Assembly (NCBI RefSeq): GCF_902459465.1
Contig: NC_047070.1
Coordinates: 18,600,001-18,664,000 of the forward strand
Length of the DNA stretch: 64,000 bases
Source of the DNA: Asterias rubens
Lineage: Eukaryota
Direction of reading: 5' to 3'
Positions within the stretch are counted from its first letter, which is position 1, and the number at the start of each line of letters is the position of its first letter. Positions 1 to 64,000 of the stretch are shown piece by piece. Under the pieces are notes generated by a model. The model was not told where the DNA came from. It did no database searches and saw only the letters and a program-made list of their open reading frames with translations. The position numbers and the translations under genes are program-made.

Positions 1-441
1 ACGAAGTGTGGGCCGTGGACAATACTGTTTACCAAAAGGGTCCAATGGCTTTAAAGCGGAAGCCACAGTAAACAAACACTACAATGCCAACAAACTGTCT
101 TTATTGATTGGAGTCATAATCAATACGCACCCATTGTCTTACATAATTAAAAGATGCAACTAAGTCCTAAGATTGTTTTGGACTCTAGGTTTCAGTCAAC
201 AGCTGCCAGACGCCATTGCTTGTCATTGGAGCAGCTGTTGCTGAGTTCGTTGCCAGTCAAATTACCATGACGTTCAGTGACATTCATTAGGCCATACTTC
301 GTTAATAATTTCAAACTTGGACTACTAGTGTAATTCTGCGGCAAGCAGGGCCTTGAACCTGTGTGCTAGTTTTTTTTTATATATTCGTTTTCATGCACAA
401 GGGCCAATGACATCCACATCTTGGGAAACCGTGCGCACAGT

Positions 442-470
442 TTAAAGGCAGTGGACAATATTGGTAATTA
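442..470. mobile_element. Isolated terminus of Kolobok-like MITE family A
   Basis: TTAA + AGGCAGTGGACAATATTGGTAATTA matches the terminus of full copies at 9477 and 30072-30461; the body is absent. Confidence 0.7.
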
Positions 471-703
471 CCTTGGGTCGACCCCACCATGCTCACTCGG
501 GTGCGCCCCTGACAAGAGCTAAACGAATGATCATTCACTCTCTCGTGGTGACGTCATGCACCTGGGACCAACCTAAAGTGACCCACTCCACAAGCAGGGC
601 ACTTGGGGCAGACCCGGGTGAGCCCCTTGAATGACGTCAAAGCTTTTCGAACGTACCGGGGGCAGACCGGGGTCGACCCCAGGGAAGCTAATCAAACGCA
701 CCC
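471..703. mobile_element. Non-autonomous DNA-transposon-like element, left end truncated
   Basis: Palindromic GGGTCGACCCC near both ends, internal GGGGCAGACC repeats, right end CCCCAGGGAAGCTAATCAAACGCACCC; two TGACGTCA sites. Superfamily not determined. Confidence 0.5.
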
Positions 704-733
704 ATAGTTGTATTATTTAAAATCCAGCACGCC

Positions 734-910
734 ATAATAATAATAACAAGACTTGTAATGCGCACATATCCACCCTGCTGGGTGTTCAAGGCGCAGAACA
801 ACCAAAAACAAAACAAAAACAAAACAAAACACAAAGAAAAACAGACACAACAAAATTAGTCATTGAAAACCTGTGCGAAAGATAAGTTTTGAGAAGAGAC
901 TTGAATTTTG
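734..910 (-). mobile_element. 3' end of L2/CR1-group LINE
   Basis: Minus strand encodes KFKSLLKTYL (typical ORF2 C-terminal FKxxLKTxL motif), then a short T-rich 3' UTR and an (ATT)n tail. Confidence 0.75.
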
Positions 911-1369
911 CGGTACAAACACAAGATCGAAGATAGTTGCCGGTGTTGCTTGGACTCGGATTTCACCCAGAATGCTTTGCCCACCGTTCATGCGCATTGG
1001 GACATGCATAACCTATATAAAGGTTATTGATCATCTAAAACAAAAGTTCGCATTCGATTATTTGCTATAGTTTTTTTATGATGTCAATGGCCGTGGTCGA
1101 AATTATTGAACACGCCTATGGACACTTACGCATGGTTATTTAAGGTGGTTCGGTATAAACTTTATCTATAAATTTGCACTGTCTGACACCAACTGAAAGA
1201 TCAAAGATATAAAGAAAGCAGAAACGCAGCTCACTAAAGAGAGGGTGACCTCACACTGTCCTCAAAGTGTGACGTCAGATATCCAGGCTAAAGACATCTC
1301 AGCGGTAGAGCCACATGGCGACCCTCAGCACAGAAACCTTCCCGTTTATGATATTAAACATGTCCTGTA

Positions 1370-1430
1370 GACTCATTTAACGTGGAGACAGCATGTTAGT
1401 ACAAGGTTATCCAAAGCTCGTGGCATCAGA
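1370..1430 (+). mobile_element. Decayed non-LTR retrotransposon fragment
   Basis: Frame reads THLTWRQHVSTRLSKARGI, resembling the post-RT motif D..L.W..H....K.SK..GI of CR1/L2/Jockey-group ORF2. Confidence 0.35.
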
Positions 1431-1749
1431 CGCACCGGGGCCTAGGGGGCCCTGGGGCCACGACACCACCGCCAGCTTTGCCTAGGCCAAAAGGCTTTAA
1501 CCCCGTACATACAAAACGCCACCAGTTCGATGGTAGAACGTACCAATTAGGGAACTACTCATGGACACCATCTAGGTCCGCGTCATGGACAGTTATTAAT
1601 TTAGCCTACAAAGCTCACAGTTCGGTGTTAAAGCTACAAACGTACTTCCTATAAAAATATACCTGCCAACAGATATTGAAGACTATCGGTAAATTTAAAG
1701 ATTTCAAAATAACTAAATATTACTTCCAAAATATAAAATGCCTATTCAG

Positions 1750-1827
1750 TGTACGGAGTTCACAGTTTCTATGGTGCCAACAAGAATCTTCAGTTTTCTA
1801 TTTTTTTGAAAGAAAGTAATGGAGCAG
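1750..1827 (+). CDS. Putative internal exon, product unidentified
   Basis: ttcag acceptor, CAG|GTGAGC donor, 78 nt open phase 1-1 (YGVHSFYGANKNLQFSIFLKESNGA). No homology recognised. Confidence 0.25.
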
Positions 1828-1901
1828 GTGAGCACTACAATTAAAACAAAGAACCAAAACCATGGCCACAGCGTCTCTCTAAAATGACTGCACATGTTTA
1901 G

Positions 1902-2179
1902 ACCTACATCTGCCCATCAGAGAACTCTGCAAGGGGCATCCTTCTGTTATTCAACAAGACGAAGGAGAACAGAATGATGACGATTTCACAAGGGAATCAT
2001 TCAAACTTCGGCAACAAGTCTACTGTTTCTCTCCAAAACGTCCGGCGTACCGATTGTCAATCTGTCACACGAGAACTGCCGGGGACCCTGTTACTCCAAC
2101 TATAGCGGAACCGTGGTTTAATTTCGCCGAGTTACAGACCCCTGCGCTCGCCGTGCAATTTCCCTGGAGTCCGGAGTAG
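1902..2179 (+). CDS. Putative terminal exon, product unidentified
   Basis: tttag acceptor, phase compatible with 1750-1827, 92 codons to TAG (LHLPIRELCKGHPSVIQQ...QVYCFSPKRPAYRLSICH...). Intron only 74 nt and acceptor weak. Confidence 0.25.
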
Positions 2180-3920
2180 ATGTGCCGGTTTCAAAAGACT
2201 AATTTAATAGCAGTTGATTTTGAACTTTGACACCCGAGCTGGGCTTTCGCCCTGGAGGACTGGACAGGTTTCTTCTTCGTCAATTAGGCCAACAAACAGA
2301 CTCGAATGACCGACACATTTGTATCATTGATATCAACTAAGGGAAAGTTCTCTCGTTGGAGTTCAACTACTAAGAACAACAAATAAAACACATTGTCAAC
2401 TTCACCTTTCCCTGTGCTCTCAGACCTTCCTACTCAGGCAACTGCCCATTGATCGTAAAGAGTGTTGGCAACATGAAAGTACACTACTTGACCCGGTCCA
2501 CGACCTTGACCCATATCAGGTCAGGCTGACCGGAAACTTTAAAATAGCCGTAAGGGTACACTCTTAAAATTCCCAGTTCAGAAATGATCCGGCTTCTGAG
2601 CCTCATGTGGGCCTCAACCCTATCCGGGTCAGGCTGACCCGATTTTTTTTCAAAAAAGGATTCTGCTCCGTGTTGACCGATTTCCAGGTCATTCGGACAC
2701 AGATTAGATTAGATTTCTGTTCAAACTGACAACCCAAATCTGGCGAAGGCGACAAATTATGGAGACCACTATAACGTAGAAGAGCTAAACTGATCAGATG
2801 GTTATGGTAAATCGCTGATAAAAGGAGAGATTTCAAGATTTTAAATTGAAGTTGTATCAATTACCTTCAACCACCCTCTCACCAAATACTTAACCCACCT
2901 GTCATTGAACTAAAATGAGAACAAACTGACACACATGAGAGTCATAATCAATACTATCCCACTCTTTTCTAATAACAGAATCATTATCGACTATTACTAT
3001 TGATGGCAGGGAGCACGACCACTATTTATATTAAAGGTTTGTGACACTCCTTTAAAACCAGTTATAAGGTTATCAAACAGTTGAAAATGTCATCGAGCGA
3101 TGACTTTCATACGTCAGTTATGGAAGCCCGAGTACGATTGACGCCTTGCGTTTCATGGAGCTCGACTCGCTAGACCTCGCTCTCTGCAATTGACAATCAA
3201 CATAGCGGTGCCCATTGCCCGTTCCTAGCGGGCTATTAGCCGACTAAGATGTCACATTTACTGCCAATCTAAACATCCTTCCCGGCTAATGTTGCCGGGG
3301 AGGTGTAACGGGCAAACGGGCGATCTGCCTTTACGGATGATCGACAATTGGACGAGTATAAGAAATGGTGAGATATGCCTGTGGAGATTTGGACCACTTT
3401 AGAGATTTTTTTTTTCTGGCGCGATCTCGAATAACATGTTGAGAGTTTTAGCCTCCCGAGTAAGAAACGATTACGCATAAAGTTGTTATCAATATTCCTT
3501 TCTATGATAAGATTATCTATTTTTGGAAACTTAAAACAATGCAGTACAAAAAAAAAAACCTATTTCCATTGAATGTGAAATACAGTTGTAATCTGTCCAA
3601 CAGGCGGACGAAGTGAACATATCCGTTAACAAATATATTGAAAAGTCTAAAAAATATATATGAGCCTCATTTAAAAGTGCCGCCTGAACAAATTAAATCC
3701 CGCAATCGTAATCAAGAGCGCCACCACTTATACTTCAGATTGGTTTTCAGTCAACTTATTTTTCGTAATCTTGATGATTTGGCGCGATGCCTTCGAATAT
3801 GATCTGTAATAATAAAGGCCCTTTCCATTACAGAAAAAAATATGTAAATAAATACATTTGGGATTACAAAGCCTGAGCTGCCAAAGCTAGATCAATCACA
3901 AGAACCATGCCATTCAGATA

Positions 3921-4056
3921 CACATTTACCCGGGTGAAGAGAAGCAATTATAGTTAAGTGTCTTACTCAAGGACATAAGTGTCATGGCTGGGATTCGAAC
4001 CCATATCTCAATGATTTAACCACAAGAACTAAGTCCAATGCACAAAACCGCCCAGC
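3921..4056 (-). mobile_element. tRNA-derived SINE (family 1), head and core
   Basis: Minus strand has B-box GGGTTCGAATCCC, then GACACTTATGTCCTTGAGTAAGACACTTAAC...GCTTCTCTTCACCCGGGT; related copies at 11206 and 27327. Confidence 0.75.
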
Positions 4057-4638
4057 TTTTTAAATTTGTTCTATCTCGTTCCTTTCTTGAATAGTTGAAA
4101 TATCTAGCTGGGCATTACAAATACACCATTCACATTTCACGTAGCATTCAGCACGGCGCATTTTATTTTAGCAATGTCGTTTACAACCGCTTTAATTTCT
4201 TCACAATTTTGTTAAACAACAAATTGCCTATTTTTTCACCGCATGTTTGAAGTAGTATCTTTTATTTTGCTCTGATTTTGTGCGTGCTGAGATTTAATAT
4301 ACCAGACATTGATTGGGAAAGGGACTTTGTATGACCCCGTTATTCTTTGATGACTACAAAGGAACTGTTGTGACTGCGATTCTACGGTTAGGCTTAGGAA
4401 TGTTTCATTACGAACATTGTCAATTTCACGGAAATGCAGAAATGTCAATTTATGCACGAACTTGAGGTATGAATGGAAATAATACAATACGCACCACAGA
4501 TGCGGGCATATCACTGATTATAGTGTCTGACCCTACAGAAATAAATCTGTTTATAAACTGTAACTGAAATTAGTCCTCATATAAAATCGTTGTAGTACCC
4601 GCTGCTCAAACATAGGATTCGAACTGCGTCTTGGTACT

Positions 4639-4812
4639 GGGCAATCTCGGTATTCCAGTTGGTAAGACACTGCTCTAGAATTACAGTGGTCGTGGGTTAG
4701 AATCCAACCCGAGTTATATGCCTGTGATTTTTTTCCCCACAGAACTCGGGAAAGTAAAAATGTGCTAAACCACATCGGTGAATATGGGTAAAACCAAAAT
4801 GAAAATGCTTTA
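4639..4812 (+). mobile_element. tRNA-derived SINE (family 2)
   Basis: A-box-like CAGTTGGTAAGACAC, degenerate B-box GGGTTAGAATCC; related copy near 19785. Confidence 0.65.
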
Positions 4813-5303
4813 TACCCGATGCAATTAAACATGCATAAGAACTAAATCTTGTTTAGTTCATTTGTTGTTGTAAATATTCATAGGCAAGAGCTCTCATTTC
4901 ACCCTCAAAACAATAAACCAATAATTATTTAAGGTTGTTGTGTTCTGCGTTTTATTTTTACCTTTCCTTCGCCTCCTTTTGGTGGCATTTTCATACCAAA
5001 CCCGAGGCACACCACTCTAAACTCCACTGCTATTGATCCCTGCCTTTCTACTACCCAGCTGAATTTCAAGTTGGCCCAATTTTGTCACTGACCCGTTTTC
5101 CGGACTGCCACTGGTTTAGAAATGGATCGGGCATTGTGCGGTAAATTCTAATCGTGCTACGTGCAATCGATGGAGCCCGCCGTTGTACACGCGATACGGA
5201 CGGCGCAGAGCGGAAATGCAGTCCGGTTTCTCACTCTCTCACCTGTTTTTTCCTTCTCCTCTTCAATCTTTTTTTCTTCTTCACACTCCGTTGTCTCTTG
5301 CAG

Positions 5304-5315
5304 ACCTTGTGCAGA
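5304..5315 (+). CDS. Putative 12-nt microexon
   Basis: ~75-nt polypyrimidine tract ending TTGCAG, exon ACCTTGTGCAGA, donor GTAAGA; phase 1-1. Confidence 0.3.
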
Positions 5316-5593
5316 GTAAGATCGCCAAGTTGAAGGATTTACAAATAATATAATCATATCGACTGGGTTTTCTAGCGCACTTGTTTGGCATATGCTAGTT
5401 ATGCTTTGAATTTAGCAGCGAATTAAAAAGGTATATTAAAACAGGTAAATAACCTGTAATCGATGACTTGCGTTTGAATAATGCATTACTACACTGCTGT
5501 TAAAAACGGGTTAAAAGTAAATGCACACAAAGATGCCATTTTGGTAGTCATAAAAACAAAGCAACCAGCTGTTTCTTACCTTTTGTACATCAG

Positions 5594-5706
5594 GGCGGAG
5601 AGAAGTTACTTTGAGGGTGACTCTTTCAACCTCGTTCACAATTGACGATTCCAACAAGGTCATCCATGACGTCAGCGCTGCCATGAACAAGCCCGCGAGG
5701 CAATGA
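5594..5706 (+). CDS. Putative terminal coding exon (RREVTLRVTLSTSFTIDDSNKVIHDVSAAMNKPARQ*)
   Basis: Pyrimidine-rich acceptor TTTCTTACCTTTTGTACATCAG, phase 1, TGA at 5704-5706, AATAAA at 5907-5912. A competing antisense first-exon reading exists. Confidence 0.3.
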
Positions 5707-5943
5707 CAGCTCTCTGCCCCAAAACAAATCACGATCTCTTTACACGTCTGTCACATTCTGTACTCCTGTGTGCAGGGATGAAACTTAGTCAACTTGGTGT
5801 ACAACTATATCACAAATAAGGCTGTTATATTGTCTACCCTGCCTCAGCTTGTTACCAAAAGGTAGGTGGAGAAAAACATGTTTGAAGTTAGAGACTGTTC
5901 CCAAACAATAAAACAAATATATTATAGGAAAACCAAAATAACC

Positions 5944-6318
5944 TAAGGGAAGATACACGTTTGGTAGTTACTCAAAACAAATATTAACTTAAAAACGTAC
6001 TTGGTAACGAGCATTGGAGAGCTGTTGAAAGTTCAAAACATTGTGGGAAATGACTCCCTCTGAAGTAACGTAGTTTTTGAGAAAGAGGTAATTTCTCACT
6101 AAAATAATAAAAGACTTCTAGCTAGAACTCTTTTATTCCTATCTGAAAGCACACAAATTCGTCAAACAAAGGGCGTTTTTTTTTTGCATCATTTTCTCGC
6201 AACTTCGATGACCGGTTGAGCCCAAATTTTCACAGGCTTGTAATTTATGCTTATGATGGGATACACCAAGTGAGAACACTGGTCTTTGACAATGACCAAC
6301 CGTGTACATTTCCTTTAA
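5944..6318. mobile_element. Kolobok-like MITE family B
   Basis: Degenerate TIRs (AGGGAAGATACACGTTTGGT / ACCAACCGTGTACATTTCCT-TTAA); body homologous to 12661-13021 in opposite orientation. Confidence 0.8.
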
Positions 6319-7044
6319 CAATTCATTGAAAGCGCACGTTGCTAGTTACTTCAACTTATTTCGAAACCCCTTCAAACGAGATCTTGCTATAGTTGTACCA
6401 TAGGGTAAAACGAAGGCATGGTTATATCAACTTATGAAACCACTTAAGTATGATATGCTCCTAGGTTATACCAACATATCGAAAAACCCTTTAAGTTATA
6501 AGTAAATATCCATAATCCCCATACTAGCTTGACCACGTGTCGCTATCGGGTCTAAACCACAATCGCCTCTCCAACTATAATCATATGCAAATGCTGAACC
6601 ACCGGCAGCTCGGTTTCCCTCCTTCCCCAAAGCCCCCAACGAATCATGCAACTTGCCCGAGGGGGTCGACCACGAGGTTTTATCCCCCGCGGTGCCTCCT
6701 ATCACACGGGGGGTGTTCCGTGCCTCGTGGGGCTCCTGGAAAACAACCCCCGCGTGTACACCTGTGCGATGTAACCCTATACACATGACGAGAGGGTAAA
6801 ACACTTATCACTCACAAGTCCATTGATTGCCCCCTCTTTGCGAGGGACCCCTGAATACGTGGATTGCTTCTAGAAAAGAATCTCACGTGGAGGGGTTGTT
6901 AATTAATTATAGTGGGTTCTGACCAGAGTTAGAGACCAGCTGGCGAGCATTTTTGGAGTCATAATCATGATTCGCTAAGAAGTTTTGTTAATTTTCTTTT
7001 AAACGGAAAGCAGATTAGGTTTAAGCATTTACGGGTAATTAATC

Positions 7045-7385
7045 ATTATTATCATAAAACCTTACATGGTAACGAGTAATGGGGAGAGGTTGATAGTATA
7101 AAACATTGTGAGAAACGGCTTCCTCCGAAGTGACTTAGTTTTCGAGAAAGAAGTAATTTTCCGCGAATTTGACCTCAAATTTAGAATTTGAGGTCTAGAA
7201 ATCAAGCATCTGAAAGCACACAACTTCGTGTGACAAGGTGTAATTTTTCTTTCATTATTATCTCGCAACTTCGATGACCGATTGAGCTCAAATTGTCACA
7301 GGTTTGTTATTATATGCATATGTTGAGATACACCAAGTGAGAAGACTGGTCTTTGACAATTACCAATAGTGTCCAGTGTCTTTAA
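7045..7385. mobile_element. Kolobok-like MITE family A, left end eroded
   Basis: Family-A body; right terminus TTACCAATAGTGTCCAGTGTCT-TTAA. Confidence 0.85.
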
Positions 7386-7504
7386 CACAAACATACACAT
7401 AAATCAAATTAGTAGACATTACCACGAGAACGCACTCACCAGTAATTCCTATTCCGGTGAGCATCATGATCAATTTGAAAATGGGGCCAAGATGGCAAAG
7501 GTCC

Positions 7505-7621
7505 ATCTTCCTTTAAAACCACCATGCTCAGATCAAACGTTTGCAAAATCATTCGCAAACACTTCCATCCATGTGGAGCATCCTTTAAAACCACCATGCT
7601 AAGAATAAACGTTTGCAAATT
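7505..7621. repeat. Two-copy direct repeat, 72-bp period
   Basis: CCTTTAAAACCACCATGCT...AAACGTTTGCAAA at about 7510 and 7582. Confidence 0.8.
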
Positions 7622-8519
7622 CCTGCTACGGAAAAGATCACGATAAGCCTATTCTAATTTCAGTCTCTGAAGATCGCCCGCACGTCTTTTCGAAGAAACT
7701 AGCACAAGACATCCCGATATTCACGATAAAAAGGCACGCTCACTTTTTCCTAAACAGAGTAAGAGTTTTTCCCCGGTTGAGATAACCATCTATCTTGTTT
7801 GTACAGGTACATACTGTTGTTAGTTTTATAACTTTTTAGACTGAGGGTGTTATATGTTCACCTGGTGATTTGGGACTCCAGCCGATGGCCAACAAAATAA
7901 GAAAATTCATATCTTGTGAATTTATCTGGTTTTTCTTGGATTAAGGGTGTTGTGTAAACCGGAGTCGCCGAAAGGTCGAATATATAAGTCCGGAACGGGA
8001 GCTTCGACCGATGAAGGGGAGCGCGTGATGCGGGGATAGTCAGCACATTGCCCTGGCGGGGCAACGGCTTGCCTGACACGCTTGAGGGCCGAATTAACTT
8101 CACCCGTGGACTTCTTTCCTCTTTGTGAACGCGGTACTAAGACCTCCCCCGATCATATTCTAATCCAGATCATATCAAGCACGGCGAAGAAATACGATCA
8201 ATCACGATAAAGGAAAAAAGTGAGGGGAGAAGGGGGGAAGACGCCAAAGCATTCAAGACAACACGTAGAAGGGTTAATGTGAGCTGTGTATGCAAAAGTT
8301 AATAGACATCTATTAACAATGAGTTAATAACAGAATTGTTATCTCAAACTCGATGTACCCCCCCCCCCCGTCTGTGCGAAGCTCGACAACTTATACACAC
8401 TGGTATTTGTTTTCCATAAGACTCTCAAAAATTGTAAGCTTAATTAGCTTAACTGGCTACATTCTTTATCAACTCCTCATTTCGTCCCCGTTGTTAGACT
8501 GAAGTTTCAATCCCAAATC

Positions 8520-8660
8520 CAAAAGAAACTAGGGGAAAACCAATGCAGACAGGTAGGGACTGAAACGCCAATCCACATAGTGCCCCTGGTGTGAATCGAA
8601 CCAGGGTCCTATTGAGCCCCCGGTGTGAATCGAACCAGGGTCCTATTGAGATGGAGGGCT
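8520..8660 (-). mobile_element. tRNA-derived SINE (family 3) with 34-bp internal tandem duplication
   Basis: Minus-strand GGTTCGATTC B-box present twice (units 8583-8616 and 8617-8650), followed by GCACTATGTGGATTGG...CAGTCCCTACCTG body. Confidence 0.7.
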
Positions 8661-8716
8661 TGGAAACTATAAAACCCTTAAGAGGATAGGTACCACTACG
8701 TCAAGCCGACCACCCG

Positions 8717-9093
8717 AAAGGCATTGAACACCGTTGGTAATCGTCAAAGACCAGTCATCTCACTCAGTGTATCTCAACATTATGCATAAAATAACAAACC
8801 TGTGCAAATTTTAACTCAATTGGTCATCGAAGTTGCGAGAGAATATGAAAACAGCCTTGTTGCACAAGTTGTGTGCTTTCAGACGCCTTGAATTTGCGAC
8901 CTCAGCTGAGGTCTAGAATTCAATTCAAATATTTTAGTGAGAAATTACTTCTTTCTAAAAAACTACGTTACTCCAGATGGAGCCGTTTCTCACAAAGTGT
9001 TGTACTATCGACAGCTATTCATTGCTCGTTGCTAAGTAAGTTTTCATGCTAACAATTATTTTGAGTATTTACCAATAGTGTCCAGTGCATTAA
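8717..9093. mobile_element. Kolobok-like MITE family A, reverse orientation
   Basis: Both degenerate TIRs; body is the reverse complement of 9477-9847. Confidence 0.85.
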
Positions 9094-9476
9094 ACAAAAA
9101 AAACGACATGCTCACTCAAAATAATATTTGCGGGCAGACAGTATCGATCAGCGATGCACAGATACGCTGGCCTACATCAGTAGCTTGACTGTGTACGTCA
9201 GATCAATAACTTGTAAAATATGAACAATTAATACAGTCAACCATACCAGAACTGTTTCGTAAGTTGACGTTCATTTTTCACCTCACACTAATTTACATAA
9301 ATAAATAAGACATATACACTGTGCTTTTTCTACTTCAATATGACTCAGAAATTATTTCATTCTACTGTACAAATTACTCTATTTTTTGGTGTAAGGTTCG
9401 GGAACAAGAGAAGATAAATTAAGTCAGGAATGTAAACATCATCAACACTGATCAAGTTATATCTCATTTTGGAGTC

Positions 9477-9847
9477 TTAAAGGCAGTGGACACTATTGGT
9501 AATAACTCAAAATAATAATTATTATAAAACCTTACTTGGTAACGAGTCCTACGGAGAGGTTGTGAGAAACGGCTCCCTCTGAAGTGACGTATAGTTTTCA
9601 AGAAAAAAAAAAGCAATTTTCCACGAATTTGATTTCGAGACCTCAGACTTAGAATTTGAGGTCTCGAAATCAAGCATCTGAAAGCACACAACTTCGTTTG
9701 ACAAGGGTGTTTTTTCTTTCATTATTATGTCGCAACTTCGATGACCGAATGAGCTCAAATTTTCACAGTTTTGTTTTGTATGCATATGTTGAGATACATC
9801 AAGCGAGAAGACTGGTCTTTGACAGTTACCAATAGTGTTCAGTGCCA
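9477..9847. mobile_element. Kolobok-like MITE family A
   Basis: TTAA-AGGCAGTGGACACTATTGGTAA start; internal hairpin GATTTCGAGACCTCA...TGAGGTCTCGAAATC; right TIR slightly eroded. Confidence 0.9.
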
Positions 9848-11205
9848 TACAATTGTGGAATTGATCCAAAAATGTCATTTCGTGAATGTATGCCTGCCAA
9901 CCTCCTACGCCACCCAGCTGGTAAAGATGTGGGTCACAAGTCACACAATCAATACATCAACCTCGTCACCAAGCACTCCAGATTGCAAGAAGGGTCAATA
10001 ACATTGTGATGTTTTACTGTCAGGCAGGTCTATTTAATGTTCTCCCTAATGTTTCTATAATTGAAAGCATTTTTCTTTGCATATGCTGATAATTCTCGGT
10101 TACACTTTGCCCCGCGGCCTAAATTCACTTTGACCATCCATCACATGTAGACAAACCGTAAAGGGGGGGGGGGGGGGTCAACCATTCACTATCCAAGGCC
10201 TATTAAGACTAGCAGTTCTCAAAGTAAGAAAAAGGAGAGACAACAATTGCAATAATTTGACGCCGCGCCATTTTTTTCCTTTCAATGCACCAGCGTAGAA
10301 GAGCTGTTCACGTCTGACGCCTGAGATGGAAAGGTCAGAGTGATTGTGCACTGTATCTCTAATAGAATTACTCTCACGTATATACGAATCAGAACTTCTG
10401 TCCGGAGTCAACTTCAAATAAAAGTACGTGGTTTAAAAAATGGTCCATGATCTCCATTTATAGTCCTCTTGTGGAGTGGAGGTACAGGGTGGGTGGTTTG
10501 AGGAGGCATATTTTTTATGGTCTCTGGTTTGGGTTGACAGACCCATAAAGAGGGAAATATATGGAAATAAATACATGGTCGTACACATCGGGACAGAATG
10601 GCGTAACAAGAAACTTTACACCACAAATCAGGAAGGCAGTTTCAGATGTTCTTAAAGTAACGCGCAAGGACTGGAACATAAACCAACATAAAAACACCCA
10701 AACCACGAATAAAGATTATTCGATGTAAGAGGTTTTACGGATATACAGCTTATCATAGTAGCTTCCAATATGTCAACATAAAAATCAAACCATTTCTAGC
10801 AGACCGGAAAAAAAGTAGAATGCACCCCCCCTTCACCAACTATCTTCTGACGTGATACCCAATTTCAGTATCGTACATCGACGTCGTAAACGTATACAGT
10901 CCCATCGCGAACACAAGTATAACCAACAACAGTCTAGCTTCTCCCGTGTGATAGGTTATGGTGTCGCTATTGACCTTAATATACACGGAAAAAGTCAAAG
11001 ATAAAGTGAAAGTGTGTTCTTATAATAGAGCTCACGTCTTAGAAGCTAGATCAAGGCGGCGTTCTTACATTATTTTCCCTGTTCATCATACTAATTAAAC
11101 CAGCCCACAAATTGTGTCAACTGCCTAGCAAGCAAACAGCCTCAAGCTGCCTATATTATAGTGCGTACATCTAACACAATGCCGCGTTTAGTCCTTCTGT
11201 TCCCC

Positions 11206-11346
11206 TTTTCACACCTGGGTGGAGAGAAGCAAATAAGGTTAAGGACCTCGCTCCAGGACACAAGTTTCATGACCGGAATTTGAACCAACACTCTGGTGAC
11301 TCAAACAATCATAAATTTATTATGATGTTACGGGCCACGACACACC
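11206..11346 (-). mobile_element. tRNA-derived SINE (family 1) fragment
   Basis: Homologous to 3921-4056 (CCTGGGTGGAGAGAAGCAA...GGACACAAGTTTCATGACCGG). Confidence 0.7.
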
Positions 11347-12165
11347 ACCAAAGATGGCGACATCAAGATAAGTAGCCTTGCTTTTACCCCGTTATAATAA
11401 ACACAAGTCTGTGAGAAAACAAAACTGAACAAATTTCATAAAATACAGACCACGCTGACGCTGCCTAAATTTTGGTCCCTGTATCCAATAACAGTATAAA
11501 AAAATGCTGATATTCATTGTACACAAAGGAACATGGCAGTGTTTTCTTCCAGCCTCGATTTTGTTACATAGGTTTGAATGGGGAAAAAATCCAGATATCC
11601 GCAGCCATTATAATATAGTATTGGCTTTATTTACACTCCCACACGTTTTACCAGCCAGTTTCGTGGTCCCTTCCAGTCACAAAACTACAATTTTTGAGGC
11701 ATGCAGCCGAGCTATCCGTTTCAGCCGTACGATTCAACGACTTAAAAAAACATTATAAATAAAATCGTTGGAGCGCATTCCCCTGGGAAAACATTATTAA
11801 ATTGTGTAAAGTGTGATATCAGATGGCCGAGATTAGGAGATCATGGATACTCAGCCTCCGACCAAAAGAAAACACTAATAAATACAGCTCTATTTCAGTC
11901 AACCCCTACCAGTGTGCTATGAATAATGCAGCCACACGCTGGTCTATCAATGTATTTGCGGTGAGTGGCATTTTAAACATCTTCTTCTCTTGGCGGTCAA
12001 AACGTGGTGGTGGTATTTTGACTTGCCGTGTAGATGCCAAGAGTTCAATACTCTCAAGGAACACCTTTAATAGACCAGTGAATAATTTATTGAGTGCGGA
12101 TTAGTTGGTGACGGTGAAAGGTTATTAAGGGAAATCACAGGTAAACACAACGTTTGATTTTGCTC

Positions 12166-12290
12166 CGTCCTTCGGATGGGACGCAAAGCCGTAGGTCCCG
12201 TGTGCTGTTATTAAAATTATTAATGCACGTAAAATACCACAGTACCTACTTATCGTCAAGAGAAGGGGTTCGCCACGGTGTGTGTGGCAG
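12166..12290 (+). mobile_element. SINE central domain of Deu type
   Basis: GTCCTTCGGATGGGACGCAAAGCCGTAGGTCCCG...AAGAGAAGGGGTTCGCCACGGTG resembles the Deu-domain core as I recall it from fish SINE3; not database-checked. Confidence 0.6.
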
Positions 12291-12660
12291 TGAATTTATG
12301 CTCAATCCTTGCAAGTACAGACTGAAAACAAATCCACAAGCGAGGTCCCGTCCGAGGTGGGATTCCAGACGAGACTAAAGAGCGATCTTCTCCGACATGT
12401 TAAATCAGGCTAGCACGTTAGTATAACCTATATGCAGTCCAAACGAATAAATTCACATGGAAAACTGATTGTGTAAAGTTTGAGCTTGCCCGCGCCCAAC
12501 TGCCATCTAGCCCAAATGGTGGCGGTCTCCCTAAGTTGTGATCATCTCTTATGGACGGTTCCAGTCAGAAGCCATACGTAGCTAAGAATAGTTTAGTTAA
12601 GGCCAAATGTTTGTACTATGGCAACTGTGCTTCTGTTTGTATCTCTATTAGCAAGCCCCT

Positions 12661-13021
12661 TTAAAGGGAAGGTACACGTTTGGTTATTGTTTTACTTTGT
12701 GTAACCCATCATAACCATAAATCAACAAGCCTGTGAAGATTTGGGCTTAATTGGTCATCGAAGTTGCGAGAAAATGATGAAAGAAAAACACCCTTGTAGG
12801 ACGAAATTGTGTGCTTTCAGATAAGAATAAAAGAGTTCTAGCCAGAAGTCTTTTATTATGTTAGTGAGAAATTACCTCTTTCTCAAAAACTACGTTACTT
12901 CATAGGGAGTCGTTACGCACAATGGTTTATACTACCAACAGCTCTCAAATGCTTGTTACCAAGTCAGTTTTTAAAGTAATATTTGTTTTGAGTAATAACC
13001 AAACGTGTACCTTCCCTTTAA
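12661..13021. mobile_element. Kolobok-like MITE family B, complete
   Basis: TTAA on both sides (12661-4, 13018-21); perfect 22-bp TIR AGGGAAGGTACACGTTTGGTTA; 5'-AG...CT-3' termini. Confidence 0.92.
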
Positions 13022-13042
13022 CCTTCATTTTTAAAACACTCT

Positions 13043-13196
13043 GCCAATGGGAGACTTTCTGGGACGATAGAGGGCAGCAGACTTACCGGGTAAATCCATT
13101 GTTCTCAGAATTATGCGCATGTTCAGAACTACGTAAACAATGGAAATTTACCCGGTATGTCTGCTGCCGCCTAGCGTTGGAAAGTCTCCTATTGCC
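13043..13196. mobile_element. Short palindromic MITE
   Basis: Imperfect inverted arms (GAGACTTTC...GGCAGCAGAC..ACCGGGTAAAT / ATTTACCCGGT..GTCTGCTGCC...GAAAGTCTC); half-copy at 59372-59418. Confidence 0.75.
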
Positions 13197-14975
13197 CAGA
13201 CAAGTTAATAAGCCAGCCCCTGAGCATCTATCCACATAATCACGGTATGAAGCCATCTTTGATCCTCAGCCCGGATTTCCAGTCCACATAACTCATTCAA
13301 ACTAGAAAGCAAACTTTATTAGCCAGAGCCTTGCCCTTATAGAGCAGAAGCTGTAATTCGTTTCACATATGCCGGTCTGCTTTGTAGTTTAGACGCAAGA
13401 CCAGGATGTAAAGCCAATTAACAGTAACAACCTTCATGTATCAAACATGTAGCATTGTTCATTTTCCAAGTACTGCTTCCTCAACGGATGGATATGGAAA
13501 AAAATAGAACATCGAGTGAATAATCTTTGGCCTCCACTCCTTGCTCATGTCTAAGAGATACTTGAAGCTATAATACACGATAGCAGTAGCTCCAGACCCA
13601 TACAGGCATCTTCAGGCAGCATTTTGTTTTGCACGCCATTAAACGAGACCCGTTTAAATGTGCTGCACAAAAAAGACCCACAGAAATACTCAGAAATCGG
13701 GTTACCGCCTCTCAGGCTGTGTCTTTTTAACCCAGTATTTCTGTACCTCCGGCTAGCAGACCATTTGCATATCTCACCGAGCAGGTTCTTTGTTTCATTC
13801 TATTTAATATAAATGGGTCCCGGATTTGAACTCATTTCCTCGCACATTGTATAGTTGTAGGGTGTTCTACATTTTTGTAAATGTCGTGTCCGCATTGTAC
13901 AGGTATTAATTTAAAGCCCGCGCGAACCTGGGGTGGGATTTTGAAGATCGTTCTATTCATTATCGTTATTTATCCACTTCCGACCGCTTCGGGCTGTCGA
14001 CTGGAGAATGTTCCCAACGTTGTGAACATTATCCAGTATTTTTTAACTGTGATTGCATGAGGTAACACACTATGTTGCCGAATGTTTGTTTGGTCCCCTT
14101 CTAACCATATCAATCATGACTAATGTTTGTCATTATTCTAACAAGGAGCCTGACTGTTTTTTTCCTTCCAGCCTCAGTTTGGTCACATTGATTTCAATGG
14201 CAGAAAAGCAAGATGGCCTTACCGTGATGAGGTTCTGTTGGAAGAATTGGTTCCAGCTCCGGTTATGGTTTTCGACTCTGATATCTGCTCCGGTTCCGGC
14301 TCAAGCATCTGTTTAGCTCTCGCTCCGGCAATGTTCTAGGCTTAGTCAATCCTTTTTAAACAATATGTACAAAACAATTACATTATGGATTAATTTTGTG
14401 GATGTAACCAGCAAAAGTTACCAAAAATGTTCACTGAAGGATAATCTTTCCCGATCATGGGTGGCTAACATTCCACACTTCTGATCTGAATTCAAAAATT
14501 TACTAATTGTTTTTCTGTCACGAGAGCTTTCACGGAATGTATCATAAAATGTCAGGTGTGACACGTGTGAAGTCTAAGGCCATAAAGGTCGACCTCGATC
14601 TATAACTCTGTATGTCTTCTATCTGTCAAGGACATTTCTATATTTGCAAATTTTCTATAAACCAAACAGACATCAGCCAGTGTTATTCTGAACAAGGTTA
14701 AACAATGCAGCTTCAGTCTTAAAACTGTCCAAGTCAAGATCATCTGTTATAATACAATACTTTATTAAAAGAACAGCCTAAAACCAACTTAGACTAATCA
14801 ATGGGGTTATGCTAGGAGGAAGCCTGTTTAACCCAAATTTGTCTTAGCTCGCTAGAATTATATTTAGGATGCGATAAATATTAATTTGTTTAAACAAAAT
14901 TATGGAAAATCATCGCATTCCTTAAAAATGATTTTATTTCATTTCAATTTCTATGGAATTCATTGGCTCATAATA

Positions 14976-14980
<5 letters not shown>

Positions 14981-15011
<31 letters not shown>
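14981..15011. repeat. (CAGA)n microsatellite
   Basis: About 8 tandem CAGA units. Confidence 0.95.
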
Positions 15012-15012
<1 letters not shown>

Positions 15013-16330
15013 GAGACATGAACAAAATCTAGAGTGAAAAAATGACACATGTTATATTACTTGTGTACAATCGCCTCAACTCTAGTCTCGTCCTATAGCA
15101 GCAACAAAATCGATGGCCGACTCTTGTTATTTCGTGTGACAAGAGGCAAGAGACGATGTTCTTTACGCAGCGAATCGAGTTGAATTGGGAGGAGAGGGAC
15201 GGAAGGGGGGGGGGTTGCGTTCCACGGAGCGTCAGTCGAGAGGCACGATGGTTTATTTACCGACGGATGCCAGCACTCCGGCTTTGTCGTTTCAGCTGGG
15301 CGAACTTTTTTCACCCCTTGTGCCGTCAACCACGCTGCAATTCCATTAAAAGCCAATTTACGTCTGGTGAAACAAAAATGACTGTAAGAAACGCAATCGG
15401 AGATGTGAGGTTTCAATAAAATGATTCAACTCGATAAATAATCGGAAAAATGTATGCAACCCAAATTCTTGTAATATCGTTTATGGCCTGAATAACAACG
15501 TCATAATAATAATAATTGTTTTACCGTTATTAAGTTATTGCATTATTTAGGGAGTATTCACCACGCCAGTAGTGTGGAAACGAATTTTGCTGGGTGTTGA
15601 GGTTGGGTGAAATGGGAATTGCTGAATGCATTTAATCTCCTAAAACTTCCTTGCTCCACTTCCCGAAGGAATAATTTAAGTTCCTGTATGAACTTTATAA
15701 GACTATTGTTTCAGATGAAGTGCATTTACTGGTTGCTAACATTTGTTTGTACAAATAATTTAAAAGTTTTCAGTCTGATAATTAATGCTACACAAAAATA
15801 AATAAAAAAAATAGATTCTAAACAAATAAAAAAACAGGACTCCAAAACCTAGAAAAAGTGGTGTACAACCACATGGGTTCATTCTCGCGTTTTGGTTCCG
15901 TAGGTTCATAAAAGACTCCATCAGCTATTCAAGCATACGTATACAATACAAACATAATGGGAAAAACACGACATTTAATAGGTAAATCCTCAGACGTGGT
16001 CCCACATTTTGGTTTTAAAGCACAGTTTTCAACGCAGCTTTTCGTTTCCGTAATTCAATCTTACGGTGGATAAAGCACGTATTTATCCACGTCATCATTA
16101 TTTACGTCAGAGCGAACCCGATGATTGGACGTCCGGAAAAACGCGGTCGAGTCGGGGTTTTGTTATTGCGATCAGGAACCACTTCAGAGGTAAATCAATA
16201 GCAGCCATATCCGACTGTTAAACGAAAAAAAGTTTGTGTTTTTCTCTGGGTTTCTGCATTTTGAGGCCTCGCATAGGCAGTTGGAATTATTTTTTTTACA
16301 GACATCTCGCATGAAGGAGCAAAACCCATT

Positions 16331-16648
16331 TTAAAGGCACTGAAAACCTTTGTCAATTTTCAAAGACCAGTATTCTCACTTTTGAAAAACCTTTGAAAAT
16401 TTGCGAGATAATGATGGAAGAAAAAAACACTTGTCGCACAAGTTATGTGCTTACAGATGTTTGATTTCGAGACGAGACCTTGCGCGTGAAGTGGAAAATC
16501 ATTTCTTTCTCAAAAACTACGTTACTTCAAAGGGAGCCGTTTCTCACAATTTGTTATACTATAAACAGCTCTCCATTGATCGTTAGCAAGTAATTTGTTA
16601 TGCTAACAATCGTTTTGAGTGATTACCAATAGTGTCCAGTGCCCTTAA
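16331..16648. mobile_element. Kolobok-like MITE family A, reverse, internally deleted
   Basis: TTAA at 16331-4 and 16645-8; TIRs recognisable; part of the body missing. Confidence 0.85.
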
Positions 16649-16842
16649 GAAAACTTGTACTTTTAAAGGCAACGACAGAACGCCTAGTTCGAAGCACTCT
16701 TTAGACACTTTGTATGACCCATCAGCAAGATAGCGTTGTCGTATTTGTTGCACACCGCGTAGGTTAATTCTCAAAGCACGTGCGTGTTGACATGACAAGA
16801 CACCCAACGCGCATTTTCTCTTAGTATAAAGCTCCAATTATC

Positions 16843-16892
16843 TTAAAGGGTCTGTGTACTTTTTTAGGACACAAAACACAAAACACAATGTC
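16843..16892. mobile_element. Isolated TTAA-AGGGTCTGTGTAC terminus, possible further Kolobok-like family
   Basis: TTAA + AGG start like the other families; no partner end found. Confidence 0.35.
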
Positions 16893-16894
16893 TA

Positions 16895-16938
16895 TTCTCC
16901 TGAAGACGAGCAGAGTGTACTGTTCGAAACGTCGAGAC
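16895..16938 (+). ncRNA. Minimal type I hammerhead ribozyme motif (Penelope-like)
   Basis: TCTC-CTGAAGA-C-GAGCAG(AGTGTA)CTGTTC-GAAAC-GTC-GAGA: core CUGANGA and GAAA, 6-bp stem II, 4-bp stem I, palindromic loopless stem III. Confidence 0.7.
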
Positions 16939-17379
16939 AAAACCGCCTCCTCTCGGAGCCAACACTATTGTATTCATGGTTGTATAAACAAGTTCACTGT
17001 TTATAGTAACGTCTTATTTCCAACACCAAGCACAGCTTCAAACACCACTTGACTTATAAACAATGTACAATTTGACTTGACTAAGACTAAATCAAAGCTT
17101 TGTCAAAAACATAGACTGACATAATCATATACCAAAGTCTGCCAGCCAGAAATTGTTTCAGCTTTTTTACATGATAGACCTTGTTCCATTTCCATCAAGC
17201 GACTCACGCCACTAGGACGAGATCTTTCAAGGACTGACGAACGCAATGAGCTGTGCACTTGCACATCTGGTAATAACCAACCATTTAAAGGAAAGGTCAT
17301 TGCGTTAATCGTTTCACCAATGAAAGTATTGTGCATCTTTGCATATGAAAATAACCCCGTATTCTTCTCTCTTATCCTT

Positions 17380-17774
17380 TTAAAGGAACACGTTGCCTTG
17401 GATCGGTCGAGTTGGTCTTTGAAAAGCGTTTTGTAACCGTTTGTTATAAAATGCATATGGTTGGAAAGATAGTGTAAAAGTAGAATACAATGATCTACAC
17501 AAATATGCCTCGAAATTGCGTGGTTTTCATTGTTGCTCGTCCAATAACACGGTCGGCCGGCCATTTATGGGAGTCAAAATTTTGACTCCCATAAATGGCC
17601 GACCGTGATAGTTCGCGACGTAAAAAGAAAACCGTACAGTTTTGAGTGATACCTGTGTGGATCATTATATTCTACTTTTAAAACATCTTTCTAACCATAT
17701 GCATTTCATAACAAACGGTTTTAAACGCTTTTTATAGACCAATTCGTCCGATCCAAGGCAACGTGTTCCTTTAA
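17380..17774. mobile_element. Kolobok-like MITE family C, complete, near-palindromic
   Basis: TTAA at 17380-3 and 17771-4; TIR AGGAACACGTTGCCTTGGATCGG; central 44-bp perfect palindrome; second copy at 63029. Confidence 0.92.
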
Positions 17775-18154
17775 AGAGAGTGGACGCTATTGGTAAATAC
17801 TAAAAATAAATATTAACATAAAACCTTACTTGGTGACGAGTATTAGGGAGAGGTTGATGGTATAAAACATTGTGAGAAACGGCTTCCTCTGAAATGACAG
17901 TTTTCGAAAAAGAATTAATTTTCCACGAATTTGATTTCGGGACCTCAGATTTAGAATTTGAAGTTTTGAAATAAAGCATCCGAAAGCACATAACTTCGTG
18001 TGACAAGGGTGTTTTTTTCTTTCATTATTATCTCGCAACTTCGACGACCGATGGAGCTCAAATTTTCACAGATTTAAAATTTTATGCATATGTTGAGATA
18101 CACCAACTGTGAAGGCTGGTCTTTGACAATTTCTAGTAGTGTCCATGTCTTTAA
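17771..18154. mobile_element. Kolobok-like MITE family A, full length
   Basis: Begins at the TTAA shared with family C; ends GTGTCCATGTCT-TTAA. Confidence 0.88.
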
Positions 18155-18803
18155 CTTTGTATTCTTGTCTCTTATTCTTTGAACAAGCAACATTGGACTT
18201 GAGGTTGTAAGTTCCAAATCAATTAAATGCATGCTTTTTAGTTCATCCGGTTAATTTCTCATGTCAAAGTTAAGCCGGCACACACTGTATTGTTTCTTTG
18301 GAGTATGAAACTAAATGAATTCGTGTGTTTTAAAGTTGATAAGTTTTGGACATGCGTTTTTGAAAACCACATTACATATAAATAAACTGTTACTTTGTCG
18401 ACAATCGTTGCGAAATTTGCACTACTACCGGCAAAGAAGTTTGCAAGCCGAACGCTATGATTGTGCGTAAACTTGTCAACAGTTTACTGCTTTAATCGAA
18501 ATGAATAACTTTTATTGAGTCACTAAATCTATAGTACATGTTTTTTGTATGATATAAACATTAAATGTGTATGTACTCCTTTTTCCTAGACAGTTCGACA
18601 TAATTTAGGGGCTTGGAAAAAATAGTTACGTTGGCCGTTTTTGCATGAGAGCCTTTAACATAAACGCAGAATGCTTGCCGTAGACACAATGTGGGAATGT
18701 ATGACGTGAATCCATTGCGGCTGTACTTCATGTGAGTTTGGCAAGATTAGGCGCCATACGTGTTGGTCGTTTACGAAGTCATGTTCGTTTGGGTTGGTAT
18801 TAA

Positions 18804-18958
18804 GCTCGGTTCATACTACTTACGAATGTGAAGCGAATTTGGCGTCATATCTCTTTTTCACAGAGAATATTCCGCAGGGGTTGAGGCAAACTCAACTGTT
18901 GCGAATTTATGACGTCAAAATTTGCGCGGCATTTGCCTTCGCATGAAGTATGAACACA
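18804..18958. mobile_element. Short MITE, possibly PIF/Harbinger-like
   Basis: Degenerate TIRs GTTCATACT..T.CGAA / TTCGCATGAAGTATGAAC; internal TGACGTCA. Confidence 0.55.
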
Positions 18959-19021
18959 ACACTGCACTGGGTATAGTGTATATCTCTCTCCAACATACAC
19001 AGACTTGAATCGCCAACGGAA

Positions 19022-19128
19022 AGAGTATTTTATTTATTTTATTTTTATTTTAATTCTCCGGACAAAAAAAAAGCAAAACAATAAAACAAGCACAGGCCGT
19101 CCAGGGAAGGGCAAAAGGTCCAAAAACT
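19022..19128 (-). mobile_element. Probable 3' end of a non-LTR element
   Basis: Minus strand: pyrimidine-rich UTR-like segment ending in an (AATAAA)-like A-rich tail. Confidence 0.35.
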
Positions 19129-19784
19129 GTCATCAAAAAAGATGTGCTCTCCCAGACCTAGCTCATAAAAAATACACTCTGATATGAGTCACAACAAATC
19201 GACACTCTCAGAAAAAAAAACTGTGGCAATCAAATTAACTTCCACATCGCACTTTTATCGCGAACGTCACATTAGAAGATACCGACGTCTTGATCAATCA
19301 AACTCTAGCGAGTAGCCGATTGGAAGAACACAGTTTATCAAGACAGAGTCCTTCGCGTTGCCTGCAGTGTCCAGGTCCGAAGATCAACTGTTAGGCTAAA
19401 CTCGGCTTGGGGTAAACACATTTTAATCTCAAAAATATAGAGCGCAGCGTGGAAGTGTGAGATAGTATGAAAACAACAGTGTTTAGTTTCAAGATTTGTC
19501 GCTCACCTTATCTTCCATGTCTTTGTAATAAAGTTACCCTGCAGTATGTCATAGGTATTGGGTAGATTATAGTAATTTTAAATCTAAATTTGGTTTATAT
19601 GTAACAATGATATAATGCTTCCTTCAACTGATAGACACTCTTACCAAGTATTTAGTGAATGAATATTCAAAGAATATAAAATAAGCATTCAATTATTACG
19701 AATAAATGCATATTGTTAGGTACAAGTCGGTAATTGCTAATTCCAGGATTCGAACCGACCTCTTGTCACTCGGCACTATTCTGG

Positions 19785-19890
19785 TTTGGGCATCTGCTCT
19801 AGATTGAAGAAAGTTGTGGGTTCGAATCCCATCCGAGTAATATAGGACGTGATTTGTTGCCACAGGGTTGGATAAGCACCGAGTTAAACA
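19785..19890 (+). mobile_element. tRNA-derived SINE (family 2) fragment
   Basis: CTGCTCTAGA...GTGGGTTCGAATCCCATCCGAGTAATAT, homologous to 4639-4812. Confidence 0.65.
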
Positions 19891-21261
19891 TCCGTAAATA
19901 TAAAGAGGATGTAATATGCTATAGTACTTGAACGTTGACGCACATAAATAAATAAGACCAACACAAATAATTATATTTTAATATAAATTCTCTAGAACCT
20001 GCACCGCCCGAGTTTGCTGATAATGTATATTAAGTTTTAGTTAGTTTTTAAAAACTTTGCAGGAAATTACTGGTTCAAGTTTCAAAATATATCAAACGCT
20101 TTTTTTTTTTTTTTTTTTTTCTTGTTGTGTCTTGTTCGGTAATTATATTTAGAAATTTTTAATAAGTCCATGGGAACAAAATATGACTCTCGTTTACGGC
20201 TACCGGTAATTTGAATGGCGATTATTTTTCTGTCGGGTTAAAATATGAGCAAAACAGCTTTCTAAGCCTGTTATCGGGGTCAGTACTTATACTGATTAAT
20301 TGCCAAAAGCATTAGTACTCGACAATATCAAGTGGACGAAATTTTGGTTAACAAATAAGCGTTTTGTTGTCATCATCATTAGAGTCGACATTTTACAAGT
20401 CAACTGTGACGGATAGAACTAATAATGATCGTTCAATTAAGCTAGCGAGGTTTACTGCTACCGCATGTTGCAGCGTATCACTATAGTCGGCTGGGCGGTC
20501 CAGTGGCTAAAAGGTTAATGATCATTCATATTTAAGATATCAGAGGATACTGGATGGACATTGGCCACACTCATAGTAAAAATAGCTAAAGTTTACATAA
20601 TACATGCATTTAAAAAGAGGGCACAGACATGCATATGTCTGTAGATAACACAGGATAACAATTTCGGTCTCAATTTGCATTGTCCAAACACAACGTTCAG
20701 TGAGGGACAATTATGGTTAATATTTGTTGCTCATTTTTCTTCAAAATGGACATTGTTCTCTCTATTAGTAGTAAACATATGCTAGTACATACTGGCTTGT
20801 TATTTGCAATAATAGAAATAGTAACACTGTATAGACCACACGAATCCACATGATGGAGCAACTCAAACAAACATCCAGCAGATGTTTAAAAGACTGTTTT
20901 GATGACTGGCCCGATTGAGATTCCTAGAACAACTAGCCGCTTGCTGTTGATATACTCCATGTTGACATAAGCAACTTACTGCATTTCATTCTCCCTTTAT
21001 GTTATTTGGTTTGTACGCAATAATTGAGGAATAATTGCAGAGTATGTTCTTGCCGAGTGTATCTTCTATCCCCCTAGCACACAGCTGAAACAAGTCTGCT
21101 TGATGCATGTCTATAAAGGAAACCAAGTTTATTGGTAAGAGTCAGTACAAGTCAGAATATTCGACGGCATCTTGCCATGTAAGGAGTTACTCGTCCCGGA
21201 GTGCTGAGATTTAATGAAGATCGAACAGAAAAATTGAATCTAACTTGCTAACTAGGTGCAC

Positions 21262-21534
21262 TTAAAGGCAGTGGATACTATTGGTAACTACTCAAAATAA
21301 TTATTAGCATTAAAACCTTACTTCGTAACGAGTAATTGGGGAGAGGTTGATAGTATAAAACATTGTGAGAAACGGCTCCCGGCTGAAGTGAAAAGTAGTT
21401 TTCGAGACATTTCGAGAACTCGGATTTAGATTTTGTGTTCTCGAAATCAAGCATCTGAAAGCTCACAACCTCGTGTGACAAGGGTGTTTTTTCTTTCATT
21501 ATTATCTCGCAACTTCAACGACCAATTGAGCTCA
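21262..21534. mobile_element. Kolobok-like MITE family A, right end truncated
   Basis: TTAA-AGGCAGTGGATACTATTGGTAA start and family-A body up to GAGCTCAC. Confidence 0.85.
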
Positions 21535-24159
21535 CTTGTAATTTTGTTTATAAGTACTCTAATCCCGAGGTGAACATTATAAACAACAAAATAAATCAGT
21601 CTACGTGCAACCCATTCTAAAATGAATTCCTTGTTATTATTGCCAAAACACATCAGTTTATAACATGCACAGTCTTTATTAAAACTAACAAATAGATCAG
21701 CGCTTTTATTTACGGAGCAGTCTGTCAAATAAAAATAATTTATATCTCCCGAAGAATAGTCTTTATTACTATACCTTCATTTTTTATTATTAATAAACAT
21801 CTAGGGTAGATATATGTTGATAATATTTGTCAATTTAGATTGCCTCCTGCGGGAATTAACTTCATCATATTAAATCATCTTAACAAAAGTCCACCTCGAG
21901 CGTCAGATATCAGCCGGTAAGAATAACATAACGTTCCCGTATCTGTTGCTGTCTATCATTGCTAAGAGGGGAGCCGAAGTACGGGACCTAGATCGAACCA
22001 CGCAGTGATGAAGCCCATGACTTGAAGGTAGTACAGGGGGAGCTTAATGAACCCTCACTTTCAGCAGTGGTCTAGTCTCCGCCTTAGAGTTTAATTTACT
22101 GGATTGCAAAAGGGTTAATCATTTTAATGAAGAGACGTTGGACTCGCTATTCTCTGCCAAGATACCCCGCAGCACTGCGAAGTGGTAGGCAAAAGGGTTG
22201 TTTAACCGGAGTCACTCTTTACTTGTACGGGGTCCCAACACCTAAATACCCACAGTCACTTTCCTGCTATTCATGGTCCTCGGGGTGAAAATTCTTAGCT
22301 AATTTCACCAACTCATGGACACTGAGAATGAGAATGGCGCAACCTTTTGCCCTCCCTTCATTATAGGTTGTTGTCGGAGGCGGCATCCCGACATGACGTG
22401 CTTCCCTCTTGATCGTTAGTTCTCACTCATCATTAATTGAGAAATATTTGACGTGTTGGTGTATTGACCGACTGGTCGATGCGTTCATATTATTACATTT
22501 TTTTCTGGACATACACAAAGAAAGGAACTACAGGAATGGATGGGTTTCCGACTTCACGAGGCCACTGATCCGAAATAATTGTGTGGGATCGGGCAGTCTC
22601 ACACGTTGTGTTCCGAGAAGAGACTGACGTCAAGATACCCGGCTGAGTGTTCCCAGTATTGATGTATTTTATGAAGTTGAAGTCAGGGAACCATACCTGT
22701 GTGGTGTTGACTAAATTTGTCTTGGAAAAGATCGACTTGGCATTGACAGATGAGAGACGGGCTTCTTGCATCAGTTGGCTTTTAATAACGTTATCGTCCC
22801 AACATTAAATTAGGGATGCGTCAAGCATTGGACATACTGGGTCATCAGGTGGTACAGTAAAGGTTATCCAACATCTCAAGGGCGACTGTGATTGGAATCG
22901 AACCCATGACCCTCTAAATATTAAAGAAGAAGTTTGAACCACATTGGCTAGAACATCAAGGCTGCTTGATGAGGCAATATTATTTGGTAACCATATGTGA
23001 CCCATACATAAAATTGATATTATCTGAACGTTTAAGTTCAATCTGTAATCAGAGTCATGAGAAAACACTGATGTTTTCAAACATCGAGTTTTGGACTAAC
23101 ATGATCACAACAAATTGTTTTACGCATTTCTCAAACCACATCATTTTGAGTACTGTATTTTTGAAGGAGTTTGCAGCAGCAAACCTTTTCTTTAATACAC
23201 TATGCAAGTTGTTTGCAAATCTTTCGTCATGTTAGACCTACATGGACATGATCAATCTAACCAATGGTGTGCCCTCCGAATTCCCCTATTGTCGAGATGT
23301 TTTAGGAAACAAAGTATGTACCTCATTTTTTGAACTAAGTTCTCAATGAAGGCACCCAAAAATATTTAAAAGAAAAAAAAGGGCAATTCCTAAACAAGAG
23401 ATGAACTAGCAACTGAGGGCTTTAGCTGCGACATTCCGGAGATTTCGCTGCCTGGGGTGACGTGCATTTATTAAATTTATCACGGGGCCGAGGAACTCTG
23501 TAGGCGCTTAGATTGCTGATACGCATTGGGAAAGTACCCTAGTTTAATAAGCTCACCAGATAATCTCGACTTATATGAAGGTATGGAGAAATCACGGCAG
23601 AGATGTCTTTAGACGCGGAAATATCGTTTTCATGCTGGCAAAATCCTTGCGATGGCTGGCCCGGAAAGCTGCCCTGAAAGGAGATTCTCAAATATCGAAA
23701 AGTCACAACTGTGTCAGATGGCACTTCCAATGGGTGTATTACGCTAAATAGTGAGAAGTACTGGCGCCAAGCCTCGTGAATAATGTGTACACATATAATT
23801 TTTTCTGTAAATCAACGATACGTATTGATCGCAGAGATGAATGTCAAATAGTGTTCCAATATGTGCCCTGCATGAGTTGGTTGAATGGGACATTGCAGGT
23901 GAACACTCGAGGAAATGAGCGTGTGCCCTATTTTCCATGTTAGGGACTGTTCAGTTTAGTCGATTAGGGTGTTTTAATTTGAATTGGTTATTATAGTGCG
24001 AAACTTTTACAGCATAACCTGACCAATATAAAACAGAAAAAACATGTTTATAGTTGTCAATTTTGGCTCTGGCTAAGGCACCGTCGGCCTGTTTGAAATC
24101 GCGCGATGAAAAGGGACGGAAAGGCCAAGCTATAGCCTAAGCCATATATTAATACATTG

Positions 24160-24290
24160 CCTTAACCAAAGCCAAAGCCGAAGCCTCGGTCGATGGCACA
24201 GCTGGAGCCTAGGCCGGAGCTTCAGCCGGAGCATAAACCTCAGCCTCAGCCAGAGCCTAAGCTGAAGTAAGCCGGAGCCTATTAAGCAGG
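24160..24290. repeat. Decayed hexamer (AAGCCR/GAGCCN) low-complexity repeat
   Basis: Tandem AAGCCA/AAGCCG/GAGCCT/CAGCCT units; the plus-strand PK/PE reading has stops. Confidence 0.7.
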
Positions 24291-25295
24291 AGTCGTGGTT
24301 CCGAAGCGAGCCTATCTTGATGGACGAAACGATCATGTGGCATGTTGACTTGGATTAACGCTACACTCCAATACATCTTGACAGCCTTCACTGTTTTTAT
24401 AAGTCAGTAATTGCTCTCACGAAAAACTAGGGTTCTAGCGGCCTGTCACCCTAACATGCAATTTAAAGGCAAAGAGAACCAAAATGCAAGGTCATATTGT
24501 TTGTAATTCACTCAATTCACTCCCGGGTCAATCTGACCCAGAAATGGGTGAGGCCCTCAACCCGGACTCTGGGTCAATTCTCACAGACTGAAAGAGCCAT
24601 GCTGGTTTAACCGTGAATAAACAATAGTTTTAGGTCAAAATTATATAGACAACCATGAAAATCGTAGGTACAACAATCATCGCAAAGTTGAGTAGCATGC
24701 ATATTTCAACGCTTCTTTCTCCAAGGACGGGAGGCTGTGCATTTTCTTGTTTACGTTTATGGAATTTCAATAAAAAAATATTTAAAAAATAAATAAAAAC
24801 TAGACAAGAGACTCAGACTGGTATTTATTTCACACATCGATCACTCTCCCTTTGGTGTTTAATAATAAATAAGAGACAGAATTTGACCACTTCAATGAAG
24901 AACAAGCCCTTTATTTTAATATTTTAATATAAAGTGATATCAACATGTACAACAAAACTTGGTCTATTATTAATAATAAATATGCACATGTTAATAATTA
25001 ATTTGTTTAATATAATAGCATTTTCATATCGAAGTATGAACAGCAATTTACACCAAAATCTAGACAACATCTGAGCTTAATAATGGTATGAAATAGTATG
25101 TATAATTGCTCCAAACAATAATGCCATCAAAAATGATCTGGTCGAGAGCACGGGAGAGCTGTTGATATGACAACACATTTTTTGACACGACCCCTGGTCA
25201 TTGCCTAGTGCACTTGAAATGCTGCAGAAGAATTGGACACTTACCCCAGGGTACCATAGGAACTTACAACCAAAATCGAAGCATATACATGCCTG

Positions 25296-25557
25296 TTAAT
25301 GGGGTGTTTGCCCGCATGCTTCAAGCTTATCATAGCATGAGCTTATTGGTGTCAAAACAACGGAAACATTAATATATTTCAGCATGTGCTGGTAGCGGCC
25401 TTCAACTGCAATTACTTTTTCCCCAGAAGACGATCAGATCATACTGATCGAAACGTCGAGTTGAAACCAACGGTTCTTTTCAGAACCACCCCCAACTCAT
25501 TAGAGATAGTCATTACATGGTGTTACCGCAAGCCTTTCCATATCGTATTTCCACCAT
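25296..25557 (+). mobile_element. Penelope-like or retrozyme-like repeat containing a variant hammerhead
   Basis: CCAGAAGACGATCAG(ATCATA)CTGATCGAAACGTCGAG; sequence downstream aligns loosely with that following the motif at 16900. Confidence 0.55.
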
Positions 25558-26164
25558 TTCAAATCCTACTTTCAAATATTTATATAACATGGATCATCAT
25601 TATTGTATCTTTCTGGTTATGAAAACATGAGTCCCTATTATATTTATTGACCAAACCAACAGCGGACGAGCCGCCAATTACAGGAAAGGATACAACAAAA
25701 AACAATAAGAAATATTCATATAGCCTATATAAAAACAATCTGATATGTACACAAGTTAACAATTAAAATAGAATCATCTTAGGAAAGAAAATTAAAGCAT
25801 ACATTGAAGATTAAGTAAAATAAAATAGGGAACAGAAACAGACCACCATGAACGACTGTGAAAATATATTTAAAATAAATTTTAAAAGCAAAAGCCTACA
25901 TTAAATTATGAACAGAATAAACGATAAAAAGACAAGGGAAAACCCCCCCCCCCCCAAAAAACGATGTAAACAATACCAAATAAAATAAAACAAAACACTG
26001 TAAATACATGTATACATTAGTTACTGGAACAGGATATGGCACTCAAAACCTGACCACGAAATGAATTAAGAGAAGGGGCTCCGAACACATCTGACTGGAA
26101 TTGTAATCAGTGGGCCTGAAGATCACAAGAGTATACAGGTTTCAGTTTTAGGTGTCAGTGGAAT

Positions 26165-26275
26165 AATAATAACCAATAGGGACTGAACACTCAGGATCTG
26201 GTTCGGGATTCGAACCGGTGCCACGTAGGTGAAAGGCAGAGGAGGAACCACTGAAAGCCATCCTGAATGCCTAGT
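26165..26275 (-). mobile_element. tRNA-derived SINE (family 3) fragment
   Basis: Minus-strand GGTTCGAATCCC B-box; AGGGACTGAA and GGTGAAAGGCA segments shared with 8520-8660. Confidence 0.55.
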
Positions 26276-27116
26276 ATGAGAAAATAAAATAGTCCACTGC
26301 ACTGACCAACTTCGGTGGGAATCTAACCAACAACTCACATTATCAAATGACCAAGAAGAAACGGTCATACACGGTTCTGTTGCGGCTGCTTTGCTTCGAA
26401 ACTCCAACAAAAAAACCACCATTTTTTAGAAATGTTTTATTGTCTTTGTAAAGTAAGTTATCTAGCTTAGTTGCTTATTTATTTAAAATGAAAGACCGGG
26501 TAAGCCCTGTGTAAATTTGACTCAAAGTCATTAGAGAAACATAAATTTGCATTTCATTCGATGCTGGCCTTGAAACAATGCAGAAGTAATCTATTATGAA
26601 TATCCAATTTTTATACGAGTGCCCGATACCTATACCGGCTTCACCCTACCTTAAGTAGATAGCTTGGCGGGAAGCGACAACTGTTTTATCCCACCCCGTA
26701 TGTGGTAACTAATTTTACCACTGAATGAATACAGCGTTACTTTGATCTGAGGTCGTAAACGATGCTAGAGTATGCAAGTTGTTTCACCTAACCAAATTGG
26801 AAATCAAAAATGGAAAAAAAGAAGGGGAAGGAGAAGATCATTTGATGGCTTGCTGAGATGGGGCACGTACCTAGGCCTTGTTTGTCGCCTGTTAAACGAT
26901 CGAGTGTTTACAGTGAAGGAAATGCATGCGGTTTTGCCAGCGGTACTCAGGCCTTGCTCTCACGTAAATGTCGATTTGGAGTGTACAATTAAATTGACTA
27001 TAGACTTAATTTATATCCTTGTATTTAGGCTCATTTTTTTCTTTGTTTTTAAATCGTGACCCGGTTCTTCGAGCTGTATTGATCTAGAAAACATCTTCAC
27101 AATTTTAATCACACTT

Positions 27117-27175
27117 TTAACCCTATCGGGACTGGGTTTCTTTTTTGGACTTACGGGGACCGCGGGGCTCCGTGT
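27117..27175. mobile_element. Solo piggyBac-like terminus
   Basis: TTAA-CCCT start (TTAACCCTATCGGGACTGGG); no matching right end seen. Confidence 0.35.
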
Positions 27176-27326
27176 TTGCCAAAGTTCTCGAGTGATTTTT
27201 ATGAAACTTGCCGAAAATATTTTCAAGTTTACCACGTTCTACATGATGACCGCCTAAAAAGACATACAATATTTACGCTGAAGAAAAATCTACGAAACAC
27301 ATTGTTTTGTCGAAATCTCAACAGTA

Positions 27327-27545
27327 AAACACTTGTGCCCTTGAGCAAGGCACCTAACCATAATTGCTTCTCTCCAACCAGGCTTCTATGTGGATAACCC
27401 ATGCCCATATCCTATCGGACTGCGAAGGGGAGTAACTCTGTTTCTGCCCCATGTATGTGACAAAGTGCCCCTGGTGACAGTTGATTTGGGTCGACAGCCA
27501 AAATCAGTTCAATGCAACCCCACCTTAAATTGGCCGTCCGCCCTT
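27327..27545 (+). mobile_element. SINE (family 1) core and 3' part, head missing
   Basis: ACACTTGTGCCCTTGAGCAAGGCACCTAACCATAATTGCTTCTCTCCA is the reverse complement of the core at 3921-3990. Confidence 0.7.
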
Positions 27546-29295
27546 GCGATTTTAGGCGAACACAAATAAACGACCCTTTGACAAACGAAAATAAGACATA
27601 ACTCTACAATCAGAAAAGGGAAAATTGGCTAAAAGAAAACGGAAAAACCAGCACACAGATGGAAACATTGATTTAGAAAAACATCGATTTCTTTTTGAAC
27701 GAATTTCAGGTTTAAATTTATTTTGTAGCAAATGGATTTTATTTTTGTGCATAAGCACTTTAGCATTCACTACAGTCATCGATGACCTACAAAATGTATT
27801 CCTTTTGTTGAAAGGCAAATTAGATTAGTCCGACCAACTGGAAAACTGAGATAGATAAACAGTCGGATTTGACATGGTGGTGAATCTTTGAAATCATTTT
27901 CCCCTTGTCTTTTTTTAAAAGGTCCTTTTACATTTAATTTTCAATACTTTGTTTTGTCAGCGACCCAAATTACATCATAATATTAAAATGAGTAAAACAG
28001 ATATATTGCGGAAGCAGACGTAGAGATGTTTCAATTTTGGATAGATTGTATTTTTATATTAATCAACCAAGAATTAAAATTTACATGGAAAGTGAATTGT
28101 TTGATGTTTTCCTGGTTGTTTGGTATAACGAATCTATATGGAACATTTTGTTTAGGGGTGGGCGCAGGGGATGGGGTTAAAAAAGACCATGATTCTTACC
28201 CAAAATGTCACAGGCCTTGCTCAGTTTTTCAAGTCCTTCACCAGTTTTGGTAAAATAAACAAAGGGGTCATTTTACAAGGTTCAATAACGGGGTTGTAAA
28301 CTTCAAACTGGAGCAGTACCGCGGATGAATTATAGGCCATTATTTTAAGCTCAAGTAGTGTTTTTTATATTGTTACGCAAATGGAAGGCAACCACCTAAA
28401 AATGAACAGAGGTTGGCAAACTTAAGTCAATGAATAATTGTCTTTTTTATTTCAAGCGACTATAAGTCTTTCAAATATTTTTATGTTGGAGTACTAGTCA
28501 TAGTTTATAAGTGAACATGGTGTACACCACACCTTGGCCCCACACAAGTATGTACATATGTACATAGTATTCCTTTTGTCCAATAACCTCAGCATCATTA
28601 CATCAATAAACAGAAGCAAGGCCAACCCAATGTTCCAATAAAGCCATTAACAATTCAATGATCAATCTAAATACCCCAACCGAGGTAGTACACAGACAGA
28701 TTGTTTTTAGAGATAATATTCCGTATGAAACACCATCGTTAAATATAAACAACTTTGATACCTTTTTTTAAAAAACGTAATGTATAGACGATGTGACCTG
28801 AGACATCACATGTTTACAAAAGAGCCACAGAGCCTGGACTTCCTGCAGGCACGATTTGTACACAGCCTTAAAGAAGAAAACATAAAAGTCTTATATTTTA
28901 TGAAGATTGCACTGTCGAATTCTAATTCAACTTTTGATATGATGAAAGGGGCACATCTCAAAACTTGTCCAGCTTTTACTTTAAATCATAACTCTTGGAT
29001 ATGAGGAAATTATGACAAAAAATGCAAACTTTCCCATATTATGACCAAGCAGTACAGTTTCTTGTCTGCCAGAATACATAAAGAATGCACAAGGTCACAC
29101 TAATTGTTAACAAAGTTCACACGGTCTATCAACATTTTGTGGAATTGAAGATACCAGTTTTCAGAGATTTACACACGACCTACATGGTATCAAATATGTA
29201 TAAAAATGGCCATGCTTTTTTACAACTTTCGCGTGGCTTCAATAGCCTATAAAATACGGATGAAGTCTGACGTCTGCCTGTAGGAGAGCTATATT

Positions 29296-29655
29296 GTCTA
29301 CGTTTGGTATCAATTTCAACATAACTGGCAACAAAGACTTAGAAGCCTCAGCAGCTTTCGATAGGCCTAGTATAAACATTTTGAGAAACATTTCAATTAG
29401 AAGTATTGTTATGTAAAAAGGTTTCGGTAAATTTGAGAACCGTTATTTCAGTAACGTTTGTCACATGTGTATTCCTTTTAGGGAATTATTCTTCCTGCGT
29501 GGACATAACTACTCCGAGTTTTCGGCCATATCTAAAAAACGTGACCACCTTTTGAAATGAAATGTTCACACGTAAGTTTTATTGTATACATCTACATTTA
29601 AAATAAGGTTAAAACAATCGAACGGTTCCAAAAAACAAAGCCTTTCAAAGCAAGT
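29296..29655. mobile_element. Old MITE related to families A/B
   Basis: Patchy similarity (TACGTTTGGT, AAACATTTTGAGAAA, AAATGTTCACAC...TTTTATTGTATACAT); termini eroded. Confidence 0.35.
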
Positions 29656-30071
29656 CATTGTCTTGTCTCTGCTTCGTTGATGCTGTAACTCTATGGTTAG
29701 TGTTGTCACTCTTTATAACCCATGTGAGTTCTAGATAAAATGATCCACCCCCCCCCCCCCCCGATAACAATAATTACTCTGATTTGTCTTTAAAGGTGTA
29801 AACACACCATTATATAATAATTCCACGCATTTAATTTTAATATTACAAGACTTGACTTCTATATTTGACATCTTCGAGGTTATGCATCATTGCTCATTAG
29901 ACCTACTTCACCAGATTAAGGAAATATAGGCTAGCACAAACATGCGGTAAAACATCAACCTCTTTAAGGCACCTTCAAACACCATCCCTTCCATAATAAA
30001 CCTCAGCTGTACAAACAATGAGCATCAACTATTGTTGTATAATATGGCATTAATGTGAAACGCCCACACTT

Positions 30072-30461
30072 TTAAAGACACTGGATACTATTGGTAATTA
30101 TCAAAAACCAATCTTCTCACTTGGTGTATCTCAACATATGCATAAAATAACAAACCTGTGAAAATTTGAGCTCGATTGGTCGTCGAAGTTGCGAGAGAAT
30201 AATGGAAGAAAAATCGCCTTTGTTGCTAAGGTTGTTTGCTTTCAGATGCTTGATTTCGAGACCTCAAAATCTAATTCTGAGATCTCGAAATCAAATTCAA
30301 ATATTTAAGTGAGAAATTGCTTCTTTCTTAAAAACTGAACTTTACTTCAGAGAGAGCTGTTTCTCACAATGTTTTATACCATCAACAGCTCTCCATTACC
30401 AAGTAAGGTTTTAAGCTAATAATTATTTTGAGTAGTTACCAATATTGTCCACTGCCTTTAA
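30072..30461. mobile_element. Kolobok-like MITE family A, complete, reverse orientation
   Basis: TTAA at 30072-5 and 30458-61; both TIRs; internal hairpin TTGATTTCGAGA...TCTCGAAATCAA. Confidence 0.92.
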
Positions 30462-31765
30462 CGACAACTAACCCACAGATGTAACGCCCACCCTTTTAGA
30501 GACTACCCGTTTAAAAAAGACTTATGCGTTCAACTGATCTCAAACCGATGGGCAAGGCTGCCGAAGGGTGTGTTCAATTGATTGATCTGACCTACTTACA
30601 TTGTTCGCGACTAAAGACCGGCATGAACAGCGACAAAACGATTTCATCGACAACATTTTTAATTTCACAAGGTTTTCTCGTCAATTTGGTTCATCTAAGC
30701 CGTTAGTGCATTTCAGTGTGCGACTCCTTCCAGCAAGGCCAAAGTTCCTTTCAGATCGCATAATGGCGAACGATGTTTTGCTAATGCAACGTTGCGCACT
30801 AAATATTTCCGTAGCATTGTGTAGCATGTTGATTGGTTTTTCTTAGTTTTACTTAAATTCAATTCATCTACCCTTGCAATATATCCATCCTTTTTAAATC
30901 TCTTATATATAACTGACCAACATATCACAAACTCTTTATCCACTGCCTCTCTTTACATCAGTCTTTTCGAATACACGTCTTCGGTTCAAGATTCGGCTCA
31001 GGCCAGCTTGACCCCGCGGTTGTTTTGACAAATTGTGCGTGCTTTGCGTACGCACTCATAGCTTCAGACGATAGGACGGAGCAAAGCCGTGGTTTCGAAA
31101 GGGCCATAGTTCAAATCCCACTAACTCACTCCCTCATAAGTAACCATAGCATTCCTTTGTCAAACTCGTCTCATCCCTTTCTAGTATTCCCGCCATCTTA
31201 TACATTCCAGCACTCAGTCTTCAAGTCTTACTATGTTGGACATGAAGGGACATCGTTAATCGCAACATATTTGCGATGTACATTCAGGGCCATCGTATCA
31301 AACAAACTCCAGACTCTCTATATACATTCAACGACACAACCTTGTATACATCGTATCAAACTATTCTCAAGTCAAATATGAATAAATCCCACTTCCAAAC
31401 CAATCCATCACCCTCATGTTCCTTTTACCCAACAGTAATAAGAAAACGGTCTATCTGTGCAGCTTAAAAAGGGAGCCAGACTTAGTTTGCTTTCTCTGGT
31501 TTTGTTTTGCATGAGAGAAGAAACAAAAAGTCATGAAATGACTTTCATAACCGTCGTCATAATCCCGTATTAACACAACAGCAATAAGAGTATAGACTGG
31601 GAGCCATACCTATTTTGCCCTTCTGAGTCTCGTTCGGGTTTTTGAGAGAACAATAAGATGACTGCCGTTAGGTAAAACCTAATAAGACGTGAACAATTTC
31701 ACCTGCTTCATATTCGGACTCCCCCACCCTGGAGATTCAACTATACGGACATCCTTCTTTAATAC

Positions 31766-31890
31766 CAGGGTCCAATTTCATGGAGCTTGCACAACCAAAG
31801 TTTGCAGAGCAGAAAGGGGTAACCAGCCAAAATACCATGTCACTTGTACCAAGTAGACTGGTTTCCCGCTTATTTTGGCTAAGTAGGCAT
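31766..31890. mobile_element. MITE family E fragment
   Basis: CAGGGTCCAATTTCATGGAGCT...GGTAACCAGCCAAAATA, shared with 34910 and 40752 copies. Confidence 0.6.
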
Positions 31891-32974
31891 TATTGTACGG
31901 AACTTCAAAGGCAACAAATAATATCAGAGAAAACACAAAGTATCTATACTCGACATTCCTAGCAACGGTTGCCATAGCTATTAGTGGGAGAGACAGGATT
32001 GTTGATTGAGTGGATGTATTGGGGGGCACGGGACTTTCTCGTGACTAGGAACATTCACAATATCTGTCACATCTGACCGATTTTGTCAAGGGCAAGTTAA
32101 CACCCTAAACCCATTGGTGAAATGCCGCTCCGGTGTTTGCACGTGAAATATTTACTAAAATGTTCAATATTGAGGATGCCCGAGTAATATTCACGGCACA
32201 TAACACAAGGTGTGTGGGCGAAATGCGGCATATAAAATGAGATGGCTCTATATGGCTTGAGGCAATTAGCTGCCACGCAGTTCTGGGTTAAAGTTAGATA
32301 CAAGTAAATGATATTTTGATAATGGCACAGTACTGCATTGTTTTTTTGATTTGTTTACATCCCATAAGATCAGTAGAGCTTTTGCTTAGAAGCAGGCACC
32401 TATTAACCAATCTATAACTGCCCTCTTTTCATCCCAGTGAACATGAACGAACATGACAATCGTAAATATAAGACACCAATCGTATACTCTTCAGTTATAC
32501 ATATTATTTGCTGGTTTCTAGAATTGTACACGACGTATACTCCTTTTCCTCACCACTCTATCCCAACAATCTTCACAAAAATGTTCATCCATGTCATTTC
32601 CCAGTTTTAAACTACCGGGAAAAAATTGTCCCCCAAAACAATCGAACACGACTCACTGCCTATTGCTTTTTCCAAGATGTCCTCATTCCAGTTATCCTCG
32701 TCCTAATTCACCCTTAATCGCACCTTTCCCCCTCAATTCATCTCCATTCATTGCTTCCTTTTTCCTCGTAATGACGGCTCTTATTGATTCTTCTTCACTT
32801 TGAGTGCACCCTATTTGTCCTCGCAGTCAATTGACACAGTTTCCATCTCATTTTTATCCCTCTCCCCTCATTTGTCATATCGCGTCATCCCACATTCACT
32901 GTACCATAATAGGCCTTTTCATTCTCTGTTTAAAACCAGTGTTGTTCTTAAGTGCGGCAGTCTTCCGTCAAACT

Positions 32975-33425
32975 GAAGTAAGTGTTTTGAGAATTCCCCC
33001 ATCGAAACTGGCCGCTAATCCAAACAGTTTTGTTAGTGGACATGTCCACAGCGGACTGCTAATAACTTCATCTGGGATTAAAGGAGAAAGTTCTGATACA
33101 TTATTGTGTTTTGAACGAAGACACAAAATCACACAGTTCATCAATTACTCCTGTTCTCAACAAACCCACCAAGTTAAACATTTTGTCATCCTAGCAGTCT
33201 TCTTCAAAGCTATACTATTACTACATGATAGGTGGAGCAGACAGTGTTCATGTTTTGCGTTATCAACCATAGCACATGAAAGAACAACCCAGTTTTAGTT
33301 TGGCCTTAACTCGTTGTGGGAGTCAGGAGAAAAAAAGTGGGAAATCATGCACAATTTCCAGTGTGTCCTCAATGTTGATTGTCACAACTGAAATCAGCTC
33401 GAGTGTTTTTGATGTTTTCATATAC
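32975..33425 (-). mobile_element. Decayed RTE-clade LINE ORF2 fragment
   Basis: Across frameshifts the minus strand gives TINIEDTLEIVHDF, VVLS..YG, T*TL, LKK.LLG, RCGHVH and DGGILK in the order of the RTE motifs TLEVVxDF, VLSTLLYG, ETWTL, CLRRLLG, RWLGHV, DGRIPK. Confidence 0.7.
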
Positions 33426-34909
33426 AAATTAATTTCAGAGGGGAACTATTTCAAAGAACAAACATTCTGGTATATGAATTTAATAATCAGTCAGCTTTAC
33501 AGACGGAATTTTGTTTGTATCTTTACCAATCCTGAATAATACCTTTAAACACACAGTCGCATTAGGTCACGTCTGCAGAACTGCCACAGACAGGTTCGCA
33601 TACAATTTCTACGAATCAGGTTATACGCTTTTAGACCCACTCTTTAAATTGTCATCATTCTCAACGCTACCACCTGAACACATCCTTGAATGTTTAAAGG
33701 GAATCATACGTCAATGTTTTGCAATCCTTTTGCCTCTGCTTCGGTAAAGGTTAAGATTTAAGTTTTGTACGTCACACTTTGAACATGGCTACTGGGACCA
33801 GATCCCAGAATTTCGGAAAGGCACCCTGCAGCAGCAACCCCTTTCCCCTATTATCTCATTAATTTCTCCTTTATCATTCTTATCATTCCATCTATATACA
33901 CGCCAAACAGTACATGGAAGAAACGCACCAATTCACATAATTCGCATCCCTATCTGGAGATGTCCAACATTCATTCCCTCATGCCTCTTCATTTACATTC
34001 TTCCAATCCACGCAAATACCCTTGTGGTACAACCCTCTCCTTGGATCTCCCGTGGAGACCGTTTGCTCTACTGCCATCTATTGGACCCTCAGACTGGCCC
34101 TCCTGGCACCGATCACTCAGTCCCCTCGATCCCTCATACATACATCAAGCTCACTAATGCCCTCCCACCCTCAATCATTGGTTTGTGAAAAGGTTGACGT
34201 ATGAAGAATGTTGACTTGCTTGTCTTCTGTCTCCATGATGTAGTAAATAAAATAAAAAGACACCGACTGTACACAGTATTCAAAATCATGTTATTTACAG
34301 GTATAATTCATCTGATCATGACTACAACGTCATTAGTGCATGTTGTATTATGCATAATATTTCGGTATTTCGGAGCTCCTGACCACTGAAGAGTGGTCTT
34401 CAAAGAATTTGTTTGGCAAAAATAAACGTTCATTAATATTTAAAACTAACTAATTTATCATTATGAGTATGGGTATATGAAGTTGCAATAAATTGCCCTA
34501 TTTTCAGTTTGTTTTGTCGCCGGGGAGTTTTTTTGTTTGATTGTTTTTTATCATCATTATCATCATCAATAATGTACAATACCGTTAAACCAACCACTCA
34601 CATTTCCACAAATTTCGAAACACAAACTGAAACATTCAAGCATAGCAAACTCAGTGTTTCAACCTACGTACACACTCGCTTTACTCCTTTAAATAAGCAC
34701 GTTGTCCATGACTTGTAATACACAAATGGGAAAGGTGAACTAGTAACTCTCAACTTTTTTGTCTATTCCAAAACCGTTCCGGGCCGGGACTGACCTGACG
34801 AAAAGTGCCCGTTTAAGAGCCAGCAATTTCCGTTCGGTTTTTTTTTTTTTTTTTGGGGGGGGGGGGCGGGGGTCAAGTAAACCCGGAATCATCTCTGACT
34901 CGAACACCA

Positions 34910-35061
34910 TGGCCCAATTTTCCAAAGCGCATAATGTAGCTTAGCACATACAAAATTATGCTCACCGGAAAAAAGGTTAGCATGCTAAGAACCAAGTACA
35001 ATCTGTGTCTGGTCTATTGCTTAGCAGAAAGTTGCTAAGCAGCTCTACGCAACTTGGCCCC
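34910..35061. mobile_element. MITE family E
   Basis: Inverted ends TGGCCCAATTT / GCAGCTCTACGCAACTTGGCCCC; internal GCTTAGCA/TGCTAAGC motifs. Confidence 0.65.
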
Positions 35062-36344
35062 GGTCAGTGCAACCCTGAGAACGGTTCACTCTCCCCCATG
35101 ACTCTGCCACTGGGAACCCTTCACATGGTCCATTCGGGACCTTCGTTTACTCAACAAACACCAATTCACTTTTAATTTACTCAATGAATAATTCAAGTAA
35201 TGGGGAGTGATAACTTCCCAGCAAACGTACTCTTAAGTAGGGATTAAAGCCAGACCCGTCAACACAATTATTTGCCTCCGACTGATCAGATGTCAGAATA
35301 GTTTTTAGATTGAAGTGTCCCTCAAGGACCAATCGGAGCGCTAAAGGCGGTTCAAAATGTTTAATTGTTGGACTTTTATATTTTAAGAGAATCATAACGC
35401 TTGTAAGGATGCCTTTTATAAATCAGAATAAAAAGCCACTTCTACTGGCGAATGGCACAATCAGTTCAAGATCTATTCAAGACGGCTGTACAACCCATCA
35501 CGTACAATCTTATACATGAGATCAGATTCAAAAGCCCCTTTTGTGTTTGAAGAAGAAAATCTCAGTTGGTCATACATTTTGTAAAAGAGACAAAATCTTA
35601 AGTGGAGATAAGCAGAGAATATGACCAGCAATTAGTCTGCGATTTTGTCCAATTATACAAGCACAACACGGACTTACGTATGTCGTCGTTGTTTGGATGA
35701 AAACAAGCTTCGTAGCGGGGTGTCGTTGCTACTAGTTACCGGTATGTCGCAAGGTAATTCATAACCCTCATTCCTATTGATCTGTTTTCGGAATATGGTT
35801 ATCTTTGAGATTGCATCTTTTTTTTGCTTCTTATTTTATAAGAAACACCGGGAGACAAGTGGTGTTCCTCTGCAAGAAAATCCCAATGGCTCTTTCAAAA
35901 CCAATACAAGACAACAAAAAATGGAAACAAAATATGTTAGGTATTGAGTAATCAACGCAATACTCAGCTGGCCGTGCCATCATTTTAACATGAGCGAAAA
36001 ACTAAAAATAGTCATTGCTATTAAAAATAGTCATTTCCCACTCCACTTGACTTTTTACACAAAATTTCCAGATTAATAACTACCATACTTCTAACAGCAA
36101 ACAACAAGAACGCAGCATTTTGAGATTTGTTTTCCTCCAAACGCTTGAAGCAATCTCGATTCATGTGTCAATACAGTGGATTACATTTCATAAGCAACAT
36201 CATTGGTTTTTTTTGTAATTTTTTTCCAACATACTTGACAGTTGACTTTGAAAACAAGTGTTTTTACCCCAATAAGAAAGCCGCGTGTTTACAATACAAC
36301 CATGCATAAACATTAGAGTTATTTCTTCTGTTTGTCCCGTAGTC

Positions 36345-36450
36345 GCTAAATGGCATTCAGGTTGGCCTCGGGGTTTATACCCTGCCTTTCATCTCCGTCG
36401 ACCCCGGTTCGAACCCTCATCTTAGACCGAAGCCTCGTATTAGTCCCTAT
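36345..36450 (+). mobile_element. tRNA-derived SINE (family 3) head fragment
   Basis: GCATTCAGGTTGGC...TGCCTTTCATCTC...CCCGGTTCGAACCC, reverse complement of the 26165 fragment. Confidence 0.5.
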
Positions 36451-38119
36451 AAGGTTCTAGTTGTGGTCCAACCCACATCTTAAACTCAAGATTTATTACA
36501 ATTCTTTCTACTTTGTGGCCCAATGGTTACAGTTCAAATCTTTTAGGGATTTCACTATCAACAGATTTATATTTAAAAAAAAAATGATAATAACAATAAC
36601 AACAACATCAGGATTAGTAACTGTGTATTTTTGTTTCAGTGATGTGGATTTTTTTCCTTAAAAAATTACCCTTTGTCATTATAATTTTTTGTTAAAATCG
36701 CGTTTTGGCATTCATGGTTTACTTATTGATTGCTTTCACATTGATCAAGGCGAGACTCAATTTTATTCACAACATTGCGTGGGTATTAGAGAGCCCAACA
36801 TTTGCATTATTGTTTTTTGTTTCAATTAGTGCGGTTTGCAATTGAGTTACGACTATAAAAAAAAACATGCAACGCATGCATCGAACGAAGACACTAACAA
36901 TCAGGTCAGATTCATTTGCAATTTGTCTTGATAAGAGTCGGATGTTTTTCGATTAAGACACCCCGCCTTATTAGATCACTGTGTATCCGTTAACTAATTA
37001 GTCCATGTATCTAATTAAATAAGTTAACCACCGATGAATTATACTGTCAAAACGGTTTGTCATCTACATACAACGCGATACTCCAGAGGTAATTAGTGTT
37101 TTCGTGCCGAGATGTTTTATGAATGATGTTTAAGTATATAAAATATCAATTAGAAATCGCGAAACCGTGCATTCGGTTGAATTAATTGACCAGCTTAAAC
37201 TCATGAATGAATAACTAATCTTCGCTAATTGCGGGTGTAATCATTAAATAATTGTACAGTTTGTTTAAAACACTGGTCTGGTTGAGCAATCTTAGATGTG
37301 TGGTATATCAATGATCATTCGTGTATATACATGTACACCAGCTTTTAATATTAAAAAACTCAGGATACAACCAAAGTGAACATTTCACCAATGCGTTTTG
37401 AAGGAAAAGGAGCATTTGAATTCAGGCATGCTCGTATTGAGGCCATCATGATTTGCCGGTGAAAAAGGGAGAGAGTTGGTGGCCCTGTCTTGTAAATTGG
37501 CAGGTATTCGACATATTTATAAGGAAAATTCGTCATACAACCAAAAGTAGCATAGAGGGCATTTTCATCAAACGTGTTTTTGCACCCTTGCAGCGTTTTT
37601 ACCAAAACAGTGATATCTAAATGAAGGTTAAAGACTTGCATTTTGTTTCCACTTTCATAAGGTCCCAATGTTTTAGATAATGAGTGAATGACAAAACTTA
37701 ATTCAACATTGAAGCCCTTTTTAAAAACAAACCAAATAAATGTTATTTTCAAAACATTTTGCAAATTCTTTGTTTGCAAGAACCTGACTCATTTTGGCTC
37801 AACGTCTTCAAAGTATTCTTAGACTTACCAATTTGTAATTTAAATCTTACATACTTCATGGCTGTTAAAAAAGGCTGTTGGTAATGCTAAATCATTCGTT
37901 TCTAGCCCGCAAAAAATACTAAGCCACTTTACATTTTTGCTGTTTACACTTTTGCTTACACACTCGTGACAAACAACGCATACCAGTCACCCATCGCTTG
38001 TTACATAGAAAACTAAAACATTACTCTAAAAAGATACTCTTGATACAAAATAATGCTTCCCACCACCAGCTTCAATACTTTGTCATATGTTAAGTGTACA
38101 GTAAATAGTAAACGGCTTG

Positions 38120-39403
38120 TCAGCATGATGTGATTCTATCGAAGATGTAATCCACTCTGGGAAGGCTCGACACGGGAGCTACCTGCGTTTCCGGGTCGAT
38201 CTGGGGAGTAGGTGCTGCTCGCCTCCCATTGGTGTACGCCACGCTGCTTTCAATACTGCTTCTAGGACTGTTGGAGTTCAATAAGCCAGCCTTTCTTTCT
38301 CTGATCTTCCTCATGATGAAGTTCAATCCGAGGATTCGTTTAAAGGCCTCCCGGAAGTCCCGATTAAAGATGCTGTATATGATGGGGTTGAGCGTGGAGT
38401 TGAGATACCCTAGCCACGTTAGGGTGGCGAGGAGAGCAGGTGAGGGATCGCACTTGTCACACAACGGTGTAATGATGTTCAGGGAGAAAAAAGGTACCCA
38501 GCAGATTAAAAATACCCCCATGATTATTCCGAGTGTCACAGCTGCCTTGTGGTCCGAGGCAGCTTGGTTGCCGTGACAGGACGAGTCCGGATTGTCGATC
38601 TTACCCAGTCTGCCCATCCGGGCGTTCCGTACCCGCTCCCTCACCGCGCTGAAGATCCGGGTGTAGATGGCGATCATTACCACACACGGCACAAAGAAAC
38701 TGATCGTAGAGGACACCACTGCATACGTCGGGTTCAAATCCAGCATGCAGATGTAGGCATTACTTGCGACCAGTACGTCATCAGGGACGGGTGCTGGGGT
38801 ACTTGGCGAAACAGCCGGTCCACCAAAACCCTTATGAAGGCCGAGTTGTATCGGTAAAAATGACACCAAAGCAGACATAATCCAAACAACACCTATTGCA
38901 ATCACAGCGCGTTTGTTAGTTATCCATCGATAATAAGCAAATGGTTTCTTAATATGGAGATACCGATCCACACTGATGGCGCATATATTCAGAATGGACG
39001 CAGTGCTAAACATCACGTCAAACGAGATCCAAACATCGCAAAACTCGGGACCAAAAGCCCAATAACCAAGCAGATCATTAGCCATGCCAAACGTCATGAC
39101 AAGTATCGACACAAGAAGGTCCGCCATCGCTAACGACACGATGAATGAGTTACCCGTCTTTCGGAGTTTATCCTCGGTGGCTACAGCAACACACACCAAT
39201 ACATTGCCGACGATGGATAGAATGATCAAAGTTGAAAGTACAAGAGCAATGGCTACCGTCTCTGCGACGGTGAGGTGGGGGCCCACCTCCACAGTGGACG
39301 AGTCATTGCTTCCAGCGTCCAAGCTATAGCCCCCACCACCGGTAGTAGCCGCATCAGACACGACGTCCCCTTCTTCTAGATTATATCCTACGTTGCCTCG
39401 CAT
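38120..39403 (-). CDS. DRD1: D1-like dopamine receptor (Dop1/DRD1 type class A GPCR), coding region uninterrupted, 427 aa from M69 of the listed ORF
   Basis: Seven TM segments; GN (TM1), LAMAD (TM2), D3.32 in FDVMFSTAS, DRY, TM5 serines (VVSSTISF), CWVPFF..N6.55, NPIIY, helix-8 FREAF. VMTFG..NDLLGYW.FG, LDLNPTYAVVSS and SDHKAAVT match the invertebrate Dop1R1 type as I know it. Confidence 0.92.
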   Translation of the reverse strand: MRGNVGYNLEEGDVVSDAATTGGGGYSLDAGSNDSSTVEVGPHLTVAETVAIALVLSTLIILSIVGNVLVCVAVATEDKLRKTGNSFIVSLAMADLLVSILVMTFGMANDLLGYWAFGPEFCDVWISFDVMFSTASILNICAISVDRYLHIKKPFAYYRWITNKRAVIAIGVVWIMSALVSFLPIQLGLHKGFGGPAVSPSTPAPVPDDVLVASNAYICMLDLNPTYAVVSSTISFFVPCVVMIAIYTRIFSAVRERVRNARMGRLGKIDNPDSSCHGNQAASDHKAAVTLGIIMGVFLICWVPFFSLNIITPLCDKCDPSPALLATLTWLGYLNSTLNPIIYSIFNRDFREAFKRILGLNFIMRKIRERKAGLLNSNSPRSSIESSVAYTNGRRAAPTPQIDPETQVAPVSSLPRVDYIFDRITSC

Positions 39404-40069
39404 GGAGTGGTTTGAAAGACCACCACTTCTCTCCCCGGACACCAACGCCTTCAGAATTGGCGAATACGAGGCGCGGAGTTGCATGTTTCGCCAGCAAAAC
39501 AGCGAAAACAAGAATTGTGTTTTCACACGACTTTTCCTGGCTACCTTAGTGCATCTAAATTGTTCTTGTTTGCGATCGTTTCCGTTTTTACCGGTTGTAT
39601 AAATCACTGTAAAAGGTGCCGTGGCTTGTGTTTCAGTTCATTTTGTCTATTTGCCATGGTTGACATTTGCTGACATCAATGTCAAATAATATCCCCACAA
39701 CAAAATAATCCTCGGCAGGTGCAAACTATTTCAAACTCGTCCATATCGGTTTCCCACCGAATCGTAAAACGAATCGGAAAACAGAAATCAAATAAAGGGA
39801 CACCGCGATGTTTTTGAAGAATATCAGAGTTTGACCACCCGGTTCATCCTACGGGGTTTCCGTATGTGCATTTCCTCCATAACACGCCAATTGTGACACC
39901 TGGTGTTGCTTCCCCTTCGCATGGCGTGGTATATAAAAAGCCTACTTCATCGTGCAATCATTTCCTATCTTTCCATCAATCCTTCGATTCCAACAACCAA
40001 GAGTCGAACACCACTCTAAAATCACCAGCTGTGGAGTCACCATGGGTATAGTCTGGTTGTTTGACTCAC

Positions 40070-40323
40070 CACCGCCTCTCACCGTTCCATCTACAGTGTG
40101 TAAATGGTGAAAGAGTCTTCGCGTGTGCAGGATAGGATGTGTTTCCCCCACATCATCACGTTGTCTGTCTGTGATCATCACGTGTAGGCGATGAGCAACA
40201 TTGGTCCCGCCCACCTCACTGCTGATCAATCTGTTCTGCCATCCACAGCCATTCAACGTGCAACGTAATCAATGCTGTACAATGCATGCCTTCAGAGAGC
40301 TTGACATGCCGATACTTGGTTAA
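40070..40323 (-). other. Candidate upstream exon of the receptor gene
   Basis: Donor G|GTGAGT at 40069; candidate downstream acceptor CCTTTTACAG ending at 39607. The exon 5' boundary (CTTAG at 40324) is uncertain. Confidence 0.45.
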
Positions 40324-40751
40324 CTAAGCACAACAAGGGATTTAATATCAGCCTTTTTCGCCTGATGACACTTTGACAATAACATCACAGACGAAACTGA
40401 GCACCAAAGGTCTGTTGCTTTGTGATGAGATTCGGTCTGGGCGATTTGGAACTCGCCCCAAAACACACACTTGAGTAAACGTCTGACGATGTTGGTATAA
40501 TAATATTTCAAATGGAACAAGTCGACGGTTCCGCATAATATCAGCCGTATGCAGTTATGCAAGTAAACACCAATCTCTGAAAGGTGCCGCTTATAGATAG
40601 AGGTATACATTGCAGCGCGGCCGTTTGTGGTTTAGCCCAATGGAAAACATTCTCGAATTATTCATGACTTGAGCTTTTCAAATATTACATTTTAAGATTT
40701 GTTTTGCTCCATTCAATGATACCATACATTAGTTTCAAGACTAAAGTGATA

Positions 40752-40916
40752 AAGCACTTGCTTTGCACAGACAAAGATTGCTTAGCGGAAAAAGGTTACC
40801 AGCCAAATAATATAAGTTTACATTGCTGCGTCTGGTGCCCTACTAAATTTATGCTTAGCAAATACATTTGTCAAGCAATTCGTTTTCTTCTGCTTAACAG
40901 CTTTACGAAATTGGGC
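40752..40916. mobile_element. MITE family E, left end missing
   Basis: GGTTACCAGCCAAA internal motif; right end CTGCTTAACAGCTTTACGAAATTGGGC. Confidence 0.6.
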
Positions 40917-43182
40917 TGTGATATCTTTGTGTTAAGGTTATCAGTGTCAACGGATACACACGCTTACTTTACCCAATCCCAACCCCTTTAGGAACCCCCC
41001 AACCCCTAGGTCTGCGTCTGCTTTAAGTCCATCGGAAGCACGACAACATGTGTTCCCATGTTCTCATATCGATCATTCCTCTCTAAAAAAACTCAAGCTC
41101 TCTATAAAACAGGTTAAATAAAAAAAAACATTATATAAAATCCCGAGGACATCCAACATCTCCTCTTCGCTCGGCTCAATATTTTAATGGCCCCAAGACC
41201 TCAGGAAGGTGGTAAATAATTCTCAGGTATTTTCTAAACACACGCGGTATCGATCTCGTTTCTCAAATTGAGATGTTATTAGAATGACTCGTGTTGAGGA
41301 AGGGCGTCACATTTTGTTTTCCATACAAAGGAGTGTTGATGATATTCAGTCTGACACACGTTATAGATGTTCCATCCATATCAATTAAATTCAGACAACT
41401 TATCATAGAAGTTATGTTAGGAAACAAGACAATTATTTCCCAGTGTGCAAGCACACAGAACTATATCCCAATTTGCAAAAAGATAAAGGTATGATAGAGA
41501 ATAACGAGTATAATTGTAAATATTTTTAAGGAAAGTATACCCATTTTGTAACCACCTCATTTTTTGTTATCCTATGTAACTGCAGATATAACAAACTATA
41601 CAAATTCCAAAGGTTGTAGCGTTTTTGAGATGTCGCCGAAAATCTTTAGCGGTTTAGTTCAAGCAGGAAGAATAATTGGTCATTGGCATCAGAGAAACGT
41701 TTCTGGCAGTAACGTTTCTCGAAATCAATATTTTTTTTGGATAAACACTTACATAATTATTTTTCCATAACATTACTTCGAAGTGAAATAACTCTCAGAA
41801 TGTTTATACTACCTCAAAAGGAGTGGTTACAAATTATACATTTTCTAATAAGAACCACCTCAACCCACCTTTTTCTCAGATTTGTTCATAGTTTTTACTC
41901 AATACAGTCCAAACAAACACTCATACCTAGTCAAGTTATTCCGAGGACGACTTAGCCAATGAACTTATCTTAATTGCTAAGTAAAATGTGATGACACGTC
42001 GCCCAACAAAAACACTTATGTGACAGTGTGGGGGCTTTTCCTAACATAACGTTAAGTGTTTTGTGAAATAGGTGATAGGACTTGAAGTCTGGTTCCTTGA
42101 CGTATACAGAGAGAGCATTCGGATTGAACAATCTCATCAACACGTACGTTCCATGTAATTACTAACCCTTGAACCACACACACAAGCCGTCAATTTAAAG
42201 AGGTGATCAGGAGATGGCCTCGTTTCGTCCGGAATTCCCACTGCTACACTCGATGGGCCCGTTTCACAGAAAGCTGCCGATCAAAGAGGACGTTGTGAAT
42301 AAGCCCGGATGCAAATCTCCCCAAGCCTCCGCTACAGACAATAATTGAACTACATCTTCCATCTATAGAGTGGATCATTCTCCATATCTTAATTGATTCA
42401 TGGGGGCAGTGGGGGAGCTAGCTAGCCAACATCCCTACATGCTTTTTGTGTTTATTAAAAATTCTGAGATTCACCCTTTCCATTTTCCTGAAGAAATCAG
42501 TTAATGAAGGGAACAAGCACAAATGCTCTGGTGTTTATTAAATTCCCCGGATCACCTCACGCAGAGTAGAGACACCGACTGTGGTTTTCTAGGTTGATGA
42601 CAACAAAGTTATTTTCCCGCTGGTTTGTCAAAAAGAAACACGCGGTGGGCTAAGGGAGTCATTAAATTTACGAATGGTCGGCGCGTTGTTATCAATAAAT
42701 AATTAAGCCAGAGATTCTGGCCTCTGGAGGCAAAGTGTCTATTGTGTATAGCGCACATACTCACTGGATTTTACCCAAAGGCCGGACGTAACTACAAGAA
42801 AGGAGATACCGGGAAAAGCGTTGCAACGTAGTCTCCCCCCCCCCTCTCTCTCTCTCTCTTTCAAGAATGGACTTGGCAGTGTTACAGAACAAAAACCCTA
42901 GCTGGGTAAAAAAAACAAAAGCTGCCGGCAAGGTTTGTTGATATCTTGTCCCTTGTCTTGGTTCCGGATACCTCCAAGGTCCCAGCGATTCAAAGATGTT
43001 TTCCCCCAAAAGACTCGTAGATGAAGTGTGAATCGGAAATCCCCGGAGTGTTTAAGTTCTATTACACATAATACACTAATCTCATTAATGTTTGTTTTAC
43101 TTGTGTGTGTTAAGATATATTCAGTGCCATCTCCAGTCGTGAGAAGAAAAAAACCCATGATATTATCCTCAACAAACACAAG

Positions 43183-43745
43183 AGCAAGGACGTATACAAC
43201 ACGAAATGAACTTGAACCCAATGCACTCCGTTGTCTATAGCCACCATGCAGGACGAGCGCTCTGTGTGATGAAAAGTTATGATTTGTCTTGCACAAGAAC
43301 GCAAGTGTCCGGAACAGGACTCGAACCCAACACTCCATTGGCTAATTCCTCAGAACAAACAGTTTGTGAGATAAGAAACAAATGCGTGTCTTGTACAATT
43401 CAAGAGTCACGAAAGGGACTGGAATCCCCATTCTACATTGGCTCATTTATCAGGACAAGCATTCTGTGCGATGACAAACTATTATGTGTCTTGCACAAAG
43501 ATTCAAGTATCACGTACGAGACTCTCACCCCGTACACTCCGTTGGTTTCCACAAGGACGAGCAGTCTGTGTGACGGAATACAAATGTATGTCTTGCTCAA
43601 GGACGTAATTGTCACAAACAGGACTCGAACCTAACACACCGATAACTCACCCACAAGAACGAGCATTCTTAGTGAATTAAACATAAGTGTCTTCTTGCAG
43701 GACACCGGTGACACCATAAAGGGAGTCGAACCCAAAACTCAGATG
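43183..43745. repeat. Tandem array of about six ~101-bp units derived from SINE family 1
   Basis: TGTCTT recurs at 43285, 43387, 43487, 43589, 43688; each unit has GGACTCGAACCC-like B-box complement and CCACAAGAAC-like segment found in the SINE at 3921-4056. Confidence 0.8.
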
Positions 43746-44702
43746 GCTCAGCCAAAAATACACGTCACAAATGTATAAATCGTAGAATACCCTGGAATAA
43801 AGGCTCAAGCTAAATAACGCAAAAAATGGTCTAGATGGCTCTTTCGATATTATCAAAGTAAGATAACAAGCATTTTTACCGTCCAGTTGTTAAAAACAAC
43901 AATTACGTGGATTTCTCTCTAAGATCTTGGAAACTTCAAAAGAAAGAACTGCAGGTTGGGTTTAACGCCATGCTCATTTTATGCAAGACTATTATACATT
44001 GAATTCCCCGTAAGGTTTTTGTTCTAACCGATATGCGAGTAGTAAAGTGTTGCGCGTGGCTCTCTCGTCTATAGCAGAATCGATTCTCGCTCAGGGGTTC
44101 GAAACCGATACCCGAAGATACACGGCTACTGTGTGGTCAATCAATCTCTTGTGTCACTAATTGGGTTTCAAACCTGGGTACGTTTTAAGAAACCTGCTCG
44201 AATCCACGCTCTCGCACTGTGTATAAATTTCATGAAGGTTTTTCAGTCTTTTATTTATCTTCAAACTCCACAAGTACCTCTGTCAAGATATTTCATGAAA
44301 TGTTTATTTATGGTATAGAGAGTGCGTCAATGCTGACAACTTTGAATATCTAAGTCAAATATTGTTTTAATGTATGAAATATGTATTTGTTGCACGATAG
44401 CAGTTTTTTCAATTAAAATATTGATAATTGCAATGGCAAATTAAAAGGCGTACGCCATTATGGATAAAACATGCGAATCATACGGTTAAACATTTGTAAC
44501 TGTATAATAAATTATGGCTAGGTAGAAACTCTCTCTTCGATGCAGAGACAGTTTTACCTCTTAAACCTAGCGAGGTAGAAAATGTTTAGTGTTAATAATA
44601 TTTATTTGTATATTTCTCGTAATCAAAAAGCAACACACCGTAACCAGAAGATCTGATGATTAATGTATTTTCAAATACAATTTGAATTCACCACTTTGGA
44701 GG

Positions 44703-44728
44703 GTGTTTGTTTGTTTGTTTGTTTGTTT
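44703..44728. repeat. (TTTG)n microsatellite
   Basis: About 6 tandem TTTG units. Confidence 0.9.
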
Positions 44729-46191
44729 TGGTGTTGTGTGGTACACTCTGTTTTTTTATGTACTTTTCTCAATTGCTATGTATTGTACTGTTTGTTTAAA
44801 GAGCTATAGAGAGAACGCTGAATCTTCGGCTTTCCTTTCTAAATATTTTAAAAGCAGTTAATAATTTCAAAAAAGTATTTTACAGTTTAGGTTTCCATAA
44901 TAATTGCGAAACTAAAAGCATCAAACCATGGTATAACACATAATTAAGTAATGGTATTACGCTAATATCACTTGATTAAATATTTAAATATCATTATTTC
45001 TGTATACGCTATGGCGGCAACGGGTCTACGGTTACCTCTTGTTATTTAAGACTGGTTTGTATACAATTACCTTATGTAAACATACGTTGTATCATTGTTA
45101 CATTTCAATAGATAGTATATAAGCATCAATACTCATCCATACTTTTGTTGACAGTAATTATGTGGTATGTAGAACATCAGCCCAGTTTCCTTTGTGCTCG
45201 TTATAAATAATTCCATGTGACCCAGAAATGAAGTGTTTGAATAGCAAACATCAATTAAATGGAGACTGTAATAGCAGGGCCCAATATTTCATGCGGTCGC
45301 TGTTACAGATTGACGTCATCAGAGGGCGATAGTACACAACTTCATGTCAACTAGAGCAAGACCGAACATAAACCATATCACTACTGTCTTATATCCGTCA
45401 GGTGAGAGACGGGCACCGGTCATACAAACCCGATGGTTTGTCTATAGATAAAACTGAACTGACGTAAGCTTTAAGTGGTTTAGGATTGGTCCAAAAGTCA
45501 AAAGGCAACTAGATAGCTTTAGGCCACTGGCCACTGTCCAAATAATGACTGGATCGTAATTTGTTGGCTGGTTGTCGTGGCAGCTGCGTCCTTTATCGTA
45601 CGGCCACAATCCTGCAGGTTTTAAACGGCCGTTGGACCATGTCGCCTACTCTATTTCCTTATTCGTAAATATTCAAACTTGAAATGACATTCCATGTATA
45701 GACAACAAAACCACCACACACAAAAGGGTATTTGAAACGATCGCTAAACCGTGCCGGCCATTTCAAGGACCCTAGATCGAAAAAGAATGTTTGTTTTCCG
45801 ATTCCGATGTAACCTATTCCTAGAATAATGTGCTCATAAGGTAGGTCTGCTGCCACCAAGGCCAGACAAGCCTCTCCAAAAACAACTGTGTGTAGCCTAT
45901 GAGGGCGCACTTCCAGAATGACAAGGATATAAACGTGCAATGCATCCTTGATGTATGCAATCACGTGACCTGTTCCACCAATGACACAGATGGTTGTGTT
46001 CTTAAGTAGCTGTCAAAATACACTTTTAATGGGGTAAGATTTTGCCACCTTGAGTCTGATTGCGTGTAGGACTGGAGTCAGGGCGCTCGTATTGTACGGG
46101 TTCCGAAACCTTTTGGTGTGATTTGTTTACGCCAGGGTTCCCTTATTTCACGCCAAGGTATCTAAATGATTTAAAAGAAAATTCTACTTAC

Positions 46192-46739
46192 CATGGCCTT
46201 GGTGGGGAAGGATGAAGGTCCACTTTGGTTTCTCTTCTGATTGACATTTCAGGACGTGGGCTTAATGGGCTCGGTGTTTTCTGCACTAAAAGAAGAGGGC
46301 GCACTTTCAGCTCTTCGCTTGTCGGTTTGGTGACGTCGTACGGCACATCGTCTGCACTGTGAAGAGGGCCCTCAACGTTCATGCACATCAATGCTTTCCA
46401 AGAGCATTGACCCTAGACTGGTCCCGTCCTTACCGCAAGGATAACGCTTTGTGTATATACATGTACGTCGGGTTTAACTGCGAATCTCCAGGACCATGAA
46501 AGCCATAAGCAATGATGTGAGGTCAAACGTGTTTATGGACGTGGGCTCAAAACGACAGCAGATCTGTGGCGTATTTCACGAGCCTTGAAGTGTGACGTCA
46601 GATGTTCAGGCAACGTTGACCTCTACACTGACCCCTCATGTCGGTCTCGATAGAGGACGATTTGTTCGGCCACATGTACGAGTTGTTGTTCATGTTGAAG
46701 GCTGGTTGTAGTTTGATGAACTCAGATTTCACACAATAC
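46192..46739 (-). other. Candidate non-coding internal exon with uORFs
   Basis: Acceptor TTTTTTTATGAACAG ending at 46740; donor ATG|GTAAGT at 46191; all three frames contain stops; further upstream donor GCA|GTGAGT at 46997. Confidence 0.45.
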
Positions 46740-48169
46740 CTGTTCATAAAAAAATATCATGAAATAGTTGTGTATATCACAGGGTGCCGAATTAAGGCAC
46801 TGTTGCGATAACAAATACTTCGACATAGTTTATATGCGTGTGTCACTTCTTATCAAACGACTTGAACTATCATCAATTGTCCTTTGATCCAATATTTCTC
46901 AATACAATCTATTAAAATTGACCTACAATTATTGTTACTGTGCCCACACACAAACAGAAACTCAATCAATCGTAAAGCAACAACCGCGAAAACTCACTGC
47001 CCCCGGGAACGAAACTCAAAACCTACTAAAAACGGTATTTTGTTAAGTCCGATATTGCCACACACGATTTATTTGCAAATGGGGTCCACTCCCGGCCATT
47101 TCACCTTGGGTAAAAACACTTTACAACACTTTTTTGTTTAAAGTTTGCGTACCCCCCACTCCCCGGACATTTTGTTTACAACAATCCTTCTAAACGACTG
47201 ACCCAGACTTTCAATTTTCGTATGAAGAAACCTTGACACAGTTTCTCTTACATTTGACAAAGCCCCTCCAAAGAACCCCGGCCTCCAATTCCAAAGGGGA
47301 GAGAGTGATTGGTTTGTAAGCCACGTTTATGACACCGTGTGTAAGCTTTACACCTCTGCTCTCAGGGCCACTAGATACACCGGTATGGTTTTCCAAACGT
47401 ATTCGACCCACTGGTGTGCAGTTTTGTTTACTTCACACGAAAACCAAAGAATATTTTTGAATGGTTACACATTTCGAAAAATGCGCGGGACAGGCACATT
47501 CTATTTTACAAAAGTTTTTTATATTTTTATTCACCTTTCTTCGTTTAACTGATCCTTGCTACAGTTTACTGATTTCCGTATAATAACCAAAGTTTGCCCA
47601 ACTTTGGAAACTGACGTAAAACAATGTGATGTCAAGTATTAGGAATTACCCTCCAAAATAGAATCTTTGTCTTCTAGATTTTCGAAGAAATTTGGCAGAA
47701 CCTCACCCAATTTTCCTATAACAAAAGGTTCCAACCACTATGAGCGCACAAAACTGATGACCAAAGTTAATAGGTATGTCCATATGTTCCCAAACACAAG
47801 GGTAACAACAATATTATTGTCAAATTATTAAGAAAGGTCAACTGAAAATTTAGTTTTGGTAAATTCTAAGAAAATCCCCCATCGTCTTCAGGGATTGTCC
47901 ACAACCTTCTGGTCAATTATTCTATGGGTCATGGAAAAGTTTAGTATCCATTAAGGACTGCTAGTCCCAAGTCGTGACCTTAACAGTGACGTTGTGGGTC
48001 AAGTTTGAAAGTTGAACATTCAAGGAGAACAAGGAAAAGATACTTTGTCAGAGAAATCTTAATGCACACCACTCCAGGAGGTGAGGAATATAAGACATTC
48101 ATAAACTGACCAATAGTAACGATATTTCAAACTCACATTGTATAAATATTCCGTGAAACCGTAAATTAA

Positions 48170-48332
48170 CCAATCAGTGATTGTTCTAGCGTCAGTGACC
48201 AACAAAATTAAGGCTTTATAAGGGGGTTTCACCGAAGATCAGGAGGCATTCCGGATTGATGATTTGTGCTAAAACTTATAGCCGAGTGGGAAAATCGTGG
48301 TCATCATATAGCCCCAATATCTTGAGGTGAGT
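48170..48332 (+). promoter_or_regulatory. Candidate CCAAT/TATA promoter with short first exon
   Basis: CCAAT 48170-4, TATAAG 48217-22, donor GAG|GTGAGT at 48327. Confidence 0.35.
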
Positions 48333-50066
48333 TTTGATCTACAGGTGATTGTTTTACATTGGTAACTTATTGTTTAAGATGTTCTCCTGGTTGCATCTCT
48401 TTTTGGACATTCCCATGTGGTATGGATTTAGTGCAGAAAACTGTGCTCTGTGTATACAGAGTTTATGCGTTTGGAATGCTTGCCATGATTTTTGGTAAAT
48501 AGAGCTGATAATCATAACATTAACGAAGTGCTAATAATATGCGATGGCGTGAGTGGCTTATACATGCGGTCATCCAGGGCCCTATAAGACGATGAGTTTG
48601 TTCCTTTTTGAATTCTGAGAGTTTCTTGTTATCGTTTGGAGTGACATTTTAGTTTGAACCGAGCCCAAACGCACCGCTACAAGCGTTATGATGTCTTAGA
48701 AAGTTGAGCGTTAGCTGTTTGTACTTTTGCCAGCCAATTGGTATAAAGTTCGAGGCTGTGATGTCGCTAATGTGTATAATATAGACCTGTTAAGGGTTCG
48801 CGGTGACACGTTGTATTCTTTCTCTAAGATTAATTCTGATAAGAGCCTTGGGATTACTCGACGGTTCGACTAGTAACTTCTTGGCCGTCATCAAGGGAGA
48901 AATGTATAGGATTCCAATTATCTCACTGCCCACGCAATTGAAACGTTTAAACCACTCACAAATAAATAAAATAATGATATTGAATCTGACAGAAAATTGA
49001 GAAAACATGTGAATTAAAACATGACCCGGGGTGACTATTAAGGTTAAATTCGGCCTACCGAAACGAGTCGCTAACCGCTTTGATGGCTGTTGAATTCTTT
49101 AGGGATGGCAAAACATGCACGTACGCATGGTTTATTAGGCCCTCACAATGCGGCCTTGGGAAAGTTGTTGATGAAAAAGCGGTCTGGTTGAACGGGTCAG
49201 CGAGAAGAATACAGAGTGGTTAAAATTATTACCAAATATGGAAGGAAGTCCGTGCATCAAGTTTTGTTTGTTGATTCGTCGAAACGACCAAACAAGCTTT
49301 AAAAACGGCATGATGTGACCCCCCACCCCCTAAAAAAAACACCAACAAAAACCCGAGACCATCAGGTAGCAACAACAGGTGTGAACTATACCTGGGGAAG
49401 CGTTTAAGGTTGTACTGGATGATCGAAGGTGACAATGATTAAATATGTTCACGGGACTGACCTAGAGGTGAAAGGTTCTGATTGTGGTGTCTGTGTGTCT
49501 TTTTGACATCTTCACAAACTTGTCCTCCAGTTACGTGACCAACTATGCTAATGAAGATGGTCAAAGGTAACTTCATACACAGAAGCCATGTTTGGATTTT
49601 CTTTTATGCTGGCTACGGAGCTGAATATAAAGTTTTGAAATTAGTTTTAATAATAATATAAATGTATACCGCGCTTAATACTGAGTTTTGTCCTTTTTAT
49701 GTTCCTTTTTGGACGGGAAGACATGGTCAAATTTCGGCCACGTCGGGGCATCTTTTGATTGCAAAAGTAAATATTTTGATTATTATTTTCCCGGTTTTTT
49801 TTGTTCACGAGAAAACAAACAGCGAAAACCACTGGTTTCAAACTGGTTTGAACCAGTTGAGACTTGCGGTATGAAAAAATAACTGTGCAATTTATTTCTT
49901 TGAAAAAAATCATATATACATATATCAATTCTGGCAAAAAAATTTGAAGCATCGGAAATAGTTAACCATTGACTTGACCATCTTCATATAATGTAAACAC
50001 AAAAAGGTCCTTTCCAATAGAAATTTTGATTCAAAAAATTTCAAATAGTTCGAATTGTTTGCATTG

Positions 50067-50525
50067 TGACGTCAGCTCAAACACTGATGCACGTGCGGTC
50101 CGGCTAGGCAGCTGAAACATAAAAACCAGCCCCGTCGACATAATAGTTTTCTTCTGCAAATATAAACGATCCTTCTGGAAAAAAGTGAAAGCGATTTGGA
50201 ATACGTCATCATCACAACACAAAAGAAGTACCAATTTCAATAGGACGGCTGACGCTCATACACCAGGGGAATTTTTTTCTTTGTTGGGGTCTACTGAAGT
50301 GAAAGTTGCACAGCATTAAGGGTATAAAAAGAGTGAACTTGGACCATCAAGTGTAATAATATTACAGCTGCGTAGGAAGGAGAGATCACAACACCTTGCT
50401 GTTCAGAGAAAAAAAGGAACCGGAAAAAGGAGCGTCGTTTTTGTTTTTCTTTTATTTGAACAAGAGGACTGGTCAGAGATAACAGTGCTTCACTTTACCA
50501 ACCCAACAGAAGATCAAAGGTAAAA
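50067..50525 (+). promoter_or_regulatory. Candidate TATA promoter and non-coding first exon of the EGF gene
   Basis: TGACGTCA 50067-74, TATAAAAA 50323-30, donor AAG|GTAAAA at 50520; compatible acceptor at 55724. Confidence 0.5.
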
Positions 50526-53500
50526 ATAACCCATTTAATATTAGTCTGGCTTTAATCGAAATTGTGTATAACTTTTAGAATGCGAAAAAAAAGGTTACGG
50601 CAACATTTAAAACAGCAAAGACGTACTTGAAGACATTGGACATGTTTTATAATTACTCAAACCAAGCCTAACAAGATACTTGGTATGTGATAGGCAAAGG
50701 AGAGCAATCGATAAAACACTGTGGTTAACGACTCCCTCCTTAAAATGTTTGAATCTGAGAAAGACATTAGGTCTGAAGATGAAGGCACGCAAATGCAACA
50801 ATGGTGTTTGTTTGTACATTTTTATAGGATTAAAACAATCGAAATGGTAAAGGCAAAATAAAATACTAACAAAATAAACAAAAACGGAAGTTGGAAGTTG
50901 GAACGACCCGTGGTATATAGGCAAACATAAAAGCTAAACAATGTATCAGGTCGCCCCATGCATAGGGGAGGCCGTCCATCATTCGACAAAGCAACATCGA
51001 TTGCAAAATCCCCGAGGTAAAAAATGCATATATTATATAGCATCACTTGTAACTCAACAATATTGCATTAAACTAAATACAAACGAGTTTTATATCATAA
51101 CGTACACTTAATGCATAAGCAATAGTTTTTCAAATTTATGTCGTCGATCTTATGTTACTTCTTTGTGATAGCATTTCTAAATCAATAGTTTCCCCACCAC
51201 CAACAAATCCTATAAAACATCTCCACAACTCTAACGTTGGGCCTCGACTACTCTTTCGACTTTCCCTTACGCCTTGATGCAAAAAAATGCACCTCTGCGT
51301 TGTTATCAAAGTTGGACATTTCGGTTGCCATTTTGCCCAAATCAAGCAATCATTTTCAGAATAAAGCATTGTTTAATTCGATTGAAAAACGTGCTCTCAG
51401 TTTTGTTTTTCTGCGTCTTTTATACCTTTTTTTAAACAAGAAGTTGGACACTTTGATTGACATTTCTTTGAGTACAAGGACTGAGGATGGTCATTGGGCT
51501 TTGGTACACATTTCAGGGTACATTTAAAAGCAAATTGCAAATTTGTAAATGAAGAATATCATGGCTGTCTTTTAAAATTTTCCAAAAGACTAAGATTTTC
51601 CACGGTGGAAGTGACGTTTGCGAAATCAGTCTTTCGGTCACCTTGGGTATGAGTTAACCTTTGCCTTGTAATTGGTGACAAGCTGTTAATTGGCTTCACC
51701 AATAACTTTGAACACGTACACATTCAGTCCGGTGTTTCAAACAGGTGGACAGTGCCTATATAGCCAGAGCCGTAGAGGAGCCAAAGCCTATAATAACAAT
51801 ACGCGGCACATAGGGGCCTAGGCCTAATAGGGGACGAGTTAGGTACGAGTTGCAAGAATATTTTAACAAGAAGAATTATTTGTGCGTTTGCAACTTGACT
51901 GAGTATGAGTTGACGCATTGTATTAATTACACTATGACCCTAAGAGGTGAGAGCAAAGCAACTTAACCAGACCCAATGCGACCCTGTGGCTAAATTGAGT
52001 AAATTACAGCCAAACTGTCAATACCATCTACATTTTTATCCTGGGAAATGTTCCCCCAAGGGCAAATAAATCCACAATTGAATCTACACAGTTTACTGAA
52101 CACCTTCTTCAAACGAAAGTATTTCTACAAATGGCAATTTGTATGGAGGATTAAATGACGCAGGTCCCCTGGACAACTTGGACATATTCTAAAGTATTCC
52201 CATCACGCTCACCGTCATTAAACCACAAGAATGTAAAGCTGTTGGTTTATCACTTTTTCATGGTAAGGCTACCGGGAATTTTCTGACCATTCATTGTTGT
52301 CTATCAAGGTCACTAGTGATCTAGAAATACTAATAATATGATTTGGCACACACGCCCAAAAATAATAAGAATTTCAAATTTAAAAAGATACGCGTGATTG
52401 GTCAGTGATAATAATGGCATATTTTAGTGATTGGTCTCGGGTTTACGTTGTGGTCAAAGTAGCCCCACCCACCCTATATCCGGTTGCCGAAAAGACTTGT
52501 TTTTCAAAACACGAAAAATACAGTTATTGCCAAATTGTTCTAAATTTTCAACAGAAATACAAGAGCTGACCATCTGATGATGATGATGTCATGATCAAAA
52601 TAACAATGATGTAACTGCGGAGTGATTTTTTTCTACGGAGCTGTTTTCTACGGACCAACAATGAACAATATTATAGTGATTAGATAGACTGCTTTGTTTT
52701 CTCACAAAGTGAGTACCCCAATTTACCCTTGGACAGGGTTAAACAAAATATACATCTGTTTGTCATGTTTTAGTTCTAATTACTCGGTCTTGCATGTACA
52801 ACGTGTTATTTTGATATCAGTAGAAACATAGTTTTCTTTCAGAGTTTATAATCACTTACACAAACGGTTTATAGAGGCTCGCTCGCACAGTAATTTAATT
52901 AAAATCATGAGAAAGGAATTTACATAATTAATAATATCAAATGAATTATTCTTAACTTAGCAAAAAAGCACGTACTCGGCCATGTACAACGCTTATACAA
53001 ATAGTTGTATAGGCCCTACTTCAGTTTTCTCTTTTGTGGGCAGGGAGTGTAAGTCAGTTGACTGAATGGATTTAGCACCAACAAAAATATGCGAGGAGTT
53101 GAAAAGCTAAATCTGTAATCACAACATGTTTCATTTTACGGTAGATTCAAGAAAATGTACATTCCATTTACTTCTTTTGTAAAGAGATGTATATAGGGGG
53201 CTGGGCGATGTCGTTATATCCGTTCTTAGTCCAGTTATTTAGTTCCTGACTTGGCGAGAAATGCTGACCTCAACAAGTGGGATGGTTGTATTCCCAAAAC
53301 ACCATTATGTTGACTAAAGTGTCATTAGATTGAGTTTGTTCTGTTATAACAGATGTAAAAATTCTAAAGAAACATGTCACACAACGACAATGTCAGCTAC
53401 AAACGAATCGATGCAAAACGAAAACAGCAAAATGAGAGAGCGACACGGTCAAAGTCATACCTGCATTCCAATCGAATTCCTCTTTTTGTATAGTTTCAAA

Positions 53501-55683
53501 AGTATTATAATCGCTACCCGACATTTTGCGAATACCTAGCGGGCAAAATAAACACCTTGTCTTAACAATTGAATGAGAATAATTCGTCAAGATTACATTT
53601 TTCGCTCAAATGCTTAGACAGTTTATTTTTGCAGGCAATGAAGTGTACAGCCATGACAGATAATGGCTATAATAAATTGCCATCTTTTTGATGCAACATT
53701 TGGTTCAGTGACTATTGTGTGTAATCTGCGGAAGTTTCAGAATGGTTCAGTTCAGGTTTGAGTTGAGAGCTTACAAATAAAAAACAAATAATAACAATAA
53801 ATAGGAAATTGTGTTGTCAATCTTACTCCATAATGGGCTTCGAAGGCCACATAAAAAAAATGAAGTTTTGGTTCAAACAACTAAGACGTCGAAGTAGATA
53901 CGAAACGTCGCAAATAGCTGGCCAAGCCATGGCAACCTTCCTTAAAATATGAACAGTTTCTTATCAGCAAAAGACTAAAACTGAAAACCAGGGCCAGAAT
54001 TGTCAACATGTGACGAGCCTGTTAAAAAAGGCAATAAACGAACATCAATTCGCATTCTCTGCCAATTCAGATCATATTAAGTCTAAGTAATACTTGTCAA
54101 CAACGGCTGTATCTGATACGATATCTGTAATGGCAATTTTGTATTATGTTAAATGATTTTCTTTAATTAAAAAATAAACTTTAAAGAGGCAAATGTATAT
54201 GTGGCTAAGATAGTCCTTGGTTATTTCACGACTCCTCTTCTTCGCGTCTCCAATTCAAACAATGGAACATTCAAATAATTTGGGGCTTCAGTATTTAAAG
54301 CCTGTAACCCTGTCTTGAAAGCAGGCATAACTATTTCAACGAATATTTTTAATGACGGTTTATTTTTTTATGTGTAATATCACCCCAACGAAGATGATAA
54401 ACAAAATTTACTAAACAAAACAGTTTTTCTTTGAGAAGGATCAATGTTGCAATATTACTTTAAATATAATCCAGACACGGCATGACATCGTGAAGGCATG
54501 CCCGGCTGTGCATCGGTCAAGGTTACGGTGTAGTGAAAGCGGTTGGAATCCCAACACCACGACTCACTAATCACTTCCAAAAGAAATATTGTTGTTGTTG
54601 AACTAGTGGATACCTGTTGACACCAGTCTGGTATATTGTTTGTCCACAAATTTATTAATATAAAAAATGAAAGGATACAGTGCGTACAATACTTCTTTTC
54701 AATTAATAAACGAAATCAGGCGAGTGCTCATCATTCGTGTTAAATTTGACAACTTTGACGAGTTGGACACTTTACTATACCTATAAGCATCGCAACTAAA
54801 CGTATTCATAGTACGCCACTCTATAAACCTGTGTGACATCCTAGTCAGGGCCAAACTCCCTCCAGGTACAGGCCAAACACCCCTTCAGAAATACAGGGTT
54901 GTCAGAACTGTATATATATATGGCACTCGCTCTTCTTACAACATAAAGACTGACTCTCAATATGGCACATGGTAGTCTATCTTGTAAAAGAAATGCGGAC
55001 TGCAATATTAAATGGGAGAGGCTAAATCCAAACTATGTATACATTCATAATATTGTCTCGATTTGGCGACACCTTGAGGGCAATTTAATAGTTTAATTTC
55101 GCAGCTCGACCACATTTAGCCCCCACCCATTTTCTTTTTAAATGTAAAGAGTCTAGAGGGTTTCGCTCAGATGATTTTTATGATAACTTGAGTGTTTGAC
55201 ACCAACAATTTAAACTCAAGCCAATCCACCAATAGCGGGTTGTCAGTTTGATTGATTGATTACTACTGTGATTGAATGTATCAGGTGGGCTCCTACGTCA
55301 CTACATGATGGATGCATAATTAATTAGGTTAAGGTCGAGTCAGTCTCCGCACCCGTCTTTTTAAACTTGAATGACTTCATTACACAAAATACGAGGTTGA
55401 GGTCGATATACTCCGGGTCCCACTCGTCCCCTTGGAACTATGTTGCAAATAACAAATTGCACTAAACTGAATTTGGTGTAAACAAAACAACAAAACAATG
55501 CATAAAAATAAACTGTACTGGGATGGTCTCCTGTCGAAATGTGACAGCATCAGATGTTCAGGCTAGGTTTGTATGACGTGCTCGACAAGGATTGGCCAAC
55601 AGAACACCCTGACTTCTTTGTAAGGGCGCCTTGCTCAAACTGCGTCATGTGAATACGGTCAGCGGTTTAAGTTTTAAGTGTCA

Positions 55684-55697
55684 GTATTTATAAATAC
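55684..55697. promoter_or_regulatory. Palindromic TATA element just upstream of the signal-peptide exon
   Basis: GTATTTATAAATAC is a perfect 14-bp palindrome about 30 nt before the exon start at 55725; reverse CCAAT (ATTGG) at about 55591. Confidence 0.4.
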
Positions 55698-55764
55698 TCT
55701 TGGTTTTTTCTCTTTCCAATACAGATTTACACGCGCTGCCCGAAGTGACGACGTGACTAACGCC

Positions 55765-55819
55765 ATGAAGATACAACTTGTCATTGTGTTTGCGGTCGTC
55801 GCAATCACACAAAGTGCAC
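55765..55819 (+). CDS. Secreted EGF-repeat protein, coding exon 1 (signal peptide)
   Basis: GCCATG; MKIQLVIVFAVVAITQSA; donor GTGAGT, phase 1; acceptor at 55724. Confidence 0.85.
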
Positions 55820-56029
55820 GTGAGTTGAAATCTATCTTCACTGTTGGCGAAGAAGTGAAGTTTTTGAAAGTTAAACAAAAAACCTTTCTATAATAACAAT
55901 GACGCAGACTATTGGTGAAGTTACAACAAACCCTTAGAAAGGTTAACTTAATCACTGCATTTATAGCCAATAGCCAAATGGAGATAAGACAATGAAGAAA
56001 ATTTAAATTTCAGAAGAGAATTATTCCAG

Positions 56030-56145
56030 AAAAAAAAACCACGCAATCAGGTAGGGTCTGAAAACACAATCCACGCAAATTCGAACCGTGGTCCTAGAAG
56101 CAGAAGGTGGTAAAAGATACTACAACGTCAACCAGACCTCCCGAG
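56030..56145 (-). mobile_element. tRNA-derived SINE (family 3) fragment, intronic
   Basis: CAGGTAGGGTCTGAAAAC..AATCCAC...TTCGAACC, similar to 8520-8660. Confidence 0.55.
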
Positions 56146-56222
56146 TTTAAAACTTTCCAACTTAACTCCATTTTCCGTCTTGCATATTTAATTAATAATT
56201 GTTTATCTTGATTGCAATCCAG

Positions 56223-56339
56223 CATCCAACCCTTGTGATCCTAACCCGTGTGGTCGTGGATCGTGCTTCCGATCAGTAGACGGTACTGGTTATGCTTGTA
56301 ACTGTGAGGAAGGATTTTCCGGAGACACTTGTCAGTTCG
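56223..56339 (+). CDS. EGF-repeat protein, coding exon 2 (EGF1)
   Basis: CAG/GTAAGC, 117 nt, phase 1-1; SNPCDPNPCGRGSCFRSVDGTGYACNCEEGFSGDTCQF. Confidence 0.92.
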
Positions 56340-56955
56340 GTAAGCTACAAAAGCTTTTGGTTATAGCATGGAGGTTCTTTTTTCTACCTCCATGGTTATA
56401 GTAGGTATTCCGATTGGCCACAAAACGCTACACATGTTTTACACACGCCAGTGAGAAATAAAGAGGGCAAAAATTTAAATAGAATAAAATAATAACAAGA
56501 AAAACTTAAAGTGTTTCTTTGTTGCTGGATTCTAGATGTCTTCAGCATTTGATATGTTTAGTACTTTGTTGATATGTTGGTGAGAGGGCTTCAGGAGTCA
56601 TTTGCCGAAAAATGGCATTTCTGTTGCGATAGTCATTTTCGCATAGATTGACTAAACTATGATGTTTCCAATACTACCGCCATTCGTCCAATCAAACTTA
56701 TTTGCCTACTGGGGAACCAGTCACTAGTACATTTGTGTTTTTCTGAGGTTATTGCTATGTACATACAATTAATCTAATCATCCATGGAATTGATTTGTGA
56801 AACGTTGAGTAAAAGGGACGCTATATGCTTGTCTGTCAAGAACTCTACGACACAAACAAAGAGGTAAGTTTCTGCTGCTGTGAAAGAATAATTTAACTAA
56901 TACTTAAAAAAAAACAGCCCTCGCCATTTTTCTACGTTCTTTTTCTTTTTGGCAG

Positions 56956-57072
56956 GTCCATGTGACTCCAATCCATGTGTATCGGGAATATGTTTAACCT
57001 CGTCAATACGGAACAGTTACGCTTGCTTGTGTCCAGCGAATAGAGAGGGTACAAACTGCGAAATCGTTATAA
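56956..57072 (+). CDS. EGF-repeat protein, coding exon 3 (EGF2)
   Basis: CAG/GTAAGT, 117 nt; PCDSNPCVSGICLTSSIRNSYACLCPANREGTNCEIVI. Confidence 0.92.
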
Positions 57073-57616
57073 GTAAGTTATAAGATGAAAAAACACAAAT
57101 CTATTTTACATATATTAGCCTGTGCCTATTAACTTTAGATGCCTGGTTGAATTTTAGTGTAGTGTTGGGCTAAGTAATACCACTTGACATCGTGCCTATG
57201 TAAAGCACGGATCTACATGTTCTTAGATGCAGTCTAATTTTGGTCTGGGCTACATTGAGGTACAAGACTCCGACTTTTCTGGTCTAAGGTAAAAAGTAAG
57301 AGCTTTCAAAATGAGGGGCAACACTTTGGTTATATTTAGGGCCAGACTGCGATAATAGAACATGTATTTAGGGTTATATTGAGGTCCGGTCAATATTTGG
57401 GAATAAGACGTTCTCACAGAAAAGAAAACAAAAATGCGTAAAGCAGTTATTTTGAAAAACTTTGTCTTAAGTTTCTGTTAAGGAATGAACAACTTGATAC
57501 TTCGGGGAACAAACAAATAATTTCAGGAGAAAACAAGCACAACGTTTTTGAGCTCGTCCTCTCATTACTATTATTGGCAGTTAACCAATTCAGAAACAAT
57601 ATTCTTCTTCTTACAG

Positions 57617-57739
57617 ATGCATGCGATAGTAACCCATGTCAGAATGGTGGAATGTGTTTGTCTTCTAGTACTGACACAATGCGGTACATCTGCAGCTGTA
57701 CCTCGGGCCACACTGGAACACACTGCGAGAGCGACCCAG
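57617..57739 (+). CDS. EGF-repeat protein, coding exon 4 (EGF3)
   Basis: CAG/GTAAAG, 123 nt; ACDSNPCQNGGMCLSSSTDTMRYICSCTSGHTGTHCESDP. Confidence 0.92.
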
Positions 57740-58248
57740 GTAAAGAAACGAAGTGCCTGTGTGGCAGGAGATTCTGTGTGTCCCCCCTTCTACGGCAAAC
57801 TGTGTACAAACATCTTCTGATAGCGCCCTCTTTTGAATCCTCCTCCTCCAACCAATTTTAATTTCCCATATATGGGGGACCGACTCTCCGACGGAAAGAT
57901 TTCCCTGTGACCCCGGGATTGACGGTCTGACCATCGTCGACCCGTAGTTGTTTTATAGTTCCATTTCATTTTTGTTGGTGTTCAATCCAAACAAGTAAAA
58001 GAGTCTGTGTGTTCGATTTTCAATTACAGATCCGTCTTGTTTTGTGGCTTTTCTCTTGAACGGAATTCTATTGCAATAATATAACTAAATTTCCATATGT
58101 CCATTTGCCTATGCCCCACTGGCCACCATAATATGGCACAACTTTCTATTATCGTTGCCCCAAAAGACCACAACATTTTGTCACTCGCACCAAATTCAAA
58201 ATTCAAAATTCTAACACATCTGTTTTTGTTTCTTCATTATTTTTGCAG

Positions 58249-58365
58249 CTGCACCTTGTGACAGTTCTCCGTGCCTAAATGGCGGGGCGTGTACCCCAGC
58301 GATTAACGGTGGATACCTTTGCACATGCGCCGCTCAATTCGCCGGCCCACAATGCCAACAAGCAA
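58249..58365 (+). CDS. EGF-repeat protein, coding exon 5 (EGF4)
   Basis: CAG/GTAAGA, 117 nt; APCDSSPCLNGGACTPAINGGYLCTCAAQFAGPQCQQA. Confidence 0.92.
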
Positions 58366-58495
58366 GTAAGAGCTCGTCTGTCTTTAACTGTTCAATATCA
58401 TATGCTGTTTTCATACTTTACAATATATTTATAATTTATTCAAGCTAAGTTTCTCACATCTGTTGGGTGGGGAAACATATTCCAATGAAGGCCGC

Positions 58496-58650
58496 CTGTA
58501 CAAACATATGTGGATGTCCAACATCCAATATCCAAGTGTCAAGGTAGACATTCACTGTACAAACCTGATGTTAATGTCCAATGTCCAATATCTTAAACGC
58601 AACATCGATATTCGCTGTACAAACATAATAAAGTGAATGTCCAATATCAA
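58496..58650. repeat. Degenerate intronic minisatellite, ~60-bp period
   Basis: CTGTACAAAC at 58496, 58555, 58615, each followed by ATGTCCAA...CCAATATC. Confidence 0.75.
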
Positions 58651-58729
58651 ACTAACTTTACTGCCAAGGTTTTTTACCAATCACTAACAATCTCTAATCA
58701 TCCGCTTTTGATTATTTTTGTTTTAATAG

Positions 58730-58849
58730 TGTCATGTGCGTTCGATCCCTGTAAAAATGGAGGGTCTTGCTACCTTAACTATAATGATGGCGTCAATTAC
58801 ATGTGCAAGTGTCCAGACAATTATAAGGGGAAGGATTGCAGCAAACCAG
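58730..58849 (+). CDS. EGF-repeat protein, coding exon 6 (EGF5)
   Basis: TAG/GTAAGC, 120 nt; SCAFDPCKNGGSCYLNYNDGVNYMCKCPDNYKGKDCSKP. Confidence 0.92.
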
Positions 58850-59022
58850 GTAAGCTTTCCTGACTTCAAGGTCTAAAAAGGTGCTACTAGGGCAAGTGTT
58901 AAATGTTGTTTTATTTCGAGCAATTGTCAGTTCGCATTCTAATCTTTGATCGAGTACAATTTGTTGGTAAATTGTTTGGTCATGATTGTGTTTAAATATC
59001 AAGTTTACGTATTGATTTGCAG

Positions 59023-59133
59023 ATCCCTGTTCAAGCAACCCGTGCGCGGGCAACAGTGTGTGTTTGACTGAAGATGACGGTACATATTCCTGCCTGTGCC
59101 GATGTGGAACTGACGGTTCGTGTAGTAATACTG
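59023..59133 (+). CDS. EGF-repeat protein, coding exon 7 (EGF6, seven Cys)
   Basis: CAG/GTAAGT, 111 nt; PCSSNPCAGNSVCLTEDDGTYSCLCRCGTDGSCSNT. Confidence 0.9.
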
Positions 59134-59371
59134 GTAAGTAATATGCAACCTCTGTATCTGACAAAATGTTTAACAGGTGACTTCATTTGGGGCTTCTCCA
59201 CCAAGCATAGGCTAGTAATAGGCTTTAGGCCCTGCCTCTGGCTTTGGCTCACAAGTATTGGGCTCATCATTGTGCATAGTGTTCTGACACACCAAACGGA
59301 GCCCGATCAGCAGAACTGGAGTCCGAGTTGGAACAAGCTCTATACTTTTAAGCATTTTGTGTTAGATATAT

Positions 59372-59418
59372 CAATGTGAGACTTTGTAACGCTAGGTGGC
59401 AGCATTATACCAGGTGAA
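59372..59418. mobile_element. Half-copy of the 13043-13196 MITE, intronic
   Basis: GAGACTTT..AACGCTAGGTGGCAGCA..ATACC.GGT matches the reverse complement of the right arm at 13145-13190. Confidence 0.6.
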
Positions 59419-59489
59419 CTGCCAATAGAATAATATAGTGCTACAAATTGATCAACCTTTAAGCATCATGTTTCCCTTGCTCTTTGCAG

Positions 59490-60826
59490 ATAATGGAGAA
59501 GATGGAGGTACTCGCACAAATGTGGACAGCTCGACTCCGTCCGACACTACCACCCATGCTAATGGTCCAGACACGTTCAGCACCTCGTTCATGTGTTCTG
59601 AAACAACTGACCTTGTTGGCTGCCGTTTCGTATTCACTGAAATGAACAAGTGTAATAATCGCGGCTGTTGCTCCTCGGATGCTCGTGGGGGAGCAAAATG
59701 CAGTTGCTCGGATGGGTACGGTGGCAATCAATGCCAGTATGATTGTGCTAGCAGTCCAATTGGGTGCAGTTCATCAGACAGCAACGCTGAGAACGAGAAT
59801 GGAGGAACCGGAGGAACTGGTGGTGGTGTCAAATCACAAGTTGAGCCCTTCGTCTGCCTGGATGTATTGGCACCGTCCCCCAACTTACCATGCCTCCGCG
59901 TAGCAGAGGAGACAAACAACTGTAGCAGTCATGGTTGTTGCTCAATTGACTCGGACGGTGATGCTAGATGCAGGTGTAGCGGCGTCTATGGGGGTCCCCA
60001 CTGCCAGTTCAACTGCGCCCTTCATCCAGAAGATTGTGGTTCAGCCAATGGAGCCGGGGGAAGTGGTACTGATGGTGGTGTCATACCACAAGTTGAACCC
60101 TTCGTCTGTCTGGACGTATTGGCACCGTCCCCCAACTTAGCATGCCTCCGTGTTGGGTCTGAGACAAACAACTGTAGCAGTCATGGTTGTTGCTCAATTG
60201 ACTCGAACGGTGATGCTAGATGCAGGTGTAGCGGCGTCTATGGGGGTCCCCACTGCCAGTTCAACTGCGCCCTTCATCCAGAAGATTGTGGTTCAGCCAA
60301 TGGAGCCGGGGGAAGTGGTACTGATGGTGGTGTCATACCACAAGTTGAACCCTTCGTCTGTCTGGACGTATTGGCACCGTCCCCCAACTTAGCATGCCTC
60401 CGTGTTGGGTCTGAGACAAACAACTGTAGCAGTCATGGTTGTTGCTCAATTGACTCGGACGGTGATGCTAGATGCAGGTGTAGCGGCGTCTATGGGGGTC
60501 CCCACTGCCAGTTCAACTGCGCCCTTCATCCAGAAGATTGTGGTTCAGCCAATGGAGCCGGGGGAAGTGGTACTGATGGTGGTGTCATACCACAAGTTGT
60601 ACCCTTCGTCTGTCTGGACGTATTGGCACCGTCCCCCAACTTAGCATGCCTCCGTGTTGGGTCTGAGACAAACAACTGTAGCAGTCATGGTTGTTGCTCA
60701 ATTGACTCGGACGGTGATGCTAGATGCAGGTGTAGCGGCGTCTTTGGGGGTCCCAAATGCCAGTTCGACTGCGCCCTTCGTCCAGAAGACTGTGGTACCG
60801 CTAGTGGAACTCAAGCAAACCAATAA
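59490..60826 (+). CDS. EGF-repeat protein, terminal exon: Ser/Thr/Gly/Asp-rich linker plus five 10-Cys extended-EGF modules
   Basis: Acceptor TTCCCTTGCTCTTTGCAG, phase 1, open to TAA (then TAG). Summed CDS is 2097 nt = 698 aa + stop. Confidence 0.93.
59840..60800 (+). repeat. Coding tandem repeat, four 252-bp (84-aa) units
   Basis: Units start at 59840, 60092, 60344, 60596; units 2 and 3 differ at one base by my comparison. Confidence 0.95.
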
Positions 60827-61076
60827 TAGGCAAACACCGTGTCAAAGTTGGTAATCATCAGCTGTCCATATTCTCCATATAAACCACAAATTAATACTCA
60901 TAGCTTAATGAGTTGTGCATAATGTACTGACGTCATAGCATGAGCTTCACCTCAGCCATTGTTGCAATCACCTAAAACTTTTAAACTGGGCGTTTCTTAA
61001 TGATATCGGTTCTTTCCTTGATCTCAAATGACGTGTCTTTCGTCGGTTACGAAGGTGCACACACATAATTGTCAAT

Positions 61077-61082
61077 AATAAA
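61077..61082 (+). terminator. Candidate polyadenylation signal of the EGF gene
   Basis: First AATAAA after the stop, about 250 nt downstream. Confidence 0.5.
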
Positions 61083-61302
61083 AACATGATAATATATTGT
61101 ATATCCAATGTAGTATTGTTTATCAGTGAAAAGAAAACATGAAATAATACAAGTCATTGGTTTAAGAGATTTCCATACTGAAATACAAATACTGTCTTAT
61201 CCAAAGCAAGTCATAACTGTCAACAAACTTCAAAATCATCTGCAGTTTTTGTGAACTCTGTTTCTTGGAGTCTGATTATAGTCACACTTCACATATTTTT
61301 AT

Positions 61303-61325
61303 CATTATTATTATTATTATTATTA
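61303..61325. repeat. (TTA)n microsatellite
   Basis: About 7 tandem TTA units. Confidence 0.9.
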
Positions 61326-62287
61326 CACTTATACCTGACTAGAATTAAAACAAAATCAGGACTCAAGTTAATAATTTTCACCAAATTCTGAATTAAAATT
61401 ATCTGAAATTCTTAATTTTTCTTTTCGTTACTCCCCTGCCTGGAATAAGACTCGGGTAAACCATCGGGCTCGTTTTGTATCCGTTTGGGTGTTCTTTAGT
61501 TGGATAATGAAATTTGCATTTTGTGATGACAATTGTGATATGATATCGGTAAGGCATTTATATATGAATTTTGTTGATTTTGATCTCGCACAAAGCCTTT
61601 TTCGGAAATGATCTATTTTAAGTTTTGTTTTACTTTATTTGTTCTTGTTGATTTACTGATATTGTTAATTTGGTAAGATTTTTTTTTTTTTAAGAAAAAC
61701 CTCTAATTTTATAGGGTCATTTTGAAACAGCAGCTTTTGTTCATTGTATTAACTATTGTGCATGAAAACGACAATCAAATTATTGCCAATCAATAGAATA
61801 CCTTCAAATCTTCGGAGTGGGTGCTTTGTGCTATAAAAGCGTTGGGTATGAAATTTGATTGGAACAATTTTTAAAAGTAGAATAAAACGATTAACACAAA
61901 TATCACTCGAAATGGTGTGGTTTTCCTTAAACTTTGGTCGCCATTTGGTAAAACTGGTTCCAATCGCTAGCACTTTCCTTTTGAATCATGAAAAGTTGCT
62001 CAAGCGTTGCCATGACAACAAAACATTTACATAAACATTTCTTTACTAACTAAATATTTCAAACTGATCAAAACAATTGTTTCAAAAGTGTCAATCTGTC
62101 CAATCTGCAAAGTATTGTTATTTCACATTTCTAAGTACGTTTCTAAAAGAAAACGGAAAAAGCCCTTGCAAAACACAAAATAATCATGTAATACTTTGAA
62201 ACAATTGTAATAAATTGTACGATGAAAATAACTGGGTATATATCGTTATTTTTGTTTGTTTATTCAACTAAAAATGGTATTGAACTC

Positions 62288-62661
62288 TTAAAGATGCTAT
62301 GTCAGATTTTTGGCCCAAACATTAAAAAATAGATTTTTTTGAGTGAATGGTATTTCAAAGAGTATCACCCGCTCTGACGAAAAAAACTTTAACTTTAACT
62401 TTTAATGGTCAGGAACCATGACAAAAATTTAAAACGTTTCTTATAAAACACATAAGAATTGGTCACGTGATATATTGTCGGGATCCCGACAAAAACTAAT
62501 TTTGAGCACTTTATTTCACTGCTACTAATAATTGGCGGACTTTGTCAAACAATGGCTCAAATAAAAGCTTGTAACTTTCTCGACCCCATCAAAATACCTA
62601 TTGAATTTTAAATCCAAATTTTTGGGTCAAATCGGCCAAAAATCTGACATAGCATCTTTAA
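62288..62661. mobile_element. Kolobok-like MITE family D, complete
   Basis: TTAA on both sides (62288-91, 62658-61); perfect 24-bp TIR AGATGCTATGTCAGATTTTTGGCC. Confidence 0.92.
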
Positions 62662-63028
62662 TGTGAACTTGTACAAAAAAGTATATGCTTATATCAGTTA
62701 GATTAAATTGCAAAAAACTTAATAATATTCAAAAATTGTAACGCTTTATTCGATGTGCTAAAAAATATCATTTTGAAATTTGAATAATGTAAAATATGTA
62801 AACAATTAATAACTGTAATCATTTTTAAATGCATGAGCTGGCTTTTTTAGTTTTTAATTAAAAATTTATATGAGTAAAATATGTTTCTGATTTGTTTTTC
62901 TTTGAACCCTACACAAAGGGTTCACTCTCTACAACAGCAGATAATTTTAAATTTTATAATCATTACATGGGGATGCAACATTTAAGTGAAACTATGTTGA
63001 TAACTTATTTTACTTTGTTTTATTTTGT

Positions 63029-63393
63029 AGGAACACGTTGCCTTGGATCGGTCGAGTTGGTCTTTGAAAAGTGTTTGTAACCGTTTGTATAAAAATTGCA
63101 TATGGGTAGAAAGATGTTGTAAAAGTAGAATACAATGATCCACACAAACATGCCTCGACATTGCACGGTTTTCCTTTTTCCTCGTCGACTAACACGGTCG
63201 GCCATTTATGGGATTCAAATGTTTGACTCCCATAAATGGCCGACCGTGTTAGTTCGCAAAGTAAAAGGAAAACCACGCAATTTCGAGGCAAATTTGTGTG
63301 AATCATTATACTCTACTATGCATTTTATAACAAACGGTTACAAACACTTTTTATAGACCAACTCGTCCGATCCAAGGCAACGTGTCCCTTTAA
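63029..63393. mobile_element. Kolobok-like MITE family C, second copy
   Basis: TIR AGGAACACGTTGCCTTGGATCGG; right TTAA at 63390-3, left target site altered; central palindrome with mismatches. Confidence 0.9.
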
Positions 63394-64000
63394 TGTCAGT
63401 TTGTGAAGGACATATTGTACAGATTATTATGGCTCATTATTTCATGGTCCGCGACCGATGATTCGACGGTAGAGCGCCCTCATTTGCATAAATATATTAT
63501 TTCAACCGGTTTAGTTATGTTTTCGATGTATGTGAAACCAATACCTTTCCTTATTATTGAGGATATGGGACCAGACAACTTGAACAAACAGCACATTTAC
63601 TGACCTAATTTCCCCTTCACTGATCTGGGTTCTAATTTTTAATATGTTTTACGATTGTATAAGGAATAAAAGAGCGGCGACGAGGTTTTATAACCGGCAG
63701 GACCATGGCCTTGTAATAAAGGACTTTTCCAGATTATATTTGTCTAATATTATATATATTTTGTATACTTAGAGCTGATTAGGTACAGATTGGTTTGCAA
63801 GTTCTTTCTGAAAGGGGACGGACATGTTATACCAGATCGTGTATCCATTTCAAATCCCACCATCGAGAAAATTGCCCCTCAAGACACATGTTCCCTTTTC
63901 AATTGTCTAAATCAGAGTCTACTCGAATAGACGTGCACAAAATCTCTAAGTAACATGAAACTTTGCCCAAAATGTGATCCTGATTAGGACAAAATAGGAG

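What the first reader, a model, noticed from the sequence alone, without database searches (positions are those of the whole stretch)
55765..60826. Unrecognised secreted 698-aa cysteine-rich protein absent from the ORF track as a whole gene
Architecture: signal peptide, six EGF domains each on a phase 1-1 exon without the calcium-binding consensus, an acidic Ser/Thr/Gly linker, and five 10-Cys modules with Gly-rich spacers. There is no TM, GPI tail, CUB or avidin domain, so it does not match fibropellin, Notch/Delta or EGIP as I know them. EGF-rich secreted proteins occur in marine adhesives and extracellular coats (established); such a role here is inference.
Basis: partly seen in the sequence, partly recalled or inferred. 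Interest (0 to 1): 0.72.

Follow-up and report, generated by a model that had tools for sequence, protein, structure and literature searches.

The report
Starfish secreted multi-EGF repeat protein
This is a real, spliced and transcribed Asterias rubens gene for a secreted protein made of EGF beads and a starfish-specific, extra-disulfide version of the EGF bead; RefSeq already predicts exactly this protein, nobody has studied it, and its role is still inferred.

Summary
Eight GT-AG exons (55765-60826, +) give a 698-aa protein. It has a signal peptide, six non-calcium-binding EGF domains on phase-1 exons, an acidic Ser/Thr linker and five 10-Cys modules separated by Gly-rich spacers.

All seven coding introns are bridged by spliced contigs in four runs from four studies. 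Two alternative non-coding 5' exons lie upstream, ending at 50519 and 52708.

"Unrecognised" is only partly right. The protein is residue-for-residue RefSeq XP_033632696.1, "fibropellin-1-like [Asterias rubens]". That name is automatic and not borne out by domains: no CUB, avidin, cbEGF, TM or GPI features. I found no paper on the protein.

The 10-Cys module is not a new fold. It is an EGF domain with a long helical first loop plus four added cysteines. The 6-Cys form occurs in sea-star, brittle-star and urchin proteins, including a same-architecture paralogue 15 Mb away. The 10-Cys form was found only in Asterias.

Repeated modules differ in number (5 in A. rubens, 3 in A. amurensis) and are only 78-83% identical between species. 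Module 1 and the linker are 100% identical.

The protein is absent from the published footprint-protein catalogue. The most likely role is a glycosylated extracellular matrix or coat scaffold; this is inferred. The scan noted the same stretch separately (s1-181620).

The parts
50490..50519 (+). 3' end of alternative non-coding first exon A (donor GT at 50520). The exon start was not mapped.
   Evidence: A 28-letter loose end of an X4 contig at the 55723/55725 junction matches here exactly. There is no in-frame ATG in the 180 nt upstream.
52679..52708 (+). 3' end of alternative non-coding first exon B (donor GTGAGT at 52709). The contig carries 183 letters upstream of the junction.
   Evidence: A loose end of an X2 contig matches here exactly. 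In-frame stops lie upstream of the ATG.
55725..55819 (+). First coding exon: 5'UTR 55725-55764, ATG at 55765, signal peptide MKIQLVIVFAVVAITQSA (aa 1-18).
   Evidence: The acceptor AG is at 55723-55724. The signal-peptide call is from sequence inspection and hydropathy; no SignalP was available.
56223..56339 (+). EGF1 exon (aa 19-57), phase 1-1.
   Evidence: PF00008 at 29 bits. The joint 55819>56223 is seen in 4 runs.
56956..57072 (+). EGF2 exon (aa 58-96). Carries the O-glucose consensus CDSNPC.
   Evidence: PF00008 at 23 bits; joint seen; motif found.
57617..57739 (+). EGF3 exon (aa 97-137). Carries CDSNPC.
   Evidence: PF00008 at 33.4 bits.
58249..58365 (+). EGF4 exon (aa 138-176). Carries CDSSPC.
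   Evidence: PF00008 at 32.3 bits.
58730..58849 (+). EGF5 exon (aa 177-216). Carries the O-fucose consensus CKNGGSC.
   Evidence: PF00008 at 25.8 bits.
59023..59133 (+). EGF6 exon (aa 217-253), with 7 Cys. Carries CSSNPC.
   Evidence: PF00008 at 22.7 bits.
59490..60826 (+). Last coding exon: linker, five modules with spacers, and stop TAA at 60824-60826.
   Evidence: AATAAA at 61077.
59490..59593 (+). Acidic Ser/Thr/Asp-rich linker (aa 254-288, pI about 4.05).
   Evidence: It is 100% identical to A. amurensis over aa 254-285.
59594..59767 (+). 10-Cys module 1 (aa 289-346). Diverged from modules 2-5 (about 42% identity) and identical in A. amurensis.
59855..60037 (+). 10-Cys module 2 (aa 376-436).
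   Evidence: The AF2 model has pLDDT 84.3, with a helix plus an EGF hairpin.
60107..60289 (+). 10-Cys module 3 (aa 460-520).
60359..60541 (+). 10-Cys module 4 (aa 544-604). Its 252-nt unit differs from unit 3 by 2 nt.
60611..60793 (+). 10-Cys module 5 (aa 628-688). Its C-terminal half keeps residues shared with A. amurensis (GGPKC, LRPEDC).
59816..60796 (+). In-frame tandem repeat: 252-nt (84-aa) unit, 3.9 copies, 96% matches.
   Evidence: pairwise differences.

Best explanation
A single-copy, expressed Asterias rubens gene encodes a secreted, acidic protein of about 69 kDa before glycosylation (pI 4.4). It belongs to an undescribed echinoderm family built from EGF parts.

Shown: the gene model, its splicing and transcription, and its identity to RefSeq XP_033632696.1. 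Also shown: six non-calcium-binding EGF domains, and the EGF nature and echinoderm homologues of the C-terminal modules. The restriction of the 10-Cys form to Asterias within the proteins searched is shown. So are the change in copy number and the 78-83% identity of the repeated modules between two Asterias species.

Inferred: it works as a 'rod plus beads on a string' extracellular scaffold. The N-terminal half would be a short stiff rod of six EGFs, four with the Notch-type O-glucose consensus and one with the O-fucose consensus. A mucin-like linker follows. The C-terminal half would present five disulfide-locked knobs on flexible 23-29-residue Gly-rich spacers. Modules 2-5 each carry an N-C-S glycosylation sequon. 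This would give multivalent, low-affinity binding to other matrix or surface components in an extracellular matrix, cuticle or coat.

The four added cysteines most likely form two extra disulfides, C1-C5 and C9-C10, that stiffen each knob. The tissue and the binding partner are unknown.
For: Gene and protein:
- The spliced model has canonical sites.
- All seven introns are bridged in 4 runs from 4 studies, and the transcript carries alternative 5' UTR exons.
- The model is identical to P0002 = XP_033632696.1.
- The orthologue P0001 in A. amurensis has the same start and the same C-terminal tail.

Secreted, not anchored:
- There is an N-terminal hydrophobic signal, no convincing TM window and a polar C-terminus.
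- There are no dibasic or furin sites.

Domains:
- Six PF00008 hits; no EGF_CA, CUB or avidin hit.
- A module profile matches Notch, selectin, teneurin and PVFP-5 EGFs in the PDB from the second EGF cysteine onward.
- The AF2 model (pLDDT 84.3) shows a helix followed by the EGF beta-hairpin. Fold searches return only EGF domains.

Family:
- The same architecture occurs in A. amurensis XP_071792946 and Acanthaster XP_022096637. It includes one EGF per exon, a big last exon and an (I/L)PQV motif in the spacers.
- An A. rubens locus with this architecture lies at C10:3595616-3605157.

Extra disulfides:
- In P0006 module 3 an upstream extra Cys and the 'GCC' doublet occur together, without C9/C10.

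Matrix-like features:
- Acidic pI, 12.5% Cys, 13% Gly, a Ser/Thr-rich linker and glycosylation consensus sites.
Against: - No tissue, localisation, proteomic or binding data were obtainable, so the function is inferred from architecture alone.
- Multi-EGF proteins do many different things.
- Pfam's teneurin-type EGF model passes its cut-off on the C-terminal piece (34.5 bits) but not on the full-length protein (16.7 bits).
- The fast divergence of modules 2-5 between sister species fits a recognition role at least as well as a structural one.
- The five-module count rests on the genome assembly only.
Confidence: 0.5

Rival explanations
1. It is a component of sea-star adhesive or epidermal secretions (tube-foot footprint or body mucus), where tandem EGF domains help form a cohesive meshwork.
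For: Tandem EGF proteins are common in marine adhesives, and three A. rubens footprint proteins (Sfp3, Sfp4a, Sfp4b) are EGF-rich (PMC9382459). The module profile hits the mussel foot protein PVFP-5 EGF (7qab, E=6e-5). The transcript is present in runs from 8 studies.
Against: None of the catalogued Sfps matches. The complete ones are 170-3853 aa with other domains, and the incomplete ones carry FAMeT, lectin or vWF domains, or no domains at all. The published EGF-rich Sfps are described as calcium-binding EGF, unlike this protein. Tyr is only 2%.
Confidence: 0.15
2. It is a fast-evolving recognition protein (gamete coat, allorecognition or immune). The tandem modules would be the recognition surface, kept uniform within a species by concerted evolution and diverging between species.
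For: Modules 2-5 are 78-83% identical between A. rubens and A. amurensis. The adjacent linker and module 1 are 100% identical (94/94), and the EGF rod is 95.7% identical. Repeats are nearly identical within each species, with units 3 and 4 differing by 2 of 252 nt. Copy number differs, 5 against 3.
Against: Within A. rubens, unit 2 against unit 3 shows 7 nonsynonymous and 4 synonymous changes, roughly dN/dS 0.6 by a crude site count, which is no sign of positive selection. The same pattern arises if each species amplified a different ancestral repeat. No expression data link it to gonads or immune cells.
Confidence: 0.12
3. It is an organic-matrix protein of the calcite skeleton (ossicles) or of mutable connective tissue, possibly a proteoglycan-like core.
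For: It is acidic (pI 4.4) and repetitive, with Asp/Ser/Gly/Thr-rich linkers. The paralogue family has long D/S/G/T spacers with many Ser-Gly dipeptides. The sea-star skeletal proteome is reported as enriched in EGF-domain proteins (PMC5460417).
Against: That paper reports no acidic repetitive matrix proteins in the Patiria skeleton. This protein has no SGxG site. There is no link to any listed skeletal protein.
Confidence: 0.1
4. It is a precursor or soluble ligand of EGF-type signalling, with modules released or presented to a receptor.
For: Fold hits include epiregulin, EGF and TGF-alpha. A related A. rubens protein (P0005) has five identical modules between acidic spacers, which looks precursor-like.
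Against: There are no dibasic or furin sites anywhere and no membrane anchor. The fold hits are weak (E>0.01) and generic for EGF domains.
Confidence: 0.05

Closest known systems
Asterias paralogue and Acanthaster homologue of the same family (A. amurensis XP_071792946/XP_071792945; Acanthaster planci XP_022096637 'notch 1-like'; A. rubens locus C10:3595616-3605157)
   Same: Each has a signal peptide and five or six EGFs with one EGF per exon. The last EGF carries an extra Cys (CxCxC...). A single large last exon holds acidic Ser/Gly/Thr linkers with an (I/L)PQV motif and repeated long-loop EGF modules.
   Different: Their modules have 6 Cys (CxxMM...NCxxHGxC...CxC...C) and much longer Ser/Gly/Asp spacers. 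Overall identity is about 30%. The Acanthaster protein is closer to the paralogue (37%, E=1e-122) than to this gene (30%).
Fibropellin-1 (sea-urchin apical lamina protein; source of the RefSeq automatic name)
   Same: It is a secreted echinoderm protein made mostly of tandem EGF repeats.
   Different: From general knowledge, fibropellins carry a CUB-type N-terminal domain and a C-terminal avidin-like domain. Neither is detected here, and the C-terminal modules have no fibropellin counterpart.
Notch/Delta-type EGF repeats
   Same: These are the best sequence matches for both the N-terminal EGFs and the module core. O-glucose consensus sites occur in 4 EGFs and an O-fucose consensus in 1.
   Different: There is no calcium-binding consensus and no DSL, LNR, TM or ankyrin parts.
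Tenascin/teneurin-type EGF (Pfam PF23106)
   Same: The 'NC-x-x-HG-x-C ... C-x-C' core of the modules matches this model (34.5 bits on the C-terminal piece).
   Different: The match falls below the cut-off in the full-length scan. The first loop is longer and helical, and there are four additional cysteines. Nothing else of teneurin or tenascin is present.
EGF-rich marine adhesive proteins (A. rubens Sfp3/Sfp4a/Sfp4b; mussel PVFP-5)
   Same: They are secreted tandem-EGF proteins. PVFP-5 is hit by the module profile.
   Different: This protein is not in the published Sfp catalogue. It has no FAMeT domains, non-calcium-binding EGFs and low Tyr.

Membership tests
EGF-like domain (Pfam PF00008) | Six-cysteine EGF signature scoring above the Pfam gathering threshold | tested here: met
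   Each of the six exon-encoded units scores 22.7-33.4 bits against a cut-off of 21.5. The full protein scores 87.4 bits.
Calcium-binding EGF (cbEGF) | N-terminal [DN]-x-[DN]-[EQ]-C consensus, or a Pfam EGF_CA hit | tested here: not met
   No motif match. No EGF_CA hit at E<=1 on exons or E<=0.01 on the full length.
Fibropellin | CUB-type domain and C-terminal avidin-like domain flanking the EGF array (definition from general knowledge) | tested here: not met
   The only Pfam hits are EGF-type models. The C-terminus consists of the 10-Cys modules.
Notch / DSL ligands | Transmembrane segment plus LNR/ankyrin (Notch) or DSL (ligands) | tested here: not met
   No such Pfam hits. There is no convincing TM window: the highest non-signal Kyte-Doolittle window is 1.62, inside a Pro-containing Cys module.
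Teneurin-like EGF (Pfam PF23106) for the C-terminal modules | Score above the gathering threshold of 24.3 bits | tested here: inconclusive
   34.5 bits in 4 stretches when the C-terminal 444 aa are scanned alone, but 16.7 bits in the full-length scan.
EGF fold for the 10-Cys module | Two-stranded beta-hairpin with C-x-C and G-x-x-C arrangement; structural and profile similarity to solved EGF domains | tested here: met
   The profile matches Notch1 EGFs in the PDB at E=6e-24, summed over several stretches. The AF2 model has pLDDT 84.3 with strands at 30-34 and 40-44. All fold hits are EGF domains, though each is weak (E>=0.01) as expected for 65 residues.
Echinoderm 'EGF array + long-loop EGF module' family (undescribed; defined here) | Signal peptide, 5-6 single-exon EGFs, one large last exon with low-complexity linkers carrying (I/L)PQV, and modules C-x9-C-x4/5-C-x8/9-C-x-C-x8-C | tested here: met
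   Alignment A2, exon structure of the paralogue, and full-length BLASTP E=7e-81 to P0010 and 1.5e-66 to P0013.
Sea-star footprint proteins (Sfp1-15, astacin-like Sfp) | Listed in the published A. rubens footprint catalogue | tested here: not met
   No listed Sfp has this length or domain make-up (PMC9382459).

The most novel reading that the evidence does not exclude
The repeated 10-Cys modules are a newly evolved, species-specific recognition surface. An ordinary echinoderm long-loop EGF gained two extra disulfides in the Asterias lineage. It was then amplified in tandem and homogenised by concerted evolution. It has diverged about 20% between sister species while the rest of the protein stayed 96-100% identical. 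That would point to a role in gamete, self/non-self or substrate recognition rather than bulk matrix.
Probability: 0.12. Interest if true: 0.6.

Novelty: new variant of a known kind. Interest (0 to 1): 0.3.

Why it matters
The stakes are modest. The work shows that the automatic RefSeq name is not supported by domain content. It defines a small, uncharacterised echinoderm family of secreted proteins built from an EGF rod and long-loop EGF knobs. It also documents a clean case of domain elaboration: an EGF gaining two putative disulfides, with rapid concerted evolution of tandem repeats between two sister starfish species. If the modules prove to be a recognition or adhesive surface, the gene would be a tractable example of how new extracellular binding modules arise. 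If not, it is one more lineage-specific matrix glycoprotein.

Tried and rejected
- **Literature by accession.** Searches for XP_033632696/7, XP_071793194, XP_071792946, XP_033646832 and XP_022096637 found no paper.
- **Literature by name.** 'Asterias rubens + fibropellin' gave nothing specific.
- **Footprint catalogue.** The published catalogue was read and holds no match. Its supplements are not held.
- **Skeletal proteome.** The sea-star skeletal proteome paper gave no link.
- **First structure prediction.** The module folded with only Asterias sequences was unusable (pLDDT 51.6). It was repeated with 23 family modules.
- **Paralogues of the C-terminal part.** The own genome returned only the gene itself at E<=1e-3. 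The paralogue appeared only when the A. amurensis paralogue protein was used as query.
- **Word-based homology searches.** These were swamped by low-complexity and EGF words and returned one cluster each.
- **Related exons in the window.** tblastn of the protein against the window found none.
- **tRNA-derived element in intron 1.** ARAGORN found no tRNA.
- **LDV motif.** LDV occurs in modules 2-5, but the orthologue has PGV there, so it is treated as chance.
- **TM candidate.** The marginal hydropathy window at aa 623 was rejected because it is the Pro-rich start of module 5.
- **Tissue of expression.** This could not be determined because run metadata are coded and carry no library text.
- **Repeat copy number.** The tandem repeat itself was deliberately left out of the single read-laying run, so reads do not confirm the copy number.

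Full report
**What is there**

Every intron is GT..AG. Exon 1 is 55 nt, and exons 2-7 are 117, 117, 123, 117, 120 and 111 nt, all entered in phase 1. The translation is 698 aa with 87 Cys. A purely mechanical ORF list shows only the last exon, as 59438-60826. The statement 'absent from the ORF track as a whole gene' is therefore literally true.

**Transcription and splicing**

Eight of nine holder rows for the last exon hold at least 80% of its sampled words. These come from seven studies, and their contig sets of 57-171 Mb are transcriptome-sized.

I laid four runs from four studies on 55600-59830. The tandem repeat was left out on purpose, because the tool turns away long repeats. All four runs skip exactly the seven predicted introns with GT..AG ends: 55819>56223, 56339>56956, 57072>57617, 57739>58249, 58365>58730, 58849>59023 and 59133>59490, allowing for the stated cut ambiguity. 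In two runs a single contig carries all of the coding exons.

The contigs continue upstream of 55725 into sequence that maps to two places in the window. One ends at 50519 (donor GT) and the other at 52708 (donor GTGAGT). These are alternative non-coding first exons. Variant B has in-frame stops before the ATG, and variant A has no in-frame ATG in the 180 nt examined. The ATG at 55765, followed by a classical hydrophobic leader, is therefore the start. The two transcript forms fit the two RefSeq accessions that share one protein.

**Identity**

A search with the C-terminal 444 aa found one cluster. Its members are as follows:

- XP_071793194.1, 'uncharacterized protein [Asterias amurensis]', 530 aa.
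- XP_033632696.1/XP_033632697.1, 'fibropellin-1-like [Asterias rubens]', 698 aa.
- A 200-aa product of two metagenome contigs.

My spliced model is identical to the A. rubens entry at every residue. The window is G000:C10:18600001-18664000. The gene is thus already predicted in RefSeq. What is missing is any characterisation: six accession and name searches found no paper.

**Domains**

Each of the six small exons scores above the Pfam EGF threshold. No EGF_CA, CUB, avidin or any non-EGF family is found in the exon pieces or the full protein. No [DN]-x-[DN]-[EQ]-C calcium-binding motif exists.

Four EGFs carry C-x-S-x-P-C, the consensus for Notch-type O-glucosylation. EGF5 carries C-x4-S-C between its second and third cysteines, the O-fucose consensus. 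The motif positions come; assigning them to those enzymes rests on established knowledge.

The mature protein is acidic (pI 4.4, about 69 kDa). The linker at aa 254-288 is Thr/Ser/Asp-rich. There are no dibasic or furin motifs. Apart from the signal peptide, the only hydropathy peak is a marginal window over the Pro-containing start of module 5. The C-terminal tail is polar. It is therefore a secreted protein with no TM or GPI anchor.

**The 10-Cys module**

Five modules follow the pattern C-x9/11-C-x9-C-x4-CC-x9-C-x-C-x8-C-x3-C-x6-C. Modules 2-5 lie in a 252-nt in-frame tandem repeat.

An exhaustive profile search of 1.84 billion representative proteins found only 35 hits at E<=1e-3. Only the Asterias cluster matched all 65 columns; every other hit matched the core only.

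Several hits proved to be real relatives with a 6-Cys version of the module, C-x2-[LM]M-x5-C-x2-[HR]G-x-C-x8-C-x-C-x8-C. They are the following:

- A. amurensis XP_071792946/5.
- Acanthaster planci XP_022096637.
- A fragment, P0035.
- Lytechinus pictus LOC129266045.
- Amphiura filiformis XP_072020329.
- A. rubens XP_033646832.

The first three share the whole architecture of the present protein, down to the odd last EGF (C-x-C-x-C...) and an (I/L)PQV motif in the spacers.

A profile of 23 modules aligns to Notch EGFs in the PDB from the second EGF cysteine onward. It also hits selectin, teneurin and mussel PVFP-5 EGFs. With that alignment AlphaFold2 gives pLDDT 84.3. The model shows a helix over the long first loop (residues 14-23) followed by the EGF hairpin. 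Fold searches return only EGF domains, each weakly, as expected for 65 residues.

The module is therefore an EGF domain with a long helical C1-C2 loop plus four extra cysteines. One is upstream, one turns 'G-Y-C' into 'G-C-C', and two are downstream. In module 3 of P0006 the upstream Cys and the CC doublet occur together without the downstream pair. This suggests the pairings C1-C5 and C9-C10. That is an inference; I could not read model coordinates.

**Family and evolution**

A. rubens has a second gene of this architecture at C10:3595616-3605157, on the minus strand 15 Mb away. It is 98% identical to the A. amurensis paralogue over the last exon. It has one EGF per exon and one large last exon.

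The Acanthaster protein is closer to that paralogue (37%, E=1e-122) than to the present gene (30%). The 6-Cys form is therefore the older one, and the present gene is the derived copy.

Between A. rubens and A. amurensis, identity varies sharply along the protein:

| Region | Identity |
|---|---|
| Signal peptide | 100% |
| Linker (aa 254-285) | 100% |
| Module 1 | 100% |
| EGF rod | 95.7% |
| Repeated modules | 78-83% |

A. rubens has four repeated modules and A. amurensis has two. Within A. rubens, units 3 and 4 differ at 2 of 252 nt, and unit 2 differs from each at 11. This is the signature of recent tandem duplication with concerted evolution, or of each species amplifying a different ancestral unit. 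The data here do not separate these explanations and do not show positive selection.

**Function**

No direct evidence could be obtained. The published catalogue of A. rubens footprint proteins contains nothing of this length or domain make-up. Its EGF-rich members are described as calcium-binding and mostly carry FAMeT domains (PMC9382459). That weighs against the adhesive suggestion but does not exclude it. The Patiria skeletal proteome paper offers no link (PMC5460417).

On architecture alone, the best-supported reading is a glycosylated extracellular scaffold. A short EGF rod would join a flexible array of disulfide-locked knobs for multivalent binding. I put this at about 0.5. The rivals are adhesive or mucus (0.15), fast-evolving recognition protein (0.12), skeletal or connective-tissue matrix (0.10) and signalling precursor (0.05).

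**Verdict**

- The gene is real and expressed, but it is already predicted in RefSeq under a name its domains do not support.
- The 'new module' is a lineage-specific elaboration of EGF.
- Interest is modest. It lies mainly in the module's origin and its rapid repeat evolution.

Noticed in passing
window 38120-39607 (-): An intact single-exon 495-aa ORF for a rhodopsin-family GPCR (PF00001 7tm_1, E=3.5e-66), about 11 kb upstream of this gene's first exon on the opposite strand.
   Followed up: partly
window 25467-25513 (+): Rfam histone 3' UTR stem-loop (RF00032) at 34.7 bits against a gathering score of 34, E=2.6e-6. This suggests a replication-dependent histone gene just upstream.
   Followed up: no
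window 57730-57871, 58440-58723, 59292-59433 (introns 3, 4 and 7): Contig word depths run from tens to tens of thousands here, often far above the exons. Many contigs run on into unlike sequence. These look like interspersed repeats that are abundant in the transcriptome assemblies.
   Followed up: no
L002 and L003 (ENA metagenome contigs ERZ23498661, ERZ1764478): Two metagenome contigs are 97-98% identical to this locus. They carry a 200-aa product with only module 1 plus one repeated module, joining 60040 directly to about 60569. This is either a short-read collapse of the repeat or a genuine 2-module allele.
   Followed up: partly
G000:C10:3595616-3605157 (-) (L004-L007, L010, L013): A paralogue with the same exon plan. 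It is 98% identical to A. amurensis XP_071792946 over the last exon. No A. rubens protein sits in that 90% cluster, so it may be unannotated or annotated differently in A. rubens.
   Followed up: partly
P0005 (A. rubens XP_033646832, another chromosome): A 360-aa secreted protein with five nearly identical copies of the 6-Cys long-loop EGF module. The copies are separated by acidic 'EEADELEERSSS' spacers, which gives a polyprotein-like look.
   Followed up: no
window 59858-59866 and the same place in modules 3-5: An LDV tripeptide (an integrin-binding motif in fibronectin) follows the first Cys of modules 2-5. A. amurensis has PGV there, so it is probably chance.
   Followed up: partly
window 16895-16938: Another first-stage note on this window reports a minimal hammerhead ribozyme motif. 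The Rfam gathering-threshold scan of the whole window did not report a hammerhead family there.
   Followed up: partly

What the first reader, a model, noticed from the sequence alone, without database searches (positions are those of the whole stretch)
59594..60793. Candidate new 10-cysteine extended-EGF module
All five copies share C-x(8 or 11)-C-x9-C-x4-CC-x9-C-x-C-x8-C-x3-C-x6-C. The centre resembles EGF (CSxHGxC...CxCxxxxxGxxC), but there are four extra Cys: one N-terminal, the CC doublet and two C-terminal. The first copy differs in most other residues yet keeps the spacing, which indicates a selected five-disulfide fold. I do not recognise it as laminin-EGF, tenascin-EGF or MEGF-type.
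Basis: partly seen in the sequence, partly recalled or inferred. Interest (0 to 1): 0.72.

Follow-up and report, generated by a model that had tools for sequence, protein, structure and literature searches.

The report
Starfish EGF module with four extra cysteines
The five 10-cysteine repeats are real and are an EGF-type domain with two extra cysteine pairs, found in one expressed, already-annotated secreted protein of the starfish Asterias; this is a lineage-specific variant of a very common fold, not a new kind of domain.

Summary
The last exon (window 59490-60826, +) encodes 50 cysteines. All of them lie in five modules with the stated spacing, at exactly the stated coordinates.

The gene has 8 exons (55765-60826). 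Its translation is identical to RefSeq XP_033632696.1, "fibropellin-1-like", of Asterias rubens. Spliced cDNA contigs join all seven introns.

The core of each module (Cys2, 3, 5, 6, 7, 8) is an EGF domain of an echinoderm family with the spacing C-x9-C-x5-C-x8/9-C-x-C-x8-C. That family occurs in a paralogue on the same chromosome and in Acanthaster, Amphiura and Lytechinus. The four added cysteines are Cys1, Cys4 (the first C of the CC pair), Cys9 and Cys10.

No Pfam model covers all ten cysteines. EGF models reach only Cys3 to Cys8, and single modules score below threshold. A profile search of 1.84 billion representative proteins found full-length matches only in the Asterias rubens/amurensis cluster. 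Structure searches returned only EGF cores.

An 8-cysteine module from another echinoderm transcriptome has Cys1 and the CC pair but lacks Cys9 and Cys10. From this I infer disulfides Cys1-Cys4 and Cys9-Cys10. This pairing was not shown directly.

Copies 2-5 are recent duplicates, so they give little independent support.

Verdict: a new variant of a known kind, of modest interest.

The parts
55765..60826 (+). Whole gene: 8 exons encoding a 698-aa secreted protein. It has a signal peptide, six canonical EGF domains and five 10-Cys modules, and is identical to RefSeq XP_033632696.1 'fibropellin-1-like' of Asterias rubens.
   Evidence: The joined exons translate exactly to P0039 (name). Spliced cDNA contigs of runs X1 and X2 join all seven GT..AG introns.
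55765..55819 (+). Exon 1: start codon and signal peptide (hydrophobic N-terminus).
   Evidence: the signal peptide is judged by inspection of the sequence.
56223..59133 (+). Exons 2-7 (56223-56339, 56956-57072, 57617-57739, 58249-58365, 58730-58849, 59023-59133). Each carries one canonical six-Cys EGF domain, and all introns are phase 1. Four of the EGFs carry the C-x-S-x-P-C motif.
   Evidence: Pfam PF00008 at 87 bits; motif scan.
59490..60826 (+). Terminal exon: a Thr/Ser/Asp/Gly-rich leader, five 10-Cys modules separated by 23-29-residue Gly/Ser/Thr/Asn-rich linkers, and the stop codon at 60824-60826.
59594..59767 (+). Module 1, the divergent copy (x8 between Cys1 and Cys2). It differs from the A. 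amurensis orthologous copy by 1 of 174 nt.
59855..60037 (+). Module 2 (type 2, x11 between Cys1 and Cys2, N-C-S sequon at Cys3).
60107..60289 (+). Module 3 (type 2). It differs by 1 nt from module 4.
60359..60541 (+). Module 4 (type 2).
60611..60793 (+). Module 5 (type 2). Its C-terminal part matches the last module of A. amurensis.
59816..60796 (+). Tandem DNA array: 252-bp unit (linker plus module), 3.9 copies, 96% matches.

Best explanation
Each repeat is an EGF-fold domain of an echinoderm-specific subfamily. That subfamily is of the teneurin/tenascin-like 'HG-x-C' type, and the long x9 loop between the first two EGF cysteines is predicted to be helical. The Asterias lineage has added four cysteines to it: Cys1 on an N-terminal extension, Cys4 directly before the third EGF cysteine, and Cys9 and Cys10 on a short C-terminal extension.

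The canonical EGF bonds would be Cys2-Cys5, Cys3-Cys6 and Cys7-Cys8. The two added bonds are most likely Cys1-Cys4, which would pin the N-terminal extension against the first strand of the main hairpin, and Cys9-Cys10, which would close a six-residue C-terminal loop.

The modules sit like beads on flexible, probably glycosylated Gly/Ser/Thr-rich linkers, behind six ordinary EGF domains, in a secreted protein with no membrane anchor. The extra bonds would stiffen and protect modules that have no neighbouring domain to pack against. The array grows and shrinks by unequal crossing-over within a single exon.

Shown here: the pattern, the gene model and its transcription, the EGF ancestry, the restriction to Asterias, and the copy turnover. 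Inferred: the pairing of the added cysteines, glycosylation, and the stabilising role. The biological role of the protein is unknown.
For: - **Pattern and gene:**; spliced transcripts.
- **EGF core:** Pfam EGF and EGF_Teneurin align to Cys3-Cys8. PDB sequence hits are Notch and EGF cores only. The language-model neighbours are all EGF clusters.
- **Predicted fold:** the AlphaFold2 model built from a 62-row alignment has pLDDT 78.5. It shows a helix at residues 15-24, a hairpin at 31-35/41-45, a minor sheet, and a beta-bridge at residue 4 next to Cys1. All structural neighbours are EGF domains.
- **Six-Cys relatives with the same core spacing:** the paralogue on the same contig at 3.595 Mb, a gene on contig 2, Acanthaster XP_022096637 (collinear with this protein), Amphiura and Lytechinus. 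In all of them the position of Cys4 is a variable non-Cys residue (Y, T, H, E, V, R or S).
- **Eight-Cys form:** P0004 residues 289-333 have Cys1 plus the CC pair but lack Cys9 and Cys10. Its best match in this genome is module 1. Cys1 and Cys4 therefore appear together, and Cys9 and Cys10 appear together.
- **Selection:** the ratio of non-synonymous to synonymous change (dN/dS) is 0.3-0.45 between species, and no change touches a Cys.
- **Copy turnover:** five modules here, three in A. amurensis, two in an ENA fragment.
Against: - The tools returned no atomic coordinates, so no Cys-Cys distance was seen and the pairing rests on co-occurrence in one outside sequence.
- A tree of the 40-column cores does not place the 8-Cys module with the Asterias modules. 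It groups with six-Cys modules of its own protein at 97/94 support, and the deep forks are unresolved. The 8-Cys form may therefore be a convergent gain rather than an intermediate.
- Single modules score below Pfam gathering thresholds (17.9 vs 24.3 bits for EGF_Teneurin; 17.4 vs 21.5 for EGF).
- Structural Z-scores are low (at most 3.7), as is usual for such small domains.
- No functional data exist.
Confidence: 0.7

Rival explanations
1. The fold is the same EGF core, but the added cysteines pair differently. The N- and C-terminal extensions would be tied to each other (Cys1 with Cys9 or Cys10), and Cys4 would bond the remaining one, giving a 'closed' module.
For: All four extra Cys always occur together in Asterias. 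The model places both extensions on the surface of a very small domain, so several pairings are sterically conceivable.
Against: The 8-Cys module of P0004 has Cys1 and Cys4 without Cys9 and Cys10. That would leave two unpaired cysteines under this scheme. Cys9 and Cys10 are only six residues apart, around a predicted turn.
Confidence: 0.17
2. The extra cysteines form bonds between modules or between molecules, cross-linking the protein into a polymer or matrix. Odd cysteines in teneurin EGF repeats form dimers in a comparable way (from my knowledge of teneurins, not tested here).
For: The protein is secreted and repetitive, with flexible linkers. The closest Pfam model is the teneurin-type EGF.
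Against: The extra Cys come in even numbers per module: four here and two in the 8-Cys form. That fits intramodule pairs. No odd cysteine exists anywhere in the exon.
Confidence: 0.06
3. The module belongs to an already named extended EGF class: the laminin-type EGF (8 Cys with a C-terminal extra loop) or the integrin-beta I-EGF (8 Cys with an N-terminal extra bond), with further additions.
For: The top structural rows include integrin beta3 and beta2 EGF domains at Z 3.7 and 3.5, and netrin laminin-type EGFs appear among the Foldseek rows. The Cys8-x3-Cys9-x6-Cys10 tail is analogous to the fourth loop of laminin-type EGFs (comparison from memory).
Against: No Pfam laminin-EGF or integrin-EGF model hit at E up to 10. 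The spacings differ. The scores are tied with ordinary six-Cys EGFs. The nearest sequence relatives are six-Cys echinoderm EGFs, so the extra Cys arose within that family.
Confidence: 0.04
4. Cys9 and Cys10 (and perhaps Cys1) are relics of truncated neighbouring EGF domains. On this view the tail after Cys8 is the first two cysteines of a following EGF that lost the rest.
For: In the profile searches, ordinary tandem EGFs align through profile positions 57-62 with their next domain's first cysteine on Cys9. The EGF1-EGF2 junction of this same protein begins with the same C-Q-F motif and has nearly the same length up to the second Cys of the next domain (sequence). Protist tandem EGFs show C-x3-C-x8/9-C at the same place.
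Against: The closest relatives are isolated six-Cys modules followed by low-complexity linkers, with no second EGF. The similarity is a few residues long.
Confidence: 0.1

Closest known systems
Echinoderm spaced six-Cys EGF modules. Examples are the Asterias paralogue (P0008 / contig 10 at 3.595 Mb), Acanthaster planci XP_022096637.1, A. rubens XP_033646832.1, Amphiura filiformis XP_072020329.1 and Lytechinus pictus XP_054759901. The family has no name.
   Same: They share the core spacing, the x9 first loop, the HG-x-C motif, and isolated modules on low-complexity linkers. In the Asterias paralogue these modules lie in one terminal exon. The Asterias and Acanthaster proteins also have the same six canonical EGFs upstream.
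   Different: They have six Cys only. They lack the N-terminal Cys, the CC pair and the C-terminal Cys pair.
8-Cys module of P0004 (transcript contig from run ERR6349665, an unidentified echinoderm related to the Amphiura protein)
   Same: It has the N-terminal Cys (x7 before the EGF core) and the CC pair, and is 42% identical to module 1 over 48 residues.
   Different: It has no Cys9 or Cys10. It is a single module at the C-terminus of a differently arranged protein. The tree does not show it as sister to the Asterias modules.
Teneurin-like EGF (Pfam PF23106) and generic EGF (PF00008)
   Same: These are the best profile matches. They cover Cys3 to Cys8 and include the 'HG-x-C' motif.
   Different: The models cover about 30 residues. 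They miss Cys1, Cys2, Cys9 and Cys10, and single modules score below the gathering cut-off.
Laminin-type EGF (8 Cys) and integrin-beta I-EGF (8 Cys)
   Same: The principle is the same: an EGF core plus one accessory disulfide at one end. Integrin EGFs are the top structural rows at Z 3.5-3.7.
   Different: There is no profile match, the spacings differ, they have only one accessory bond, and nothing supports common descent of the additions.
Exogastrula-inducing polypeptide precursor of the sea urchin Heliocidaris crassispina (Swiss-Prot P15217)
   Same: It is an echinoderm secreted precursor with spaced EGF motifs. It gives a weak structural hit over model residues 6-64 (rank 24, E 0.15).
   Different: The hit is not distinguishable from other EGF hits. 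Its sequence could not be fetched for alignment. This is a lead from memory, not a tested relationship.

Membership tests
EGF-like domain superfamily | Six-cysteine core with C-x-C followed by x8-C, and a Gly two residues before the last Cys | tested here: met
   Cys2, 3, 5, 6, 7 and 8 give C-x9-C-x5-C-x9-C-x-C-x8-C with G-G-x-x-C.
EGF-like domain superfamily | Significant match to an EGF profile HMM | tested here: inconclusive
   The whole exon scores 34.5 bits against PF23106 (cut-off 24.3), summed over five stretches. Single modules score 17.9 and 17.4 bits, below the cut-offs.
EGF-like domain superfamily | EGF fold: two-stranded major hairpin plus a minor C-terminal sheet | tested here: met
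   The AlphaFold2 model (pLDDT 78.5) has strands at 31-35/41-45 and 49-50/56-57. All structural neighbours are EGF domains, though Z is at most 3.7 and TM is about 0.5. This is a prediction only.
EGF-like domain superfamily | Disulfide connectivity 1-3, 2-4, 5-6 | not testable with these tools
   No coordinates or experimental mapping were available.
Echinoderm spaced six-Cys EGF family (unnamed) | x9 first loop, HG-x-C motif, isolated modules on low-complexity linkers, canonical EGF exons upstream | tested here: met
   The protein is collinear with the Acanthaster protein and the Asterias paralogue.
Laminin-type EGF (PF00053) | Eight Cys with the laminin spacing and a profile match | tested here: not met
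   No hit at E up to 10. The spacing after the sixth EGF Cys is x3/x6, not that of laminin-type EGFs.
Integrin-beta I-EGF | Eight Cys with an extra bond from the N-terminus into the hairpin, and a profile match | tested here: not met
   There is no Pfam hit. Structural Z of 3.5-3.7 is tied with ordinary EGFs.
Calcium-binding EGF (PF07645) | N-terminal D/N-x-D/N-E/Q-C consensus and a profile match | tested here: not met
   There is no hit, and the motif is absent from the module sequences.

The most novel reading that the evidence does not exclude
The 10-Cys unit could be a structurally distinct five-disulfide domain type: an EGF hairpin with an N-terminal helix and two terminal staples. It would have arisen recently in forcipulatid starfish, and its array would turn over faster than neutral sequence between sister species. 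That pattern would be expected of a protein under species-specific pressure, such as gamete, adhesion or immune recognition.
Probability: 0.15. Interest if true: 0.45.

Novelty: new variant of a known kind. Interest (0 to 1): 0.3.

Why it matters
The finding adds one more example of how the EGF scaffold gains accessory disulfides. It comes with a useful natural series in echinoderms (6, 8 and 10 cysteines) that could show how paired cysteines are gained. It also shows a within-exon repeat array that changes copy number and sequence between two closely related starfish.

It does not open a new class of domain. The host gene is already annotated, and nothing is known about its function.

Tried and rejected
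- **Single-sequence AlphaFold2** of modules 1-2 gave pLDDT 37 and was unusable.
- **First word-based protein search** with the whole exon was flooded by low-complexity words and returned only the A. amurensis orthologue. Two region-restricted searches found nothing further.
- **Paper searches** found nothing relevant for the RefSeq accession, the run ERR6349665, Asterias fibropellin proteomics, ten-cysteine EGF domains, or exogastrula-inducing peptides.
- **The tree of module cores** has too few columns to decide whether the 8-Cys form is an intermediate or a convergent gain.
- **The apparent similarity** of the tail after the last EGF Cys between module 1 and P0004 is a few residues long. I do not use it as evidence.
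- **Rfam** found nothing in 55000-61500.
- **Not done:** the species behind ERR6349665 and the tissues of the RNA runs could not be identified because the identifiers are coded or not searchable. No complex prediction was run, because no binding claim is made.

Full report
**Observation**

The stretch 59594-60793 lies in one long open frame on the + strand. They lie at 59594-59767, 59855-60037, 60107-60289, 60359-60541 and 60611-60793. All 50 cysteines of the exon product fall inside these matches.

Copies 2-5 belong to a 252-bp tandem array with 96% matches. Copy 1 is 43% identical to copy 2 (25 of 58 positions). It has three fewer residues between Cys1 and Cys2 and keeps all ten cysteines. 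Under random placement of identical columns the chance of that is about 6e-5.

Copies 2-5 differ by only 1-16 nucleotides of 183, so they are nearly one observation.

**Gene and organism**

The only close database protein is an uncharacterised 530-aa protein of Asterias amurensis. Its 90% cluster also holds XP_033632696.1, "fibropellin-1-like [Asterias rubens]", 698 aa, on a contig of the same length as the window's contig.

Joining eight exons (55765-55819, 56223-56339, 56956-57072, 57617-57739, 58249-58365, 58730-58849, 59023-59133, 59490-60826) at GT..AG sites reproduces that protein exactly. The window is therefore A. rubens, and the gene is already annotated.

Assembled contigs from two runs of the same organism skip all seven introns at exactly these sites, so the gene is transcribed and spliced as modelled. 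As expected, those short-read contigs break inside the repeat array. Pieces that cross the copy 2/3 and copy 3/4 boundaries match the window without mismatch.

The protein has a hydrophobic signal peptide, six ordinary EGF domains with one exon each (Pfam EGF, 87 bits), and then the terminal exon. I saw no hydrophobic segment after the signal peptide and no hydrophobic C-terminal tail. There are no dibasic sites. Each type-2 module carries an N-C-S sequon at Cys3.

**What the module is**

Pfam matches only EGF models. EGF_Teneurin and EGF align from just before Cys3 to Cys8. Single modules score 17.9 and 17.4 bits, below the gathering cut-offs. No model reaches Cys1, Cys2, Cys9 or Cys10.

- A profile of the modules against all PDB sequences finds only Notch, EGF and coagulation-factor EGF cores.
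- The language-model neighbours are all EGF clusters.
- With a 62-row alignment, AlphaFold2 gives pLDDT 78.5. The model has a helix over the x9 loop between Cys2 and Cys3, the EGF major hairpin, the minor sheet, a short turn between Cys9 and Cys10, and a beta-bridge at the residue before Cys1.
- Foldseek against PDB, AlphaFold DB clusters and Swiss-Prot, an exhaustive VIA search of 48,161 PDB representatives, and the ESM Atlas return only EGF domains. These cover the core, with Z at most 3.7 and TM about 0.5. Nothing spans the whole 67 residues convincingly.

**Where the extra cysteines came from**

A profile search of the window's own genome finds no other full-length match. It does find partial matches to a paralogous gene on the same contig at 3.595 Mb. 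That gene's terminal exon carries four six-Cys EGF modules on Asp/Gly/Ser/Thr-rich linkers, behind similar EGF exons. A gene on contig 2 has tandem exons of the same six-Cys form.

An exhaustive HMMER search of 1.84 billion representative proteins gave 35 hits at E of 0.001 or better. Only the Asterias cluster matches profile positions 1-65. The others match the core only. The hits include:

- the A. amurensis paralogue;
- Acanthaster planci XP_022096637.1, which is collinear with this protein but has three six-Cys modules;
- proteins of Amphiura filiformis and Lytechinus pictus.

All of these have C-x9-C-x5-C-x8/9-C-x-C-x8-C, and the residue before the third Cys is variable and not Cys. The core of the 10-Cys module is therefore Cys2, 3, 5, 6, 7 and 8. 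The additions are Cys1, Cys4, Cys9 and Cys10.

**Pairing of the additions**

One hit, P0004, comes from a transcript contig of run ERR6349665 and is related along its length to the Amphiura protein. It ends in a module with C-x7-C-x9-C-x4-CC-x8-C-x-C-x8-C and no further cysteines. Its best match in the A. rubens genome is module 1, at 40% identity.

Cys1 and Cys4 thus occur together without Cys9 and Cys10. This argues for Cys1-Cys4 and Cys9-Cys10 bonds.

This agrees with two further points. The model has a beta-bridge next to Cys1. From general knowledge of EGF structures, the segment before the first EGF cysteine runs alongside the first hairpin strand.

A tree of the cores places the 8-Cys module with six-Cys modules of its own protein and leaves the deep forks unresolved. 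I cannot say whether it is an intermediate or an independent gain. Either way the co-occurrence holds. The pairing remains an inference, because no coordinates or experiments were available.

**Evolution of the array**

A. amurensis has three modules, A. rubens has five, and an ENA fragment in the same cluster has two. The ENA fragment may be a collapsed assembly.

Between the two species the identities are as follows:

| Region | Identity |
|---|---|
| Introns | 89-93% |
| Other exons | 96-100% |
| Module 1 | 99.4% |
| Type-2 modules | 85-88% |

The type-2 modules have a synonymous difference of 0.20-0.28 between species, yet within a species they are nearly identical. Divergence above the intron level suggests that the two species amplified different ancestral copies, that is, birth-and-death or homogenisation within the exon. 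The ratio of non-synonymous to synonymous change (dN/dS) of 0.3-0.45, with no Cys changed, indicates constraint on the module.

**Comparison and verdict**

The module works like, and descends from, an EGF domain. It fails the tests for the laminin-type, integrin-type and calcium-binding EGF classes: there is no profile match and the spacing is different. No Pfam model covers all ten cysteines; SMART and InterPro could not be queried.

It is a lineage-restricted variant with two accessory disulfides, found in a single annotated gene, with unknown function. This is a new variant of a known kind and of modest interest.

Its coordinates and length are confirmed here, but the gene is present in RefSeq.

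Noticed in passing
G000 contig 10, 3594902-3598999 (loci L006, L022), minus strand: A paralogous gene lies about 15 Mb away on the same chromosome. It has the same layout (single-EGF exons, then a terminal exon with four spaced modules), but the modules have six Cys and the linkers are Asp/Gly/Ser/Thr/Asn-rich. Its A. amurensis counterpart is XP_071792946.1.
   Followed up: partly
G000 contig 2, about 19818500-19821400 (loci L007-L013, L023), minus strand: Five near-identical exons at a spacing of about 560-680 bp each encode an acidic helical linker plus a six-Cys EGF of the same subfamily. The gene is annotated as fibropellin-1-like XP_033646832.1.
   Followed up: partly
window 59594-59767 versus 59855-60793: Module 1 is 99.4% identical to its A. 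amurensis counterpart. The type-2 modules are only 85-88% identical between species, which is more diverged than the introns (89-93%). Within a species they are nearly identical.
   Followed up: partly
window about 57794-57850, 58540-58640 and 59372-59404 (introns 4, 5 and 7): Short intronic segments of 30-100 nt collect very high contig depth in all four runs, with many loose ends. They look like pieces of a dispersed repeat carried by many transcripts. Rfam found nothing there.
   Followed up: partly
P0004, P0007, P0019 (other echinoderms): In the brittle-star, sea-urchin and ERR6349665 relatives, the first six-Cys module directly follows an R-x-K-R type dibasic site. This suggests that these proteins are cut to release EGF-like peptides. 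The Asterias 10-Cys protein has no dibasic site at all.
   Followed up: no
P0040 (ENA, 200 aa, same 90% cluster): This fragment has only module 1 plus one type-2 module. That module's start matches copy 2 and its end matches copy 5. It is either a short allele or a collapsed short-read assembly.
   Followed up: no
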